A stretch of DNA of 48,431 nucleotides, taken from a phage. The notes under the pieces are model-generated. The model did no database searches. It saw only the letters and a list, made by a program, of their open reading frames with translations, and was not told the origin of the DNA. Positions 1-48,431 of the stretch are shown here, one piece after another; position 1 is the stretch's first letter; each line of letters begins with the position of its first letter. The DNA is taken from assembly GCA_012646845.1 (NCBI GenBank), contig GCA_012646845.1_4707.1, one strand, 5' to 3'. A program made the position numbers and the translations under genes.

Positions 1-723
1 CAGGGTACACGTCTTGGCGGATACGCTTATCGCAAAGTGGTTCCTGATAGCGGGTTTACACCGCAATTGTATCGTCATCGTGCTATCATGTTAGCGTTTA
101 CGAGATATGACGCTAACGTTGTTAACTTAACCGTGAACCATAAGAACGGAATTAAAGGTGACGATTGGTTTGATAACCTCGAATGGGCGACATATGCTGA
201 GAACAATCAACATGCTCGTATGGCAGGGTTGTGTATAGGTACATCAAAACCTGTTTTGGTTTATGATTACCGTGCACGAATCGAACGTCGTTTTAATAGT
301 ATCGCAGAAGCGGAACGTGCTTATCCGTACGTGCCGAAAGGACGTTTCAAATGGTGGGTGAACAATCCACCAAAACGTATTCCAGAATGCGATTTGTACA
401 TCAAGTTTGCCACGGATAATACGCCTTGGCCTGAGTGGAAACTCGGAGAAGATCGTCGCGTCGAGGACACCGATGGTCGTGGTATTCTTGCTATTAATAA
501 AGAGACGAACGAGCGACATGTGTTCCCATCGGTAACTGCTGCTGCAAATGCGTTAGGAATCTCCTGGATTACCGTAAGACGTCATTGCGATCGTCGTGCA
601 GTGCCTACGAAACAACCTTGGTGTTTTCGTTATGCTGATGATATTGCCGCCATGCCTGATTTCGATGTTAATAAATTAGTTCCTAAGAAGAAGCGTGTAT
701 TTAATGTTCCATTAGAACGATAA
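1..723 (+). CDS. HNH homing endonuclease (5'-partial; frame is open to position 1)
   Basis: HNH-type motif VNHKNGIKGDDWFDNLEWATYAENNQHA plus a C-terminal DNA-binding repeat-like segment (GILAINKETNERHVFPSVTAAANALGISWITVRR); reading frame continues upstream of the window. Confidence 0.8.
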   Translation, partial: QGTRLGGYAYRKVVPDSGFTPQLYRHRAIMLAFTRYDANVVNLTVNHKNGIKGDDWFDNLEWATYAENNQHARMAGLCIGTSKPVLVYDYRARIERRFNSIAEAERAYPYVPKGRFKWWVNNPPKRIPECDLYIKFATDNTPWPEWKLGEDRRVEDTDGRGILAINKETNERHVFPSVTAAANALGISWITVRRHCDRRAVPTKQPWCFRYADDIAAMPDFDVNKLVPKKKRVFNVPLER

Positions 724-1199
724 CAGGTCCCCCTACTTGTAATGAGTGGGTGAACTCTCTTTAATTGCTGGAAACCTTTAATGCCCCTCCACACCACAAC
801 GCAATCCGAAAGGGTAAACGTGATGGTTGTCGAAAGACAGAAAAAAGTTGGAGGGGATTACCTATGTTGCAATAAAAGCCATCGCTTTCTTGGATAACGA
901 AAGGTAACGATGGTACTAAGGGTAGAAGATAGAAATAAGGTAACCGTAGCAGCGAAGACCCTACGGACTGTCGTGACCGACTCGATGAGTTGGCGTGGTT
1001 AACACGGACAGGCTACGGGTAACGTTCAACGACCATCTGGTTGCGCGGAGTAGGAGAATTAGGATGTTCTCCCAAAAGGGAGAAGTCGGTCGAGGTGTTG
1101 TAGAAACACCGTTTGGTTTGCTAACGCGAATCTAAGACAGGCTAAGATATGGTCTATTTTTCGTTGCGTTCATGTATAGAAATTACTGAACCATCGTAA
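724..1199 (+). ncRNA. putative group I intron catalytic core (P/Q/R/S-like elements)
   Basis: R-like GTTCAACGACCA (1024-1035) and S-like AAGATATGGTC (1144-1154) with compensatory change preserving P7 pairing (GACCA/TGGTC); P/Q-like AATCCGAAAGGGTAAACG (803-820) and GAAAGGTAACGATGGTA (~899-915); several local hairpins; no convincing ORF in 724-1199. Confidence 0.45.
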
Positions 1200-1241
1200 G
1201 AGCTCGATATATCTTCAAGTTATCCAAATGGGCAGATCCTG

Positions 1242-1457
1242 TTGAATCTATCCAGAGCGTGTGTTTTTCGTGAGCTCTCGCGCATTGAGGGCGTCTCTGA
1301 CTATCAATTCAGGAAGTTAGGTATCAACTTTATTACCGGAGGTAAAACGAACGCTGTAGACTTCTGTAGAATCGTTTATAAAGCACCGTCGATGTTCGAA
1401 CTCTTAGAACATTTCGATGCAACGCGTCCAAAAGGGGAAGCGCGGACCATCGAATGA
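1242..1457 (+). CDS. small ORF, possibly 3' exon of an intron-interrupted gene (frame open from 1200)
   Basis: ORF track; in-frame stop at 1197-1199 then open frame to 1457; followed by hairpin plus T-rich tract. Confidence 0.3.
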   Translation: MNLSRACVFRELSRIEGVSDYQFRKLGINFITGGKTNAVDFCRIVYKAPSMFELLEHFDATRPKGEARTIE

Positions 1458-1504
1458 ATCAAGTATGTTGATCATCGTTTAACAAAAAGAAAACGCATGC
1501 GAAG

Positions 1505-1542
1505 CCCCTCCCCCTGGCAGAAGCCGGAGGGAGGGGTGGGGT
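1505..1542. terminator. GC-rich hairpin between convergent genes (CCCCTCCC...GGGAGGGG) followed by T-rich tract on plus strand
   Basis: inverted repeat read directly; T-run 1543-1560. Confidence 0.5.
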
Positions 1543-1998
1543 TTATGTGTTTTTAATTTTGGATTCGTCAATATACTTGGTGTCGTAGGACATATGCTGA
1601 ATTAATTTTCTAGGCTTGATGAAAATACGACACGTGATAAACACATCAGGATCGTATTGTTTCACGCAACGTTCGAAGGCTTGTTTTGCGGCTTGACGCA
1701 TCGATGTTATCTCCCGATCGTCCATCGCATTATCGAATTCGATGTTGATCGTGATTTTATCGGGAAATAAATAGATAGAGTAATCGCTACCAATATCGCC
1801 GTCGTCAAAACGATAATCGTTGTGGTAGTGGTGGAGTTTACCTTCGTGTTCTGTCTGATACCACCCGACGATACTATCAAGACCCATACCCAGGCGTCCG
1901 AATGCTTGGTTAATAATATCTTCGACGACGGATGCGGGTGTGGGACCATTGAACAATCTATCCAGACGTTTTTTCATCGATTCTATTTTCACGGTCAT
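1543..1998 (-). CDS. hypothetical protein, member of a 3-gene tandem paralogue family
   Basis: ORF track; start moved to internal ATG with AGGAA SD; C-terminal half alignable with the next two genes. Confidence 0.6.
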   Translation of the reverse strand: MTVKIESMKKRLDRLFNGPTPASVVEDIINQAFGRLGMGLDSIVGWYQTEHEGKLHHYHNDYRFDDGDIGSDYSIYLFPDKITINIEFDNAMDDREITSMRQAAKQAFERCVKQYDPDVFITCRIFIKPRKLIQHMSYDTKYIDESKIKNT

Positions 1999-2029
1999 CG
2001 TTTCTGTTCCTGTTATAGTCAACATATAG

Positions 2030-2060
2030 CCCTTCCCCGGCCTTGGTGGCTAGGGAAGGG
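2030..2060 (-). terminator. hairpin CCCTTCCC/GGGAAGGG downstream of gene 2076..2540
   Basis: perfect 8-bp inverted repeat; no strong U-tract. Confidence 0.4.
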
Positions 2061-2075
2061 TATGTTTACGGGTGA

Positions 2076-2540
2076 TTACTCTTTGGTGTTAGTTTCTTCT
2101 TCGTTTGGAGAATACTCCACGGTGTGGAATACACAGCCATCGACAAACTTGAGGGTTACGGTAATAGGGAAATCACACGGCATAGCAGACTTCTTAAATG
2201 CGTTTGAGGCAGCTTCAGACAACTGGAGTGCGGCATTAGTCACGCTTGTGTTGAATGGTAGTGTTATGTCGATAAGGATGCGGTGTTTGTAAACATGGAA
2301 GACAACGGTACTGTCAACATCTATACCACGAAACCGCATTGTCGGAATGTTCGTCACGATGGAATAGTATATCCCATCAATATCACTACTTCCCATCGAC
2401 CATTCATCATTTACGCATAGATTTTTCTTAAGGAATTCGAGGCTTCGAGTGACAGCCACGGCAGTAGGCGTGATGTAAGCGTCTTTATGCGTGTCGAAAA
2501 GTCTGTTGACGTTAGATTTGAATGAGTATTCTGCTGTCAT
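2076..2540 (-). CDS. hypothetical protein, tandem paralogue family
   Basis: ORF track; GAGGT SD before ATG; C-terminus DFPITVTLKFVDG...YSPNEEETN aligns with DMPVILTINGHDG...YDPDNENTEE of next gene. Confidence 0.65.
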   Translation of the reverse strand: MTAEYSFKSNVNRLFDTHKDAYITPTAVAVTRSLEFLKKNLCVNDEWSMGSSDIDGIYYSIVTNIPTMRFRGIDVDSTVVFHVYKHRILIDITLPFNTSVTNAALQLSEAASNAFKKSAMPCDFPITVTLKFVDGCVFHTVEYSPNEEETNTKE

Positions 2541-2606
2541 TATTCTACCTCAATGTTTAACCGACACGTGTCCCCACTTAACAAGGGACACGATATCGTT
2601 GATTAA

Positions 2607-3101
2607 TTATTCTTCTGTGTTTTCATTGTCAGGATCGTAGTGGAATTCGAACAGCCCTGAACCGTCATGTCCGTTGATTGTGAGTATAACGGGCATATCG
2701 AATCCTCGGACACGCGAATGAAAACACTGTGCTAATTTTAGTTTGGCGTATGCCGCTATTTCATTGACAGCAATACACGATTCACCTGTTATACTCAGTA
2801 TAACGTCGATACTAACAATGTTGTCGTGCAACGCAAAACGCCAACGATCGATACGAGTATTATCTTTAGCGGGTGTCTCGTTGACGAGATAGACTTTATC
2901 GTCAACTGACAAAGCAGGGCTCCAGCAACGTTCGTTTATTAAATTCGCTTGGAGTTTTAGTATCGTCTGATCGATAATATCCCAACACGTAACCAGCGTG
3001 GTGTCAGGCACTGAACAGAGAAGGGCGAGCACTTTATCCTTTATTTTAAGTGCTTCCGCAGAGCGTCCGCAAATACCATGCATTTCAACCTTCTTATCCA
3101 T
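2607..3101 (-). CDS. hypothetical protein, tandem paralogue family
   Basis: ORF track; start set to ATG at 3101 preceded by AGAGGTGA; paralogous to 2076..2540. Confidence 0.65.
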   Translation of the reverse strand: MDKKVEMHGICGRSAEALKIKDKVLALLCSVPDTTLVTCWDIIDQTILKLQANLINERCWSPALSVDDKVYLVNETPAKDNTRIDRWRFALHDNIVSIDVILSITGESCIAVNEIAAYAKLKLAQCFHSRVRGFDMPVILTINGHDGSGLFEFHYDPDNENTEE

Positions 3102-3126
3102 ATTCACCTCTTTTTTAATCTAAATG

Positions 3127-3495
3127 TTAGTTGGGGTAGGATACTACTTGTTTACCATTTGGTGTATGCAGGATTACCGCTACCTCCAAAACGCGTTGTA
3201 CTGCACGTTCACGTATTTCATCGTAAATAAATAGTTTATGCGAAAAGTCTGCTGGTGTACTGACAACCGCATTGACTTCCACTCTATTCTCTACGTGGCG
3301 TACAACGATATGCTTCACGGGCCCTTCTTTAAGTGTAAGGCAATGCTCGGTAGTAAAACACCGATACTTGGGGCTCCATCTGTCGATATGTTCAAAGATA
3401 ATGGTGGCGATTTCTTTAGCGTCTTTTCTTGATCGTCTGAAATATCTATCAGTCCTATCAAGCATCGTGTTAGCGAGTTTAAAAGCCTTCTTCAT
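3127..3495 (-). CDS. hypothetical protein
   Basis: ORF track; AAGAGGGAGAT upstream of ATG. Confidence 0.6.
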   Translation of the reverse strand: MKKAFKLANTMLDRTDRYFRRSRKDAKEIATIIFEHIDRWSPKYRCFTTEHCLTLKEGPVKHIVVRHVENRVEVNAVVSTPADFSHKLFIYDEIRERAVQRVLEVAVILHTPNGKQVVSYPN

Positions 3496-3525
3496 ATCTC
3501 CCTCTTCTTAGCTACTTTAGGATGA

Positions 3526-4128
3526 TCACATGCTTTCTAGCATATTGACGATCATGGAACCCATACCGAAACTCGGTCTTTCACCGATGTACTCAGCAAG
3601 CTGGCGATGGACGTCTTTTGGATTTCCTTCTTCACCATCGGCGTCGATGTAAACCGAAAAAGAAAATGAATCGGAATCCACGCTGATAACCAGACGACGC
3701 TCATTGCGTTCCTTGAGTGTGTCGACAATAGCTGCTTTCAGTACCGCGATCGCGTTCATCGCGTGCAAGATATCCCCATCGGGTTTCGGCAGATCGATCT
3801 TTTCTTTCAGATCGATATTGATGTTGGTTACAATTGGGTTGAGGTCGACCTTGACATAATCGTTAGGGTACATGCGAATAATCGCACGATCGATATCTGA
3901 ACCGTAAAAGTCAACACGTGGCTTTAACACTTCTTTGTTTGGATCCATGTTTTCATCCATACCCGCCTGTAGAAAGCGTTCTACGTTATCCAGTTCACGA
4001 TAGATTGACGCTTCGATTTCTTTCAGATAGTTGGCTGCGGTTTCATGTTCTTTACGCAGCTCGTCTTTAAGGAGCTGTACGGTGGTTTCACTGGAACGAA
4101 TGCTGTTTGCGAATTGGGTAATTGACAT
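3526..4128 (-). CDS. hypothetical protein
   Basis: ORF track (TTG start at 4158); preferred ATG at 4128 with AAGGAA SD. Confidence 0.6.
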   Translation of the reverse strand: MSITQFANSIRSSETTVQLLKDELRKEHETAANYLKEIEASIYRELDNVERFLQAGMDENMDPNKEVLKPRVDFYGSDIDRAIIRMYPNDYVKVDLNPIVTNINIDLKEKIDLPKPDGDILHAMNAIAVLKAAIVDTLKERNERRLVISVDSDSFSFSVYIDADGEEGNPKDVHRQLAEYIGERPSFGMGSMIVNMLESM

Positions 4129-4176
4129 ATCGAATTCCTTAAATTCTCTTGAGTTCAATTAATGATGAAAAGCTGT

Positions 4177-4201
4177 AAAAAAGGGTGGGGCGAACCCCAC
4201 C
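4177..4201 (-). terminator. intrinsic terminator-like hairpin GGTGGGG-CGAA-CCCCACC followed by U-run on minus strand
   Basis: perfect 7-bp stem, tetraloop, A-run 4177-4182 on plus strand. Confidence 0.6.
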
Positions 4202-4226
4202 AAAACGTCAGACACACGCAGGAAAA

Positions 4227-4649
4227 TTAATTCAGTGACGTGTACAACGCATAACGACTATAGATCTCAACCGCTGGTCCGTTATGCGTTAACAGACCAT
4301 CTCGGTTGTAGTATTGGAAAAATGAATAACGTTTGTCGAAGTGATAAACGAAAGCAATGTCTTTGTCAAGACCTGTGATGCGCGGTCTGTTTTTATCTAG
4401 CAATGCTTTGACTTTTAACAGTGTTGCCGCACGTGCTTTAACATTAGGGATTAATCCATCACAGTCGATATAAACCGTGTAACCTGTTTCAGATGTTGCG
4501 ACGGTTGTATTGCGATTGATGCGGAAGATTTTTGTTTTGTATGTATCATCTTCAAGAATTGGGTTTTGTTTTTCGTATTTTCGTTTACGCAGAAATTCTA
4601 CAACGGTAATATAGTTAGCGGTGATATGTCCGGTTATAGCTTGTAACAT
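4227..4649 (-). CDS. hypothetical protein
   Basis: ORF track; conserved leader with AAGAGGA SD immediately upstream. Confidence 0.65.
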   Translation of the reverse strand: MLQAITGHITANYITVVEFLRKRKYEKQNPILEDDTYKTKIFRINRNTTVATSETGYTVYIDCDGLIPNVKARAATLLKVKALLDKNRPRITGLDKDIAFVYHFDKRYSFFQYYNRDGLLTHNGPAVEIYSRYALYTSLN

Positions 4650-4795
4650 CTTGACATCCTCTTATATTGGATTGATTACAGTTATCTTAAATAGGCGATA
4701 AGATATCTTGCTCTTATCACCTAGGTTGCGTTTTGTTAATAACAAAACGCATCGCCTTAGTGACCTATGTCACTAAGGTAATATAGCCGTGAAAT
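4650..4795 (-). promoter_or_regulatory. conserved promoter/leader element copy A: CTATATTAC motif, two inserted hairpins, conserved 28-nt RBS leader
   Basis: 4650-4677 and 4777-4794 are identical to 32967-32994 and 33039-33056; copy A carries an extra ~51 nt (4726-4776) forming two perfect hairpins. Confidence 0.45.
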
Positions 4796-4830
4796 AGACT
4801 GCGTTAACAAGAAATAAAACAGCATAAAAC

Positions 4831-4870
4831 CTCCTCCCCCATCCTTCAAGAGGACGGTGGGAAGAGGGAG
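4831..4870 (-). terminator. pyrimidine/purine-arm hairpin downstream of gene 4876..5277
   Basis: CCTCCTCCCCC...GGTGGGAAGAGGGAG imperfect inverted repeat (pairs with G-U in minus-strand RNA). Confidence 0.35.
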
Positions 4871-4875
4871 AGAGA

Positions 4876-5277
4876 TTAAATGTCGTGGACGGCATTGCCG
4901 TTTAACCAGCAATACAGCTTAACGCGACACGGATACCGCTTCGTTGCAGCAACCATTTCACCGCGTAAACGCTGGTAGATTTCATCCTGGTGTTCACGTT
5001 CAATGGGGTAATCAGCCCAGCATTCGATCATGACGTCACCATTAGTCAGAATCGTCGTACGCATCCTGTCCTGGACTCGACGATCTTTCCCGGCATTAGG
5101 GAAATACATCCCTTCAGTACGAATAAGGTCGCCACAGGGCATGACTAACCACTCATTCGTTTTGCCGGTATTCTTATAATCCATTACAGCTTGCATTGCG
5201 GTGTCAACGCTAAAAGAAACATAATTCCAAACGGGGGTCCAACGATAGATTGCGGGTTGTTCAAGTGTTTCGTTCAT
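4876..5277 (-). CDS. hypothetical protein
   Basis: ORF track; AGGAAA SD. Confidence 0.6.
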   Translation of the reverse strand: MNETLEQPAIYRWTPVWNYVSFSVDTAMQAVMDYKNTGKTNEWLVMPCGDLIRTEGMYFPNAGKDRRVQDRMRTTILTNGDVMIECWADYPIEREHQDEIYQRLRGEMVAATKRYPCRVKLYCWLNGNAVHDI

Positions 5278-5491
5278 GAGGCGCTTTTCCTATTTTTATT
5301 TTCTGCACAGGATAAATTCAACGGCATAAAGCCCTTCCCTGCCCTTATATGGGGCGGGAAGAGTTTATGACCGCAATGAGAATCTCTCACGACAAGCTCA
5401 CGACGATTATCGCATCACCCCGCGAGTGAGGGAGATCAGGATCACCTCCTACGTCGTAACGACAGTAATCCCGTTAACGTCGCCTTAGGCA

Positions 5492-6130
5492 TTATGCGAA
5501 GCGACGCATGTAACCTGCCAGATAGTTACGTGTATCGAAGTAAGCAATTTCAGGAATTGCGATATTAAGGTCGATAGCACGGATTTCAACTTGGCGACGG
5601 CTTTCATCATAGATCGCATCCATCAGACGCAGTACTGTCAGGAAAGCCATGCGGGTATGGTAGTCCAGCGGCATGTTGTCGATACCGCGATACAGATAAC
5701 GGTTTGCGTTAAATGCCCCTTCGCGGTTATCTTTCCAGATCTTCAGAATATCAGCAAAGGCGGTGCGGAAAACCTCAGGATTATCCACATCCAGTAACGC
5801 ACGGAAAGCAGACATTAAAGACCGCTGATGACGGATCAACGACTGCGGCGTTTGCGGCATGGTCGGACCCATTTCTTCAGCATATTTTTGGAACGGGGCA
5901 ACCAGGGTTGCGGCACGAGAAGCAACGATAGAAATAGCAGAGGATTCATTCACCGCTGGTTTCGCAGGCTTTTCTTCAACGGCGGTTTCCTTCTTCTCGA
6001 CAGCGACCGTTTCCGGTTGTGCTACAACGTTGCTGGTCGAAGCAGCAGCCACACCATTTTCCACGGTGGTCTCTACTGCTGTAATCTTTTCTTCCACTTG
6101 TGCGGAACGTTGGTCTTTATTCTTGCTCAT
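5492..6130 (-). CDS. hypothetical protein (acidic, low-complexity N-terminus)
   Basis: ORF track; AAAGGAAA SD. Confidence 0.6.
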   Translation of the reverse strand: MSKNKDQRSAQVEEKITAVETTVENGVAAASTSNVVAQPETVAVEKKETAVEEKPAKPAVNESSAISIVASRAATLVAPFQKYAEEMGPTMPQTPQSLIRHQRSLMSAFRALLDVDNPEVFRTAFADILKIWKDNREGAFNANRYLYRGIDNMPLDYHTRMAFLTVLRLMDAIYDESRRQVEIRAIDLNIAIPEIAYFDTRNYLAGYMRRFA

Positions 6131-6155
6131 GTCTATTTCCTTTCATTTAACAAGG

Positions 6156-7457
6156 TTAACTAATATAAAGTTCAGGATCGTAAGGCGCTAACGATACACT
6201 GGCGTTATGCATTGCTTTCATCATAGTGTTCATGAAAACGTTGTTTACACCGGTGATCTCTGCCCCGATCGCGTCTGGGGTTGGAGCCATCGCGTTACCG
6301 CAACAGGTAGCACAGTATTCCAACGGACCCGCTTTACAGCGCTGAGGATCACGTAACTTGATGGTTTGTCCTTCCAAGGAAGCGAATAATTCAGCATCAA
6401 TAAGTTTAAGCGCTGCGCCATCGATCATGTAACGGCCGACGAGCAGTTTATCTTTGATGTGGTCGCGGTTTACCGTGAACAGAATATGTTCTTGGGTACC
6501 GCAGTCGTCCATCGTGATCTTAAGGTTCTGTGTTGCACGTTGCGATTCTTTAGCCGTTTGTCCAGCTAAAGCGGTCAACGCACCACGCGAGAACGAACCA
6601 GCACGTGCACTGTTGTTGTACTCCGCCCAATGGTCGACGCGCATCCCTTCGGCCAGGCTGTGCGTGATAACGTTACGTTTACCAGGGTCAACGAAGTCGG
6701 CTTCAACCCCCATCATGATGTGTGTTTTCTTTCGAGTATTACCGAAACTCTTACCGGGGTTAATATAGAACCCTTCCGATTCATCGCCCTTAAAGGATTC
6801 CTTATCCATTTTGGTTAGCGTGGCTTCGAGTTTGATCAGTTCTTCAGGCGTAAACTTACCTTCCTCTTGCAAGCGCGCTAACTCTTTATCACGATAGGCA
6901 ATAATATCATCATCGACCGTTAACGCTTTATCGCTCATTGAAGGCACAATTAAGCGGTTAATGGCGGTTAATGCGCTGATATTGTTGGTGAATTTCTTCA
7001 CCTCGCTTGCGTACAGTGGACCAATCGGACGTTCGTTAGGATCGGGTATTCCCTCTTCGGGATCATCTGCTACGCGCGGTGCAATCAGTGATTCTAGTGT
7101 ACCGCTGGTTAACCGTCCTGCCTGATATTCAATCTGAATACCGAAAGCGTCATAAAGGACGTACATATTGAACAACGCTTCACCGAAGGTTGTGGTGGTT
7201 GTGTTCTTAACCGACGGTAGATCGCCAGGCGCAAGCTCCAACGGATCCCAGAAATTCAACAAGGGTTTTGTTGGTTCTGTTTCCCATTGGTGTTCTTCAC
7301 CGTCGATGGTAACCGTAACGATGTTACCTTGACGACGTAATTTAGGCTGATACTTCTCAGCGCCGCCTTCCGTAAAAGCAAATGCGTCGTTAATCCACTC
7401 AAGATAACGGTAGTGCCCTTCACGCAACGCGTAAAGGAAATAATCACGAGGTGTCAT
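6156..7457 (-). CDS. multisubunit RNA polymerase beta-prime-like subunit, C-terminal fragment
   Basis: ITMDDCGTQEHI matches bacterial beta-prime VTEDDCGTHEGI; downstream C-x2-C-x-G (CATCCGN) and AIGAE segments at the spacing seen in RpoC; AAGGAG SD. Confidence 0.6.
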   Translation of the reverse strand: MTPRDYFLYALREGHYRYLEWINDAFAFTEGGAEKYQPKLRRQGNIVTVTIDGEEHQWETEPTKPLLNFWDPLELAPGDLPSVKNTTTTTFGEALFNMYVLYDAFGIQIEYQAGRLTSGTLESLIAPRVADDPEEGIPDPNERPIGPLYASEVKKFTNNISALTAINRLIVPSMSDKALTVDDDIIAYRDKELARLQEEGKFTPEELIKLEATLTKMDKESFKGDESEGFYINPGKSFGNTRKKTHIMMGVEADFVDPGKRNVITHSLAEGMRVDHWAEYNNSARAGSFSRGALTALAGQTAKESQRATQNLKITMDDCGTQEHILFTVNRDHIKDKLLVGRYMIDGAALKLIDAELFASLEGQTIKLRDPQRCKAGPLEYCATCCGNAMAPTPDAIGAEITGVNNVFMNTMMKAMHNASVSLAPYDPELYIS

Positions 7458-7470
7458 GTAACAACTCCTT

Positions 7471-8343
7471 TTAAACGTGGGTCAGGTCACCGTGACGTGA
7501 AACGAACTCTGATAACGCTCGAGTTGCTTCTTTGGATTCTTCAGCCATCGGGAAGTTTGTGGTAACAAGTTCTCGTAGGACAGGAATGATTTCGTTATCT
7601 TCAAGATCGGAAGCCAACGCGAATGCGATCAGTTCTTGGGTGTACGCATACGGCTGCTGACGTAATGCGGCAAGCTGATTCCGACACTGCGACATTAGCA
7701 GGTCCAGTGGAACCGCTATCGTACCCCCTTCATCAATATACTGACCGAATACCGGTGGGAACGCATCGCTGATTACACGAATTCGTCGACGGATGCGATC
7801 AGGAATCTGGACGTTTTCTTCATCAGCGATATTTTCGCTGTCTTTCTCCAGCTTCTTGGTTAACACCTGCTGGATACGTGGGAGCAGGCTTGAATGCACG
7901 AAACTGATTAATGATGCTACGCCCGCAGCATCGACACCGTAAATATAATGCACGCATTCCGCTAGCGCTTCAGCTGTGGTGTAGTCTTCATCTTCAACGA
8001 TGGCGAGTAGAAAAGCGGTATCGTCATGTGTTTCCAGGTCTAATAACGTAGACGCTAACGCATGAAGATACTTCAGGCTATCCAGGGATAGTTGTCCTTC
8101 GTTAATCCGTATCCCGAAGGCAAGCAATTGTTGTTTATAAAGTTCGATACACCCGTTTGTTAAAATGACATCTAATTCGTTTAAATCGTATTGTTCCCCA
8201 GCACCTGACAACATCGTACTACAAAACGTTTCCAGTTGCTCGCATTTAAAATCTTGGTATAAACGATACATGCAGTGCTGTAACAGCGTACGCCTTGTTT
8301 CAGGGATCTTACCTTCTAACAAAGCCAAGACGGAATCAATCAT
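7471..8343 (-). CDS. hypothetical protein
   Basis: ORF track; ATG at 8343 preferred over GTG at 8349. Confidence 0.55.
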   Translation of the reverse strand: MIDSVLALLEGKIPETRRTLLQHCMYRLYQDFKCEQLETFCSTMLSGAGEQYDLNELDVILTNGCIELYKQQLLAFGIRINEGQLSLDSLKYLHALASTLLDLETHDDTAFLLAIVEDEDYTTAEALAECVHYIYGVDAAGVASLISFVHSSLLPRIQQVLTKKLEKDSENIADEENVQIPDRIRRRIRVISDAFPPVFGQYIDEGGTIAVPLDLLMSQCRNQLAALRQQPYAYTQELIAFALASDLEDNEIIPVLRELVTTNFPMAEESKEATRALSEFVSRHGDLTHV

Positions 8344-8439
8344 ATCCACTCCGATGCGGTAAATGTCTACTAGCTCTCATAATCTATTGAAGAAACTACC
8401 AGCTTACGCCAACTTAGATTAATCAGGAGTAACCATCCC

Positions 8440-8913
8440 ATGCCAGTTTCATCCAAACCAAGAAAAAAATCCGTAGGGAACCCTAAAGCTCAGGAAACAA
8501 CAGCGATTCGTTGGGACGAGTTACGTGAACCTATCGAAAACTGCGAATTGTTATTAGGTACCCTGGGTGCAGCTATTTACCAAGCGACGCAACCCTGTCG
8601 TTTACGATTAACCCAAAACAAACGTGATGAGTTCGTTGCGTTATCAACGAGCACGAATAAAGATCTGACCGAACTTCAAACCGAGTTGACGACGATCAAG
8701 AACTCCATTACGCCGATGTACGGTAAAGAAGTTGATGAACAAAGTATTCTGTTACAGTACAACTACGGGATGTCGTTAATGAACATCCTGGAACGCGCAT
8801 CCGATATTCTGCGTCCTGACGTTGCACGCCTAAGCCAACTGCGTGTCGAAGGGATGGAGAACCAGATCCGATTCGCTAACAGTGTTAAATCTCAAGGAGC
8901 CACCGAAGCATGA
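8440..8913 (+). CDS. hypothetical protein
   Basis: ORF track; ATG at 8440, stop overlaps next start (ATGA). Confidence 0.6.
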   Translation: MPVSSKPRKKSVGNPKAQETTAIRWDELREPIENCELLLGTLGAAIYQATQPCRLRLTQNKRDEFVALSTSTNKDLTELQTELTTIKNSITPMYGKEVDEQSILLQYNYGMSLMNILERASDILRPDVARLSQLRVEGMENQIRFANSVKSQGATEA

Positions 8914-10568
8914 GCGAACAAGAAAAAGAAGTCGTGACGAATCAGGAAGCCACCGAACGTTCAGAGTCGTCCGTTGAAACTACGATTCCGGCAAGTGAGG
9001 GTAAAGACGAAGCTGTCACTACCGAAGGAGATGTAGCGGCTCCAGAAGCAACCCGTGAAGAAGAACCCTCACATCCACCGCTGGTTGATTTCTCGAAGGC
9101 GACGATACGTTTCCAATGCGAAGACATTCGTCCTAAGAGCCCAAAGAAAACAAAACGTCAGCCATTGGTGTTACCGCTGTATTCTCCGCGTGTACAGACA
9201 GCGTATTACAAGGAATACATCAACGAAGCAATGGATACCGTACAAGCCATTGTCGCTCAACGCGGTAAACCTTCGGACGAGCAATTTGATAAATTCAGTA
9301 AAGCGGTAGTGCAATCGGTTGCTGATGGGCAATACCAACCGCGTGGGCCAGCTCATGATCGTGCGTTGGAACGTAAGGGCAGTCAGTGGACTAACGTACC
9401 CGTAGACTCATCGGGTGTTGGTCGTGTTATTCCTGGCATCCCGCAACCGAACCATATTCCTGATGATGTCGAAGCGCCGTTGACAGGAACCGATGCAATC
9501 TATTTTGCTATCCGTAATACGAAATCAGGTGCGCCTGCTGTAATGCCGTTATGGCATAGCGGTATTAAGCTGCAGTTCAATCCACCGTCAAATGAACGTG
9601 TCGCAATTATGCATGAACGTATTGCACGCGATAAAATCCTGGGTGGACGTGATAGTACCGGTTTCCTGTTTTCGGCAACCTCGATTATCACCATGAAACA
9701 TGCTATCGAATTAGCGTTAGAATGCTGTTACATGGCCAACGTACCGAACCTGGATATCCAGCGTTTGAAAGACATTATTCCGGTTACCGATGTTCCAGCA
9801 CTGTTGTTGAACGTGCTGGTAACCATGTACCCGTACGGGTATCCTTACGTGCAGACCTGCTATCAGAATCCAGAAACCTGCGACTATCGTGTTGAAGATA
9901 CCGTAAGCTTTGCGAAGCTCTATCAAGTTGACAACAGTGCGATTACCAAACGTATGCGACAGATCATGACCGAAGGTCCGGTCATGACCGATGAACTTTT
10001 GCGTGAGTATGCAAACGAACTGGGTGAAACAAACTCCCGTACGCTGGATCTGTCTGACAACGGTTCGGTTATCATTGAGCTTGAAGTACCGAAGATCTCA
10101 CGTCAGATTGCCATGGGCGAACGCTGGTTAAGCGATACGCTGGAAGATCTGCGTGATATTCTATCGCGTCCGTCAATGACTGAAGAAGAGCGTGATCGTG
10201 TTATTCGTGAACGTCAGTTCTATAGCTGGATGCGTCAGTATGATGCATGGATCAAATCGATGCATGTGTCGGTAAACGGTACCATGCGTCGTGTGAGCGA
10301 TGCGGATACGGCAACGGTATTAGCACAGCTGTCTCGTGACAGCGACCTTCGTGAACGCTATATCGATGGGTTGATGCAATTCATCGGCGATTCGACGATT
10401 GCGCTCGCGGCAATGCCTGCCTGGAAATGTCCGAAATGTAATACCGATATTGCTGACAATCTGCGTGACCAGAAATACTACGATCTGATTGCTTTGGATG
10501 TACCCCAGCTTTTTTTTACCCTAAACTCCGTCCAATCTCTTCAGGAGGGGATGGACGCGGTATTCTAA
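8910..10568 (+). CDS. hypothetical protein, 552 aa, acidic low-complexity N-terminus
   Basis: ORF track; AAGGAG SD; no motif recognised with confidence. Confidence 0.65.
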   Translation: MSEQEKEVVTNQEATERSESSVETTIPASEGKDEAVTTEGDVAAPEATREEEPSHPPLVDFSKATIRFQCEDIRPKSPKKTKRQPLVLPLYSPRVQTAYYKEYINEAMDTVQAIVAQRGKPSDEQFDKFSKAVVQSVADGQYQPRGPAHDRALERKGSQWTNVPVDSSGVGRVIPGIPQPNHIPDDVEAPLTGTDAIYFAIRNTKSGAPAVMPLWHSGIKLQFNPPSNERVAIMHERIARDKILGGRDSTGFLFSATSIITMKHAIELALECCYMANVPNLDIQRLKDIIPVTDVPALLLNVLVTMYPYGYPYVQTCYQNPETCDYRVEDTVSFAKLYQVDNSAITKRMRQIMTEGPVMTDELLREYANELGETNSRTLDLSDNGSVIIELEVPKISRQIAMGERWLSDTLEDLRDILSRPSMTEEERDRVIRERQFYSWMRQYDAWIKSMHVSVNGTMRRVSDADTATVLAQLSRDSDLRERYIDGLMQFIGDSTIALAAMPAWKCPKCNTDIADNLRDQKYYDLIALDVPQLFFTLNSVQSLQEGMDAVF

Positions 10569-10630
10569 TCGATCCGCGATACGGGTTACACGACGGGCAA
10601 CTTGTTCGTAATGATGAAAAAATCTGGGAA

Positions 10631-10990
10631 TTGCTATTAGCGCGTAAAGGCGACGGTGGCATGAAACTGAACATCGAAATGGGTATTGCGTACGATACCA
10701 TGTTTGGCTTGTACGATCGCGTCAGCGACTGGACGCCGTTGAAATGGGTTGCTCAGCATCCCGCTGAAGATCCCTGGGACAGATTAGGAATTAAACCCTT
10801 AATCGAAGATTATGTCCGATTCGGTATTAAAGAGTTCATGACGCTGGATGCGTTTTTACAAGCACCGTATCCTTACGCGCAAACGGTACTCAAAATCGCA
10901 CAAGACGAACTGCGGAAACGTAGTGCGGTACTGGACGACGATGAGGACAAGTTACGACGAGAAGAAGAACGTTTACGAAACGGAAAATAA
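10631..10990 (+). CDS. hypothetical protein (start uncertain: TTG 10631 or ATG 10661)
   Basis: ORF track; frame open upstream into previous gene. Confidence 0.4.
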   Translation: MLLARKGDGGMKLNIEMGIAYDTMFGLYDRVSDWTPLKWVAQHPAEDPWDRLGIKPLIEDYVRFGIKEFMTLDAFLQAPYPYAQTVLKIAQDELRKRSAVLDDDEDKLRREEERLRNGK

Positions 10991-10991
10991 A

Positions 10992-11501
10992 ATGGCGAGA
11001 TTTACCAGTTTGATTGGGTTGGATATTTGGGAAACACCGGCCGACGTTCGGGTTATTCCTGTTAACACCGTCGGTGTGATGGGACGTGGTCTTGCCAAGC
11101 AGGCAGCCGATCGTGTGCCCGGTCTTCTTGAAGCGTACCGTAAGCAATGTCAAGATGGGTTTAAGGTGGGCGAAGTCGTGTCGTATCAACACGGTGATAA
11201 CGATCAACTCACCTACGTGCTGTTTCCATCAAAATCGGATTGGCGTGAAAGAACACGACGCGAGTATATCGTTAACGGTTTACTGGCGTTGAAAGCGTGG
11301 TTATTGGAGCTTCAGTTCGAAAGAGACGGCTTCTCATACCACCGTCCGGCTGAACCGTTGATTGTCGCAATTCCTCCGGTTGGTTCTGGTTGCGGTAATA
11401 TCGGTTACGGACAATCCGAAACAATCCAGCCTCAGTGGGTACGCGCACAAATCAAACAGTATCTTGCCACCGTACCGAACGTTCATTTCTACTTGTTCTA
11501 A
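10992..11501 (+). CDS. macro-domain protein (ADP-ribose binding/hydrolase family)
   Basis: VIPVNTVGVMGRGLAKQ and IVAIPPVGSGCGNIGYG resemble the two conserved macro-domain glycine-rich loops; ATG at 10992 in ORF-track frame. Confidence 0.65.
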   Translation: MARFTSLIGLDIWETPADVRVIPVNTVGVMGRGLAKQAADRVPGLLEAYRKQCQDGFKVGEVVSYQHGDNDQLTYVLFPSKSDWRERTRREYIVNGLLALKAWLLELQFERDGFSYHRPAEPLIVAIPPVGSGCGNIGYGQSETIQPQWVRAQIKQYLATVPNVHFYLF

Positions 11502-11517
11502 TGCAGCGGTAACATAA

Positions 11518-11549
11518 CCCTCCTCCAACCCGTAAGGGAAGGAGGAGGG
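11518..11549. terminator. hairpin CCCTCCTCC...GGAGGAGGG with nested CCC-GTAA-GGG, between convergent genes
   Basis: perfect 9-bp inverted repeat read directly. Confidence 0.5.
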
Positions 11550-11566
11550 CTTATGCTGTTATGCTA

Positions 11567-11941
11567 TTAATGTTCGTTCCAGACGGCATCTTCCGGTGGA
11601 ACAATAGGATCTTTCTTCGGCATTGACGGCACTTCATGACGATGTTTACGGAACTGTCCGTCGATAACTTCACGAAGCCGGTACGCATCAACCCACGTTG
11701 ATTTATTGAACAGCTCCAACGTCACAGTTAATCGCGTTCTTGACATTGAATAGCTTTTCTTTGCAATCAAATCGGGATAATTCAGTTGAGCGAACCATGC
11801 CCGTATTTGTGCTTCGGTAAAAGCGATGCTGTAATAACTAAGTTTACCGTCATTAAAATCGTGCGCGTGGGTGTAACGTCCAGCGTAACGCCAAACAAGA
11901 TGCACATTCAGATCTATCCATGGTGGGGTGGTATCAGCCAT
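11567..11941 (-). CDS. hypothetical protein
   Basis: ORF track; GAGGGT SD. Confidence 0.6.
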   Translation of the reverse strand: MADTTPPWIDLNVHLVWRYAGRYTHAHDFNDGKLSYYSIAFTEAQIRAWFAQLNYPDLIAKKSYSMSRTRLTVTLELFNKSTWVDAYRLREVIDGQFRKHRHEVPSMPKKDPIVPPEDAVWNEH

Positions 11942-11950
11942 GCGTTACCC

Positions 11951-12520
11951 TCAACGATTCTTCATCACTTTACCCAGGCTTTCGATATTATCCCAAAAGC
12001 GATTTTTACTTGGCGCATCGCCAACGATAACCGACATCAAATCGCGACGTTCACGACTGATGATGCCCTGCGATTTCCAGATCACCATCGTCCAGCAAGC
12101 AGCCAGAACAAACAGATGGTTAATACTCGGTTTGGTTTGTGCGATGAACGCAAGCCATGCCCAGATACCGGTGTATACTACCGTCACTAAAAAGAGAGAG
12201 ATTGTTGCAACGACAACAACGAAGTTTTGGATGGCTGGCTGATTGGCGTTATCCTGAAAAGCGGTAAGATCAGGAAGATTACCTTCAACGGAACTCGTAT
12301 CATCGATTTCCAATTCTTCGATTTCTTTTCGTATGTCGGGAGCTAATCCGGCATCATCAAGATGCTTCTTTAACCGCTGAATACTTAATCGTTGTCCGAC
12401 AGGGATATTAATGTTGTCGTAACTATTAAGCGCATCAACCAGGGAGCGTCCGTCAACGAGAACCAAGCTCGCAGTACCCATCGTCTGCGGTTTTATTTTG
12501 TAAAGGTCTTTTACTTTCAT
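11951..12520 (-). CDS. hypothetical membrane protein
   Basis: ORF track; hydrophobic segments (VVVVATISLFLVTVVYTGIWAWLAFI). Confidence 0.6.
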   Translation of the reverse strand: MKVKDLYKIKPQTMGTASLVLVDGRSLVDALNSYDNINIPVGQRLSIQRLKKHLDDAGLAPDIRKEIEELEIDDTSSVEGNLPDLTAFQDNANQPAIQNFVVVVATISLFLVTVVYTGIWAWLAFIAQTKPSINHLFVLAACWTMVIWKSQGIISRERRDLMSVIVGDAPSKNRFWDNIESLGKVMKNR

Positions 12521-12541
12521 GTAGACACCACCTCCAACGTG

Positions 12542-15154
12542 TTATACGTCCGGCGTAAAATCAAAAGGAACGTCCGTACGAATGATATCATAACGTTTTC
12601 CTAAGAAATAGAACTCTTCGGGAACCAGACCGGGAACGATGCTATCGCCGATGAACTGTGGGTATGCCCAGATGTACTGAGTGAGTCCTTCGAACATATC
12701 CAGGTTATTTGCGTGGTTACCCATGATACGTTTCCAGAGTTCGCGTTTATACGGTGTTTTAACATCGAACCCATAAAGCGGTGCGAGGTCTTCACCAGGA
12801 ACAAATCCCAGGTAATAGTGGATCTGACTAACCGGGAAACCAAGCGTATCTCGCGGAATGGTGATCGCTTGCTCAGCCTTGGTGACATGCGTCTCAATAA
12901 TCCAGTCGTAGCACTCCGAATAGAACCGATCGAATTTCTCTGGATTATACCACGCTTTGGGAAGATTCAGTTTCTCCGTGAACGCGTTCGACATGATCGT
13001 CGGCAAGAACGGAAGAACGCCGGTTTTGATCTGTGTGTATTTCGATTTTACCCGATTGACTAGATTCCAGCAACTGTATCCTAATTGATCGTTGCAGAAC
13101 TCAACGTAGAGATCGTAATCCCCACCCGATAATGGATTATTAATATCGCCGATGTCTGCCGCATATTTGTTGGGGTATCGGTTATTGAAAGCCAGTTTGG
13201 TTTGGTAATCGTAAATGCACGGTTTATTGTTCTTCGTGTTAATCCACCACCAGGGTTCACCCACCTGCACACAAATGTCTTGGACATGCGGGTAGATGAT
13301 ATCAGCAAACGCGGTTAACACATCCCCTAACCACGCCATCGCGTGTTGGTTGCATGGCGACAACAACCAAGACGGCGGCGTATATCCGGTTGCTGCTATG
13401 TTTCCTTCCCAATCCTGCTGCGCCCACTCGAACGGGCATGCCGTACTCATCAATTCGTAACTTAAACTGATTGTAACAGAGAAATGGTGTTTTGCAGCGT
13501 ATGCGGCGAAAGCTTCATGCCATGCGATACAGGGTGGGTTGAGTACATCTGTGGTGTTCACCAGTAACTTACTCGCACTTGGTGTCCAGACAGTATCGTA
13601 GAAATGCGACATTCCAACATAGTGCACTAATTCATCTTGATATCCCGCATAAACCAGGTTCTCAAATACGCGTTCCGGCGTGATATTGTAATGGTCGTCA
13701 TAAGCGGTTATCGCACGAAGCTCGTGTGGTGTACATTGGTGACGATTAACCGTCATTTCCTGATACACCCCATCAATAGGAAGAATCTCGAGGGTTAAAC
13801 AGAGGTCGATCGGTGTTTCCAGGTAGGTCGTTTCTGTAGCACCTTCCTTATAATGTCGAGAACTCATGCTGAACATCAACGACGTGACCGATTCGAGTTC
13901 GATAGGTTCGTCAGCATAGAACCCCGCCATTGCGTCGTTGAAATCGATCGTTACGATTGCGCTTGTACCGTCTTCAGAGACGTCGGTGGCGTATCGGGTT
14001 AATGAGATATACTGACGGCTATCGTCTTTGTGTACGACGGTTAAAACCGGCGGGTTTTCGGTATCTGCAAAGTTCCGCTGGTCACCAGTAAACGTGATCT
14101 TGGCTTTAAAGATCAAACCGAGCAACGACGTCATGGGATCATACGCAACACAACCATGATCTAGCGTATCCGTTGTCCGCCATTCTATCCCTACCAACCC
14201 GTTAGCGGTATGGCATCGCATATACGCATTAAGTGTCATGTCTTCACTGACAACCGCGAAGTTCTCTGTAGATTGACCATTGATAATCCAATACATCGGT
14301 TGCCAGAGGTTACGCGTGCCTTTTGCGTAGCGGTAGGTTGGTGCACCTTTAGGGTTGCCGTTATTGAGATGGAATACAGCCGTACCTTGGTAATGATCGT
14401 TCGTGTTAATCGGAACACTGTACGCGTCGCCGAGGTCCGTACGTTCGACCTTCGTGACAGTTGCGTTTTCAAACAGCCCACGTAGTGTAGGAAGACCAAT
14501 GTCATCAGGCGCGTTTTCTCGGCGAATCGCGTCCGCGATGCGGTGGGCTAGGGCGGGGTAAATGGTCTCACCCTGCTGTAGGTTTGCAAGACCTACAAAG
14601 CGATCGGGGTTGATACCAGCAATCAATAACTCGACATCGCCCTTCGTTCTATCGTCATGGAGGTATTTCAGTCCAGTAAGATCAAGATGTTGAATTAACG
14701 ACAACAGATTGTACTTACGGTTTTCAACAGTCAGTGCAAGATCACCCGCCCAAACCAAACTTCCCTCATCCGCCGTTACTCTAACGGATTGGCGGCCTGT
14801 GGTGGACGTTGTTGTCGTTTTATTTAATTGTCCTTGTAGGAAGTCGGTTGCGAGGTCAAAGGCAACGCCGTAACGGTCAGCGACCGCCTGCATGATTTCA
14901 CGTAACTGGGTATCTTCTTCAATGATGATCTTGACGGGTATTCCCAAGAACGCCTTGGCGAGGTCTCGCTTAACCATCGAGACGAATACGGATTTGTAAT
15001 ATCGGCCTCCATCTTTCCCTTTAAAAAGAATGGAGGTTGTTTCGGGTGACGATAGAACACGTGCAAATACAACATCGTCGAAAGTAAGAGAAAGTCCGTT
15101 TTTCTCGTTGGTTAATCTTAGTATTTCATTTTGCGCGGTTTCATGTAACTTCAT
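12542..15154 (-). CDS. tail fibre/tailspike-like protein with shared N-terminal anchor module
   Basis: 870 aa; N-terminal ~170 aa homologous to 21881..23635, 21196..21723 and 27286..28116 (RDLAKAFLGIP; NKTTTTSTTGRQSV...LTGLKYLHDDRTKG). Confidence 0.7.
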   Translation of the reverse strand: MKLHETAQNEILRLTNEKNGLSLTFDDVVFARVLSSPETTSILFKGKDGGRYYKSVFVSMVKRDLAKAFLGIPVKIIIEEDTQLREIMQAVADRYGVAFDLATDFLQGQLNKTTTTSTTGRQSVRVTADEGSLVWAGDLALTVENRKYNLLSLIQHLDLTGLKYLHDDRTKGDVELLIAGINPDRFVGLANLQQGETIYPALAHRIADAIRRENAPDDIGLPTLRGLFENATVTKVERTDLGDAYSVPINTNDHYQGTAVFHLNNGNPKGAPTYRYAKGTRNLWQPMYWIINGQSTENFAVVSEDMTLNAYMRCHTANGLVGIEWRTTDTLDHGCVAYDPMTSLLGLIFKAKITFTGDQRNFADTENPPVLTVVHKDDSRQYISLTRYATDVSEDGTSAIVTIDFNDAMAGFYADEPIELESVTSLMFSMSSRHYKEGATETTYLETPIDLCLTLEILPIDGVYQEMTVNRHQCTPHELRAITAYDDHYNITPERVFENLVYAGYQDELVHYVGMSHFYDTVWTPSASKLLVNTTDVLNPPCIAWHEAFAAYAAKHHFSVTISLSYELMSTACPFEWAQQDWEGNIAATGYTPPSWLLSPCNQHAMAWLGDVLTAFADIIYPHVQDICVQVGEPWWWINTKNNKPCIYDYQTKLAFNNRYPNKYAADIGDINNPLSGGDYDLYVEFCNDQLGYSCWNLVNRVKSKYTQIKTGVLPFLPTIMSNAFTEKLNLPKAWYNPEKFDRFYSECYDWIIETHVTKAEQAITIPRDTLGFPVSQIHYYLGFVPGEDLAPLYGFDVKTPYKRELWKRIMGNHANNLDMFEGLTQYIWAYPQFIGDSIVPGLVPEEFYFLGKRYDIIRTDVPFDFTPDV

Positions 15155-15176
15155 TGAAAACCTCAGCCCTTTAGAA

Positions 15177-15818
15177 TTAGATGTACTGCTTACCGCCCAC
15201 GAAGGAAGTTAGCCAGTTCCCACTGACAAGCTGTGATACCCAGCCAGGCACTGCCCTGCCATTCTGGCTCATGACATTACCACACCAGCCAGGGAATCCG
15301 GGACGGATATAATAGAAAGTTAAATTGTAGAGATGGCAATTCCATACCGCAACGTTATGTTTACCAGAAACCGCTTTAAAGACAAACGCAACGGGTAAAG
15401 GCGACGATAACAATTCGGTCACAGGGACGGCCGACCAGTTCGCATTCGCATTCCATGGTTGCCAGGTATGGCTACGCGAGTCGCAAAATACGTTACCGTT
15501 GTTACCGCGCCCACCCGCATGCCACCACAGCGACGGACTCATGTTCTTAAGTGAGGTAAATTGCTGTGGTGGAATATTAGGAATAATAACAGGGTTGGTA
15601 CCTTGCCCATGTTTCTTTTCTTTTGCGTTTACATACCCACTTATCGATTCGAGGTATTTGACACCAGGATAATTGTTCTGGACTTGTGTCGCAATATCAC
15701 GGACATCAAACGTCCAGCAGATCATGGTGTTGTAGTAAGCATCGGTGTTGTCGTACCAAGCGTTACCATCTTGTAAACGTGCGCCACTATTCGGTGTTTT
15801 ATCTGTGCTTATAGCCAT
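15177..15818 (-). CDS. hypothetical protein, paralogue sharing C-terminal module with 15925..16590
   Basis: C-terminus GFPGWCGNVMSQNGRAVPGWVSQLVSGNWLTSFVGGKQY nearly identical to neighbour; ~100-bp near-identical DNA. Confidence 0.65.
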   Translation of the reverse strand: MAISTDKTPNSGARLQDGNAWYDNTDAYYNTMICWTFDVRDIATQVQNNYPGVKYLESISGYVNAKEKKHGQGTNPVIIPNIPPQQFTSLKNMSPSLWWHAGGRGNNGNVFCDSRSHTWQPWNANANWSAVPVTELLSSPLPVAFVFKAVSGKHNVAVWNCHLYNLTFYYIRPGFPGWCGNVMSQNGRAVPGWVSQLVSGNWLTSFVGGKQYI

Positions 15819-15924
15819 GTTATTGTCCTATACTACGATGATTGAGATATCGAATGTCGGACGCTTGGTGCCGTCTGGTAGTACATACAGAAACACCCAC
15901 AGATAAAACAATAACTCCCATCAA

Positions 15925-16590
15925 TTAAATTGATGTTAGATACTGCTTACCTCCGACAAACGATGTCAACCAGTTCCCACTGACAAGCTGTGATACCCAG
16001 CCAGGCACTGCCCTGCCATTCTGGCTCATCACGTTACCGGCCCATCCCGGAAAACCAGGTCGGAAAATATATACTTGAATATGTGTTAAAGCGTTATCAT
16101 TACCTCCACCAACAGCAACATTACGACGTCCGGATGATGGGAAATATTCTTTTAAGAACAGGGGATCGTTTGCCAATAAAGAAGCAGGCCAAGGATTAGC
16201 GGATGCGTCAACATCGAATTCGGTCCATCGCCATTTGCGCCCAGTATCGAACCAGGTTGACGTACCACCGCCACGCACCGCAAGATTGCGTGCGTCACGG
16301 GCACTGTATATTGATTCGATGTTGCGCCACCCACCTTTTGCGACGTTTGCCGCATAGCAAATCGCATTACCACCATTCTTCTTTTCGTAAACGGTTCGTT
16401 TGATATGAACACGGTCGATAAACGCTTCACCGTATTTGTTGACGAGTGTTTGCGCGATATCACGAAGATCGTGCATATGAAAGGCGATGTCTTCGTTGTG
16501 GAACCACGTTGTCGGGTTCCAAACGGTGCCGTTTGGTTCGGCACACATCGATCTGATGTTGTTGCGTTGATTAATCGCGATAAAGCCCAT
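15925..16590 (-). CDS. hypothetical protein, paralogue of 15177..15818
   Basis: start set to ATG 16590 (GAGGTGGACC SD), aligns with N-terminus of paralogue. Confidence 0.6.
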   Translation of the reverse strand: MGFIAINQRNNIRSMCAEPNGTVWNPTTWFHNEDIAFHMHDLRDIAQTLVNKYGEAFIDRVHIKRTVYEKKNGGNAICYAANVAKGGWRNIESIYSARDARNLAVRGGGTSTWFDTGRKWRWTEFDVDASANPWPASLLANDPLFLKEYFPSSGRRNVAVGGGNDNALTHIQVYIFRPGFPGWAGNVMSQNGRAVPGWVSQLVSGNWLTSFVGGKQYLTSI

Positions 16591-16653
16591 GGTCCACCTC
16601 GTTCCTGTTCTCGAAGGAAATTTCATACGATGACGCCATAACAGCTCCCCCAT

Positions 16654-16695
16654 CCTCCCTTCCCTTACGGGTTGGGAGGATGTAAGGGAAGGAGG
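16654..16695 (-). terminator. long hairpin CCTCCCTTCCCTTAC...GTAAGGGAAGGAGG downstream of lipoprotein gene
   Basis: ~14-bp inverted repeat read directly. Confidence 0.5.
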
Positions 16696-16705
16696 AACTA
16701 CTTAA

Positions 16706-17209
16706 TTACTCGCTGACAACCTCAACGGAATTGGGATCGGCGATCAGCGCACGGTCGGTAGAACAATTGAAGAAGACCATGCCAACACCATCGCCGTTCG
16801 AGTTCAGGGTTGAACTTACGTAAGACAATGCTGGTTTATTCATACGGTAGAAGCGTTCGTTGGTGGTGGTATTGAACCCCAGATCAACGTAGTCTTTCAC
16901 CGTGGTGTACAACTGTGTGGACTCGAAAACGGTTACCGGAGAGTCAACGGTAAACTGACTACCTTCGTCCACTACCAGAACTTTATCGTTCCAGATTTCA
17001 GTGGTTGAGAACTTCGGTTTCCAGTGTTCGAATTCCTGGGTTGCTCCCCAGCAGGAATACACAGCGAGATCGCTGTTCTTCTCAACAGGTTTTAACCCCA
17101 CCAGTTGTGTCAGACCTTTATCCAGATTCGGTAAGCCTTCCAGTGTAGCACACCCACCCAGAGAAAGTACCATCAACATACCGAGAATAATCGCGCAAAG
17201 TTTCTTCAT
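16706..17209 (-). CDS. lipoprotein (signal peptide with lipobox LGGC)
   Basis: MKKLCAIILGMLMVLSLGGCATLEG; AAGGAAA SD. Confidence 0.75.
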   Translation of the reverse strand: MKKLCAIILGMLMVLSLGGCATLEGLPNLDKGLTQLVGLKPVEKNSDLAVYSCWGATQEFEHWKPKFSTTEIWNDKVLVVDEGSQFTVDSPVTVFESTQLYTTVKDYVDLGFNTTTNERFYRMNKPALSYVSSTLNSNGDGVGMVFFNCSTDRALIADPNSVEVVSE

Positions 17210-17253
17210 CGTCGGATTTCCTTATGTGTTAACGGAAGTGATTTCCATAGTAA

Positions 17254-17670
17254 TTACACAGTTTTAGGAAATTCCGGCCAATCGATATTTGGCGCGGCGT
17301 CGGTATCGATAGCCGTCACCTCGTCAATGTAATCCAAAACAGCATTAAGTTGGGCTGTTTCTTCCGGAGTCAGTTTTCGCCCGGCCCGTAATTTTAACTG
17401 AATAAGATCAATGGAAGCCAGCGCAGAGTCAATCAGAGATTTTTTCATCTGTTCTGCCTCGGCGACGAGATCTTCGTGTTGCCGCTCGGGTTCCGGAGGT
17501 GCGGTAAACTCACCATTTGAGTATAACCAACCTATTCCGGGCGACACAGCTCCCGTATCGCTAATGCCGACCAACTGTTGATTGTCAGATACATTGAGTT
17601 CTGCTTCGCCATCGTAAACGATCGTGTTTACTACCACCCCATTTTCAATAACAGCGTATGATGTACTCAT
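17254..17670 (-). CDS. tfa: tail fibre assembly chaperone (lambda Tfa-like)
   Basis: C-terminus AEAEQMKKSL...LDYIDEVTAIDTDAAPNIDWPEFP matches lambda Tfa C-terminal domain; ATG overlaps fibre stop (TAATG). Confidence 0.8.
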   Translation of the reverse strand: MSTSYAVIENGVVVNTIVYDGEAELNVSDNQQLVGISDTGAVSPGIGWLYSNGEFTAPPEPERQHEDLVAEAEQMKKSLIDSALASIDLIQLKLRAGRKLTPEETAQLNAVLDYIDEVTAIDTDAAPNIDWPEFPKTV

Positions 17671-20600
17671 TACATAAACTCCTCGATGATGCAAATCCCG
17701 TCAGCGCCACGCCCACCACGCATAACGGTTCCAGTGTAACCGTTATCGTAAGCGCCGCCACCGCCCGAACCTCGTGCGAGGCCGTTTGACCCGCCACCAA
17801 CAGCTGCGCGACCACCGCCACCCCAATATGACGCACCCCCACCACCACATACAGGAAATGCGCCAGCTTGACCGTCATCACCATCACCACCTGAAATGCG
17901 TATATCCCCGGTACTAGGTGTACCACCACCCCCACCACCAGTGTTTGTGACGGTTGTTTTTCCTGCGCCTTGCCCACCGGGAGCAGTTAGTAGGGATGCA
18001 AATTTACTATCCCCGCCCCTGTTTCCAATTGTTGCCCCGGAACCACCAGTGCCACCAGAACCAATTACGACAGAATAACTAGTAGCTGTTACCGCTATAA
18101 CCGAAATTACTGTTCCACCGGCCCCACCGCCAGCACCAAAAAACGTTTCGCTGTTGGAAAAAGCCTGGCAACCACCGCCGCCGCCTCCACCACCGGTTAA
18201 TATTACTCTAATCCGTTTTGTTCCTTGTGTTGGGGTGTACGTCCCTGACGATGTGAAAACACGCGTATTCAGTAAACGTCCGACATATCCGCTAGAATCG
18301 GCTAAACCAAGATCTTTAGCTGCTAACGTTATATTAGCTGTACCGTCAAACGGTTTACCGTTAATCGTGCGCGCGGTCTGCAACTTCGTGGCCGTTGCTG
18401 CGTTTCCTGACGTATTCTGGTTTCCCGCGGCGTTAACACCTGGTAGATTGATGTTCGCACTACCGTCGAAAGATACCCCACCAATGGTGCGGGCTGTTTT
18501 CAGTTTTGTCGCCGTGGCAGCATTACCGGTTGTGTCTTGGTTACCGGTGGTGTTTACCCCAGGCAGGTTGATATTGGCTGTTCCGTTAAATGAAACACCG
18601 CCAATCGTCCTTGCTGTTTGCAGCCTCGTTGCGGTTGCTGCGTTCCCCGTGGTGTTTTGGTTACCCGTTGCATTCACGCCCGGGATACTATCCTTAGATG
18701 TGTAGATCTGTGCCCATTCCGACCAGTTAGAATCGGCTGCATCACGACGTGAACGTAAATAAGCCGGAGCGTGTGTGCCCGAGGTACCTGACCAACCAAT
18801 GAGGATTTCACCTTCACCGGCCGATGAAGCACCTTTGAGGTGAATAACGTTACCATAGGCGGTTGGGTAGCCGTTACTGTACGCTTCATACATCTGGATA
18901 CCGGTATTACTACCTTGGGTCGCATTAGCTAACGCGGTAACACGACCTTTGGAGGCGAGAGCGGTAATACTGAAGCTAATGTCCTTAGTACCGTCAAAGG
19001 CGACCCCATTAATCTTCCGTGCTGTTTGGAGTTTCGTGGCAGTAGCCGCGTTACCAGAGGTACTCTGATTACCTGCTTTGTTCACGCCAGGCAAATCAAT
19101 GTTGGCTGTTCCATCAAAGGACACACCCCCTATGGTTCTCGCTGTCTGGAGTTTTGTTGCTGAGCCAGCGTTTCCGGAAGTACTTTGATTACCTGCCGCG
19201 TTGACGCCCGGTAGGTTAATGCTAGCAGAACCATCAAAAGAAACTCCACCTATCGTGATCGGTGTTTTCAATTTCGTGGCTGTCGCAGCGTTACCGGTTG
19301 TATTTTGATTGCCTGTCGCATTAACGCCCGGTAATGCAATATCCGCTGTTCCGTCAAAGGCAACGCCGCCGATTTTACGGGCGGTTTGTAGCTTGGTTGC
19401 ACTAGCAGCGTTACCACTGGTATTCTGGGTGCCAGCTTTGTTAACACCCGGGAGATCGATGTTAGCAGAACCATCGAAGCTGACGCCACCTATCGTTCTT
19501 GCAGTAGCGAGTTTAGCTGCTGTGGCTGCATTGTTACCCACTTTCAGCCAATCATCCCATGGACCATCCTGGCCGTTCCACGATGCCGTTAAACTACGTA
19601 CGTAAATATTGCCAGTACGTACAGTGTAACGTTGCGTTCCACCGAATTGTCCAGCAGGGAGCACTTCAAGGTAACCTGCGGCATTTGCTTCAGGGAAATT
19701 GTGGGCGACGTCCGCATTCGTCGTTATTGGTTTAGACCAAATACCCACAGACGCTTCAACCGGACCGTAAGTATTCAGATTTGCGTCGGTGGGGAGCTGT
19801 CCTCGAAAACGTTGGAATTGTGTCGCCGATAACCCCAACGTTGTTTGCATGCTTTCAATGCTGGATTGCTGAAGTAACGTCCGTGCTGTCGACGTAATCA
19901 CGGTAAGCGCAACTTTATTAACACCGGTGAAATACGGGAGTTTGTCTGCTGATGTCGCTAAACCTGAAAAGGCGGTCAGTAATGCGTTAAGGGGCTGCTT
20001 CCCAGCTAACGCATTTGTTACCGTCGTTGCGAAATTAGGATCGCTTCCTATAGCTCGAGCCAGCTTATTAAGCGTATTTAGCGTCGCTGGTGACGAGTCG
20101 ATCAGCGCCGTGATCGCACGCATCACAAATTCCGTGTTGGCTATCTGTCGACTGCTATTGTTAACTGCTGCGGTGGGCGCTGCTGGCGTACCAGTGAATA
20201 CAGGGCTATTAAGATCCGCCTTGAGGGCGATGAGACGTTTAAGCGCTTCAACATCAACTTTCAGGTTTTCCCATCCGATGAGAGAACCACCACTGCTGGC
20301 ATGGTAACGGTTGTACCAGAAGTCACCGTTAACGCCTAAAAAGAATATTCCCTTCTCTTCGTTTTGTGGACCGGAACTATTTCGTGACGAGCTGATGTAA
20401 TTGATTTCAATAAGACCAGTAAACGTCACTCCTGGGATTATTTTGTTGTCTCCAGCTGACTGTGATACTTGGTAAATCCCCGGGGTTGCGGCTTTAACCC
20501 ATGTTAAGAATTCTGTTACTCCAGCGGTACCGCTAAAATTCTTAACGTCGGTAAGTATCGCCCCATAACCGAACATACCGGGTAGAGCCACTCGTCCGCT

Positions 20601-21188
20601 GGTACGGTCACGAATATCTGTCGCAACAACAGGCAATTGTTTACGAACGGCATTAACCGCTTTAGGCGTGGCCGATTTTGTCTCGTCATCGCTATCGGTT
20701 TCATTACTTAGAATAGTTAAACCGCGTGTAGCAGTAGTTGCATCAGGAAGAAATGCGTTATCCAACACCTTAAGCTGTATTGCACTCGTATTACTAACAA
20801 CGACATGCACCTGACAGTTAAGAACGCTGGTTGCGCCTTCGGCAGGCGTAGGCTTATATCTTTCTGGTGCACTGCAGACGGCAATCAGAACACCTTTATC
20901 GTCGTACAGACCGATCTCACGTACCCAGAACCCACCTTGACCAGCAGGAATAATACCCTCAACGACAATCCTGGTTGTACTATCGCCATCCGCATGGATA
21001 TTAGAAACTTCCCCACGATAAACTTCGTGAACAAGTGCTGTTTGGCTGGCGGTCGGGGTTGGTGTCGAGCCGTTACCATCACCAACGGCAAAGTGTGTGA
21101 TTTTTAGTTTCTCACCGTCGGGAAGTAACGCAGCGGTGATACGTTCTGCTCCTTTATCGGTAACTACCGTTTTATATGCTGTACTCAT
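17670..21188 (-). CDS. long tail fibre protein: P2 gpH-like N-terminus, two blocks of ~38-aa fibre repeats, Gly-rich C-terminal tip
   Basis: N-term MSTAYKTVVTDKGAERITAA...HFAVGDGNG; repeats GNAATATKLxTARTIGGVSFDGxANIxLPGVN; C-terminal poly-Gly motifs; start set to ATG 21188. Confidence 0.85.
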   Translation of the reverse strand: MSTAYKTVVTDKGAERITAALLPDGEKLKITHFAVGDGNGSTPTPTASQTALVHEVYRGEVSNIHADGDSTTRIVVEGIIPAGQGGFWVREIGLYDDKGVLIAVCSAPERYKPTPAEGATSVLNCQVHVVVSNTSAIQLKVLDNAFLPDATTATRGLTILSNETDSDDETKSATPKAVNAVRKQLPVVATDIRDRTSGRVALPGMFGYGAILTDVKNFSGTAGVTEFLTWVKAATPGIYQVSQSAGDNKIIPGVTFTGLIEINYISSSRNSSGPQNEEKGIFFLGVNGDFWYNRYHASSGGSLIGWENLKVDVEALKRLIALKADLNSPVFTGTPAAPTAAVNNSSRQIANTEFVMRAITALIDSSPATLNTLNKLARAIGSDPNFATTVTNALAGKQPLNALLTAFSGLATSADKLPYFTGVNKVALTVITSTARTLLQQSSIESMQTTLGLSATQFQRFRGQLPTDANLNTYGPVEASVGIWSKPITTNADVAHNFPEANAAGYLEVLPAGQFGGTQRYTVRTGNIYVRSLTASWNGQDGPWDDWLKVGNNAATAAKLATARTIGGVSFDGSANIDLPGVNKAGTQNTSGNAASATKLQTARKIGGVAFDGTADIALPGVNATGNQNTTGNAATATKLKTPITIGGVSFDGSASINLPGVNAAGNQSTSGNAGSATKLQTARTIGGVSFDGTANIDLPGVNKAGNQSTSGNAATATKLQTARKINGVAFDGTKDISFSITALASKGRVTALANATQGSNTGIQMYEAYSNGYPTAYGNVIHLKGASSAGEGEILIGWSGTSGTHAPAYLRSRRDAADSNWSEWAQIYTSKDSIPGVNATGNQNTTGNAATATRLQTARTIGGVSFNGTANINLPGVNTTGNQDTTGNAATATKLKTARTIGGVSFDGSANINLPGVNAAGNQNTSGNAATATKLQTARTINGKPFDGTANITLAAKDLGLADSSGYVGRLLNTRVFTSSGTYTPTQGTKRIRVILTGGGGGGGGCQAFSNSETFFGAGGGAGGTVISVIAVTATSYSVVIGSGGTGGSGATIGNRGGDSKFASLLTAPGGQGAGKTTVTNTGGGGGGTPSTGDIRISGGDGDDGQAGAFPVCGGGGASYWGGGGRAAVGGGSNGLARGSGGGGAYDNGYTGTVMRGGRGADGICIIEEFM
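18290..18700 (-). repeat. coding tandem repeats (~114 bp) within tail fibre gene, block 2
   Basis: imperfect direct repeats visible in DNA and protein. Confidence 0.6.
18950..19520 (-). repeat. coding tandem repeats (~114 bp) within tail fibre gene, block 1
   Basis: imperfect direct repeats visible in DNA and protein. Confidence 0.6.
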
Positions 21189-21195
21189 GGTGTTT

Positions 21196-21723
21196 TTATC
21201 CTGGATAAATAGTGATGATATCACCAATGACCGTTGTGGCACCGGCGTAAAGATGAGCCGGAGATACATCGTGTTGGTTTGTCACGGTAAGATCTAATCG
21301 ACCACGCCAAACCATGGAGGTATTCGCGATGGGGATAGAAATCTTTTTGGATATATCGTCACGAAAATCAATAACAGTGGCAAGGGTAACTGCATCAAAG
21401 TCAACGTCGGGATCAAAGACGAACCCGTATTGATCTGAAATCGCCCGAATAATCGCGTGTATAGTTGTTGTCTTAACAGACTCTAAAACGATTTTTATTG
21501 GTATTCCTAGAAATGCCTTCGCAATATCGCGTCGAGCGTAAACGATAAAACTTTCACCGTTCCACCTTGTTCCTTCATTTGCTGTGACGATCACTTTTGC
21601 CCTGTTAGCACCAGAACTTCCATCCAAGACTAATGTAAGATCGGAGCTGTTGAATACGCTACTGTTACGTCTGTTTATCAACGACGTCAGTTCGTCTTTC
21701 CATGGCGGGTAAAGTGAACACAT
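21196..21723 (-). CDS. short protein consisting of the shared fibre N-terminal module
   Basis: YARRDIAKAFLGIPIKIV; start set to ATG 21723 (GGAGGAGGG SD). Confidence 0.65.
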   Translation of the reverse strand: MCSLYPPWKDELTSLINRRNSSVFNSSDLTLVLDGSSGANRAKVIVTANEGTRWNGESFIVYARRDIAKAFLGIPIKIVLESVKTTTIHAIIRAISDQYGFVFDPDVDFDAVTLATVIDFRDDISKKISIPIANTSMVWRGRLDLTVTNQHDVSPAHLYAGATTVIGDIITIYPG

Positions 21724-21836
21724 ATGTGCACCCTCCTCCAACATAACCAGATTAATTATAAATTTCTTAAACGTGGAACACGATTCGAGATAAACGTAAA
21801 CGGTCTTAACGACCGCATAAAATTCCGCGCATATTA

Positions 21837-21868
21837 CCCCTCTATCCCGACAAAGCGAGATAGAGGGG
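21837..21868 (-). terminator. hairpin CCCCTCTATC...GATAGAGGGG downstream of 21881..23635
   Basis: perfect 10-bp inverted repeat. Confidence 0.5.
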
Positions 21869-21880
21869 AGGATAATACGA

Positions 21881-23635
21881 TTATGCTGCTACATATCCAG
21901 GCCAACGTTCTCTTGGCCAGTTTGTTGCGCCCTGTCCAACGTTGTCCTTACCAGAAGTTACGTTACTCACATCCCATCCACTCAGATCCTGATTGAACGC
22001 GGTGTTTTCGCGCATCATGAGATCGATCTTACGTAGCGAACGGGTATTCCAGCCGGAAATGTCTTGGTTGAATGCCGTATTGTAGGCAAACATGTTAGAC
22101 ACGCTTTGTAATTTTGAGGTGTTCCAACCACTGATGTCGCTATTGAACGACATACTTGAGAACATGCTGCTCGCATCAACAAGACTGTCAGTTTTCCAAT
22201 TAACCAGTTTATCACCATCAAGTGCATCGCTGCTGCTGAACATAAAACTCATGTCGTTAACTTTGGACACATCCCATTTATCCAACCCGTTACCCACGAA
22301 CGCAGGACAGGACGAGAACATATAACTCATATTAGTAACCCGACTCACATTCCATTTACTGAAGTCGAGGTTAAGTTTCTGACACCCTAAGAAGGTTTTA
22401 CACATGTTGGTGATACGACTAACATCCCACTCTTGGATGTTGGGGTCGTTAAGCGTCGTTAAATAGTTGAACAATGTCGCTAACGACGTCCATTTCTCTG
22501 GAATCCGGTTTGGTACCGTACGAAGCGATGCGAGGTTGTTGGTTGACGGAGAGCAGAACATACCGTTATCCCAATTTACGATCTCCGTAATTTTGGACCC
22601 TTTGATCGTCTGAGTGACGTTACCATCTTTCACCATACCTGTAGCGACGATGGTATATTCACCAGTGTCCGCATAATCGTGGGTGTAGGAGTTGTTGCTT
22701 GAGGTCTCCGTTACTTTATTCCCATCACCCCAATCGATATTGACCTTATCCCATCCACCTAGGTAGAACTGTACTTTGCCTCCGGTGGCTTTTAGGATAT
22801 ATTTACCCCCATTGTCGGTATAATAACAGACAACCATTGAACCGTACAGATTACCTATCTGCCAATCATCCTTTTGCGATATTGCGATTTGCGCCGCACC
22901 ACGCTGTACGAAGAGTACCGTACGATTCTCGGCAGTCTGTAATGTGGTTATTGCCTGAGCTTTATCGTCCTCGCTAATTTCACCAGATCCCACCAAAGCG
23001 CTTAACATCCTTTCGAAGTATTCGATCGGTAACTCAGCTCCAACAGACTTATCAACAGACTGTACAGCAAGATCGCCCAATGCTGCAGTGGTAGCCAACG
23101 CCAATGAACCCTTGGTCATATCTGTTTCTTGGATGTAATGCAGTCCCGTAAGCTGGTACGCTTGAATAATAGTAATCAGGTTCAGCGTATCGTTAACGAC
23201 CTGTACCTGTAAATGCCCGGACCATACATAGCTGCTTTCAGCAATCGGTAGCTCGACCGATTGAATACCTGATGTTTCAAAGGTGATCTTCTTATTAAGA
23301 TCGGTTTCCAGGAAATCAACCGCGAGGTCGAAATTCATGCCGTACTTTTCAGCGATGGAATCTACGATATTCTTGAAAGCAACATCTGTGCTTACGATAA
23401 AACGTAACGGAATTCCCGTAAACGCTTTAGCGATGTCTCGACGAACATACGTAAGCGATTGTTCGAAGAAATAGGGACTGTTATCTCCAGGCTTGATGGT
23501 TACCTGACACGCTTCAGGATATTCAGCTGGGATGAACGATTCGAATTTAACGTCGGATTCCTTCAACGAAAGCTTGTTATTCCGGTTCACTAACGCCAGA
23601 AGATCGGCTTTCCATCCGGGGTAAACTGTAGACAT
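21881..23635 (-). CDS. tailspike/fibre-like protein: shared N-terminal module plus C-terminal DUF285-type repeats
   Basis: N-term YVRRDIAKAFTGIP; C-terminal repeats WDVSRITNMCKTF / WNVSRVTNMSYMFSSC / WDVSKVNDMSFMFSSS / WNTSKLQSVSNMFAYNTAFNQDISGWNT. Confidence 0.7.
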   Translation of the reverse strand: MSTVYPGWKADLLALVNRNNKLSLKESDVKFESFIPAEYPEACQVTIKPGDNSPYFFEQSLTYVRRDIAKAFTGIPLRFIVSTDVAFKNIVDSIAEKYGMNFDLAVDFLETDLNKKITFETSGIQSVELPIAESSYVWSGHLQVQVVNDTLNLITIIQAYQLTGLHYIQETDMTKGSLALATTAALGDLAVQSVDKSVGAELPIEYFERMLSALVGSGEISEDDKAQAITTLQTAENRTVLFVQRGAAQIAISQKDDWQIGNLYGSMVVCYYTDNGGKYILKATGGKVQFYLGGWDKVNIDWGDGNKVTETSSNNSYTHDYADTGEYTIVATGMVKDGNVTQTIKGSKITEIVNWDNGMFCSPSTNNLASLRTVPNRIPEKWTSLATLFNYLTTLNDPNIQEWDVSRITNMCKTFLGCQKLNLDFSKWNVSRVTNMSYMFSSCPAFVGNGLDKWDVSKVNDMSFMFSSSDALDGDKLVNWKTDSLVDASSMFSSMSFNSDISGWNTSKLQSVSNMFAYNTAFNQDISGWNTRSLRKIDLMMRENTAFNQDLSGWDVSNVTSGKDNVGQGATNWPRERWPGYVAA

Positions 23636-23652
23636 AAGCACTCCAAAGTTCA

Positions 23653-23669
23653 TGGGGCGGTAACCGCCC
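23653..23669 (-). other. short perfect hairpin GGGGCGG-TAA-CCGCCCC between large structural gene and downstream fibre gene
   Basis: read directly; lies just upstream of the start region of gene 21881..23635. Confidence 0.4.
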
Positions 23670-23675
23670 CGTTGG

Positions 23676-26600
23676 TTAAATTGTTGGTTTAATATCGCGT
23701 AATAGGGCGATATAATAGCCTAATCCTCGGAGGATCTCCCCGCTCCAGAAACCAAAATACATTCCGTCTCTGCCGAGATTAGCACTATCTGGTGCAGGAC
23801 TCCACCCACCATTCATTGCGTCATCAACGGTGTAACGGTTTATGTAGTTCTCAACGATCTCGTTATAAACATTAACAGCAACAGAATAGCCTTTATCGTT
23901 GGGATGTTCGTACAACATCGCTAACGACGCTCCGGCTAACCATAATCCCGCCATGTGACCAGTAAAGTCGTTCGGGATAAAAGCAGGGGGTTTATCCATC
24001 GGAAAATCCGTAGGAGACCGATAGGTGTTTTCCTGTTGATACGTAAACAAGAAATCGATCCAATGACTGATGTAAGTGGATAGCTTCTCAGGGATAGCTA
24101 AACCGCGATCATGCAGTCCTGCATAAAGCCTCACCGCTGAAAAGAAAGCCCTCGGCTGATAACCAGACCATGCTGTCTGATCGCCGAAGTGGTACATCGT
24201 AAAATCATTAACTTTCGATCCGCTTGGCGCATCCCAACGATCCCACACGTACGCACTCGCACCCGGCCCTAAAACCCCGAATTTCTGATAATACCACTGC
24301 TGTGAGTCATACCAGAAATTCACAACATTCCGAATCATGAGGTCACGCCGTTCAGTCGGTACGTCCATATCCAGGAAGACCCATGGATGTTGGTAGCCGG
24401 GATAAGGCTGACCACGCCAACTGTCGAACGTCGGTGCGTTAGGGATATAGTTGTTCGAGAACGGAATAATACCCGGAGTATAAGGTAACGGATCGAGGCG
24501 TTGGTTGACAATCGTGCAATCACCAACCCGTAATGTTCCCTCCGCCTCAAAGGCTGCTTTTAACGTAAACAGCATGGTATATCCGTCATCCGTGGTGTAA
24601 GTTGATGGTGGATTGTTGATGGCGTAAAGCTTAAATACCCCTTCAGCGATATCGCTGTCATCAGGCAAGAACAGAATTTCAGTTGAGCCATCACCCCACA
24701 CAGGTGCAGAAGGTTTAGGGTCAGTATCGGTGTGGTTCGGTTGATACCCTGAGAGCGTCCATCCGGTAGCCGAAAGCGTCAACGTATTTCTTGATGTGGT
24801 GGTCGGTAGCATCTGCCACCATCGCCAACCATTCGCATCTTCGACACGAACGTTGTAGTCAATCGACGCGAAATAACTGACCTGTCTTACGATCTGTTTT
24901 GCTGTTGGATTGAATTCAAATTGTCCGCCTGCCGCAGTAAGCTGCGCTTTTAAGAACAACCCATCCCAGGAATCTTCCGCTGCTTCGCTGAATTCTGTTG
25001 TGATTGCGACATCGTCTTTCCAGCCGACTTTATCAGCCGATATCAACACAGAACCCGTAACAGCATCACCGGTTGGTGTTGAAGCTTCATCGACCGCATC
25101 AGCAGGAATCAATGAGCCTATTTTGAAATCCCATCCTTTCGGTTCAACGCTGGAAGGTAATACCAGCTTATACGTTTTGGCTTTCGCTTCGGTTTTGTCC
25201 AAAGAAAGCGACAATGAGATCTCAACCGGAATTGCTACGCCTGTCGTATCTTTACCCCCGCAGGTTACCCGAAGAATTGAATCACGATTGACGCGGAACG
25301 GAATAGCCTGCTGTTCAAGGTAAATTTGTGCTGAAGATGCTTGAATCACGATCCAGCCATCGGTATCACGTGTGATTGTAAATGGTGCTTTCGATGGGTA
25401 TGTATACGTGTAAGCGATACCGTCGGTGTCGTAACGATCGGTTCCTTTTACCTGACGGAAGAACTTATCGTTGGCGTCGATACGGGTATATTCTTCAATC
25501 GTAAACAAAGATGCCTTGTACGCTTTCTGATAACGCTCCTGCTGCGTTAAACGGTATAAGGTGTAGGCTGATTCACAAAACCACTGTTCAGCGTCTGACG
25601 CGTTTCCCATGTAGTCTCTGGTGACCGGCACCTGGATCGGTCGGTTATGCTGACACTCGTTCGTTTTGATAAGGTATCCGCCATATTCAACAGGAACACG
25701 CGGTGCCCATGCAACCAAGTAAGAACCGTTGACGGATTTATCTTTGAGTACGATGGTACCTACCTCATCGTCAGTACACGCTTCAAGATCGTCCCCGTCA
25801 GCACTTACGTAACGTTTTGTGCGTAACGCAACTTTCTCGATAGGGAACACCGTACCCTTTGTATCCCAGTCAATCGTCCCATCATCATTGGTTTTGAACA
25901 CATCGGCGTTCAAATTCTGCCAGCCGAGTTTACCCTCATAGACCTGAACAACAAGATCCATGTATTCCCCGAATGTTGGTGCCCCATGTGTTATTTTCCC
26001 GATACCGTTGGTGAATGTAACCGCTGTGTCATGGAAACCCCCGTGTGTTGGGTAATCGTCTTTTGCAAGAGGATAATGAGCCAACACCGGTTGCTTACCA
26101 TTAACGATCCAGTTAGCGATCCAGCGTGTCGGTGTATCCGGTGGTTCAAGGCCTGCGTAGAACGCTTTTATATACGCATCGAACGATGCCTCTGCTAATG
26201 TGAGATAATGCGCTTTAAGCTTGGGGTCATCCGTTGTATGACTGAATATACCCGCACCCAGAATTAACAACGACTGTCCTTCTGTTGTTGCGTCACCATC
26301 CGGTTGTGCTTCTTGTCGTGTTGCTGCAATGAAGTGGCGATTGTTTACCATTACCCCGCTTTCATTTAACACGTAATGATCGGTTTCTGGGTCGGTAAAC
26401 GTTCCTGTATTTCGGGTTAAGAAGCTTGCGTGGCCATAACCAACAAAATTAACCGACGACGCTGTAATCATCCATTTACCGATAAGTTGGGCGACATCGT
26501 TATATCGCTCCGATGCGGTGATTTGTTTCACGTACCAATCTTTACGGTTGAATGTCCAAAGCAGGAAGTAATACGTGGCATCGATTTCCATTACCGGAAA

Positions 26601-27272
26601 CGTCGGTGTTAACGGCTCCAGCGTTAAGTAGTTGCTCCAGTCAATCTGTCCACCAACAACCGACGGGGTAATCTCTAATAACTGACACCACTCATAACGG
26701 TCTGGCACACTACTGGACGTTGCTGGTAAAGGTAACTTGTATACGCCAGTACGATTCAGATTGAATGCTTTCCTAGCCGATCCTAAATCAACATAAATAC
26801 CGGATGATACGCTTGCACTAGATGTCTCCAAAGCACCTAGCGTTGACCGATACATTGAGATGAACAGCGTATCTTTCCAGTAAGGGTTGTCCTTGGTTGG
26901 TTCTAGTGCGATTTGTGCGAAGATGCTGTTCTGCGTCCCTAACTGGTATGTTGCATTTAAAGATTCTTCTATGAAATAACTTTCTGCAATCGCCAGATGG
27001 AACTGCTCGTTCAATAACGCGAGTGCCGCTCGACCAGAAACCGCTTCATTGCCGGTTTCTTTTTTCATGATCGCACCGAACGGAAACAGTGTCGCGAATG
27101 ACCGTTTTGGTTTATTAACCGTAACCGTCCCCGTGTAATTTCCAACGCCATCAAGTTTTTGATTATCGCCAACAGCGGTGACTGTGATACCATCAGCCGG
27201 GATATCTGTTTTGTTTAGTACATTGAGTTGGTCGACCAGATCCTGTTTATCGTCAGGTAAGAATGTCGTCAT
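23676..27272 (-). CDS. large structural protein (1198 aa), putative fibre/baseplate-associated
   Basis: ORF track; AAGGCGGAG SD; located inside fibre locus; no catalytic motif recognised. Confidence 0.6.
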   Translation of the reverse strand: MTTFLPDDKQDLVDQLNVLNKTDIPADGITVTAVGDNQKLDGVGNYTGTVTVNKPKRSFATLFPFGAIMKKETGNEAVSGRAALALLNEQFHLAIAESYFIEESLNATYQLGTQNSIFAQIALEPTKDNPYWKDTLFISMYRSTLGALETSSASVSSGIYVDLGSARKAFNLNRTGVYKLPLPATSSSVPDRYEWCQLLEITPSVVGGQIDWSNYLTLEPLTPTFPVMEIDATYYFLLWTFNRKDWYVKQITASERYNDVAQLIGKWMITASSVNFVGYGHASFLTRNTGTFTDPETDHYVLNESGVMVNNRHFIAATRQEAQPDGDATTEGQSLLILGAGIFSHTTDDPKLKAHYLTLAEASFDAYIKAFYAGLEPPDTPTRWIANWIVNGKQPVLAHYPLAKDDYPTHGGFHDTAVTFTNGIGKITHGAPTFGEYMDLVVQVYEGKLGWQNLNADVFKTNDDGTIDWDTKGTVFPIEKVALRTKRYVSADGDDLEACTDDEVGTIVLKDKSVNGSYLVAWAPRVPVEYGGYLIKTNECQHNRPIQVPVTRDYMGNASDAEQWFCESAYTLYRLTQQERYQKAYKASLFTIEEYTRIDANDKFFRQVKGTDRYDTDGIAYTYTYPSKAPFTITRDTDGWIVIQASSAQIYLEQQAIPFRVNRDSILRVTCGGKDTTGVAIPVEISLSLSLDKTEAKAKTYKLVLPSSVEPKGWDFKIGSLIPADAVDEASTPTGDAVTGSVLISADKVGWKDDVAITTEFSEAAEDSWDGLFLKAQLTAAGGQFEFNPTAKQIVRQVSYFASIDYNVRVEDANGWRWWQMLPTTTSRNTLTLSATGWTLSGYQPNHTDTDPKPSAPVWGDGSTEILFLPDDSDIAEGVFKLYAINNPPSTYTTDDGYTMLFTLKAAFEAEGTLRVGDCTIVNQRLDPLPYTPGIIPFSNNYIPNAPTFDSWRGQPYPGYQHPWVFLDMDVPTERRDLMIRNVVNFWYDSQQWYYQKFGVLGPGASAYVWDRWDAPSGSKVNDFTMYHFGDQTAWSGYQPRAFFSAVRLYAGLHDRGLAIPEKLSTYISHWIDFLFTYQQENTYRSPTDFPMDKPPAFIPNDFTGHMAGLWLAGASLAMLYEHPNDKGYSVAVNVYNEIVENYINRYTVDDAMNGGWSPAPDSANLGRDGMYFGFWSGEILRGLGYYIALLRDIKPTI

Positions 27273-27285
27273 TATTTACTCCGCC

Positions 27286-28116
27286 TTAATCGTAACTGAA
27301 ATAAAGTTTGCTGCTGACGCCGCTATCGGAATGAGGTTTTAATACCAGAACAGAGCTTCCGAACGACGGAAGTATCGGAACATTTAAATCGTTTGCGTCG
27401 GCAACTTTTCCATTATAAACGACACTGGCTGTTGTGATGAGTTCCCAAGCTAAGGCATAACTCATTGAAATCAGTGAAGAGGCTAAACGGAACGCACTGT
27501 ATCCTTCAGGAGAATCTCCAACCAACATCGAACGTATCGCATCTTGCGGCGGTAAATTTAGCTTGATGCCGTAGGTGCTGAATGTGTGGAAATCCCCTTG
27601 TTTACTATCTTCCGGATAATAAGAGGTTAGTGGTTCTCGTACCGTAATCAGCTCGCTAATATCAGTACTTACCGCTTTTCGTACGAGGAATTGAAACGTA
27701 CCGTACCACGATGCTGAGGCATCAGAACGAATAGGAACAGATACGGTTTTCTCGTCACTTTCAAATTTAATCTGTGATGCTAGCGCTGAAGAATCAAAGA
27801 TCGTTAAATCGATCTTCAACCCATACTTCTTAAACAGCTGCGTTAAGCAGTCTGCTATAGTCGTCATATCAGCAACGACAATAAAAGGTTGGTGTTTGAT
27901 AAAGAGCTTATTAATGTCTCGACGTTGAAGATAAACCTGCACGGGGTCTTCGATATAGTAAGTCGATTGTGATGTGGGGACTATAGAAAGGCGTAACCGA
28001 CCTGATGCACCATACCAGGCTGGCGTTAGCGTAATGTCTGACGGGGATAATGGATGCTGGAGATCGGTGTTTATTTTAGATAACACTTCCTCTTGCCATG
28101 ATGCTTCAGGATACAT
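27286..28116 (-). CDS. protein with diverged copy of the shared fibre N-terminal module
   Basis: YLQRRDINKLFIKHQPFIVV...KKYGLKIDL aligns with RRDIAKAF-GIP module of the other three. Confidence 0.6.
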   Translation of the reverse strand: MYPEASWQEEVLSKINTDLQHPLSPSDITLTPAWYGASGRLRLSIVPTSQSTYYIEDPVQVYLQRRDINKLFIKHQPFIVVADMTTIADCLTQLFKKYGLKIDLTIFDSSALASQIKFESDEKTVSVPIRSDASASWYGTFQFLVRKAVSTDISELITVREPLTSYYPEDSKQGDFHTFSTYGIKLNLPPQDAIRSMLVGDSPEGYSAFRLASSLISMSYALAWELITTASVVYNGKVADANDLNVPILPSFGSSVLVLKPHSDSGVSSKLYFSYD

Positions 28117-28175
28117 GCTGACCTCATAGATGATCGTTGATAGGAAAGAGACCTAATTCATACCATGGGAACCTC

Positions 28176-28230
28176 AAAAAAAAAAACAAAAATAGGAAAA
28201 CGGTGCTCATCCTTTTAGGGATGAGCACCG
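28176..28230 (-). terminator. canonical intrinsic terminator: 12-bp perfect stem followed by long U-tract on minus strand
   Basis: CGGTGCTCATCC-TTTTAG-GGATGAGCACCG with A-run 28176-28200 on plus strand. Confidence 0.75.
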
Positions 28231-28250
28231 CGTACCATTATATCGAATGA

Positions 28251-28829
28251 TTAGTAAGGAATCAGATCGTTAAGCTTTTCTTCTTCAATGACAAAGAAGT
28301 TGTTCTGGTCGTCTAAATCTGTTAACAGGACTTGTCCGACAGTAAAGCACGTGCCACCCTTCTTAGGCATCCATACCGGCTCATTCGTTACCTTATCGGG
28401 ATACCATTTGAAACGATTGGTATCTAAGAAGAACGCTGCTTTGTTCACTTTATCCGTTGATCGGTAACTTACTAACGCTGGCCACTCAATCCAGGTATTT
28501 GTGCATGGCACATGTAAAGGATACCATGCGCGCCAGCGTTTGCCCGGCTTGTTAGGATCAACCCAATACTCGGCAGTCAATACAGCATCTTTATAATGTT
28601 TCTGTATTAACATTTCGAGCACAAGCTCATTGCCTTTTGATGAATCTAAAGTCACTTCAGCCATATAAAGAGATTTAGGTAATCCAGACTGTTTTGTGGG
28701 CAGCGTTACGACACCGGTAACCAACGGTCTGCTCGGCTTACGCTTCTGTTCTTTCCGATGTGTGTAAAGAAATAGCCCGATAGCTGCGGCAACAAGTATA
28801 ATAAACAACACTACCTTAATCCAATTCAT
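28251..28829 (-). CDS. membrane-anchored hypothetical protein
   Basis: N-terminal TM helix MNWIKVVLFIILVAAAIGLFLY; ATGA overlap with upstream gene. Confidence 0.6.
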   Translation of the reverse strand: MNWIKVVLFIILVAAAIGLFLYTHRKEQKRKPSRPLVTGVVTLPTKQSGLPKSLYMAEVTLDSSKGNELVLEMLIQKHYKDAVLTAEYWVDPNKPGKRWRAWYPLHVPCTNTWIEWPALVSYRSTDKVNKAAFFLDTNRFKWYPDKVTNEPVWMPKKGGTCFTVGQVLLTDLDDQNNFFVIEEEKLNDLIPY

Positions 28830-29575
28830 TCGTCAATATCTCCTTCTACAAACAGAGTCAATTTGATTTCAGGGTCATAGAACATAGTAATCACACCATC
28901 TTGCTCTACTGAACGTTGCGCTGTCCATATTAACTGTTCATCCCGAATATCAAATTTATGCCGTTCGTCACTCACCACAGCTTCCGCATCAACGTAATGG
29001 TAAACATCACCGAGGGGATTCTCAATCCAGCCGCGTACCATCAAACGTTCTTTTTGTTTACGTGTAAAGAAGCGATAAGGATCTTCGCACGTGCGCCATA
29101 CATCCCCGTTCCCGCTGACCAGCTCATCATAAACTTTAGAGAGTTCGTCAGGTACCGGAATCAAAATGTTATCTTGATAGTTCGACCAGAAACGACGTAC
29201 ATCTTGGATCAACTCATCGTCCTGCAGTTTAATTACCGCGTCATTATAATCGATTTTAACAGTATCGATATCAAGGCGGGTAAACGGAAGAGCGTCTAGG
29301 TTTGCCACACTGACTTCAATCCGATCGTGATGCACATAAACCCACCCGTCAAACCAGCGGTACCCATCAGCTTGATATAACGTTGTGTGATATCTGACGA
29401 CGTTGATGTCTTCGAACGATTCCAATAAAGCTTTAGCTGCTAAAAGCGGTGAAAAGTTCTTTGATTGTCCTGGTTTACGTATCTCTTCTTTGATGAACAA
29501 TTTACCAAGCAGTGGGTGTTCGATAACAAAACCACAGGAAAGCATGATGCTTCCTTGATAGCGGGGTTCTTGCAT
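28826..29575 (-). CDS. hypothetical protein
   Basis: ORF track; GAGGAA SD. Confidence 0.6.
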   Translation of the reverse strand: MQEPRYQGSIMLSCGFVIEHPLLGKLFIKEEIRKPGQSKNFSPLLAAKALLESFEDINVVRYHTTLYQADGYRWFDGWVYVHHDRIEVSVANLDALPFTRLDIDTVKIDYNDAVIKLQDDELIQDVRRFWSNYQDNILIPVPDELSKVYDELVSGNGDVWRTCEDPYRFFTRKQKERLMVRGWIENPLGDVYHYVDAEAVVSDERHKFDIRDEQLIWTAQRSVEQDGVITMFYDPEIKLTLFVEGDIDE

Positions 29576-29751
29576 TTTCTATTCCTCAAACAAAAAGATT
29601 GTCTTTTACGCGACATGATTACAAGTACACAGGTTACTGAATTTCTGTAAAAGTTAATTTTCGTAAACTAAAAGAAAATGTATCCGTGTTTCCTGGTTCT
29701 TCCCCTCCACAGCCTCAGGAAGAGAAGAACCGTTTGCTAAGTTGTTATGTA

Positions 29752-30000
29752 TTAAAATGCGTTGATTGGACTGTTCAACGCTTTATCACGGATTTGAATC
29801 GCCGCCAGCATTGCTTTCTGGTACGAATCGTAAGCATCAACAGAAACAGTCGTATCAACCAATTCCTTTAATACTGATTCAGCCGCTTTTACGCGGACGC
29901 GGAACTTGGTGATTGCGTTATCTTTGTTGCGATAAACCGTGATATGGTGCAGCGGTTGAACTTTGGTTTTAACGGATTTAGTTGCTTTGATCGTTTTCAT
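29752..30000 (-). CDS. small basic hypothetical protein
   Basis: ORF track; AAGGAAA SD. Confidence 0.5.
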   Translation of the reverse strand: MKTIKATKSVKTKVQPLHHITVYRNKDNAITKFRVRVKAAESVLKELVDTTVSVDAYDSYQKAMLAAIQIRDKALNSPINAF

Positions 30001-30054
30001 GGTGATTTCCTTCTTTATTAGGATGATTACATTTAGTCAGTTTGACAGCATAAA

Positions 30055-30079
30055 CCCTTCCCGCTTTATGCAGGAAGGG
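30055..30079 (-). terminator. hairpin CCCTTCC...GGAAGGG downstream of hydrolase gene
   Basis: inverted repeat read directly. Confidence 0.4.
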
Positions 30080-30093
30080 CATACGGATTTGTT

Positions 30094-30591
30094 TTACGTG
30101 TGTCGTCGTTTACCAAAGAAAATATGATTGTCTACCACGGTGATATTGGTAGCGTGTTTTCTGAAATGTTTAGGGCGAAGATGTTTCGCGTTAAAGAATA
30201 CGGCTCCTCGTGTTGGATCGGCTTTACGGTAAGCAACAATGTCGTTATTGCGCAATGTTGCGACCTCTCGTGCTATCGCTCTTGCACGATTGAATGCAGC
30301 ATGATCGCGTATGACAATTCGTTGTTGTCTTGCCCAGGGGAATTGACCTCTTTGCAGTACGACGTCTCTGACGTTCGTAGGGAATCGGTAGTCCATAGAT
30401 CGATTATGTATTAAAAACGCCACGGAGTATTGCCCTTTTACAGATTCGCCTCTGGCTTCCATATACACAGCGCATGCGACGATCTCTTTCCGGCAATCGA
30501 TTCTAGGTCCTGCGTTCACCGACGCCTGACTTAACGGTGCGATAAACAACATTACAAGCCCTAAAACCAACGTGTGTAAAATACCTTGCAT
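30094..30591 (-). CDS. SleB/CwlJ-family cell-wall hydrolase with N-terminal signal peptide (candidate endolysin)
   Basis: CAVYMEARGESVKGQYSVAFLIHNRS...VVLQRGQFPWA matches the Hydrolase_2 core; N-term MQGILHTLVLGLVMLFIAPLSQA; start set to ATG 30591. Confidence 0.7.
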   Translation of the reverse strand: MQGILHTLVLGLVMLFIAPLSQASVNAGPRIDCRKEIVACAVYMEARGESVKGQYSVAFLIHNRSMDYRFPTNVRDVVLQRGQFPWARQQRIVIRDHAAFNRARAIAREVATLRNNDIVAYRKADPTRGAVFFNAKHLRPKHFRKHATNITVVDNHIFFGKRRHT

Positions 30592-30845
30592 CTTAATTAA
30601 CCTCACGATAAGGTGCTGTCCACTGGCGTCTTGATAACGCAACCCGTCTATCGGGTTGTTCTATTCAGCGGGCAGCAGGTTAGCGTCAGATGTTTGCCCG
30701 ACATCCACGACAGAAATAAACGGTACTGAAAATACGGTCTCCTCTGGTTTGGCAATAAACATAACGTTGGATAACAGAACCCATTTCCCGCATCCAACGC
30801 GGTAAAGGCGTACATCGTTTGAATTCATATAGTTTCTCAAAGATG

Positions 30846-31148
30846 TTAACCTCTACCGTCAAGCCATAAGTTGTATTTCTCGCGAGCGTTAGGATCACGA
30901 TAGATGCGACGATACCTTAATTCCGGTAATAATCCGGTTCGCACTAACTCGTCAGTTAACTTTCTACGACGTTCTACGCCGTTATGGATACGACGTAACT
31001 CACGAAAGTTAAGCGGCGTTTGTTTCATTAGAACCCCCATTACGATCGGGCGATGATCGATTTCATACAGCGATAATACACCACGTATTTCATCTAATAC
31101 CCGCTCGCGATCGATTAGTATTCGATCATGATATTTTAATTGTTCCAT
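30846..31148 (-). CDS. hypothetical protein
   Basis: ORF track only. Confidence 0.4.
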   Translation of the reverse strand: MEQLKYHDRILIDRERVLDEIRGVLSLYEIDHRPIVMGVLMKQTPLNFRELRRIHNGVERRRKLTDELVRTGLLPELRYRRIYRDPNAREKYNLWLDGRG

Positions 31149-31174
31149 AACAGTCGCTCTCGTTTCAGGGGGAG

Positions 31175-31378
31175 TTAAGTATTGTGTTTATTCCTACCTA
31201 CGTTCCTCAACAGTGTAACGATAACGAATACCGCCACCATCAAGAAGACGAACCATAACCCGACATTAATTCGGGCGGCCGGTACATCCACCATAAGGAG
31301 CATCGTCCCACAAAACCCAAGGACTATCCATACTAACATCATCCCTATCAACCCTCGCAACAACTTAAGCCAGATCAC
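31175..31378 (-). CDS. small membrane protein (two hydrophobic helices; holin-like candidate)
   Basis: GTG start preceded by AAGGAGAAG; MIWLKLLRGLIGMMLVWIVLGFCG...LWFVFLMVAVFVIVTLL. Confidence 0.5.
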   Translation of the reverse strand: MIWLKLLRGLIGMMLVWIVLGFCGTMLLMVDVPAARINVGLWFVFLMVAVFVIVTLLRNVGRNKHNT

Positions 31379-31551
31379 AAACTTCTCCTTACTTTCTCTG
31401 ATAAAGCGACGATTCTAATTTTAGAAACATCCCTAATGCGAATGCGAGTAATGACGCACGTACCCACATACCTCCTTGAAAACTGTTGTACAACATAAAG
31501 ACCAGAGCGATGCCGCCCATATGCAGGCGGCACTTATCGAACAGTGTTGGT

Positions 31552-31761
31552 TTATACATAGGAGATTAAACGTTGAATGATTTTTACTTTGCCTTTGCCT
31601 GGACCTTTCTTGCGACGATTCAACAGACGGATACGGTTTCCAATTACGGAATCACCATCATAATCAGCCTGGAACCGTGATAAAAAAGCAGGTTGTACCC
31701 GGTCGACACCAGGATTGCTATAGAAACGATTGAAACTTAAAAGATGGTTAGTTGGAATCAT
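31552..31761 (-). CDS. hypothetical protein
   Basis: ORF track; ATG at 31761 with AAGGA SD. Confidence 0.4.
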   Translation of the reverse strand: MIPTNHLLSFNRFYSNPGVDRVQPAFLSRFQADYDGDSVIGNRIRLLNRRKKGPGKGKVKIIQRLISYV

Positions 31762-31779
31762 TGTATTGTCCTTATTCAA

Positions 31780-32130
31780 TTATTTACCAAGATAGAGGTA
31801 TTCTCCGCCCTGAATAACACCGGTTGATGGGTCAACAAGTATGCGAACCCGTGCATAGGTCTTGAAAGAGGGGTTGAAAACTTCGAAGTCAGTCACTTTC
31901 AATTTCACGCTGGGGTTAATTGGGTTCTTAACTCCTGGAAGTTCTTTCGGTAATCCGAAGTCGACTCCATATTCTTCAAGGTCCGCTGGCGTCATGCTCT
32001 CCATGGCCATGTAGATTGCTTTTGCTTTATCGTAAACCTCTGGACTATCCAGCAATCCAGCCTGCGCTGAACCGACAACACTACCGAACAGAATAGCAAC
32101 AGCAACAAACAATTTAGTTAATGTTTTCAT
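31780..32130 (-). CDS. secreted hypothetical protein (signal peptide)
   Basis: MKTLTKLFVAVAILFGSVVGSAQA; AAGGAAA SD. Confidence 0.6.
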   Translation of the reverse strand: MKTLTKLFVAVAILFGSVVGSAQAGLLDSPEVYDKAKAIYMAMESMTPADLEEYGVDFGLPKELPGVKNPINPSVKLKVTDFEVFNPSFKTYARVRILVDPSTGVIQGGEYLYLGK

Positions 32131-32168
32131 GATCGTTTCCTTAATAACTTAAATAAACCAATTTAATA

Positions 32169-32591
32169 TTAACGTACGGCTGCTACGCTGTTAGCGCATG
32201 CCTGAATATCATCGGTATTTACGATGATGGTTTCGTTAAATGCACGAATACGCGCACGACGTGCTTCTTTAAGGCTGGCGATTGCGTTAGCAGCTTGGTC
32301 TGTATTCGCAAGGCTAATAACTGGGATCAAGCGCATGTCAGGACTGCAGATATTCAATGCTTGGTATACACGCCCATTGATTCCTACGGTATCAGACATC
32401 GGATAGTGCGCACGACATTGAAATTGACCCATGACAACAAGCGAACGATCGGAGATGCCAATCTGATAACGACCGTCTTCGCTGTAGGTGTAGCAGTTAT
32501 TCCCACGAGCCATCCAGTTAGCTTGTGCTTGTGCACTAACAAAAGCCAGGGTAGCGACGATAGCAAATACGATATTTTTGAACAGTTTCAT
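32169..32591 (-). CDS. secreted hypothetical protein (signal peptide)
   Basis: MKLFKNIVFAIVATLAFVSAQAQA; AAGGATC SD. Confidence 0.6.
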   Translation of the reverse strand: MKLFKNIVFAIVATLAFVSAQAQANWMARGNNCYTYSEDGRYQIGISDRSLVVMGQFQCRAHYPMSDTVGINGRVYQALNICSPDMRLIPVISLANTDQAANAIASLKEARRARIRAFNETIIVNTDDIQACANSVAAVR

Positions 32592-32609
32592 GATAAAGAT
32601 CCTTATTGA

Positions 32610-32642
32610 AATAAAAACGGTATAAAGCCCCCATTTAGGGGG
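32610..32642 (-). terminator. hairpin CCCCC-ATTTA-GGGGG followed by U-rich tract on minus strand
   Basis: read directly; lies just downstream of 32649..32966. Confidence 0.5.
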
Positions 32643-32648
32643 ACCTGA

Positions 32649-32966
32649 TTAGTTTGCACTTAAGAAATGACCCAGAACCGTTACGATTGGAAACAGTCCC
32701 GTAACCGTATTATCGCCCGAAAACATCATCTTTGAGTCGTTAACGGTGATGAAACGGATGTCGGTTGCAGACCCATCGATAGCGACAAAACGCATCGAGT
32801 TCGGTGGAAGATCCTCAACAACTTCCACGAGATGTTCACGATTTTCAAAGGCTTCTTTAACACGACGCATGAAACGAATCAATGTTCCTTCAGCGTCGGC
32901 TTCCAAATGACCTAGGATATCGCGATTATTACGAATAGCGAATACAGCCATTTTAAACATACACAT
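32649..32966 (-). CDS. hypothetical protein
   Basis: ORF track; conserved leader identical to that of 4227..4649. Confidence 0.6.
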   Translation of the reverse strand: MCMFKMAVFAIRNNRDILGHLEADAEGTLIRFMRRVKEAFENREHLVEVVEDLPPNSMRFVAIDGSATDIRFITVNDSKMMFSGDNTVTGLFPIVTVLGHFLSAN

Positions 32967-33056
32967 CTTGACATCCTCTTATATTGGATTGATTGCTAAT
33001 AATTCAAGGTGAAGCCAATGACTCCATTGCTTCACCTAGGTAATATAGCCGTGAAA
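32967..33056 (-). promoter_or_regulatory. conserved promoter/leader element copy B (CTATATTAC motif, hairpin, conserved RBS leader)
   Basis: 32967-32994 and 33039-33056 identical to copy A; motif overlaps stop codon of 33036..34028. Confidence 0.45.
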
Positions 33057-34028
33057 ATTAATGCATTGACTCACGTCTTTGCTACATGGGGGCTGAATCT
33101 CGTCGATGCGTTTAACCACAACCTCAGGGAAAAGTTGGAGGATTTCATCAGGTGGTGTCGTACCTTCTGTCCAACGATAACGTTCAACCTTTTCGATGCG
33201 TGGACTCCCTCCGACGTCAGCGATACGAAAGATACAGGCGATACCTAAATCGAAACATACGCTGTAAATATCTTCCGTGCCTCCTTTATCGGCAAGTATT
33301 TTCGCAAAATGCTCGTTATCGGGAAGAATGGCTAAATTACGGATACACCAAACATTATCACCCATTTCTTCAAGTTTTGGGTAGGTTAAAGTGTGCCCGT
33401 AGCATGTTAACCATCGATGATTTTCTAGGCGGAAGTCCTTATCTCCTGGCCGATAACCCAGTATCACCTCGGTGTAGAAGAGATTAGGCATATTGAGCAG
33501 TTCTCTAATCGTTGGACCGGTATGCTCCCAGAGACAGATTTGTTTACGGTCTATATCGTAATCTGTGACGTTACTCACCTCCCAACTTATCGTAAGTTCA
33601 TCGACAACGTGCCAACCTAAAGCATGTTCACCACCAAGCAGATTAACAATAGCTGCTATCTCGTGCTTGTCAAATACCCCCAAATTCTGCGGTGGTTGCA
33701 TCGTACGTAATGGCTCCCATAACGCACTGTAATCATAGAGCAAATGACGACATAAACTTTTTGTTAGGGGGGTATGTTCAGTAAACAGTGGAAGAATCAC
33801 CGTATCCAACAATGGACGTAATGGATGATTGTCGGGTGGCAACGAAGCGTATAGCCGACTTTCCTTTTTAGGAATGTCGTAACCAAACCCGTAACGCTCC
33901 GAAATGAGTGCAATCAACACTTTTGCTATGCGATTACGTAGCATGCGATGGATATCATCAGTGTAACAGAATTTCGGTCTGTTACCACAAACGAAGGTGA
34001 AGTATCTGGGCGTTAGCGCAGCCATCAT
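33036..34028 (-). CDS. hypothetical protein
   Basis: ORF track; GAGGGAAAG SD. Confidence 0.6.
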   Translation of the reverse strand: MMAALTPRYFTFVCGNRPKFCYTDDIHRMLRNRIAKVLIALISERYGFGYDIPKKESRLYASLPPDNHPLRPLLDTVILPLFTEHTPLTKSLCRHLLYDYSALWEPLRTMQPPQNLGVFDKHEIAAIVNLLGGEHALGWHVVDELTISWEVSNVTDYDIDRKQICLWEHTGPTIRELLNMPNLFYTEVILGYRPGDKDFRLENHRWLTCYGHTLTYPKLEEMGDNVWCIRNLAILPDNEHFAKILADKGGTEDIYSVCFDLGIACIFRIADVGGSPRIEKVERYRWTEGTTPPDEILQLFPEVVVKRIDEIQPPCSKDVSQCINFHGYIT

Positions 34029-34035
34029 CTTTCCC

Positions 34036-34482
34036 TCAATCTAAATAGTAGGTGATGGAAAGATCTTTTCCATCGAACACGATATCCGTGCAGTCATGGA
34101 CCGTCGGTAATACCATTTTGGCGGCTACCGGAACATACGCCTGCAACTCCATGAAGTTATCCATACGGAATGCACGACGCACCATCAGCGGCGTTAGTGT
34201 AAACGTTACGCTGACGCTACCACCTGAGGTCAAGTGCATTATCGCATGCCCATGATCGCACCAACAATGGTTTTCGATCCATCCGGTGTAAATCAGAATA
34301 TTTTTATCTTCGTCGTAATAAGCAATGCCAGTCTGCTTTAAACGGCTGGTAAACCGAGAGGCTTGCTCGTAGCCTGCACGCAACATTCGAGCAACCAGTC
34401 GAGTATTGTTAGCGATTCGATTCTGTTCGTTGGTTTTTGTGGCTTTGAAAAGTTCGATACGTTCTGCTTTTGTAATTTGCAT
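34036..34482 (-). CDS. hypothetical protein
   Basis: ORF track; AGGACAG SD. Confidence 0.55.
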   Translation of the reverse strand: MQITKAERIELFKATKTNEQNRIANNTRLVARMLRAGYEQASRFTSRLKQTGIAYYDEDKNILIYTGWIENHCWCDHGHAIMHLTSGGSVSVTFTLTPLMVRRAFRMDNFMELQAYVPVAAKMVLPTVHDCTDIVFDGKDLSITYYLD

Positions 34483-34484
34483 GG

Positions 34485-34901
34485 TTACTGTCCTATTGAA
34501 TTGTGTTTAAATAATTGGATAAATGGGGTACCAAACAAAGGGCTATATGAATGTATTCGGTTCTCCTCTGATTCGTAATACTCGATAGGCCACGATATTG
34601 GTTTAGGTAGACGATCTAATGCTTGCAACACAGCGAGTTTAACATCATTACTTTCGATCGGATACGGAAGTACCGTTGACGAACAGAACACACGTGTTCG
34701 ATGTAAATAAATGAGATGCTGTTGTAGCTTAGACAAACGCCTACGCTTGATTAAGAAACTGGTTACGCGACAATCGGGATGATCGTAACGGTAACGTGCG
34801 CTGTCGAAATAAGCATATTCTCTTCTAACAACGAGATACTTTAACGCATGTATGAATGAATAACGACGTAGTTCTCCATCAGCCAACATAACACGGATCA
34901 T
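34485..34901 (-). CDS. hypothetical protein
   Basis: ORF track; TAATG overlap with upstream gene. Confidence 0.55.
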   Translation of the reverse strand: MIRVMLADGELRRYSFIHALKYLVVRREYAYFDSARYRYDHPDCRVTSFLIKRRRLSKLQQHLIYLHRTRVFCSSTVLPYPIESNDVKLAVLQALDRLPKPISWPIEYYESEENRIHSYSPLFGTPFIQLFKHNSIGQ

Positions 34902-35500
34902 TACTTAGGCTCCAGAATCGGACCGAACAACCAGAAAGTCAGACGCTGATAGATCTGTTCGATGACGGCGGATTCTGTTTGCTCTTCCCACGATTTCCCT
35001 TTCTTATACTTTATTTCTGGCGGAACATCGCCAGCGTAAACGTACCCCGTTGAGAAGTCCCACGCCAGCCGTTTACCGAAAGCGGGTAAGAACACCTCTT
35101 CGAATCTGAACGCTTTCGAATTCCAATGCAGCAATTGATCGGATTCAACATGTAAAGTTTTATTACGTTTGCTTGGCATGTTTCCGAAGTACTGAACGAT
35201 GGCTGACTTCATAACCCGATCAGCGAAGTCCTTGGCTTCAGCCTCATCGAGGGGTGGTAGATGATGCGACAGATTTAGCTTGCGTTGTTCGATATCGATC
35301 TTACGCATTGCTTTAATTAAATCGCCAGGGGTAATTTTACCCTTATGTCCTTCCTGTCGGTGTATGAAACACCCCTGGAATAATACGCAAAGCTCTTGAG
35401 GTGCGGTACTTTCCATTCGTCCGTAAGCAACAATCACCGATCGACGACGATCGATAACATCACGGATAAACCGCGGCTCAGTAATACTCACCACTGTCAT
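34901..35500 (-). CDS. hypothetical protein
   Basis: ORF track; AAGAGGG SD. Confidence 0.6.
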   Translation of the reverse strand: MTVVSITEPRFIRDVIDRRRSVIVAYGRMESTAPQELCVLFQGCFIHRQEGHKGKITPGDLIKAMRKIDIEQRKLNLSHHLPPLDEAEAKDFADRVMKSAIVQYFGNMPSKRNKTLHVESDQLLHWNSKAFRFEEVFLPAFGKRLAWDFSTGYVYAGDVPPEIKYKKGKSWEEQTESAVIEQIYQRLTFWLFGPILEPK

Positions 35501-35544
35501 TTAAAGCCCTCTTTATCTTTTTCCATTTCTCTTTACATAACCAC

Positions 35545-36231
35545 TTAAGACGTCGCCATCTTATCTTCCAGAGACTTCTTCGGTAAACCATGGATAACTC
35601 CTTCCGGGGTTAAGAACACACAGTCTGGATTCTGCGTTCGTGAGCGGTCGTCTGGACTATTCAATGAAAACAGCAACGCAGAAATACCTTTCGTCCGATT
35701 TAATGCCGCTACGATCACATCAAGCTGTCGCAGCGCATCCGACACCGTTCGATGAGGAACAATACGTGACTGTTTGAAGCTGGCTAACCGCCAAGTCTCG
35801 AACAAACAACGTAGTTTAAACACGTCGGACGGAATAGCGGTAGATCCCTGTTCGATAACCTCAACACGATCAGCTTCAGGATAACCTACAGCAACCGCAC
35901 TAAAGTGTCTTACCCCATTATGAAAATCGTCGATAGATGCTTCGGCGTATTTACATACCGTGCCAGAAACGACCATCACTTTTGCTAAACCGCGATAATT
36001 GATCGTCAACGGAATACGAAATACACGTAAAGCATGTTCCGGATTTAATGAGACGTCGTTAACCTTCGTTGCGGTCAGCTTACCACGCTCGTAACGTGCG
36101 GTGAACGGTAGCCCGTCATAAACGGGATTGATTACAACGCCCCCTGGGGAGGCGTTAGCGTTAAGATGGACATTAAGCCAATCGGATACTTCCTGTCTAC
36201 TAGTTACGATTAACATAAAACGGTCCTCCAT
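35545..36231 (-). CDS. hypothetical protein
   Basis: ORF track; start set to ATG 36231 with AAAGGAAAAG SD. Confidence 0.55.
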   Translation of the reverse strand: MEDRFMLIVTSRQEVSDWLNVHLNANASPGGVVINPVYDGLPFTARYERGKLTATKVNDVSLNPEHALRVFRIPLTINYRGLAKVMVVSGTVCKYAEASIDDFHNGVRHFSAVAVGYPEADRVEVIEQGSTAIPSDVFKLRCLFETWRLASFKQSRIVPHRTVSDALRQLDVIVAALNRTKGISALLFSLNSPDDRSRTQNPDCVFLTPEGVIHGLPKKSLEDKMATS

Positions 36232-36241
36232 TTCTTTTCCT

Positions 36242-36892
36242 TTATTCATGACGCATATCTTCCAAATCATCCCTTTGTTTTGTAAATTCTGATTGCTTGC
36301 GATAAACCGTCCACGAATCGTATATGCCGTGAAAGTTCAAATGACGTGCATTTAAGTTAACGGTGAATTCTTCCACAGAGGAGAAATCCGAACGAAGCAT
36401 CGAATGGAAGGCGTCATCTCCGGTGCAGCCCCCGTATCCCTCACCCTGATAGATCAAAAGCTGATGTGGTTGAATACGCGCGGCAACCAACGCAGCTTGT
36501 GGTTTGTCGTAAGGTGGCCACGACAGTAAAATAACATCGTACTGTGAAAGATCGATGTTCGTATAGTCGACCTGTTGAATGTCCTCGATAAACGGGTGGG
36601 GATGTAATTCCATATCGTAAGCGGTAATGTCCTCAACACCGAGTTTACGCAGGACGTAAGTCAGGTAACCTGTCCCACAACCCAAGTCAGCGACGCGTCG
36701 CCCGTAACAGATGTTCGCTAACTGGAGCGCGGTATCCATGGTTAACAACGACCAACCAATGTGTTGTGTATATTCTTCACGCACACTCCATTGTTGATGG
36801 TACGTCATGGGTTCTATGATACTAGCAAGCTGCTGGTACGGCAGCGGCATTTTGGTTTCGCCTTGCGTGAGTAAAGCAATAACATCGTTCAT
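36242..36892 (-). CDS. class I SAM-dependent amino-methyltransferase (motif I DLGCGTG, motif IV SWPPY); possible DNA N6-A/N4-C methyltransferase
   Basis: VADLGCGTGYLT and ILLSWPPYD; AAGGAAACAAA SD before ATG 36892. Confidence 0.65.
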   Translation of the reverse strand: MNDVIALLTQGETKMPLPYQQLASIIEPMTYHQQWSVREEYTQHIGWSLLTMDTALQLANICYGRRVADLGCGTGYLTYVLRKLGVEDITAYDMELHPHPFIEDIQQVDYTNIDLSQYDVILLSWPPYDKPQAALVAARIQPHQLLIYQGEGYGGCTGDDAFHSMLRSDFSSVEEFTVNLNARHLNFHGIYDSWTVYRKQSEFTKQRDDLEDMRHE

Positions 36893-36916
36893 TTTGTTTC
36901 CTTTTATCGGCATAAG

Positions 36917-36935
36917 CCCTCCCATGTTGGGAGGG
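36917..36935 (-). terminator. hairpin CCCTCCC-ATGTT-GGGAGGG
   Basis: perfect 7-bp inverted repeat just downstream of 36941..37366 and upstream of methyltransferase RBS. Confidence 0.4.
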
Positions 36936-36940
36936 TACGA

Positions 36941-37366
36941 TTATTCATTTTCAATAACTTTAAGATTCGGTGTACCGAGCGTTTTCTTCACCAACGCCTC
37001 AGCAACGCGTTTCTCGATGAAATCGGTCGCATTGCTTCCGTCTATCGTACGCATATCACCACGGAAATTGTTGAAGACCATAAACAGGTCACAACCGTCG
37101 ATAGGTATCGCAAGATCATAACTGACTTGTGATGCCGTGAAATGGACACCGACGATAACGGCTGGGACGAAGATAGCTGTTGCATTGTTTCCTTCTCCGG
37201 TTCCAAATGGAAGTTCAACACGATCACCGATAGAGAATTGAGTGACATCATTAATCGCGTGAGTTAGTGCGATTCGTTGCATGTCGGCGATCTTTTCCTT
37301 ATTCGCGTCGCAAGGTAGGTCCAAGACTTCTTCCAACGTGAAGAATTTACGATCGAACCAGCTCAT
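36941..37366 (-). CDS. hypothetical protein
   Basis: ORF track; AAGGAG SD. Confidence 0.55.
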   Translation of the reverse strand: MSWFDRKFFTLEEVLDLPCDANKEKIADMQRIALTHAINDVTQFSIGDRVELPFGTGEGNNATAIFVPAVIVGVHFTASQVSYDLAIPIDGCDLFMVFNNFRGDMRTIDGSNATDFIEKRVAEALVKKTLGTPNLKVIENE

Positions 37367-37367
37367 G

Positions 37368-37901
37368 TTAAGCTCCTTCGTGTTTTACGGATGATGTTAA
37401 CCAAGATGATCTTACCGTGAAACCCTCAGACTCGTAGAACGCCTGGGCTTCATCATTGTCGGCACGAACATCCAGACCGATAGAATGACCACCACACTGG
37501 TAAGCGATGTTGCGCGCTTCATTCATCAGGGCATGGCCGATACCGCGTCCGCGATATTCGGGTTTTACAATAATCGATGTAACGTCATGAATACCCATAT
37601 GGCTCTCGGTGCTCACTTCCAAGAGGCCTACCGGCGTCGAAACGATAGCGTCGATCATAACGACCAGCATCGCGGCGTCCGGTAAACGCTGTTCTAATTC
37701 TAAGGAATCATATTCACGTTTTAAATCGGGAATATTCCCAAACATAAACGTGGTGCCCCACGCCTCCGATTCCGCATCATCGAGAATACGGTACAGTTCA
37801 CGAATCTGCTGTTTGTGTGGGTAAAGATGTGGATCAGCGACCGTCGAGGTGCTAACGCAAAAGAACGGTCGTTCGTTAATAACCAGTGTTTTGATGCTCA
37901 T
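37368..37901 (-). CDS. GNAT-family N-acetyltransferase
   Basis: motif A IVKPEYRGRGIGHALM and C-terminal EAQAFYESEGF; start overlaps stop of upstream HTH gene (ATGA). Confidence 0.8.
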   Translation of the reverse strand: MSIKTLVINERPFFCVSTSTVADPHLYPHKQQIRELYRILDDAESEAWGTTFMFGNIPDLKREYDSLELEQRLPDAAMLVVMIDAIVSTPVGLLEVSTESHMGIHDVTSIIVKPEYRGRGIGHALMNEARNIAYQCGGHSIGLDVRADNDEAQAFYESEGFTVRSSWLTSSVKHEGA

Positions 37902-38404
37902 GCTAAAATTCCTTCATTACCTAACAGTCGATTACGATGACGTCGGTACATTTGACAAAGTGTTGTGATTTGATAAAGTTTGTTGTAACGTACCTCGATA
38001 CGTTTTTGCACCTCTTTCCACGGAAGTTTATCGTATTGCCGATAACGATGGATTTCATTCAACATCCGAAGACGTGTAGGATCGGTATTCTTTATTGTTA
38101 CGAGCTTCACGCGCTGGTATCCGCGCTGCAACCCCGATTCCGAATACGTAATGCCGAACTCATCCTGAATGATAGTAATGATCTCCCGCCATCGGCGCTT
38201 CTCGCCGTCACGTAAATGGACAACCCGCGATAAGATATCGTTCCGATTACGATGACTCAGTTTAATGTTAAGCATTGAAGCAATCGCGCTAATTGCTCTC
38301 TGACTCCGCCCTAACGCCTCACCGATCTCTTTCGATGTCATGACGCCAGCGTTTCGACGTATGAATGCGATTTCGGTTGTTGTGTATTCTTTACCTGCCG
38401 CCAT
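37898..38404 (-). CDS. HTH-domain paralogue F (tandem array of six)
   Basis: TTEIAFIRRNAGVMTSKEIGEALGRSQRAISAI and repeated W...FGIT...LYQ motifs; translationally coupled to GNAT. Confidence 0.65.
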   Translation of the reverse strand: MAAGKEYTTTEIAFIRRNAGVMTSKEIGEALGRSQRAISAIASMLNIKLSHRNRNDILSRVVHLRDGEKRRWREIITIIQDEFGITYSESGLQRGYQRVKLVTIKNTDPTRLRMLNEIHRYRQYDKLPWKEVQKRIEVRYNKLYQITTLCQMYRRHRNRLLGNEGILA

Positions 38405-38868
38405 TTCTTACCACGCGTGTTATAATAGTAACGTTGACAAAGATGTGTGTGATGGTACTCCCGTTTGAACTCGACATTGATAATGCGAGCAACTTCTCTC
38501 CAGCTAACCCCTTCATGTCGCAGTGACGTGATGCGGTCTGAAATTTTGCACCATTCATCTGGGTCGTATCGTCGTAGCTTATGGCGTCGTATTACGGAGG
38601 CGACACTCGCTCTCGATCGACCAAGATGATTTGACAGTTGTTTAACCGAGTATCTGTGGATATTGTCGCGAATATAGGAAATCTCGTTGTTCGTATATGC
38701 CTCATTGGTTCTTGACGAAGGGAACAGCATATACAACTTATTCTTAATCGCGCTTTCTGTGCGTTGAAATACAGTAGCCAAATCACTAACCGGTGGTCTG
38801 GGTATCTGATCCGCGTAACTCTCGAGGCGTGAGAGTTCCTCATCTGTCCAGCGACGGTATTTGCGCAT
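38338..38868 (-). CDS. HTH-domain paralogue E
   Basis: RRWTDEELSRL..., ...LGRSRASVASVIRR; start set to ATG 38868 with AAAGGAG SD. Confidence 0.65.
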   Translation of the reverse strand: MRKYRRWTDEELSRLESYADQIPRPPVSDLATVFQRTESAIKNKLYMLFPSSRTNEAYTNNEISYIRDNIHRYSVKQLSNHLGRSRASVASVIRRHKLRRYDPDEWCKISDRITSLRHEGVSWREVARIINVEFKREYHHTHLCQRYYYNTRGKKWRQVKNTQQPKSHSYVETLAS

Positions 38869-39343
38869 AGGCAACTCCTTTGTTTTTCGTGTAGTAACAC
38901 CAACGTTGATACAACGCATGTTTATTCGTTGTAATCCCAAATTTAACAACAACGTCGTATGTGATAACATTCCAATTTTGGGTAACGTTAAGTCGTTCCG
39001 CGATAAACGCGATAATTGCTTCCCGTTCTTGCTTTGTTAACGCACGACGAATTCCATTAAGCCGTATAAACTGACGAACCGAGTCATACGAGCGGTTTAA
39101 ATCGTACGCGATCTCACGCAGCGATTTTTGTTTGATTACGGACTTGATGTACGCGCGTTCTTCTTCCGTATAAGGTCGATGCTTTTGGCGTTGACGTATT
39201 CCCAAACGTCCCAGACGCGCGTCGATGCTGGCGCGTGTTCGTCCTGTCCGTTGTGCGATTTCATCAATCGTCATCGATGTGTTTAAGTACAGATGCGTGA
39301 CGTCTTTCAGCTCGTCGTCACGCCACGGTTGAGATCGTCCCAT
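38840..39343 (-). CDS. HTH-domain paralogue D
   Basis: WRDDELKDVTHLY...IDEIAQRTGRTRASIDARL; AGAGGGA SD. Confidence 0.7.
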   Translation of the reverse strand: MGRSQPWRDDELKDVTHLYLNTSMTIDEIAQRTGRTRASIDARLGRLGIRQRQKHRPYTEEERAYIKSVIKQKSLREIAYDLNRSYDSVRQFIRLNGIRRALTKQEREAIIAFIAERLNVTQNWNVITYDVVVKFGITTNKHALYQRWCYYTKNKGVAYAQIPSLDR

Positions 39344-39821
39344 CTTGTATCCCTCTTTTCTTTCTATGATGCCACCAACGCTGATAGACAGCCTGCTTCG
39401 TACGTGTTATACCGAAATGCGCATTAACCCGTTCAGCAATGTGGTGCCAGTCCTGTGTTTCTTCTAACAATGTATCAACGAAGGCTATGAAGATCTTAGT
39501 ATCATCCTCGCTTAACCGCTTGAAACCATGACGGTGTGCTATCGTTCTAATACTGTTTGGATCCCTGTTTAAATCGCGTGCGAGTTGTTTGTAACTTTTG
39601 TGTTTGCAGTGTGCTCTGATATATTCCAACTCATCGACACTGAAACGTTTATGCGGTTTACGACGTTCAACATTTAAGTATATCAACCTCGATTTAATTG
39701 CACCGTACGTTGTTTCCATGATTTCTGCGATTTCACGGATTTTTAATTTCGGGTGACGATAGTACAATTCCAGCAACTGTTCATCATCCTTACGATTCCA
39801 TCGTCGTATTGGAGGTTTCAC
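39318..39821 (-). CDS. HTH-domain paralogue C (GTG start)
   Basis: RRWNRKDDEQLLELY...IREIAEIMETTYGAIKSRL; AGGAGAAA SD before GTG. Confidence 0.65.
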   Translation of the reverse strand: MKPPIRRWNRKDDEQLLELYYRHPKLKIREIAEIMETTYGAIKSRLIYLNVERRKPHKRFSVDELEYIRAHCKHKSYKQLARDLNRDPNSIRTIAHRHGFKRLSEDDTKIFIAFVDTLLEETQDWHHIAERVNAHFGITRTKQAVYQRWWHHRKKRGIQDGTISTVA

Positions 39822-39834
39822 AACGAGATTTCTC

Positions 39835-40302
39835 CTATTCTGCGCGTTTTAATGCTTGAGTGTAGTAGAGGCTATGAACACCGCTTAACGTGTAATGGGT
39901 GTTAAATTCGTTATTGATGATATTCCGTATTCTCTCCCAGGTGTTATTCTCTTTTCTAAGGGTGTGTATTCGATAATAAATCATCTCTCGACGTTGCGCT
40001 TTGCATGCAACAATACCATAACGGTAGCAGAGTTTAGCGATTGCATCCACGCTACGATTGAACATCACTGCAGCTTCTTTTACGCTATGTGTCTTGAGAT
40101 AATCGGCTAACATCACGCGTTCTTCGAAGCAACAATAGCGATGACGCGACATGAGTTTCCAGCGCTTGCGATTACGGTTAATTCGACCTTGAACCGAACC
40201 TTCTGTTCGACCAAGCCGTTCCGCAATCTCTTGCATCGGTATACCGTTTCGGTACAGGGTAATCAACATCGCATCTTCTTCGGGTGTCCAGTCCTTGACC
40301 AT
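39835..40302 (-). CDS. HTH-domain paralogue B
   Basis: WTPEEDAMLITLYRNGIPMQEIAERLGRTEGSVQGRINR. Confidence 0.7.
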   Translation of the reverse strand: MVKDWTPEEDAMLITLYRNGIPMQEIAERLGRTEGSVQGRINRNRKRWKLMSRHRYCCFEERVMLADYLKTHSVKEAAVMFNRSVDAIAKLCYRYGIVACKAQRREMIYYRIHTLRKENNTWERIRNIINNEFNTHYTLSGVHSLYYTQALKRAE

Positions 40303-40314
40303 AGTACCACCCCA

Positions 40315-42978
<2,664 letters not shown>

Positions 42979-43086
42979 GTTGTCGTTTCCTCCATACGAA
43001 ACCAAAAAATTGTCAAAATGTACATCGGCATAACGCCCGTGCCCACCCGCGATGGGAGGGACACAGGCAATACGCTTTTTATTTCT

Positions 43087-43695
43087 TCAAGACTTCACAA
43101 CACATTCGACTTCGTCGTTCATATAGGCTTCGTATAAAGACAGCACTTCCTTCATTTTAATTTCAGGTAGCGCGACGGAACGAATCGCTTTCAGGATATT
43201 CCGTGTTTGATGGTGTTTAACCTTCGCTTCACGCAGTTTACAGAATTGACGGATACAGGTATTAACTTTACCGCCTTCCGCACGTTCGAGGGCGACATGC
43301 AGTTTCAGATCCAGTAATACTTCCGTGAGTTCCTGGGTGGCAGGATCGTTACGAATAAGCCGCACTGTACGTTCATCCGGATTCAGCATCTCGAGGAACT
43401 GAAGTTTGATCTGTTCAGGTACGGGTTTCGTGTTCATCATGATGGCATCAAGCTGTTCCTTAACACCCGGCTCATTAAACACGTAACGTTCGATGTTTAC
43501 GACGTGTGCTTTTCCTGACTCACCATAAACCGCCATCGCACGATAGTCATCAAACAGCACAGCATACAACAAATCCTGTTCCGGTCCGATGGTACCATCG
43601 ATGAGCTTCGGTGCATGCTTCTTCAGGAAGCCGTAGCGAATCGCCTCATCCGGCATGAGCGTCCACGCATTAACGGGTTGTTTTACGAGTTCCAT
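43087..43695 (-). CDS. hypothetical protein
   Basis: ORF track; GAGGTG SD before ATG 43695. Confidence 0.55.
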   Translation of the reverse strand: MELVKQPVNAWTLMPDEAIRYGFLKKHAPKLIDGTIGPEQDLLYAVLFDDYRAMAVYGESGKAHVVNIERYVFNEPGVKEQLDAIMMNTKPVPEQIKLQFLEMLNPDERTVRLIRNDPATQELTEVLLDLKLHVALERAEGGKVNTCIRQFCKLREAKVKHHQTRNILKAIRSVALPEIKMKEVLSLYEAYMNDEVECVVKS

Positions 43696-43963
43696 GTAAC
43701 ACCTCATCAAGATTATCACTTACACCTGGCGGTACCACGATACCGGTACGAATCACAGCAGCAACTTCCTGCATGCCTTTACCCTTCAACGCATAGGTTT
43801 CATATACCGTATTACGTCGCGTCGTTAATCCAACAAATTTACATACAACCATGTTGTTTTCTGAAAGGTAGGCGGTGTCGAGTTCACCGTGCAACAATTC
43901 TTTTTCTTTGGTATCAATGCCTAATAACGCAATTTGATAAGCAGAAAGTTTCCAATAACGCAT
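43670..43963 (-). CDS. hypothetical protein
   Basis: ORF track; overlaps neighbour by ~26 nt. Confidence 0.4.
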   Translation of the reverse strand: MRYWKLSAYQIALLGIDTKEKELLHGELDTAYLSENNMVVCKFVGLTTRRNTVYETYALKGKGMQEVAAVIRTGIVVPPGVSDNLDEVLHGTRKTTR

Positions 43964-43979
43964 GTTATCACCCAAACTG

Positions 43980-44396
43980 TTAAGAAGCATCCTGTTTAAT
44001 GTTGATGACTATTTCCGTTCGAACCGGATTGGTCAGTACGGCCTGCATGCGTTCAAGCATCATTGGGTTATCCGTAACCACCACATCGGCGTAACACAAC
44101 GGATGGCTTTCGAACGCTTCGGTGTCACTTACTAACAGAACACCCATCACATTTACGTATTGCGGTATGCGACCACGAATGCGTTGCCACATGTCTTGAG
44201 TAAGGTCCTCGCTTTCTAATGCGACCACGACAACAGGACTGATATTTACCGGGAAACGCGGATGCACAGTGCGGCGAAACGTTACCCAGTTTTCGACGTG
44301 GGATAATGCAAGTTCAAGAGAACAGCATTTTGGAGAAATCTGTATGTTTATTTGCTGAATCAATGAAAGGGGGTTTTGTACAGTCTCTTCAGCCAT
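43980..44396 (-). CDS. hypothetical protein
   Basis: ORF track; ATG directly follows upstream stop. Confidence 0.55.
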   Translation of the reverse strand: MAEETVQNPLSLIQQINIQISPKCCSLELALSHVENWVTFRRTVHPRFPVNISPVVVVALESEDLTQDMWQRIRGRIPQYVNVMGVLLVSDTEAFESHPLCYADVVVTDNPMMLERMQAVLTNPVRTEIVINIKQDAS

Positions 44397-45374
44397 TTAC
44401 TTTTTCCTGAAAATCAATGTCGGTAAGCCGTTTCTTACAGCATAATACAACACTAAGAGGTTAATCTTGCCTGCGGATACCGTAAGCATTTTACGACGAC
44501 GCGGTAAACTAACCGGTACGGTAGATGCCATCGTCGCACTGTTCTTGAACGTTTGGGAATAACGTCGCAGCGACGCTTCACCTAACAATGGAAGGAAAAG
44601 ATCCTCGGTAAGAATATCGTCGCAGATATACGTAATCGCAAGTAACGGTGGATTCCACTCGTTCAGGAACTCGAAAATCTCGTTTGCGATACCCAGCGCA
44701 TTATTAGGAAGCGGAACCTCACGAACGTATTTCTGATTACCTTTATCCAACAGGATTCTTGACATGCAGTAATCGTGGATTATACCCGCGATGTCATCCG
44801 CTGTCTCAGCATTCTGCATCAATGCTTGTGCTTCTTCCCAAGCCAGCTGACGTTTTGTTTCGTAATAGGTTGGTTTCAAAACCGCGTAGAAATCATGGAT
44901 TAAGCGACCAACGTCACCACGGGTTTTCTCAGCCAGCGCGATTGCGTACGCTTTCTTCTCCGCATCCGTTAAGATCTGATTACGCCACAGTTCATATTCG
45001 TCTAACAGCTCGGTGTATTTGGCGGTCCAGTCAGAGGAAAGATAATAACCGATGCTATCAATCAACGCCTTCGTTAAAACACCCAGACGTTCGCGTCTTG
45101 GATCGACCGACGGCTCATAGACGAAAGGTAGCTTCGGTTTTTCAAAGCCGCTGGCTACGACGGTATCTGAAAAAGCGTTCGCGAAAACACCCATCGGTTT
45201 CCATGACGTGAGGAGATCCTGATACAGCATCGGATGAACGTTATTAATCGCTGTGAATTTATCGTCGAAAAGACTCACGCTTGGATGTTCGGCATTCGCA
45301 AGTTCAAAATAAATTATTTCGAGCAACGCCTTTACCGCATCGCGTGTCTTATCGATTGGGCCAACAGAAGCCAT
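44397..45374 (-). CDS. hypothetical protein
   Basis: ORF track; GAGGATAA SD. Confidence 0.6.
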   Translation of the reverse strand: MASVGPIDKTRDAVKALLEIIYFELANAEHPSVSLFDDKFTAINNVHPMLYQDLLTSWKPMGVFANAFSDTVVASGFEKPKLPFVYEPSVDPRRERLGVLTKALIDSIGYYLSSDWTAKYTELLDEYELWRNQILTDAEKKAYAIALAEKTRGDVGRLIHDFYAVLKPTYYETKRQLAWEEAQALMQNAETADDIAGIIHDYCMSRILLDKGNQKYVREVPLPNNALGIANEIFEFLNEWNPPLLAITYICDDILTEDLFLPLLGEASLRRYSQTFKNSATMASTVPVSLPRRRKMLTVSAGKINLLVLYYAVRNGLPTLIFRKK

Positions 45375-45388
45375 GTAAATTATCCTCG

Positions 45389-45655
45389 TTAAAAAGTACC
45401 CATGATCGATAGGGCAATATGGTCTTTATTCGCACGCGCTTGTAACGACATATCGAGACCGCTTTTCTTAATATGCCAGCGTGCCACCAGTTCCGGTTGG
45501 TCAACGGAATACAACCCTTCTCGATGTTGATTCAACCATTTAGCAATCGGATGCAATTTATCGGGATTGACCACACCCAATTCCAAGCCGCCAGGTGTTA
45601 ATGGTTTAGAATAAAAGTCAAGTGCGTTCCGTAAAAAGTCATCCTCGATGTTCAT
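45389..45655 (-). CDS. hypothetical protein
   Basis: ORF track. Confidence 0.5.
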   Translation of the reverse strand: MNIEDDFLRNALDFYSKPLTPGGLELGVVNPDKLHPIAKWLNQHREGLYSVDQPELVARWHIKKSGLDMSLQARANKDHIALSIMGTF

Positions 45656-45768
45656 CGTAGCATACCTACCATGCCAATTACAGCAAACAGTACGCCGACG
45701 GCGCTATACGCAAGCAGCGCTTTAGCAACCCAAGATTTTATTTCCGTAAGCTCGTCATTATTTACCAT
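45652..45768 (-). CDS. very small hydrophobic protein (38 aa), not in ORF track
   Basis: ATG with GGGGTGAG SD; MVNNDELTEIKSWVAKALLAYSAVGVLFAVIGMVGMLR; stop overlaps next start (ATGA). Confidence 0.3.
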   Translation of the reverse strand: MVNNDELTEIKSWVAKALLAYSAVGVLFAVIGMVGMLR

Positions 45769-45844
45769 ATCTCACCCCGTTATGTTATTGTCTGATCTCA
45801 TACCTTTACCTAAGCGTATCCCCGCCATTAAGACGGGGTGCTTA

Positions 45845-46219
45845 TCACCAGAGACGATTACCTTCCTCGTCCCACCAAGCAATCGCTTGTGTCGACCCAA
45901 ATGCGTTAGGGCGTAATGCCATGCCCTTACGGTCAACGATTAACCGCAACTCAGTACCGAACCATTCAATCGAGATAAACAAACCCTTCCGAATGATTGC
46001 TTGATAACCTGATAGCCGTTCAAAGAGTCGTTGAAAAATCTCATCGTGTTCACACGACGTTAACGCTTCCGAATAGCGCTGCATCGATCTTGCATCAACA
46101 GGTAAACGTGTTCTACAGTTCCACCATAACACAGCGTACATCAATGCAGCATTACGTAATCGTAACGATTGAACCGGCGTTAATTGTCGTCCTTCAACAT
46201 CGTCGATAATAACGTACAT
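45845..46219 (-). CDS. hypothetical protein
   Basis: ORF track. Confidence 0.5.
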   Translation of the reverse strand: MYVIIDDVEGRQLTPVQSLRLRNAALMYAVLWWNCRTRLPVDARSMQRYSEALTSCEHDEIFQRLFERLSGYQAIIRKGLFISIEWFGTELRLIVDRKGMALRPNAFGSTQAIAWWDEEGNRLW

Positions 46220-46225
46220 TGCGTC

Positions 46226-46480
46226 TTATTCCGCACTTGTTTCCTTAACATGAACACATTCCGCATCGATAGTCACGCCGGTAGAACGATGGGTCTCGTT
46301 GGGAGAATCAAATCCGCCATTGAACAGCATCGCGAACGTGTTATTATCCATACGAGCAAAGGTCTCCGCAATACGATCGGGATGAAAATCGGTGCGGTTG
46401 ATGGTCGATTTCACAAAAACTCCTATAAACAATTTAATTATTGGTATTAAGATTAAAGCAGGATCTGCGGACAACAGCAT
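46226..46480 (-). CDS. hypothetical protein (start uncertain)
   Basis: ORF track; overlaps upstream gene end. Confidence 0.35.
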   Translation of the reverse strand: MLLSADPALILIPIIKLFIGVFVKSTINRTDFHPDRIAETFARMDNNTFAMLFNGGFDSPNETHRSTGVTIDAECVHVKETSAE

Positions 46481-46938
46481 GATTCGTAACCACCTTCATG
46501 TGGTAGCGTATTGCTGGTGTCAGGCCAGACAAGCTGAATGCCCGCAACTTTTTTACCATATCGAGCGAAAGCCGATATCGCATACACTTCATTGAAGGAT
46601 TCAATATCTTCAATTTCGCGTACGTCAAGACGTAACGTTTCGCCCGTACCTTTCAAAGTCAGATTGCCATCGAACGCGCCTAACGGGATGGTCTTTGCCT
46701 TCACCATGAAGTTACCCAGCTTATTGATTGCTGAACCGAGGGCAGGGCAGTAACCGGATACGAAAATTTCTGGCATTCCATGTTCGGTTAGACCAACAGT
46801 ATACATAAAGCCAGGCTCGTCGCTTCCCTCATCAGGAGCGACACTGATAATAGCCCATTGCTTTTTCTCGATATATTCTTCGATAAAATCGTCCAGTTTT
46901 GAAAAATTGTTTTCATTAAGTTTGACTGTGTTACTCAT
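46453..46938 (-). CDS. hypothetical protein, DUF4262-like
   Basis: FMYTVGLTEHGMPEIFVSG pattern recalled for DUF4262; AAAGGATAAAG SD. Confidence 0.5.
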   Translation of the reverse strand: MSNTVKLNENNFSKLDDFIEEYIEKKQWAIISVAPDEGSDEPGFMYTVGLTEHGMPEIFVSGYCPALGSAINKLGNFMVKAKTIPLGAFDGNLTLKGTGETLRLDVREIEDIESFNEVYAISAFARYGKKVAGIQLVWPDTSNTLPHEGGYESCCCPQILL

Positions 46939-47212
46939 GTTCTTTATCCTTTAATGCGTTTTCTAACCAGCGGACATAACTTTCACGATAAACATGAATA
47001 TGTCTTTTACCGTCGCGAAAGTTGGGATCAATAAGATGAATCGCAGCGTGGGTTGAGGCAGCCGCATGCTGCAAATGTTTTCGTGTTAATCGTCCACGTT
47101 TTACCCAGCGTTGAATATACCGTGCATCTGCTGCGAGACAGGTACGTTCATCGATGAAAGGTACCAATACCTGAACGATGCTACCGTAATACACCATCGA
47201 ACTGTTGAACAT
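46931..47212 (-). CDS. hypothetical protein
   Basis: ORF track; GGAGACG SD. Confidence 0.5.
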   Translation of the reverse strand: MFNSSMVYYGSIVQVLVPFIDERTCLAADARYIQRWVKRGRLTRKHLQHAAASTHAAIHLIDPNFRDGKRHIHVYRESYVRWLENALKDKEHE

Positions 47213-47242
47213 CTGCGTCTCCGTGCAAATGGATGGGGCGGA

Positions 47243-47548
47243 TTAGTGAAGAATTACTGTTTGCGATCCGTTCTCGTATTCAGCAAGTAACTCGTCGTAC
47301 CGACGATCAACTGCCTTGATTGCATTATCAATCTCCGACATGTCTGATGCCGTAGATCGTTTCGCTTCCAATCGATATACTAACGCATCACGCATACCCT
47401 CGGCCGCAGCGAGTTCACAGGTTGCTTGATGTTTATTATCCGAAAAGACGAAGAACGGTTTGTTTTCTTCATCAGCCAAGAAGTAGTTACGAATCTCAAC
47501 CAACCTTTCATCTGGAACCAGGTTACAACTGTTTTCGTTCATTTTCAT
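47243..47548 (-). CDS. hypothetical protein
   Basis: ORF track. Confidence 0.5.
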   Translation of the reverse strand: MKMNENSCNLVPDERLVEIRNYFLADEENKPFFVFSDNKHQATCELAAAEGMRDALVYRLEAKRSTASDMSEIDNAIKAVDRRYDELLAEYENGSQTVILH

Positions 47549-47556
47549 CAGCTCTC

Positions 47557-47883
47557 TTAAAGTTTTAATGTATTGACGCCATTTATAAAGGCATTGATTT
47601 CATTGTCGATGTTACCAATTTGTTCGATAATCTTCTCCACCATCAATCGTGGTTTGTTGTAAGCGATGCTTACAGCATCAGGACCATTTCCATACATGCT
47701 TGCAACGTAAATTCGAAGTTCTTTTAAACGATCGAGCAACAACTGCGCGATTTCCAGAACTTCTTCTGTAGCGGTCTGTACGTTGCATTCGCGTAACTTG
47801 TGCTCTAACAGCGAAGTCGCAGCATCGAGCATGGATGTGTATTTACGATAGTTATAAATATCAATTATAGCTGTCTGATTCAT
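47557..47883 (-). CDS. hypothetical protein
   Basis: ORF track; ATG at 47883; no clear SD. Confidence 0.45.
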   Translation of the reverse strand: MNQTAIIDIYNYRKYTSMLDAATSLLEHKLRECNVQTATEEVLEIAQLLLDRLKELRIYVASMYGNGPDAVSIAYNKPRLMVEKIIEQIGNIDNEINAFINGVNTLKL

Positions 47884-47894
47884 ATACACGTTAT

Positions 47895-48263
47895 TTATTT
47901 ATCGGGGTCTGGAAAATAGTAAAATCGCCAATGCAACATAGAGATCGCATTTCTTATTTGATTCGCACGAACATTGCGTCCGAGAAAGGACTTGTAGCAA
48001 GAATCGCAATCCATAAACAACTCATGGCTCGATTTCATCAGAACCACGATGTCTCTTATATACGAATTGCAGTACTCGATAAACGGGTCTGTATCGTACG
48101 TATATTTCCTCGCACTACCTATCCCCAACTCTCTATTTAACTCACGACAATTTATCATGAGCTTCACATAACGGATAAGCCGAACGAAGTCACGTAAATT
48201 ACGATTAAACCAATATCGATACCAAAATGACTGTATACTCCGAACAGTTCTATTTAACTTCAT
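47895..48263 (-). CDS. hypothetical protein
   Basis: ORF track coordinates used; displayed sequence appears to carry one extra base near 48240. Confidence 0.5.
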   Translation of the reverse strand: MKLNRTVRSIQSFWYRYWFNRNLRDFVRLIRYVKLMINCRELNRELGIGSARKYTYDTDPFIEYCNSYIRDIVVLMKSSHELFMDCDSCYKSFLGRNVRANQIRNAISMLHWRFYYFPDPDK

Positions 48264-48431
48264 TGATACCTTCTATTAGTTGTACAGCAACTTCTTTTTC
48301 GGTGCTATAAAAGAACTTGCGGTGGAACTGAACAAGAAGCTTTTCGAATTTACATTGAACGATCTTTTTGCGTTCGATATGACCCAGGGAGAGCAAAGCA
48401 CCCATGCAACGTACCGCTTGTTCAAGAACCT

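Follow-up and report, generated by a model that had tools for sequence, protein, structure and literature searches.

The DNA analysed here, a stretch of 48,431 nucleotides from a phage (the window), encodes on its minus strand a compact protein with the glycine loop of a methyltransferase, and the locus raises the question of which acceptor, if any, such a protein would methylate. A methyltransferase gene of 216 amino acids had been placed here in the first-pass annotation, and an ORF fills exactly that interval (36242..36892, minus strand; start codon ATG at 36892 according to ORF calling and translation). The motif AAGGA at 36899..36903 (minus strand), 6 nt 5' of this ATG, reads as a ribosome-binding site. 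Two additional in-frame ATG codons lie further 5', at 36913 and 36925, and would yield products of 223 and 227 amino acids, respectively. The start given by RefSeq for the ortholog in Escherichia phage vB_EcoM_Goslar corresponds to the 223-aa form, i.e., to ATG 36913 here, and either ATG 36892 or ATG 36913 may be the start employed. No paralog of the gene was found within the window. Across three Goslar-like genomes the dN/dS of the gene is 0.11–0.15, which indicates purifying selection. This ratio, together with the AlphaFold pLDDT of 91 and the existence of thousands of homologs, places the ORF clearly beyond chance.

The hairpin that had been described immediately ahead of the ribosome-binding site is real. 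It is an intergenic stem-loop at 36917..36935 (minus strand; RNA CCCUCCCA-ACA-UGGGAGGG; plus-strand sequence CCCTCCCATGTTGGGAGGG) with an 8-bp stem and a 3-nt loop, and its folding is more stable than that of shuffled sequences (z = -2.6). It starts 5 nt past the stop codon of the upstream gene (36941–37366) and lies 13 nt upstream of AAGGA. In two Goslar-like relatives the stem is invariant while the loop varies (AACAT, GGCAT, GACAT). The 48 kb contain seven perfect GC-rich hairpins of at least 7 bp, six of which are intergenic, though gaps between genes are scarce; these six, at 4184, 4755, 23654, 28201, 30640 and 36917, are typically found a few nucleotides past a stop codon. Downstream of the stem-loop comes CUUAUGCCGAUAAAAGG, which contains no U-run, and the terminator scan did not call the hairpin; a search of the window against Rfam returned no match. 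Most likely, the hairpin is a separate piece of intergenic punctuation, that is, a 3'-end, terminator or stability element belonging to the upstream gene, in a phage with its own RNA polymerases. The GGGAGGG of its 3' arm would also be a strong Shine-Dalgarno sequence for ATG 36913, and formation of the stem may mask this stronger upstream signal.

The region surrounding the gene has 91% nucleotide identity with the Goslar genome, that of a 237-kb jumbo phage, and the protein is the ortholog of Goslar gp111 (YP_009820796), with which it shares 91% identity. A nearer relative, with 97% protein identity, is encoded on an IMG/VR contig of 237.5 kb. Goslar gp111 is labelled "hypothetical" in GenBank and "class I SAM-dependent methyltransferase" in RefSeq, and the names of the relatives in databases are generic, apart from one phage record that says 'tRNA methyltransferase'. 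The only specific match was to PHROG 19090 (E value 1.9e-18; function uncharacterised), in which residues 35–198 align with profile positions 32–190 of 191. Since every member of the group formed by PHROG 19090 and Goslar gp111 is uncharacterised, membership assigns no function. Goslar gp111 was not mentioned in any paper found in the literature search, and the reviews and genome papers searched contained nothing specific on this methyltransferase family.

The assignment to the class I methyltransferases made in the first-pass annotation is borne out by motif I, by the fold model and by its neighbours. The AlphaFold2 model, built from a 16-sequence alignment (pLDDT 91, pTM 0.88), places N-terminal helices (residues 3–62) ahead of a class I methyltransferase core with strands β1 (67–70), β2 (89–93), β4 (120–124), β5 (145–150), β6 (170–172) and β7 (193–199). 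The predicted structure has the seven-stranded α/β fold of this Rossmann-like superfamily, including the antiparallel β7, and its structural neighbours are methyltransferases; in the sequence, motif I, [DE]-x-G-x-G-x-G, is present and β2 ends in an acidic residue. Motif I is present as DLGCGTG, just as had been reported, and comprises D69-L-G-C-G-T-G75 (36668..36688, minus strand), the SAM-binding glycine loop after β1, in which [DE]69, G73 and G75 are conserved in 100%, 98% and 97% of the family, respectively. The acidic end of the modelled β2 is D93 (36614..36616, minus strand; 96% conserved), and in class I methyltransferases a residue at this place canonically binds the ribose hydroxyls of SAM. 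D109 follows β3, and an Asp or Asn at this position is conserved in 77% of the family. Because the residues on the SAM side are canonical, the protein very likely binds SAM, judging from what is known of the fold. In the N-terminal helical region, R38 (36779..36781, minus strand) is 95% conserved, lies in a modelled helix (31–44) and is embedded in the family motif R-E-x-Y-I-x3-G-F-x-I-L-T-x-E. Matches to known structures and families are weak: Foldseek against the PDB retrieved mostly small-molecule N- and O-methyltransferases (E value ~3e-6, TM-score <0.5), and the Pfam and NCBIfam matches to the query are sub-threshold and fall within the region from motif I to β4. The N-terminal helices and the catalytic core fill the 216 residues, which confirms the earlier remark that little room is left for a target-recognition domain. 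The product is thus a small protein with the class I SAM-dependent methyltransferase fold and without a target-recognition domain.

The family to which it belongs is large. When 1.84 billion representative proteins were searched with a profile, 7355 relatives were retrieved with E<1e-3 and 727 with E<1e-30, almost all of them stand-alone proteins of 180–250 amino acids. By tblastn, the family was detected in 32 phage records, which include jumbo phages of Aeromonas, Klebsiella, Salmonella, Xanthomonas, Pseudomonas and Stenotrophomonas as well as the haloarchaeal viruses PhiCh1, phiH and HGTV-1. At least 80 IMG/VR contigs, many of 250–500 kb, and two giant-virus bins also carry it, and further, more distant look-alikes were found through BFVD in Klosneuvirinae. 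Among species genomes the family occurs in 18 of 185,579, and the three cellular copies that were sampled (L008, L012 and L013) lie amid genes of phage families, namely terminase, a Dda-like helicase, and RNA and DNA ligases. In essence, this is a large family confined to viruses that represents a variant of the class I methyltransferase fold.

The genes around these loci are of little help. BLAST clustering of the ORFs at 98 loci and phmmer searches with the neighbours in the window revealed no neighbour gene that recurs outside Goslar-like phages; an apparent second cluster of neighbours consisted of antisense ORFs over the methyltransferase gene itself in high-GC genomes. Twenty flanking proteins were sampled against PHROGs: 16 had no match, one belonged to a family of unknown function, two were homing endonucleases and one was a sigma factor. 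With regard to domain architecture, a cellular copy from an Obscuribacterales MAG (L007) has TPR repeats fused N-terminal to the domain, one protein (P0086) is a tandem duplicate of the domain, and the extra regions of four others (P0061, P0101, P0127 and P0156) have no match in Pfam.

What sets the family apart lies in the residues of the presumed acceptor side. Conservation was assessed over 151 representatives, one per 50%-identity cluster, and the pattern was also seen in a 105-sequence alignment. The signature consists of [STC]-W-P-x-Y, then Y-x-G-E-x3-G-G-C-T-G-[DN]-D-x-F, and then G-I-H-D-x-W. The first element occupies the motif IV position directly after β4 as S124-W125-P126-P127-Y128 (36509..36523, minus strand), with W125 conserved in 100%, P126 in 97% and Y128 in 82% of the sequences. 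Position 127, by comparison, is variable (Asp 34%, Pro 21%, Cys 15%, Asn 13%). The second element, Y148-Q-G150-E151-G-Y-G-G155-C156-T157-G-D-D160 (36413..36451, minus strand), covers the last part of β5 together with the loop behind it and is the strongest family-specific block (Y148 88%, G150 100%, E151 98%, G155 99%, C156 98%, T157 85%, F162 91%). It is retained in the copies from haloviruses, giant-virus bins and prophages; in the giant-virus copies G-E ... G-G-C-T-A persists, whereas W-P is gone. The third element includes D192-x-W194 just before β7 (36311..36319, minus strand; D192 99%, W194 88%, and H191 75%). Neither the block after β5 nor D192 had been remarked upon in the first-pass annotation. 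These acceptor-side residues are unlike those of any curated family. The query is also strongly acidic (pI 4.84, net charge -15), as is much of the family, in which the median pI is 5.25 and 70% of the members fall below pI 6; an acidic pI is, for its part, compatible with nucleic-acid substrates.

The motif IV position bears directly on the interpretation that had been proposed, in which an SPPY tetrapeptide about 50 residues after motif I was taken as the mark of an amino-methyltransferase. The position holds: residues 121–128 read I-L-L-S-W-P-P-Y, the Pro-Pro-Tyr stands 55 residues downstream of motif I, and the hhalign alignments superimpose S-W-P-P-Y precisely on the S-N-P-P-Y of E. coli PrmC and the D-P-P-F of RsmD. 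The tetrapeptide does not, since the expression [DNS]PP[YFW] has no match anywhere in the protein and SPPY is a misreading of S-W-P-P-Y. In motif IV, the D/N/S residue hydrogen-bonds the target amino group and is the residue that defines amino-methyltransferases. With an invariant Trp in its place and a second Pro that varies, the (D/N/S)PP(Y/F/W) signature is absent from the family. A conserved motif IV Pro is nonetheless typical of enzymes that methylate nucleobases or amides within polymers (DPPY, DAPC, DPPR), and this is a counterpoint to an acceptor that is neither DNA nor another polymer.

It is very improbable that the protein is, as had been suggested, a DNA methyltransferase of minimal size, acting on adenine N6 or cytosine N4, that shields phage DNA from restriction. 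Such a reading could draw on the class I fold with motif I, on the Pro-x-Tyr element at the motif IV position, and on weak PADLOC matches (E value ~1e-5) to a type II methylase model and to mad2, which are confined to the region from motif I to motif IV. Against it stand the replacement of D/N/S by Trp, the unconserved second Pro, the lack of a target-recognition domain and the pI of 4.8. Furthermore, the query had no match at E≤1 to the models of the DNA amino-methylase families (N6_N4_Mtase, N6_Mtase, MethyltransfD12, Dam, MT-A70 and Eco57I), and 0 of 105 diverse members matched these models or RsmD/Cons_hypoth95 at E≤0.01. The Pfam matches among the 105 are generic, i.e., Methyltransf_23 (71), Methyltransf_25 (43), MTS (37) and TehB (18). 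When the reference enzymes of E. coli K-12 were compared with the family profile by hhalign, the DNA methylases obtained the lowest probabilities (YhdJ 0.4%, Dam 0.3%, Dcm 0.2%).

Genomic context offers this reading one lead, because in the haloarchaeal viruses phiH1 and PhiCh1 the homolog sits within a DNA methylase gene cluster and has 4 nt in common with a YhdJ-type methylase gene, an overlap that also counts as a counterpoint to a non-DNA acceptor. The linkage did not hold up, as DNA-methylase neighbours are present at only 5 of 97 loci. The biology of the carriers argues in the same direction: the DNA of Goslar-type phages is enclosed in a protein nucleus, and DNA-modification systems have been reported to be rarer in Chimalliviridae (PMC13282480), while the DNA of phiH, which carries a homolog of the family, had no modified bases detectable by HPLC (PMC6210493).

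The alternative of an RNA or protein amino-methyltransferase resembling RsmD or HemK fares only partly better. The resemblance in fold and in the position of motif IV stands; membership in those families does not. In the hhalign comparison RsmD reached 7%, and PrmC, at 89%, is aligned only over residues 63–130. The query scores 19.8 bits against Pfam MTS (cutoff 23), over residues 63–95 only, which is the motif I region, and Cons_hypoth95 was not matched.

An RNA acceptor may also be considered in other forms. It would be unlikely, in our estimate, for the enzyme to act on tRNA or rRNA, one version of this reading being a pyrimidine C5 methyltransferase in which C156 is the nucleophile and either E151 or D192 the acid/base, as in TrmA or RlmD (m5U) or RsmB (m5C). 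The m5U and m5C enzymes carry a nucleophilic Cys in the loop after β5, and the near-invariant Cys of the family occupies that loop. The best PDB sequence match of the deep profile is 8z62, an archaeal rRNA m5U methyltransferase (E value 9.4e-6), and sub-threshold Pfam matches to FtsJ and RrnaAD were recorded. The Cys and the 8z62 match are a further counterpoint to a non-polymer acceptor. The lead weakened, however, once E. coli enzymes were compared with the family: RlmD (14%), RlmC, TrmA and RsmB (4% each) gave low hhalign probabilities, with KsgA at 1%, and the alignments of the C5 enzymes end at motif IV, with no profile similarity in the C-terminal half. C156 is set in a G-G-C-T context rather than S-C-N-P or T-C-S, and is 8 residues past the β5 Tyr, as opposed to 3 in Y-V-S-C-N-P. 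The protein, which is strongly acidic, also lacks TRAM, PUA and any other RNA-binding domain.

The RNA reading also has some support from gene context, in that tRNA genes lie within ±6 kb at 11 of 60 loci. The HGTV-1 gene is embedded in an array of 30 tRNAs, a tRNA gene directly adjoins the copy at another locus (L048), and it is to a phage homolog that the database name 'tRNA methyltransferase' is attached. The position of some members beside or inside tRNA arrays is itself at odds with a non-polymer acceptor. Yet the proximity is not significant (KS p=0.07) and the window has no tRNA gene, so linkage to tRNA was set aside.

The structural and profile neighbours lean instead towards enzymes that methylate small molecules or proteins, and include a halide methyltransferase, MmcR, CcbJ, ToxA, CypM, COMT, UbiG, PrmA, TehB and PrmC. 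In the hhalign comparison the highest probabilities were obtained with UbiG (95%), PrmA (92%) and TehB (91%), followed by PrmC. A match to the protein arginine methyltransferase PRMT3 was also obtained (E value 2e-5), with SEWMGY aligned to SWPdY. Membership among the PRMTs was rejected, as the E value was 1.8e-4 with a deeper profile and the family has neither the double-E loop nor the β-barrel.

Because the SAM side is conserved while the acceptor-side Trp, Glu, Cys and Asp fit no known methyltransferase active site, the scaffold might conceivably have been turned to a reaction other than methylation. The protein would then serve as a sink for SAM, cleave SAM, transfer its aminocarboxypropyl group or catalyse a Cys-dependent reaction, and the outcome would be less SAM in the host or the processing of a signal derived from SAM. 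There is phage precedent for an attack on SAM pools, which the SAM lyase of T3 reportedly carries out. We consider this quite improbable, given that all close structural neighbours are methyltransferases, that a simple sink needs no strictly conserved acceptor-side pocket, and that the SAM lyases known from phages differ in fold.

The reading that we prefer, to which we would give about an even chance of being correct, is that the protein is an active SAM-dependent methyltransferase whose acceptor is not DNA and occurs in bacterial and archaeal hosts alike, and possibly in eukaryotic ones. The G-x-G-x-G loop (residues 71–75), D93 and D109, which are the canonical elements of class I, would hold SAM. 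Judging from the topology of the fold, the acceptor would be accommodated in a pocket lined by the family-specific invariants in the loops after β4 (W125-P126-x-Y128), after β5 (G150-E151 ... G155-C156-T157) and before β7 (D192 and W194), and the N-terminal helical region with R38 may cap this pocket. DNA is most likely not the acceptor, on account of the Trp in place of D/N/S, the lack of a domain for DNA or RNA recognition, the acidity of the protein, and a catalytic loop that is shared across viruses of bacteria, viruses of archaea and giant-virus bins. The conserved aromatic and acidic residues, the acidity, the lack of a nucleic-acid-binding module, the best neighbours and the TPR fusion point to a small molecule or a basic protein. 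The candidate acceptors would be universal non-polymer or protein targets, such as a cationic amine, a nucleobase-containing metabolite or other small molecule, or a basic protein, and their methylation may serve host take-over or counter-defence.

We also entertain, as an unlikely proposal built on the conservation pattern, that the family constitutes a distinct virus-specific class of SAM enzyme, in which a catalytic Cys/Glu pair would act on a universal small molecule, for example a nucleotide, a nucleotide of immune signalling, a polyamine or some other metabolite; a conserved host protein could be the target instead. If true, this would represent an undescribed and widespread activity in take-over or counter-defence, common to jumbo phages and haloarchaeal viruses and, apparently, to giant-virus bins. 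Whatever its acceptor, a small, strongly conserved SAM enzyme with active-site residues that match no characterised methyltransferase is encoded by thousands of viral genomes, among them those of nucleus-forming jumbo phages, which are therapy candidates. Should the acceptor be a host metabolite, a signalling nucleotide or a component of translation, a new viral activity for manipulating the host would be added; should the protein be an ordinary RNA or protein methylase, the gain would be a routine improvement in annotation. For the window itself the outcome is mostly corrective, in that the gene is not to be taken for a methylase that protects DNA, and contains no "SPPY".

Compared with known systems, the true members of the family are PHROG 19090, Goslar gp111, PhiCh1p84, HGTV-1 gene 67 and the methyltransferase of Klebsiella phage Miami, among which there is no difference in kind; the BFVD models of family members give TM-scores of 0.75–0.81. 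The DNA N6A and N4C methylases (Dam/MethyltransfD12 and YhdJ/N6_N4_Mtase) have in common with it the SAM-dependent class I fold and the glycine loop of motif I, whereas the family has neither DPPY/SPPY nor a target-recognition domain, and the query is acidic. The compact enzymes of the PrmC/HemK-Mtq2, RsmD/RsmC and METTL5 types have (D/N/S)-P-P-(Y/F) as motif IV, where the family has the invariant Trp and the variable second Pro, and the family adds to this the invariants G-E ... G-G-C-T after β5 and D192. The RNA C5-pyrimidine methyltransferases (RlmD, RlmC and TrmA; RsmB) share the conserved Cys after β5 and the conserved Pro of motif IV, but differ from the family in how the Cys is spaced, in the sequence around it and in their RNA-binding domains. 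The generic class I methyltransferases (Methyltransf_23/25/11, UbiG, TehB, PrmA, CcbJ, ToxA, CypM and PRMT) provide the best Pfam, hhalign, Foldseek and PDB-sequence scores, are of similar size and likewise have N-terminal helices before β1. Their likeness to the family is nevertheless contained within motif I to β4, with scores mostly below the curated thresholds, and the signature W-P-x-Y plus G-E ... G-G-C-T plus D-x-W, found in none of the generic families compared, is what distinguishes this viral family from them.

Two genes upstream of the methyltransferase gene, on the minus strand, a GNAT-family acetyltransferase is encoded at 37368–37901 (Pfam Acetyltransf_1, E value 2.4e-15), and the pairing of acetyltransferase and methyltransferase was found only in Goslar-like phages. 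The downstream ORF, also on the minus strand, spans 35545–36270 when read from its first ATG, which gives a 29-nt overlap with the stop codon of the methyltransferase gene. Because the annotated start of Goslar gp110 lies 26 nt past the methyltransferase stop, translation of this downstream gene probably begins at an ATG inside the ORF, near position 36216.

The stem-loop at 36917–36935, near the methyltransferase, is one of six perfect, GC-rich intergenic hairpins in the window, with stems of 7–12 bp; the others are located at 4184–4201, 4755–4778, 23654–23670, 28201–28230 and 30640–30658. A stop codon often precedes these intergenic stem-loops by a few nucleotides, U-tracts are absent from them, and only one comparable hairpin (9964–9987) falls within a coding region of the window. 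The intergenic structures are probably 3'-end or processing signals of phage transcripts.

Elsewhere in the family, the methyltransferase domain occurs in other architectures. An 872-aa ORF in a Candidatus Obscuribacterales MAG (locus L007, 3967–6585) combines it with TPR repeats, the TPR_12 match (E value 9e-19) being N-terminal of the methyltransferase domain, while in the 610-aa protein P0086 the domain is duplicated in tandem. Several members adjoin tRNA genes: in Halogranum tailed virus 1 (L081) an array of 30 tRNA genes (633–9064) surrounds the family member at 5845–6489, in locus L071 a 12-tRNA array lies just upstream, and in locus L048 a tRNA-Arg gene follows the family gene after 3 nt. 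A further copy is carried by a 258-kb scaffold (L012) assigned to an uncultured Lachnospiraceae bacterium. Since its flanks encode terminase-like and Dda-like helicase proteins together with a NAD-dependent DNA ligase, this scaffold may be a mis-binned jumbo phage genome.

Within the window, about six paralogous small genes (approximately 115–210 aa) form a tandem minus-strand array at 37898–40662, with phmmer cross-hits between them at 1e-5 to 1e-26. The array is the counterpart of Goslar gp114–gp119, among which one protein carries a SANT/Myb domain annotation, and it appears to have arisen by local amplification of a family whose products are putative DNA-binding proteins.
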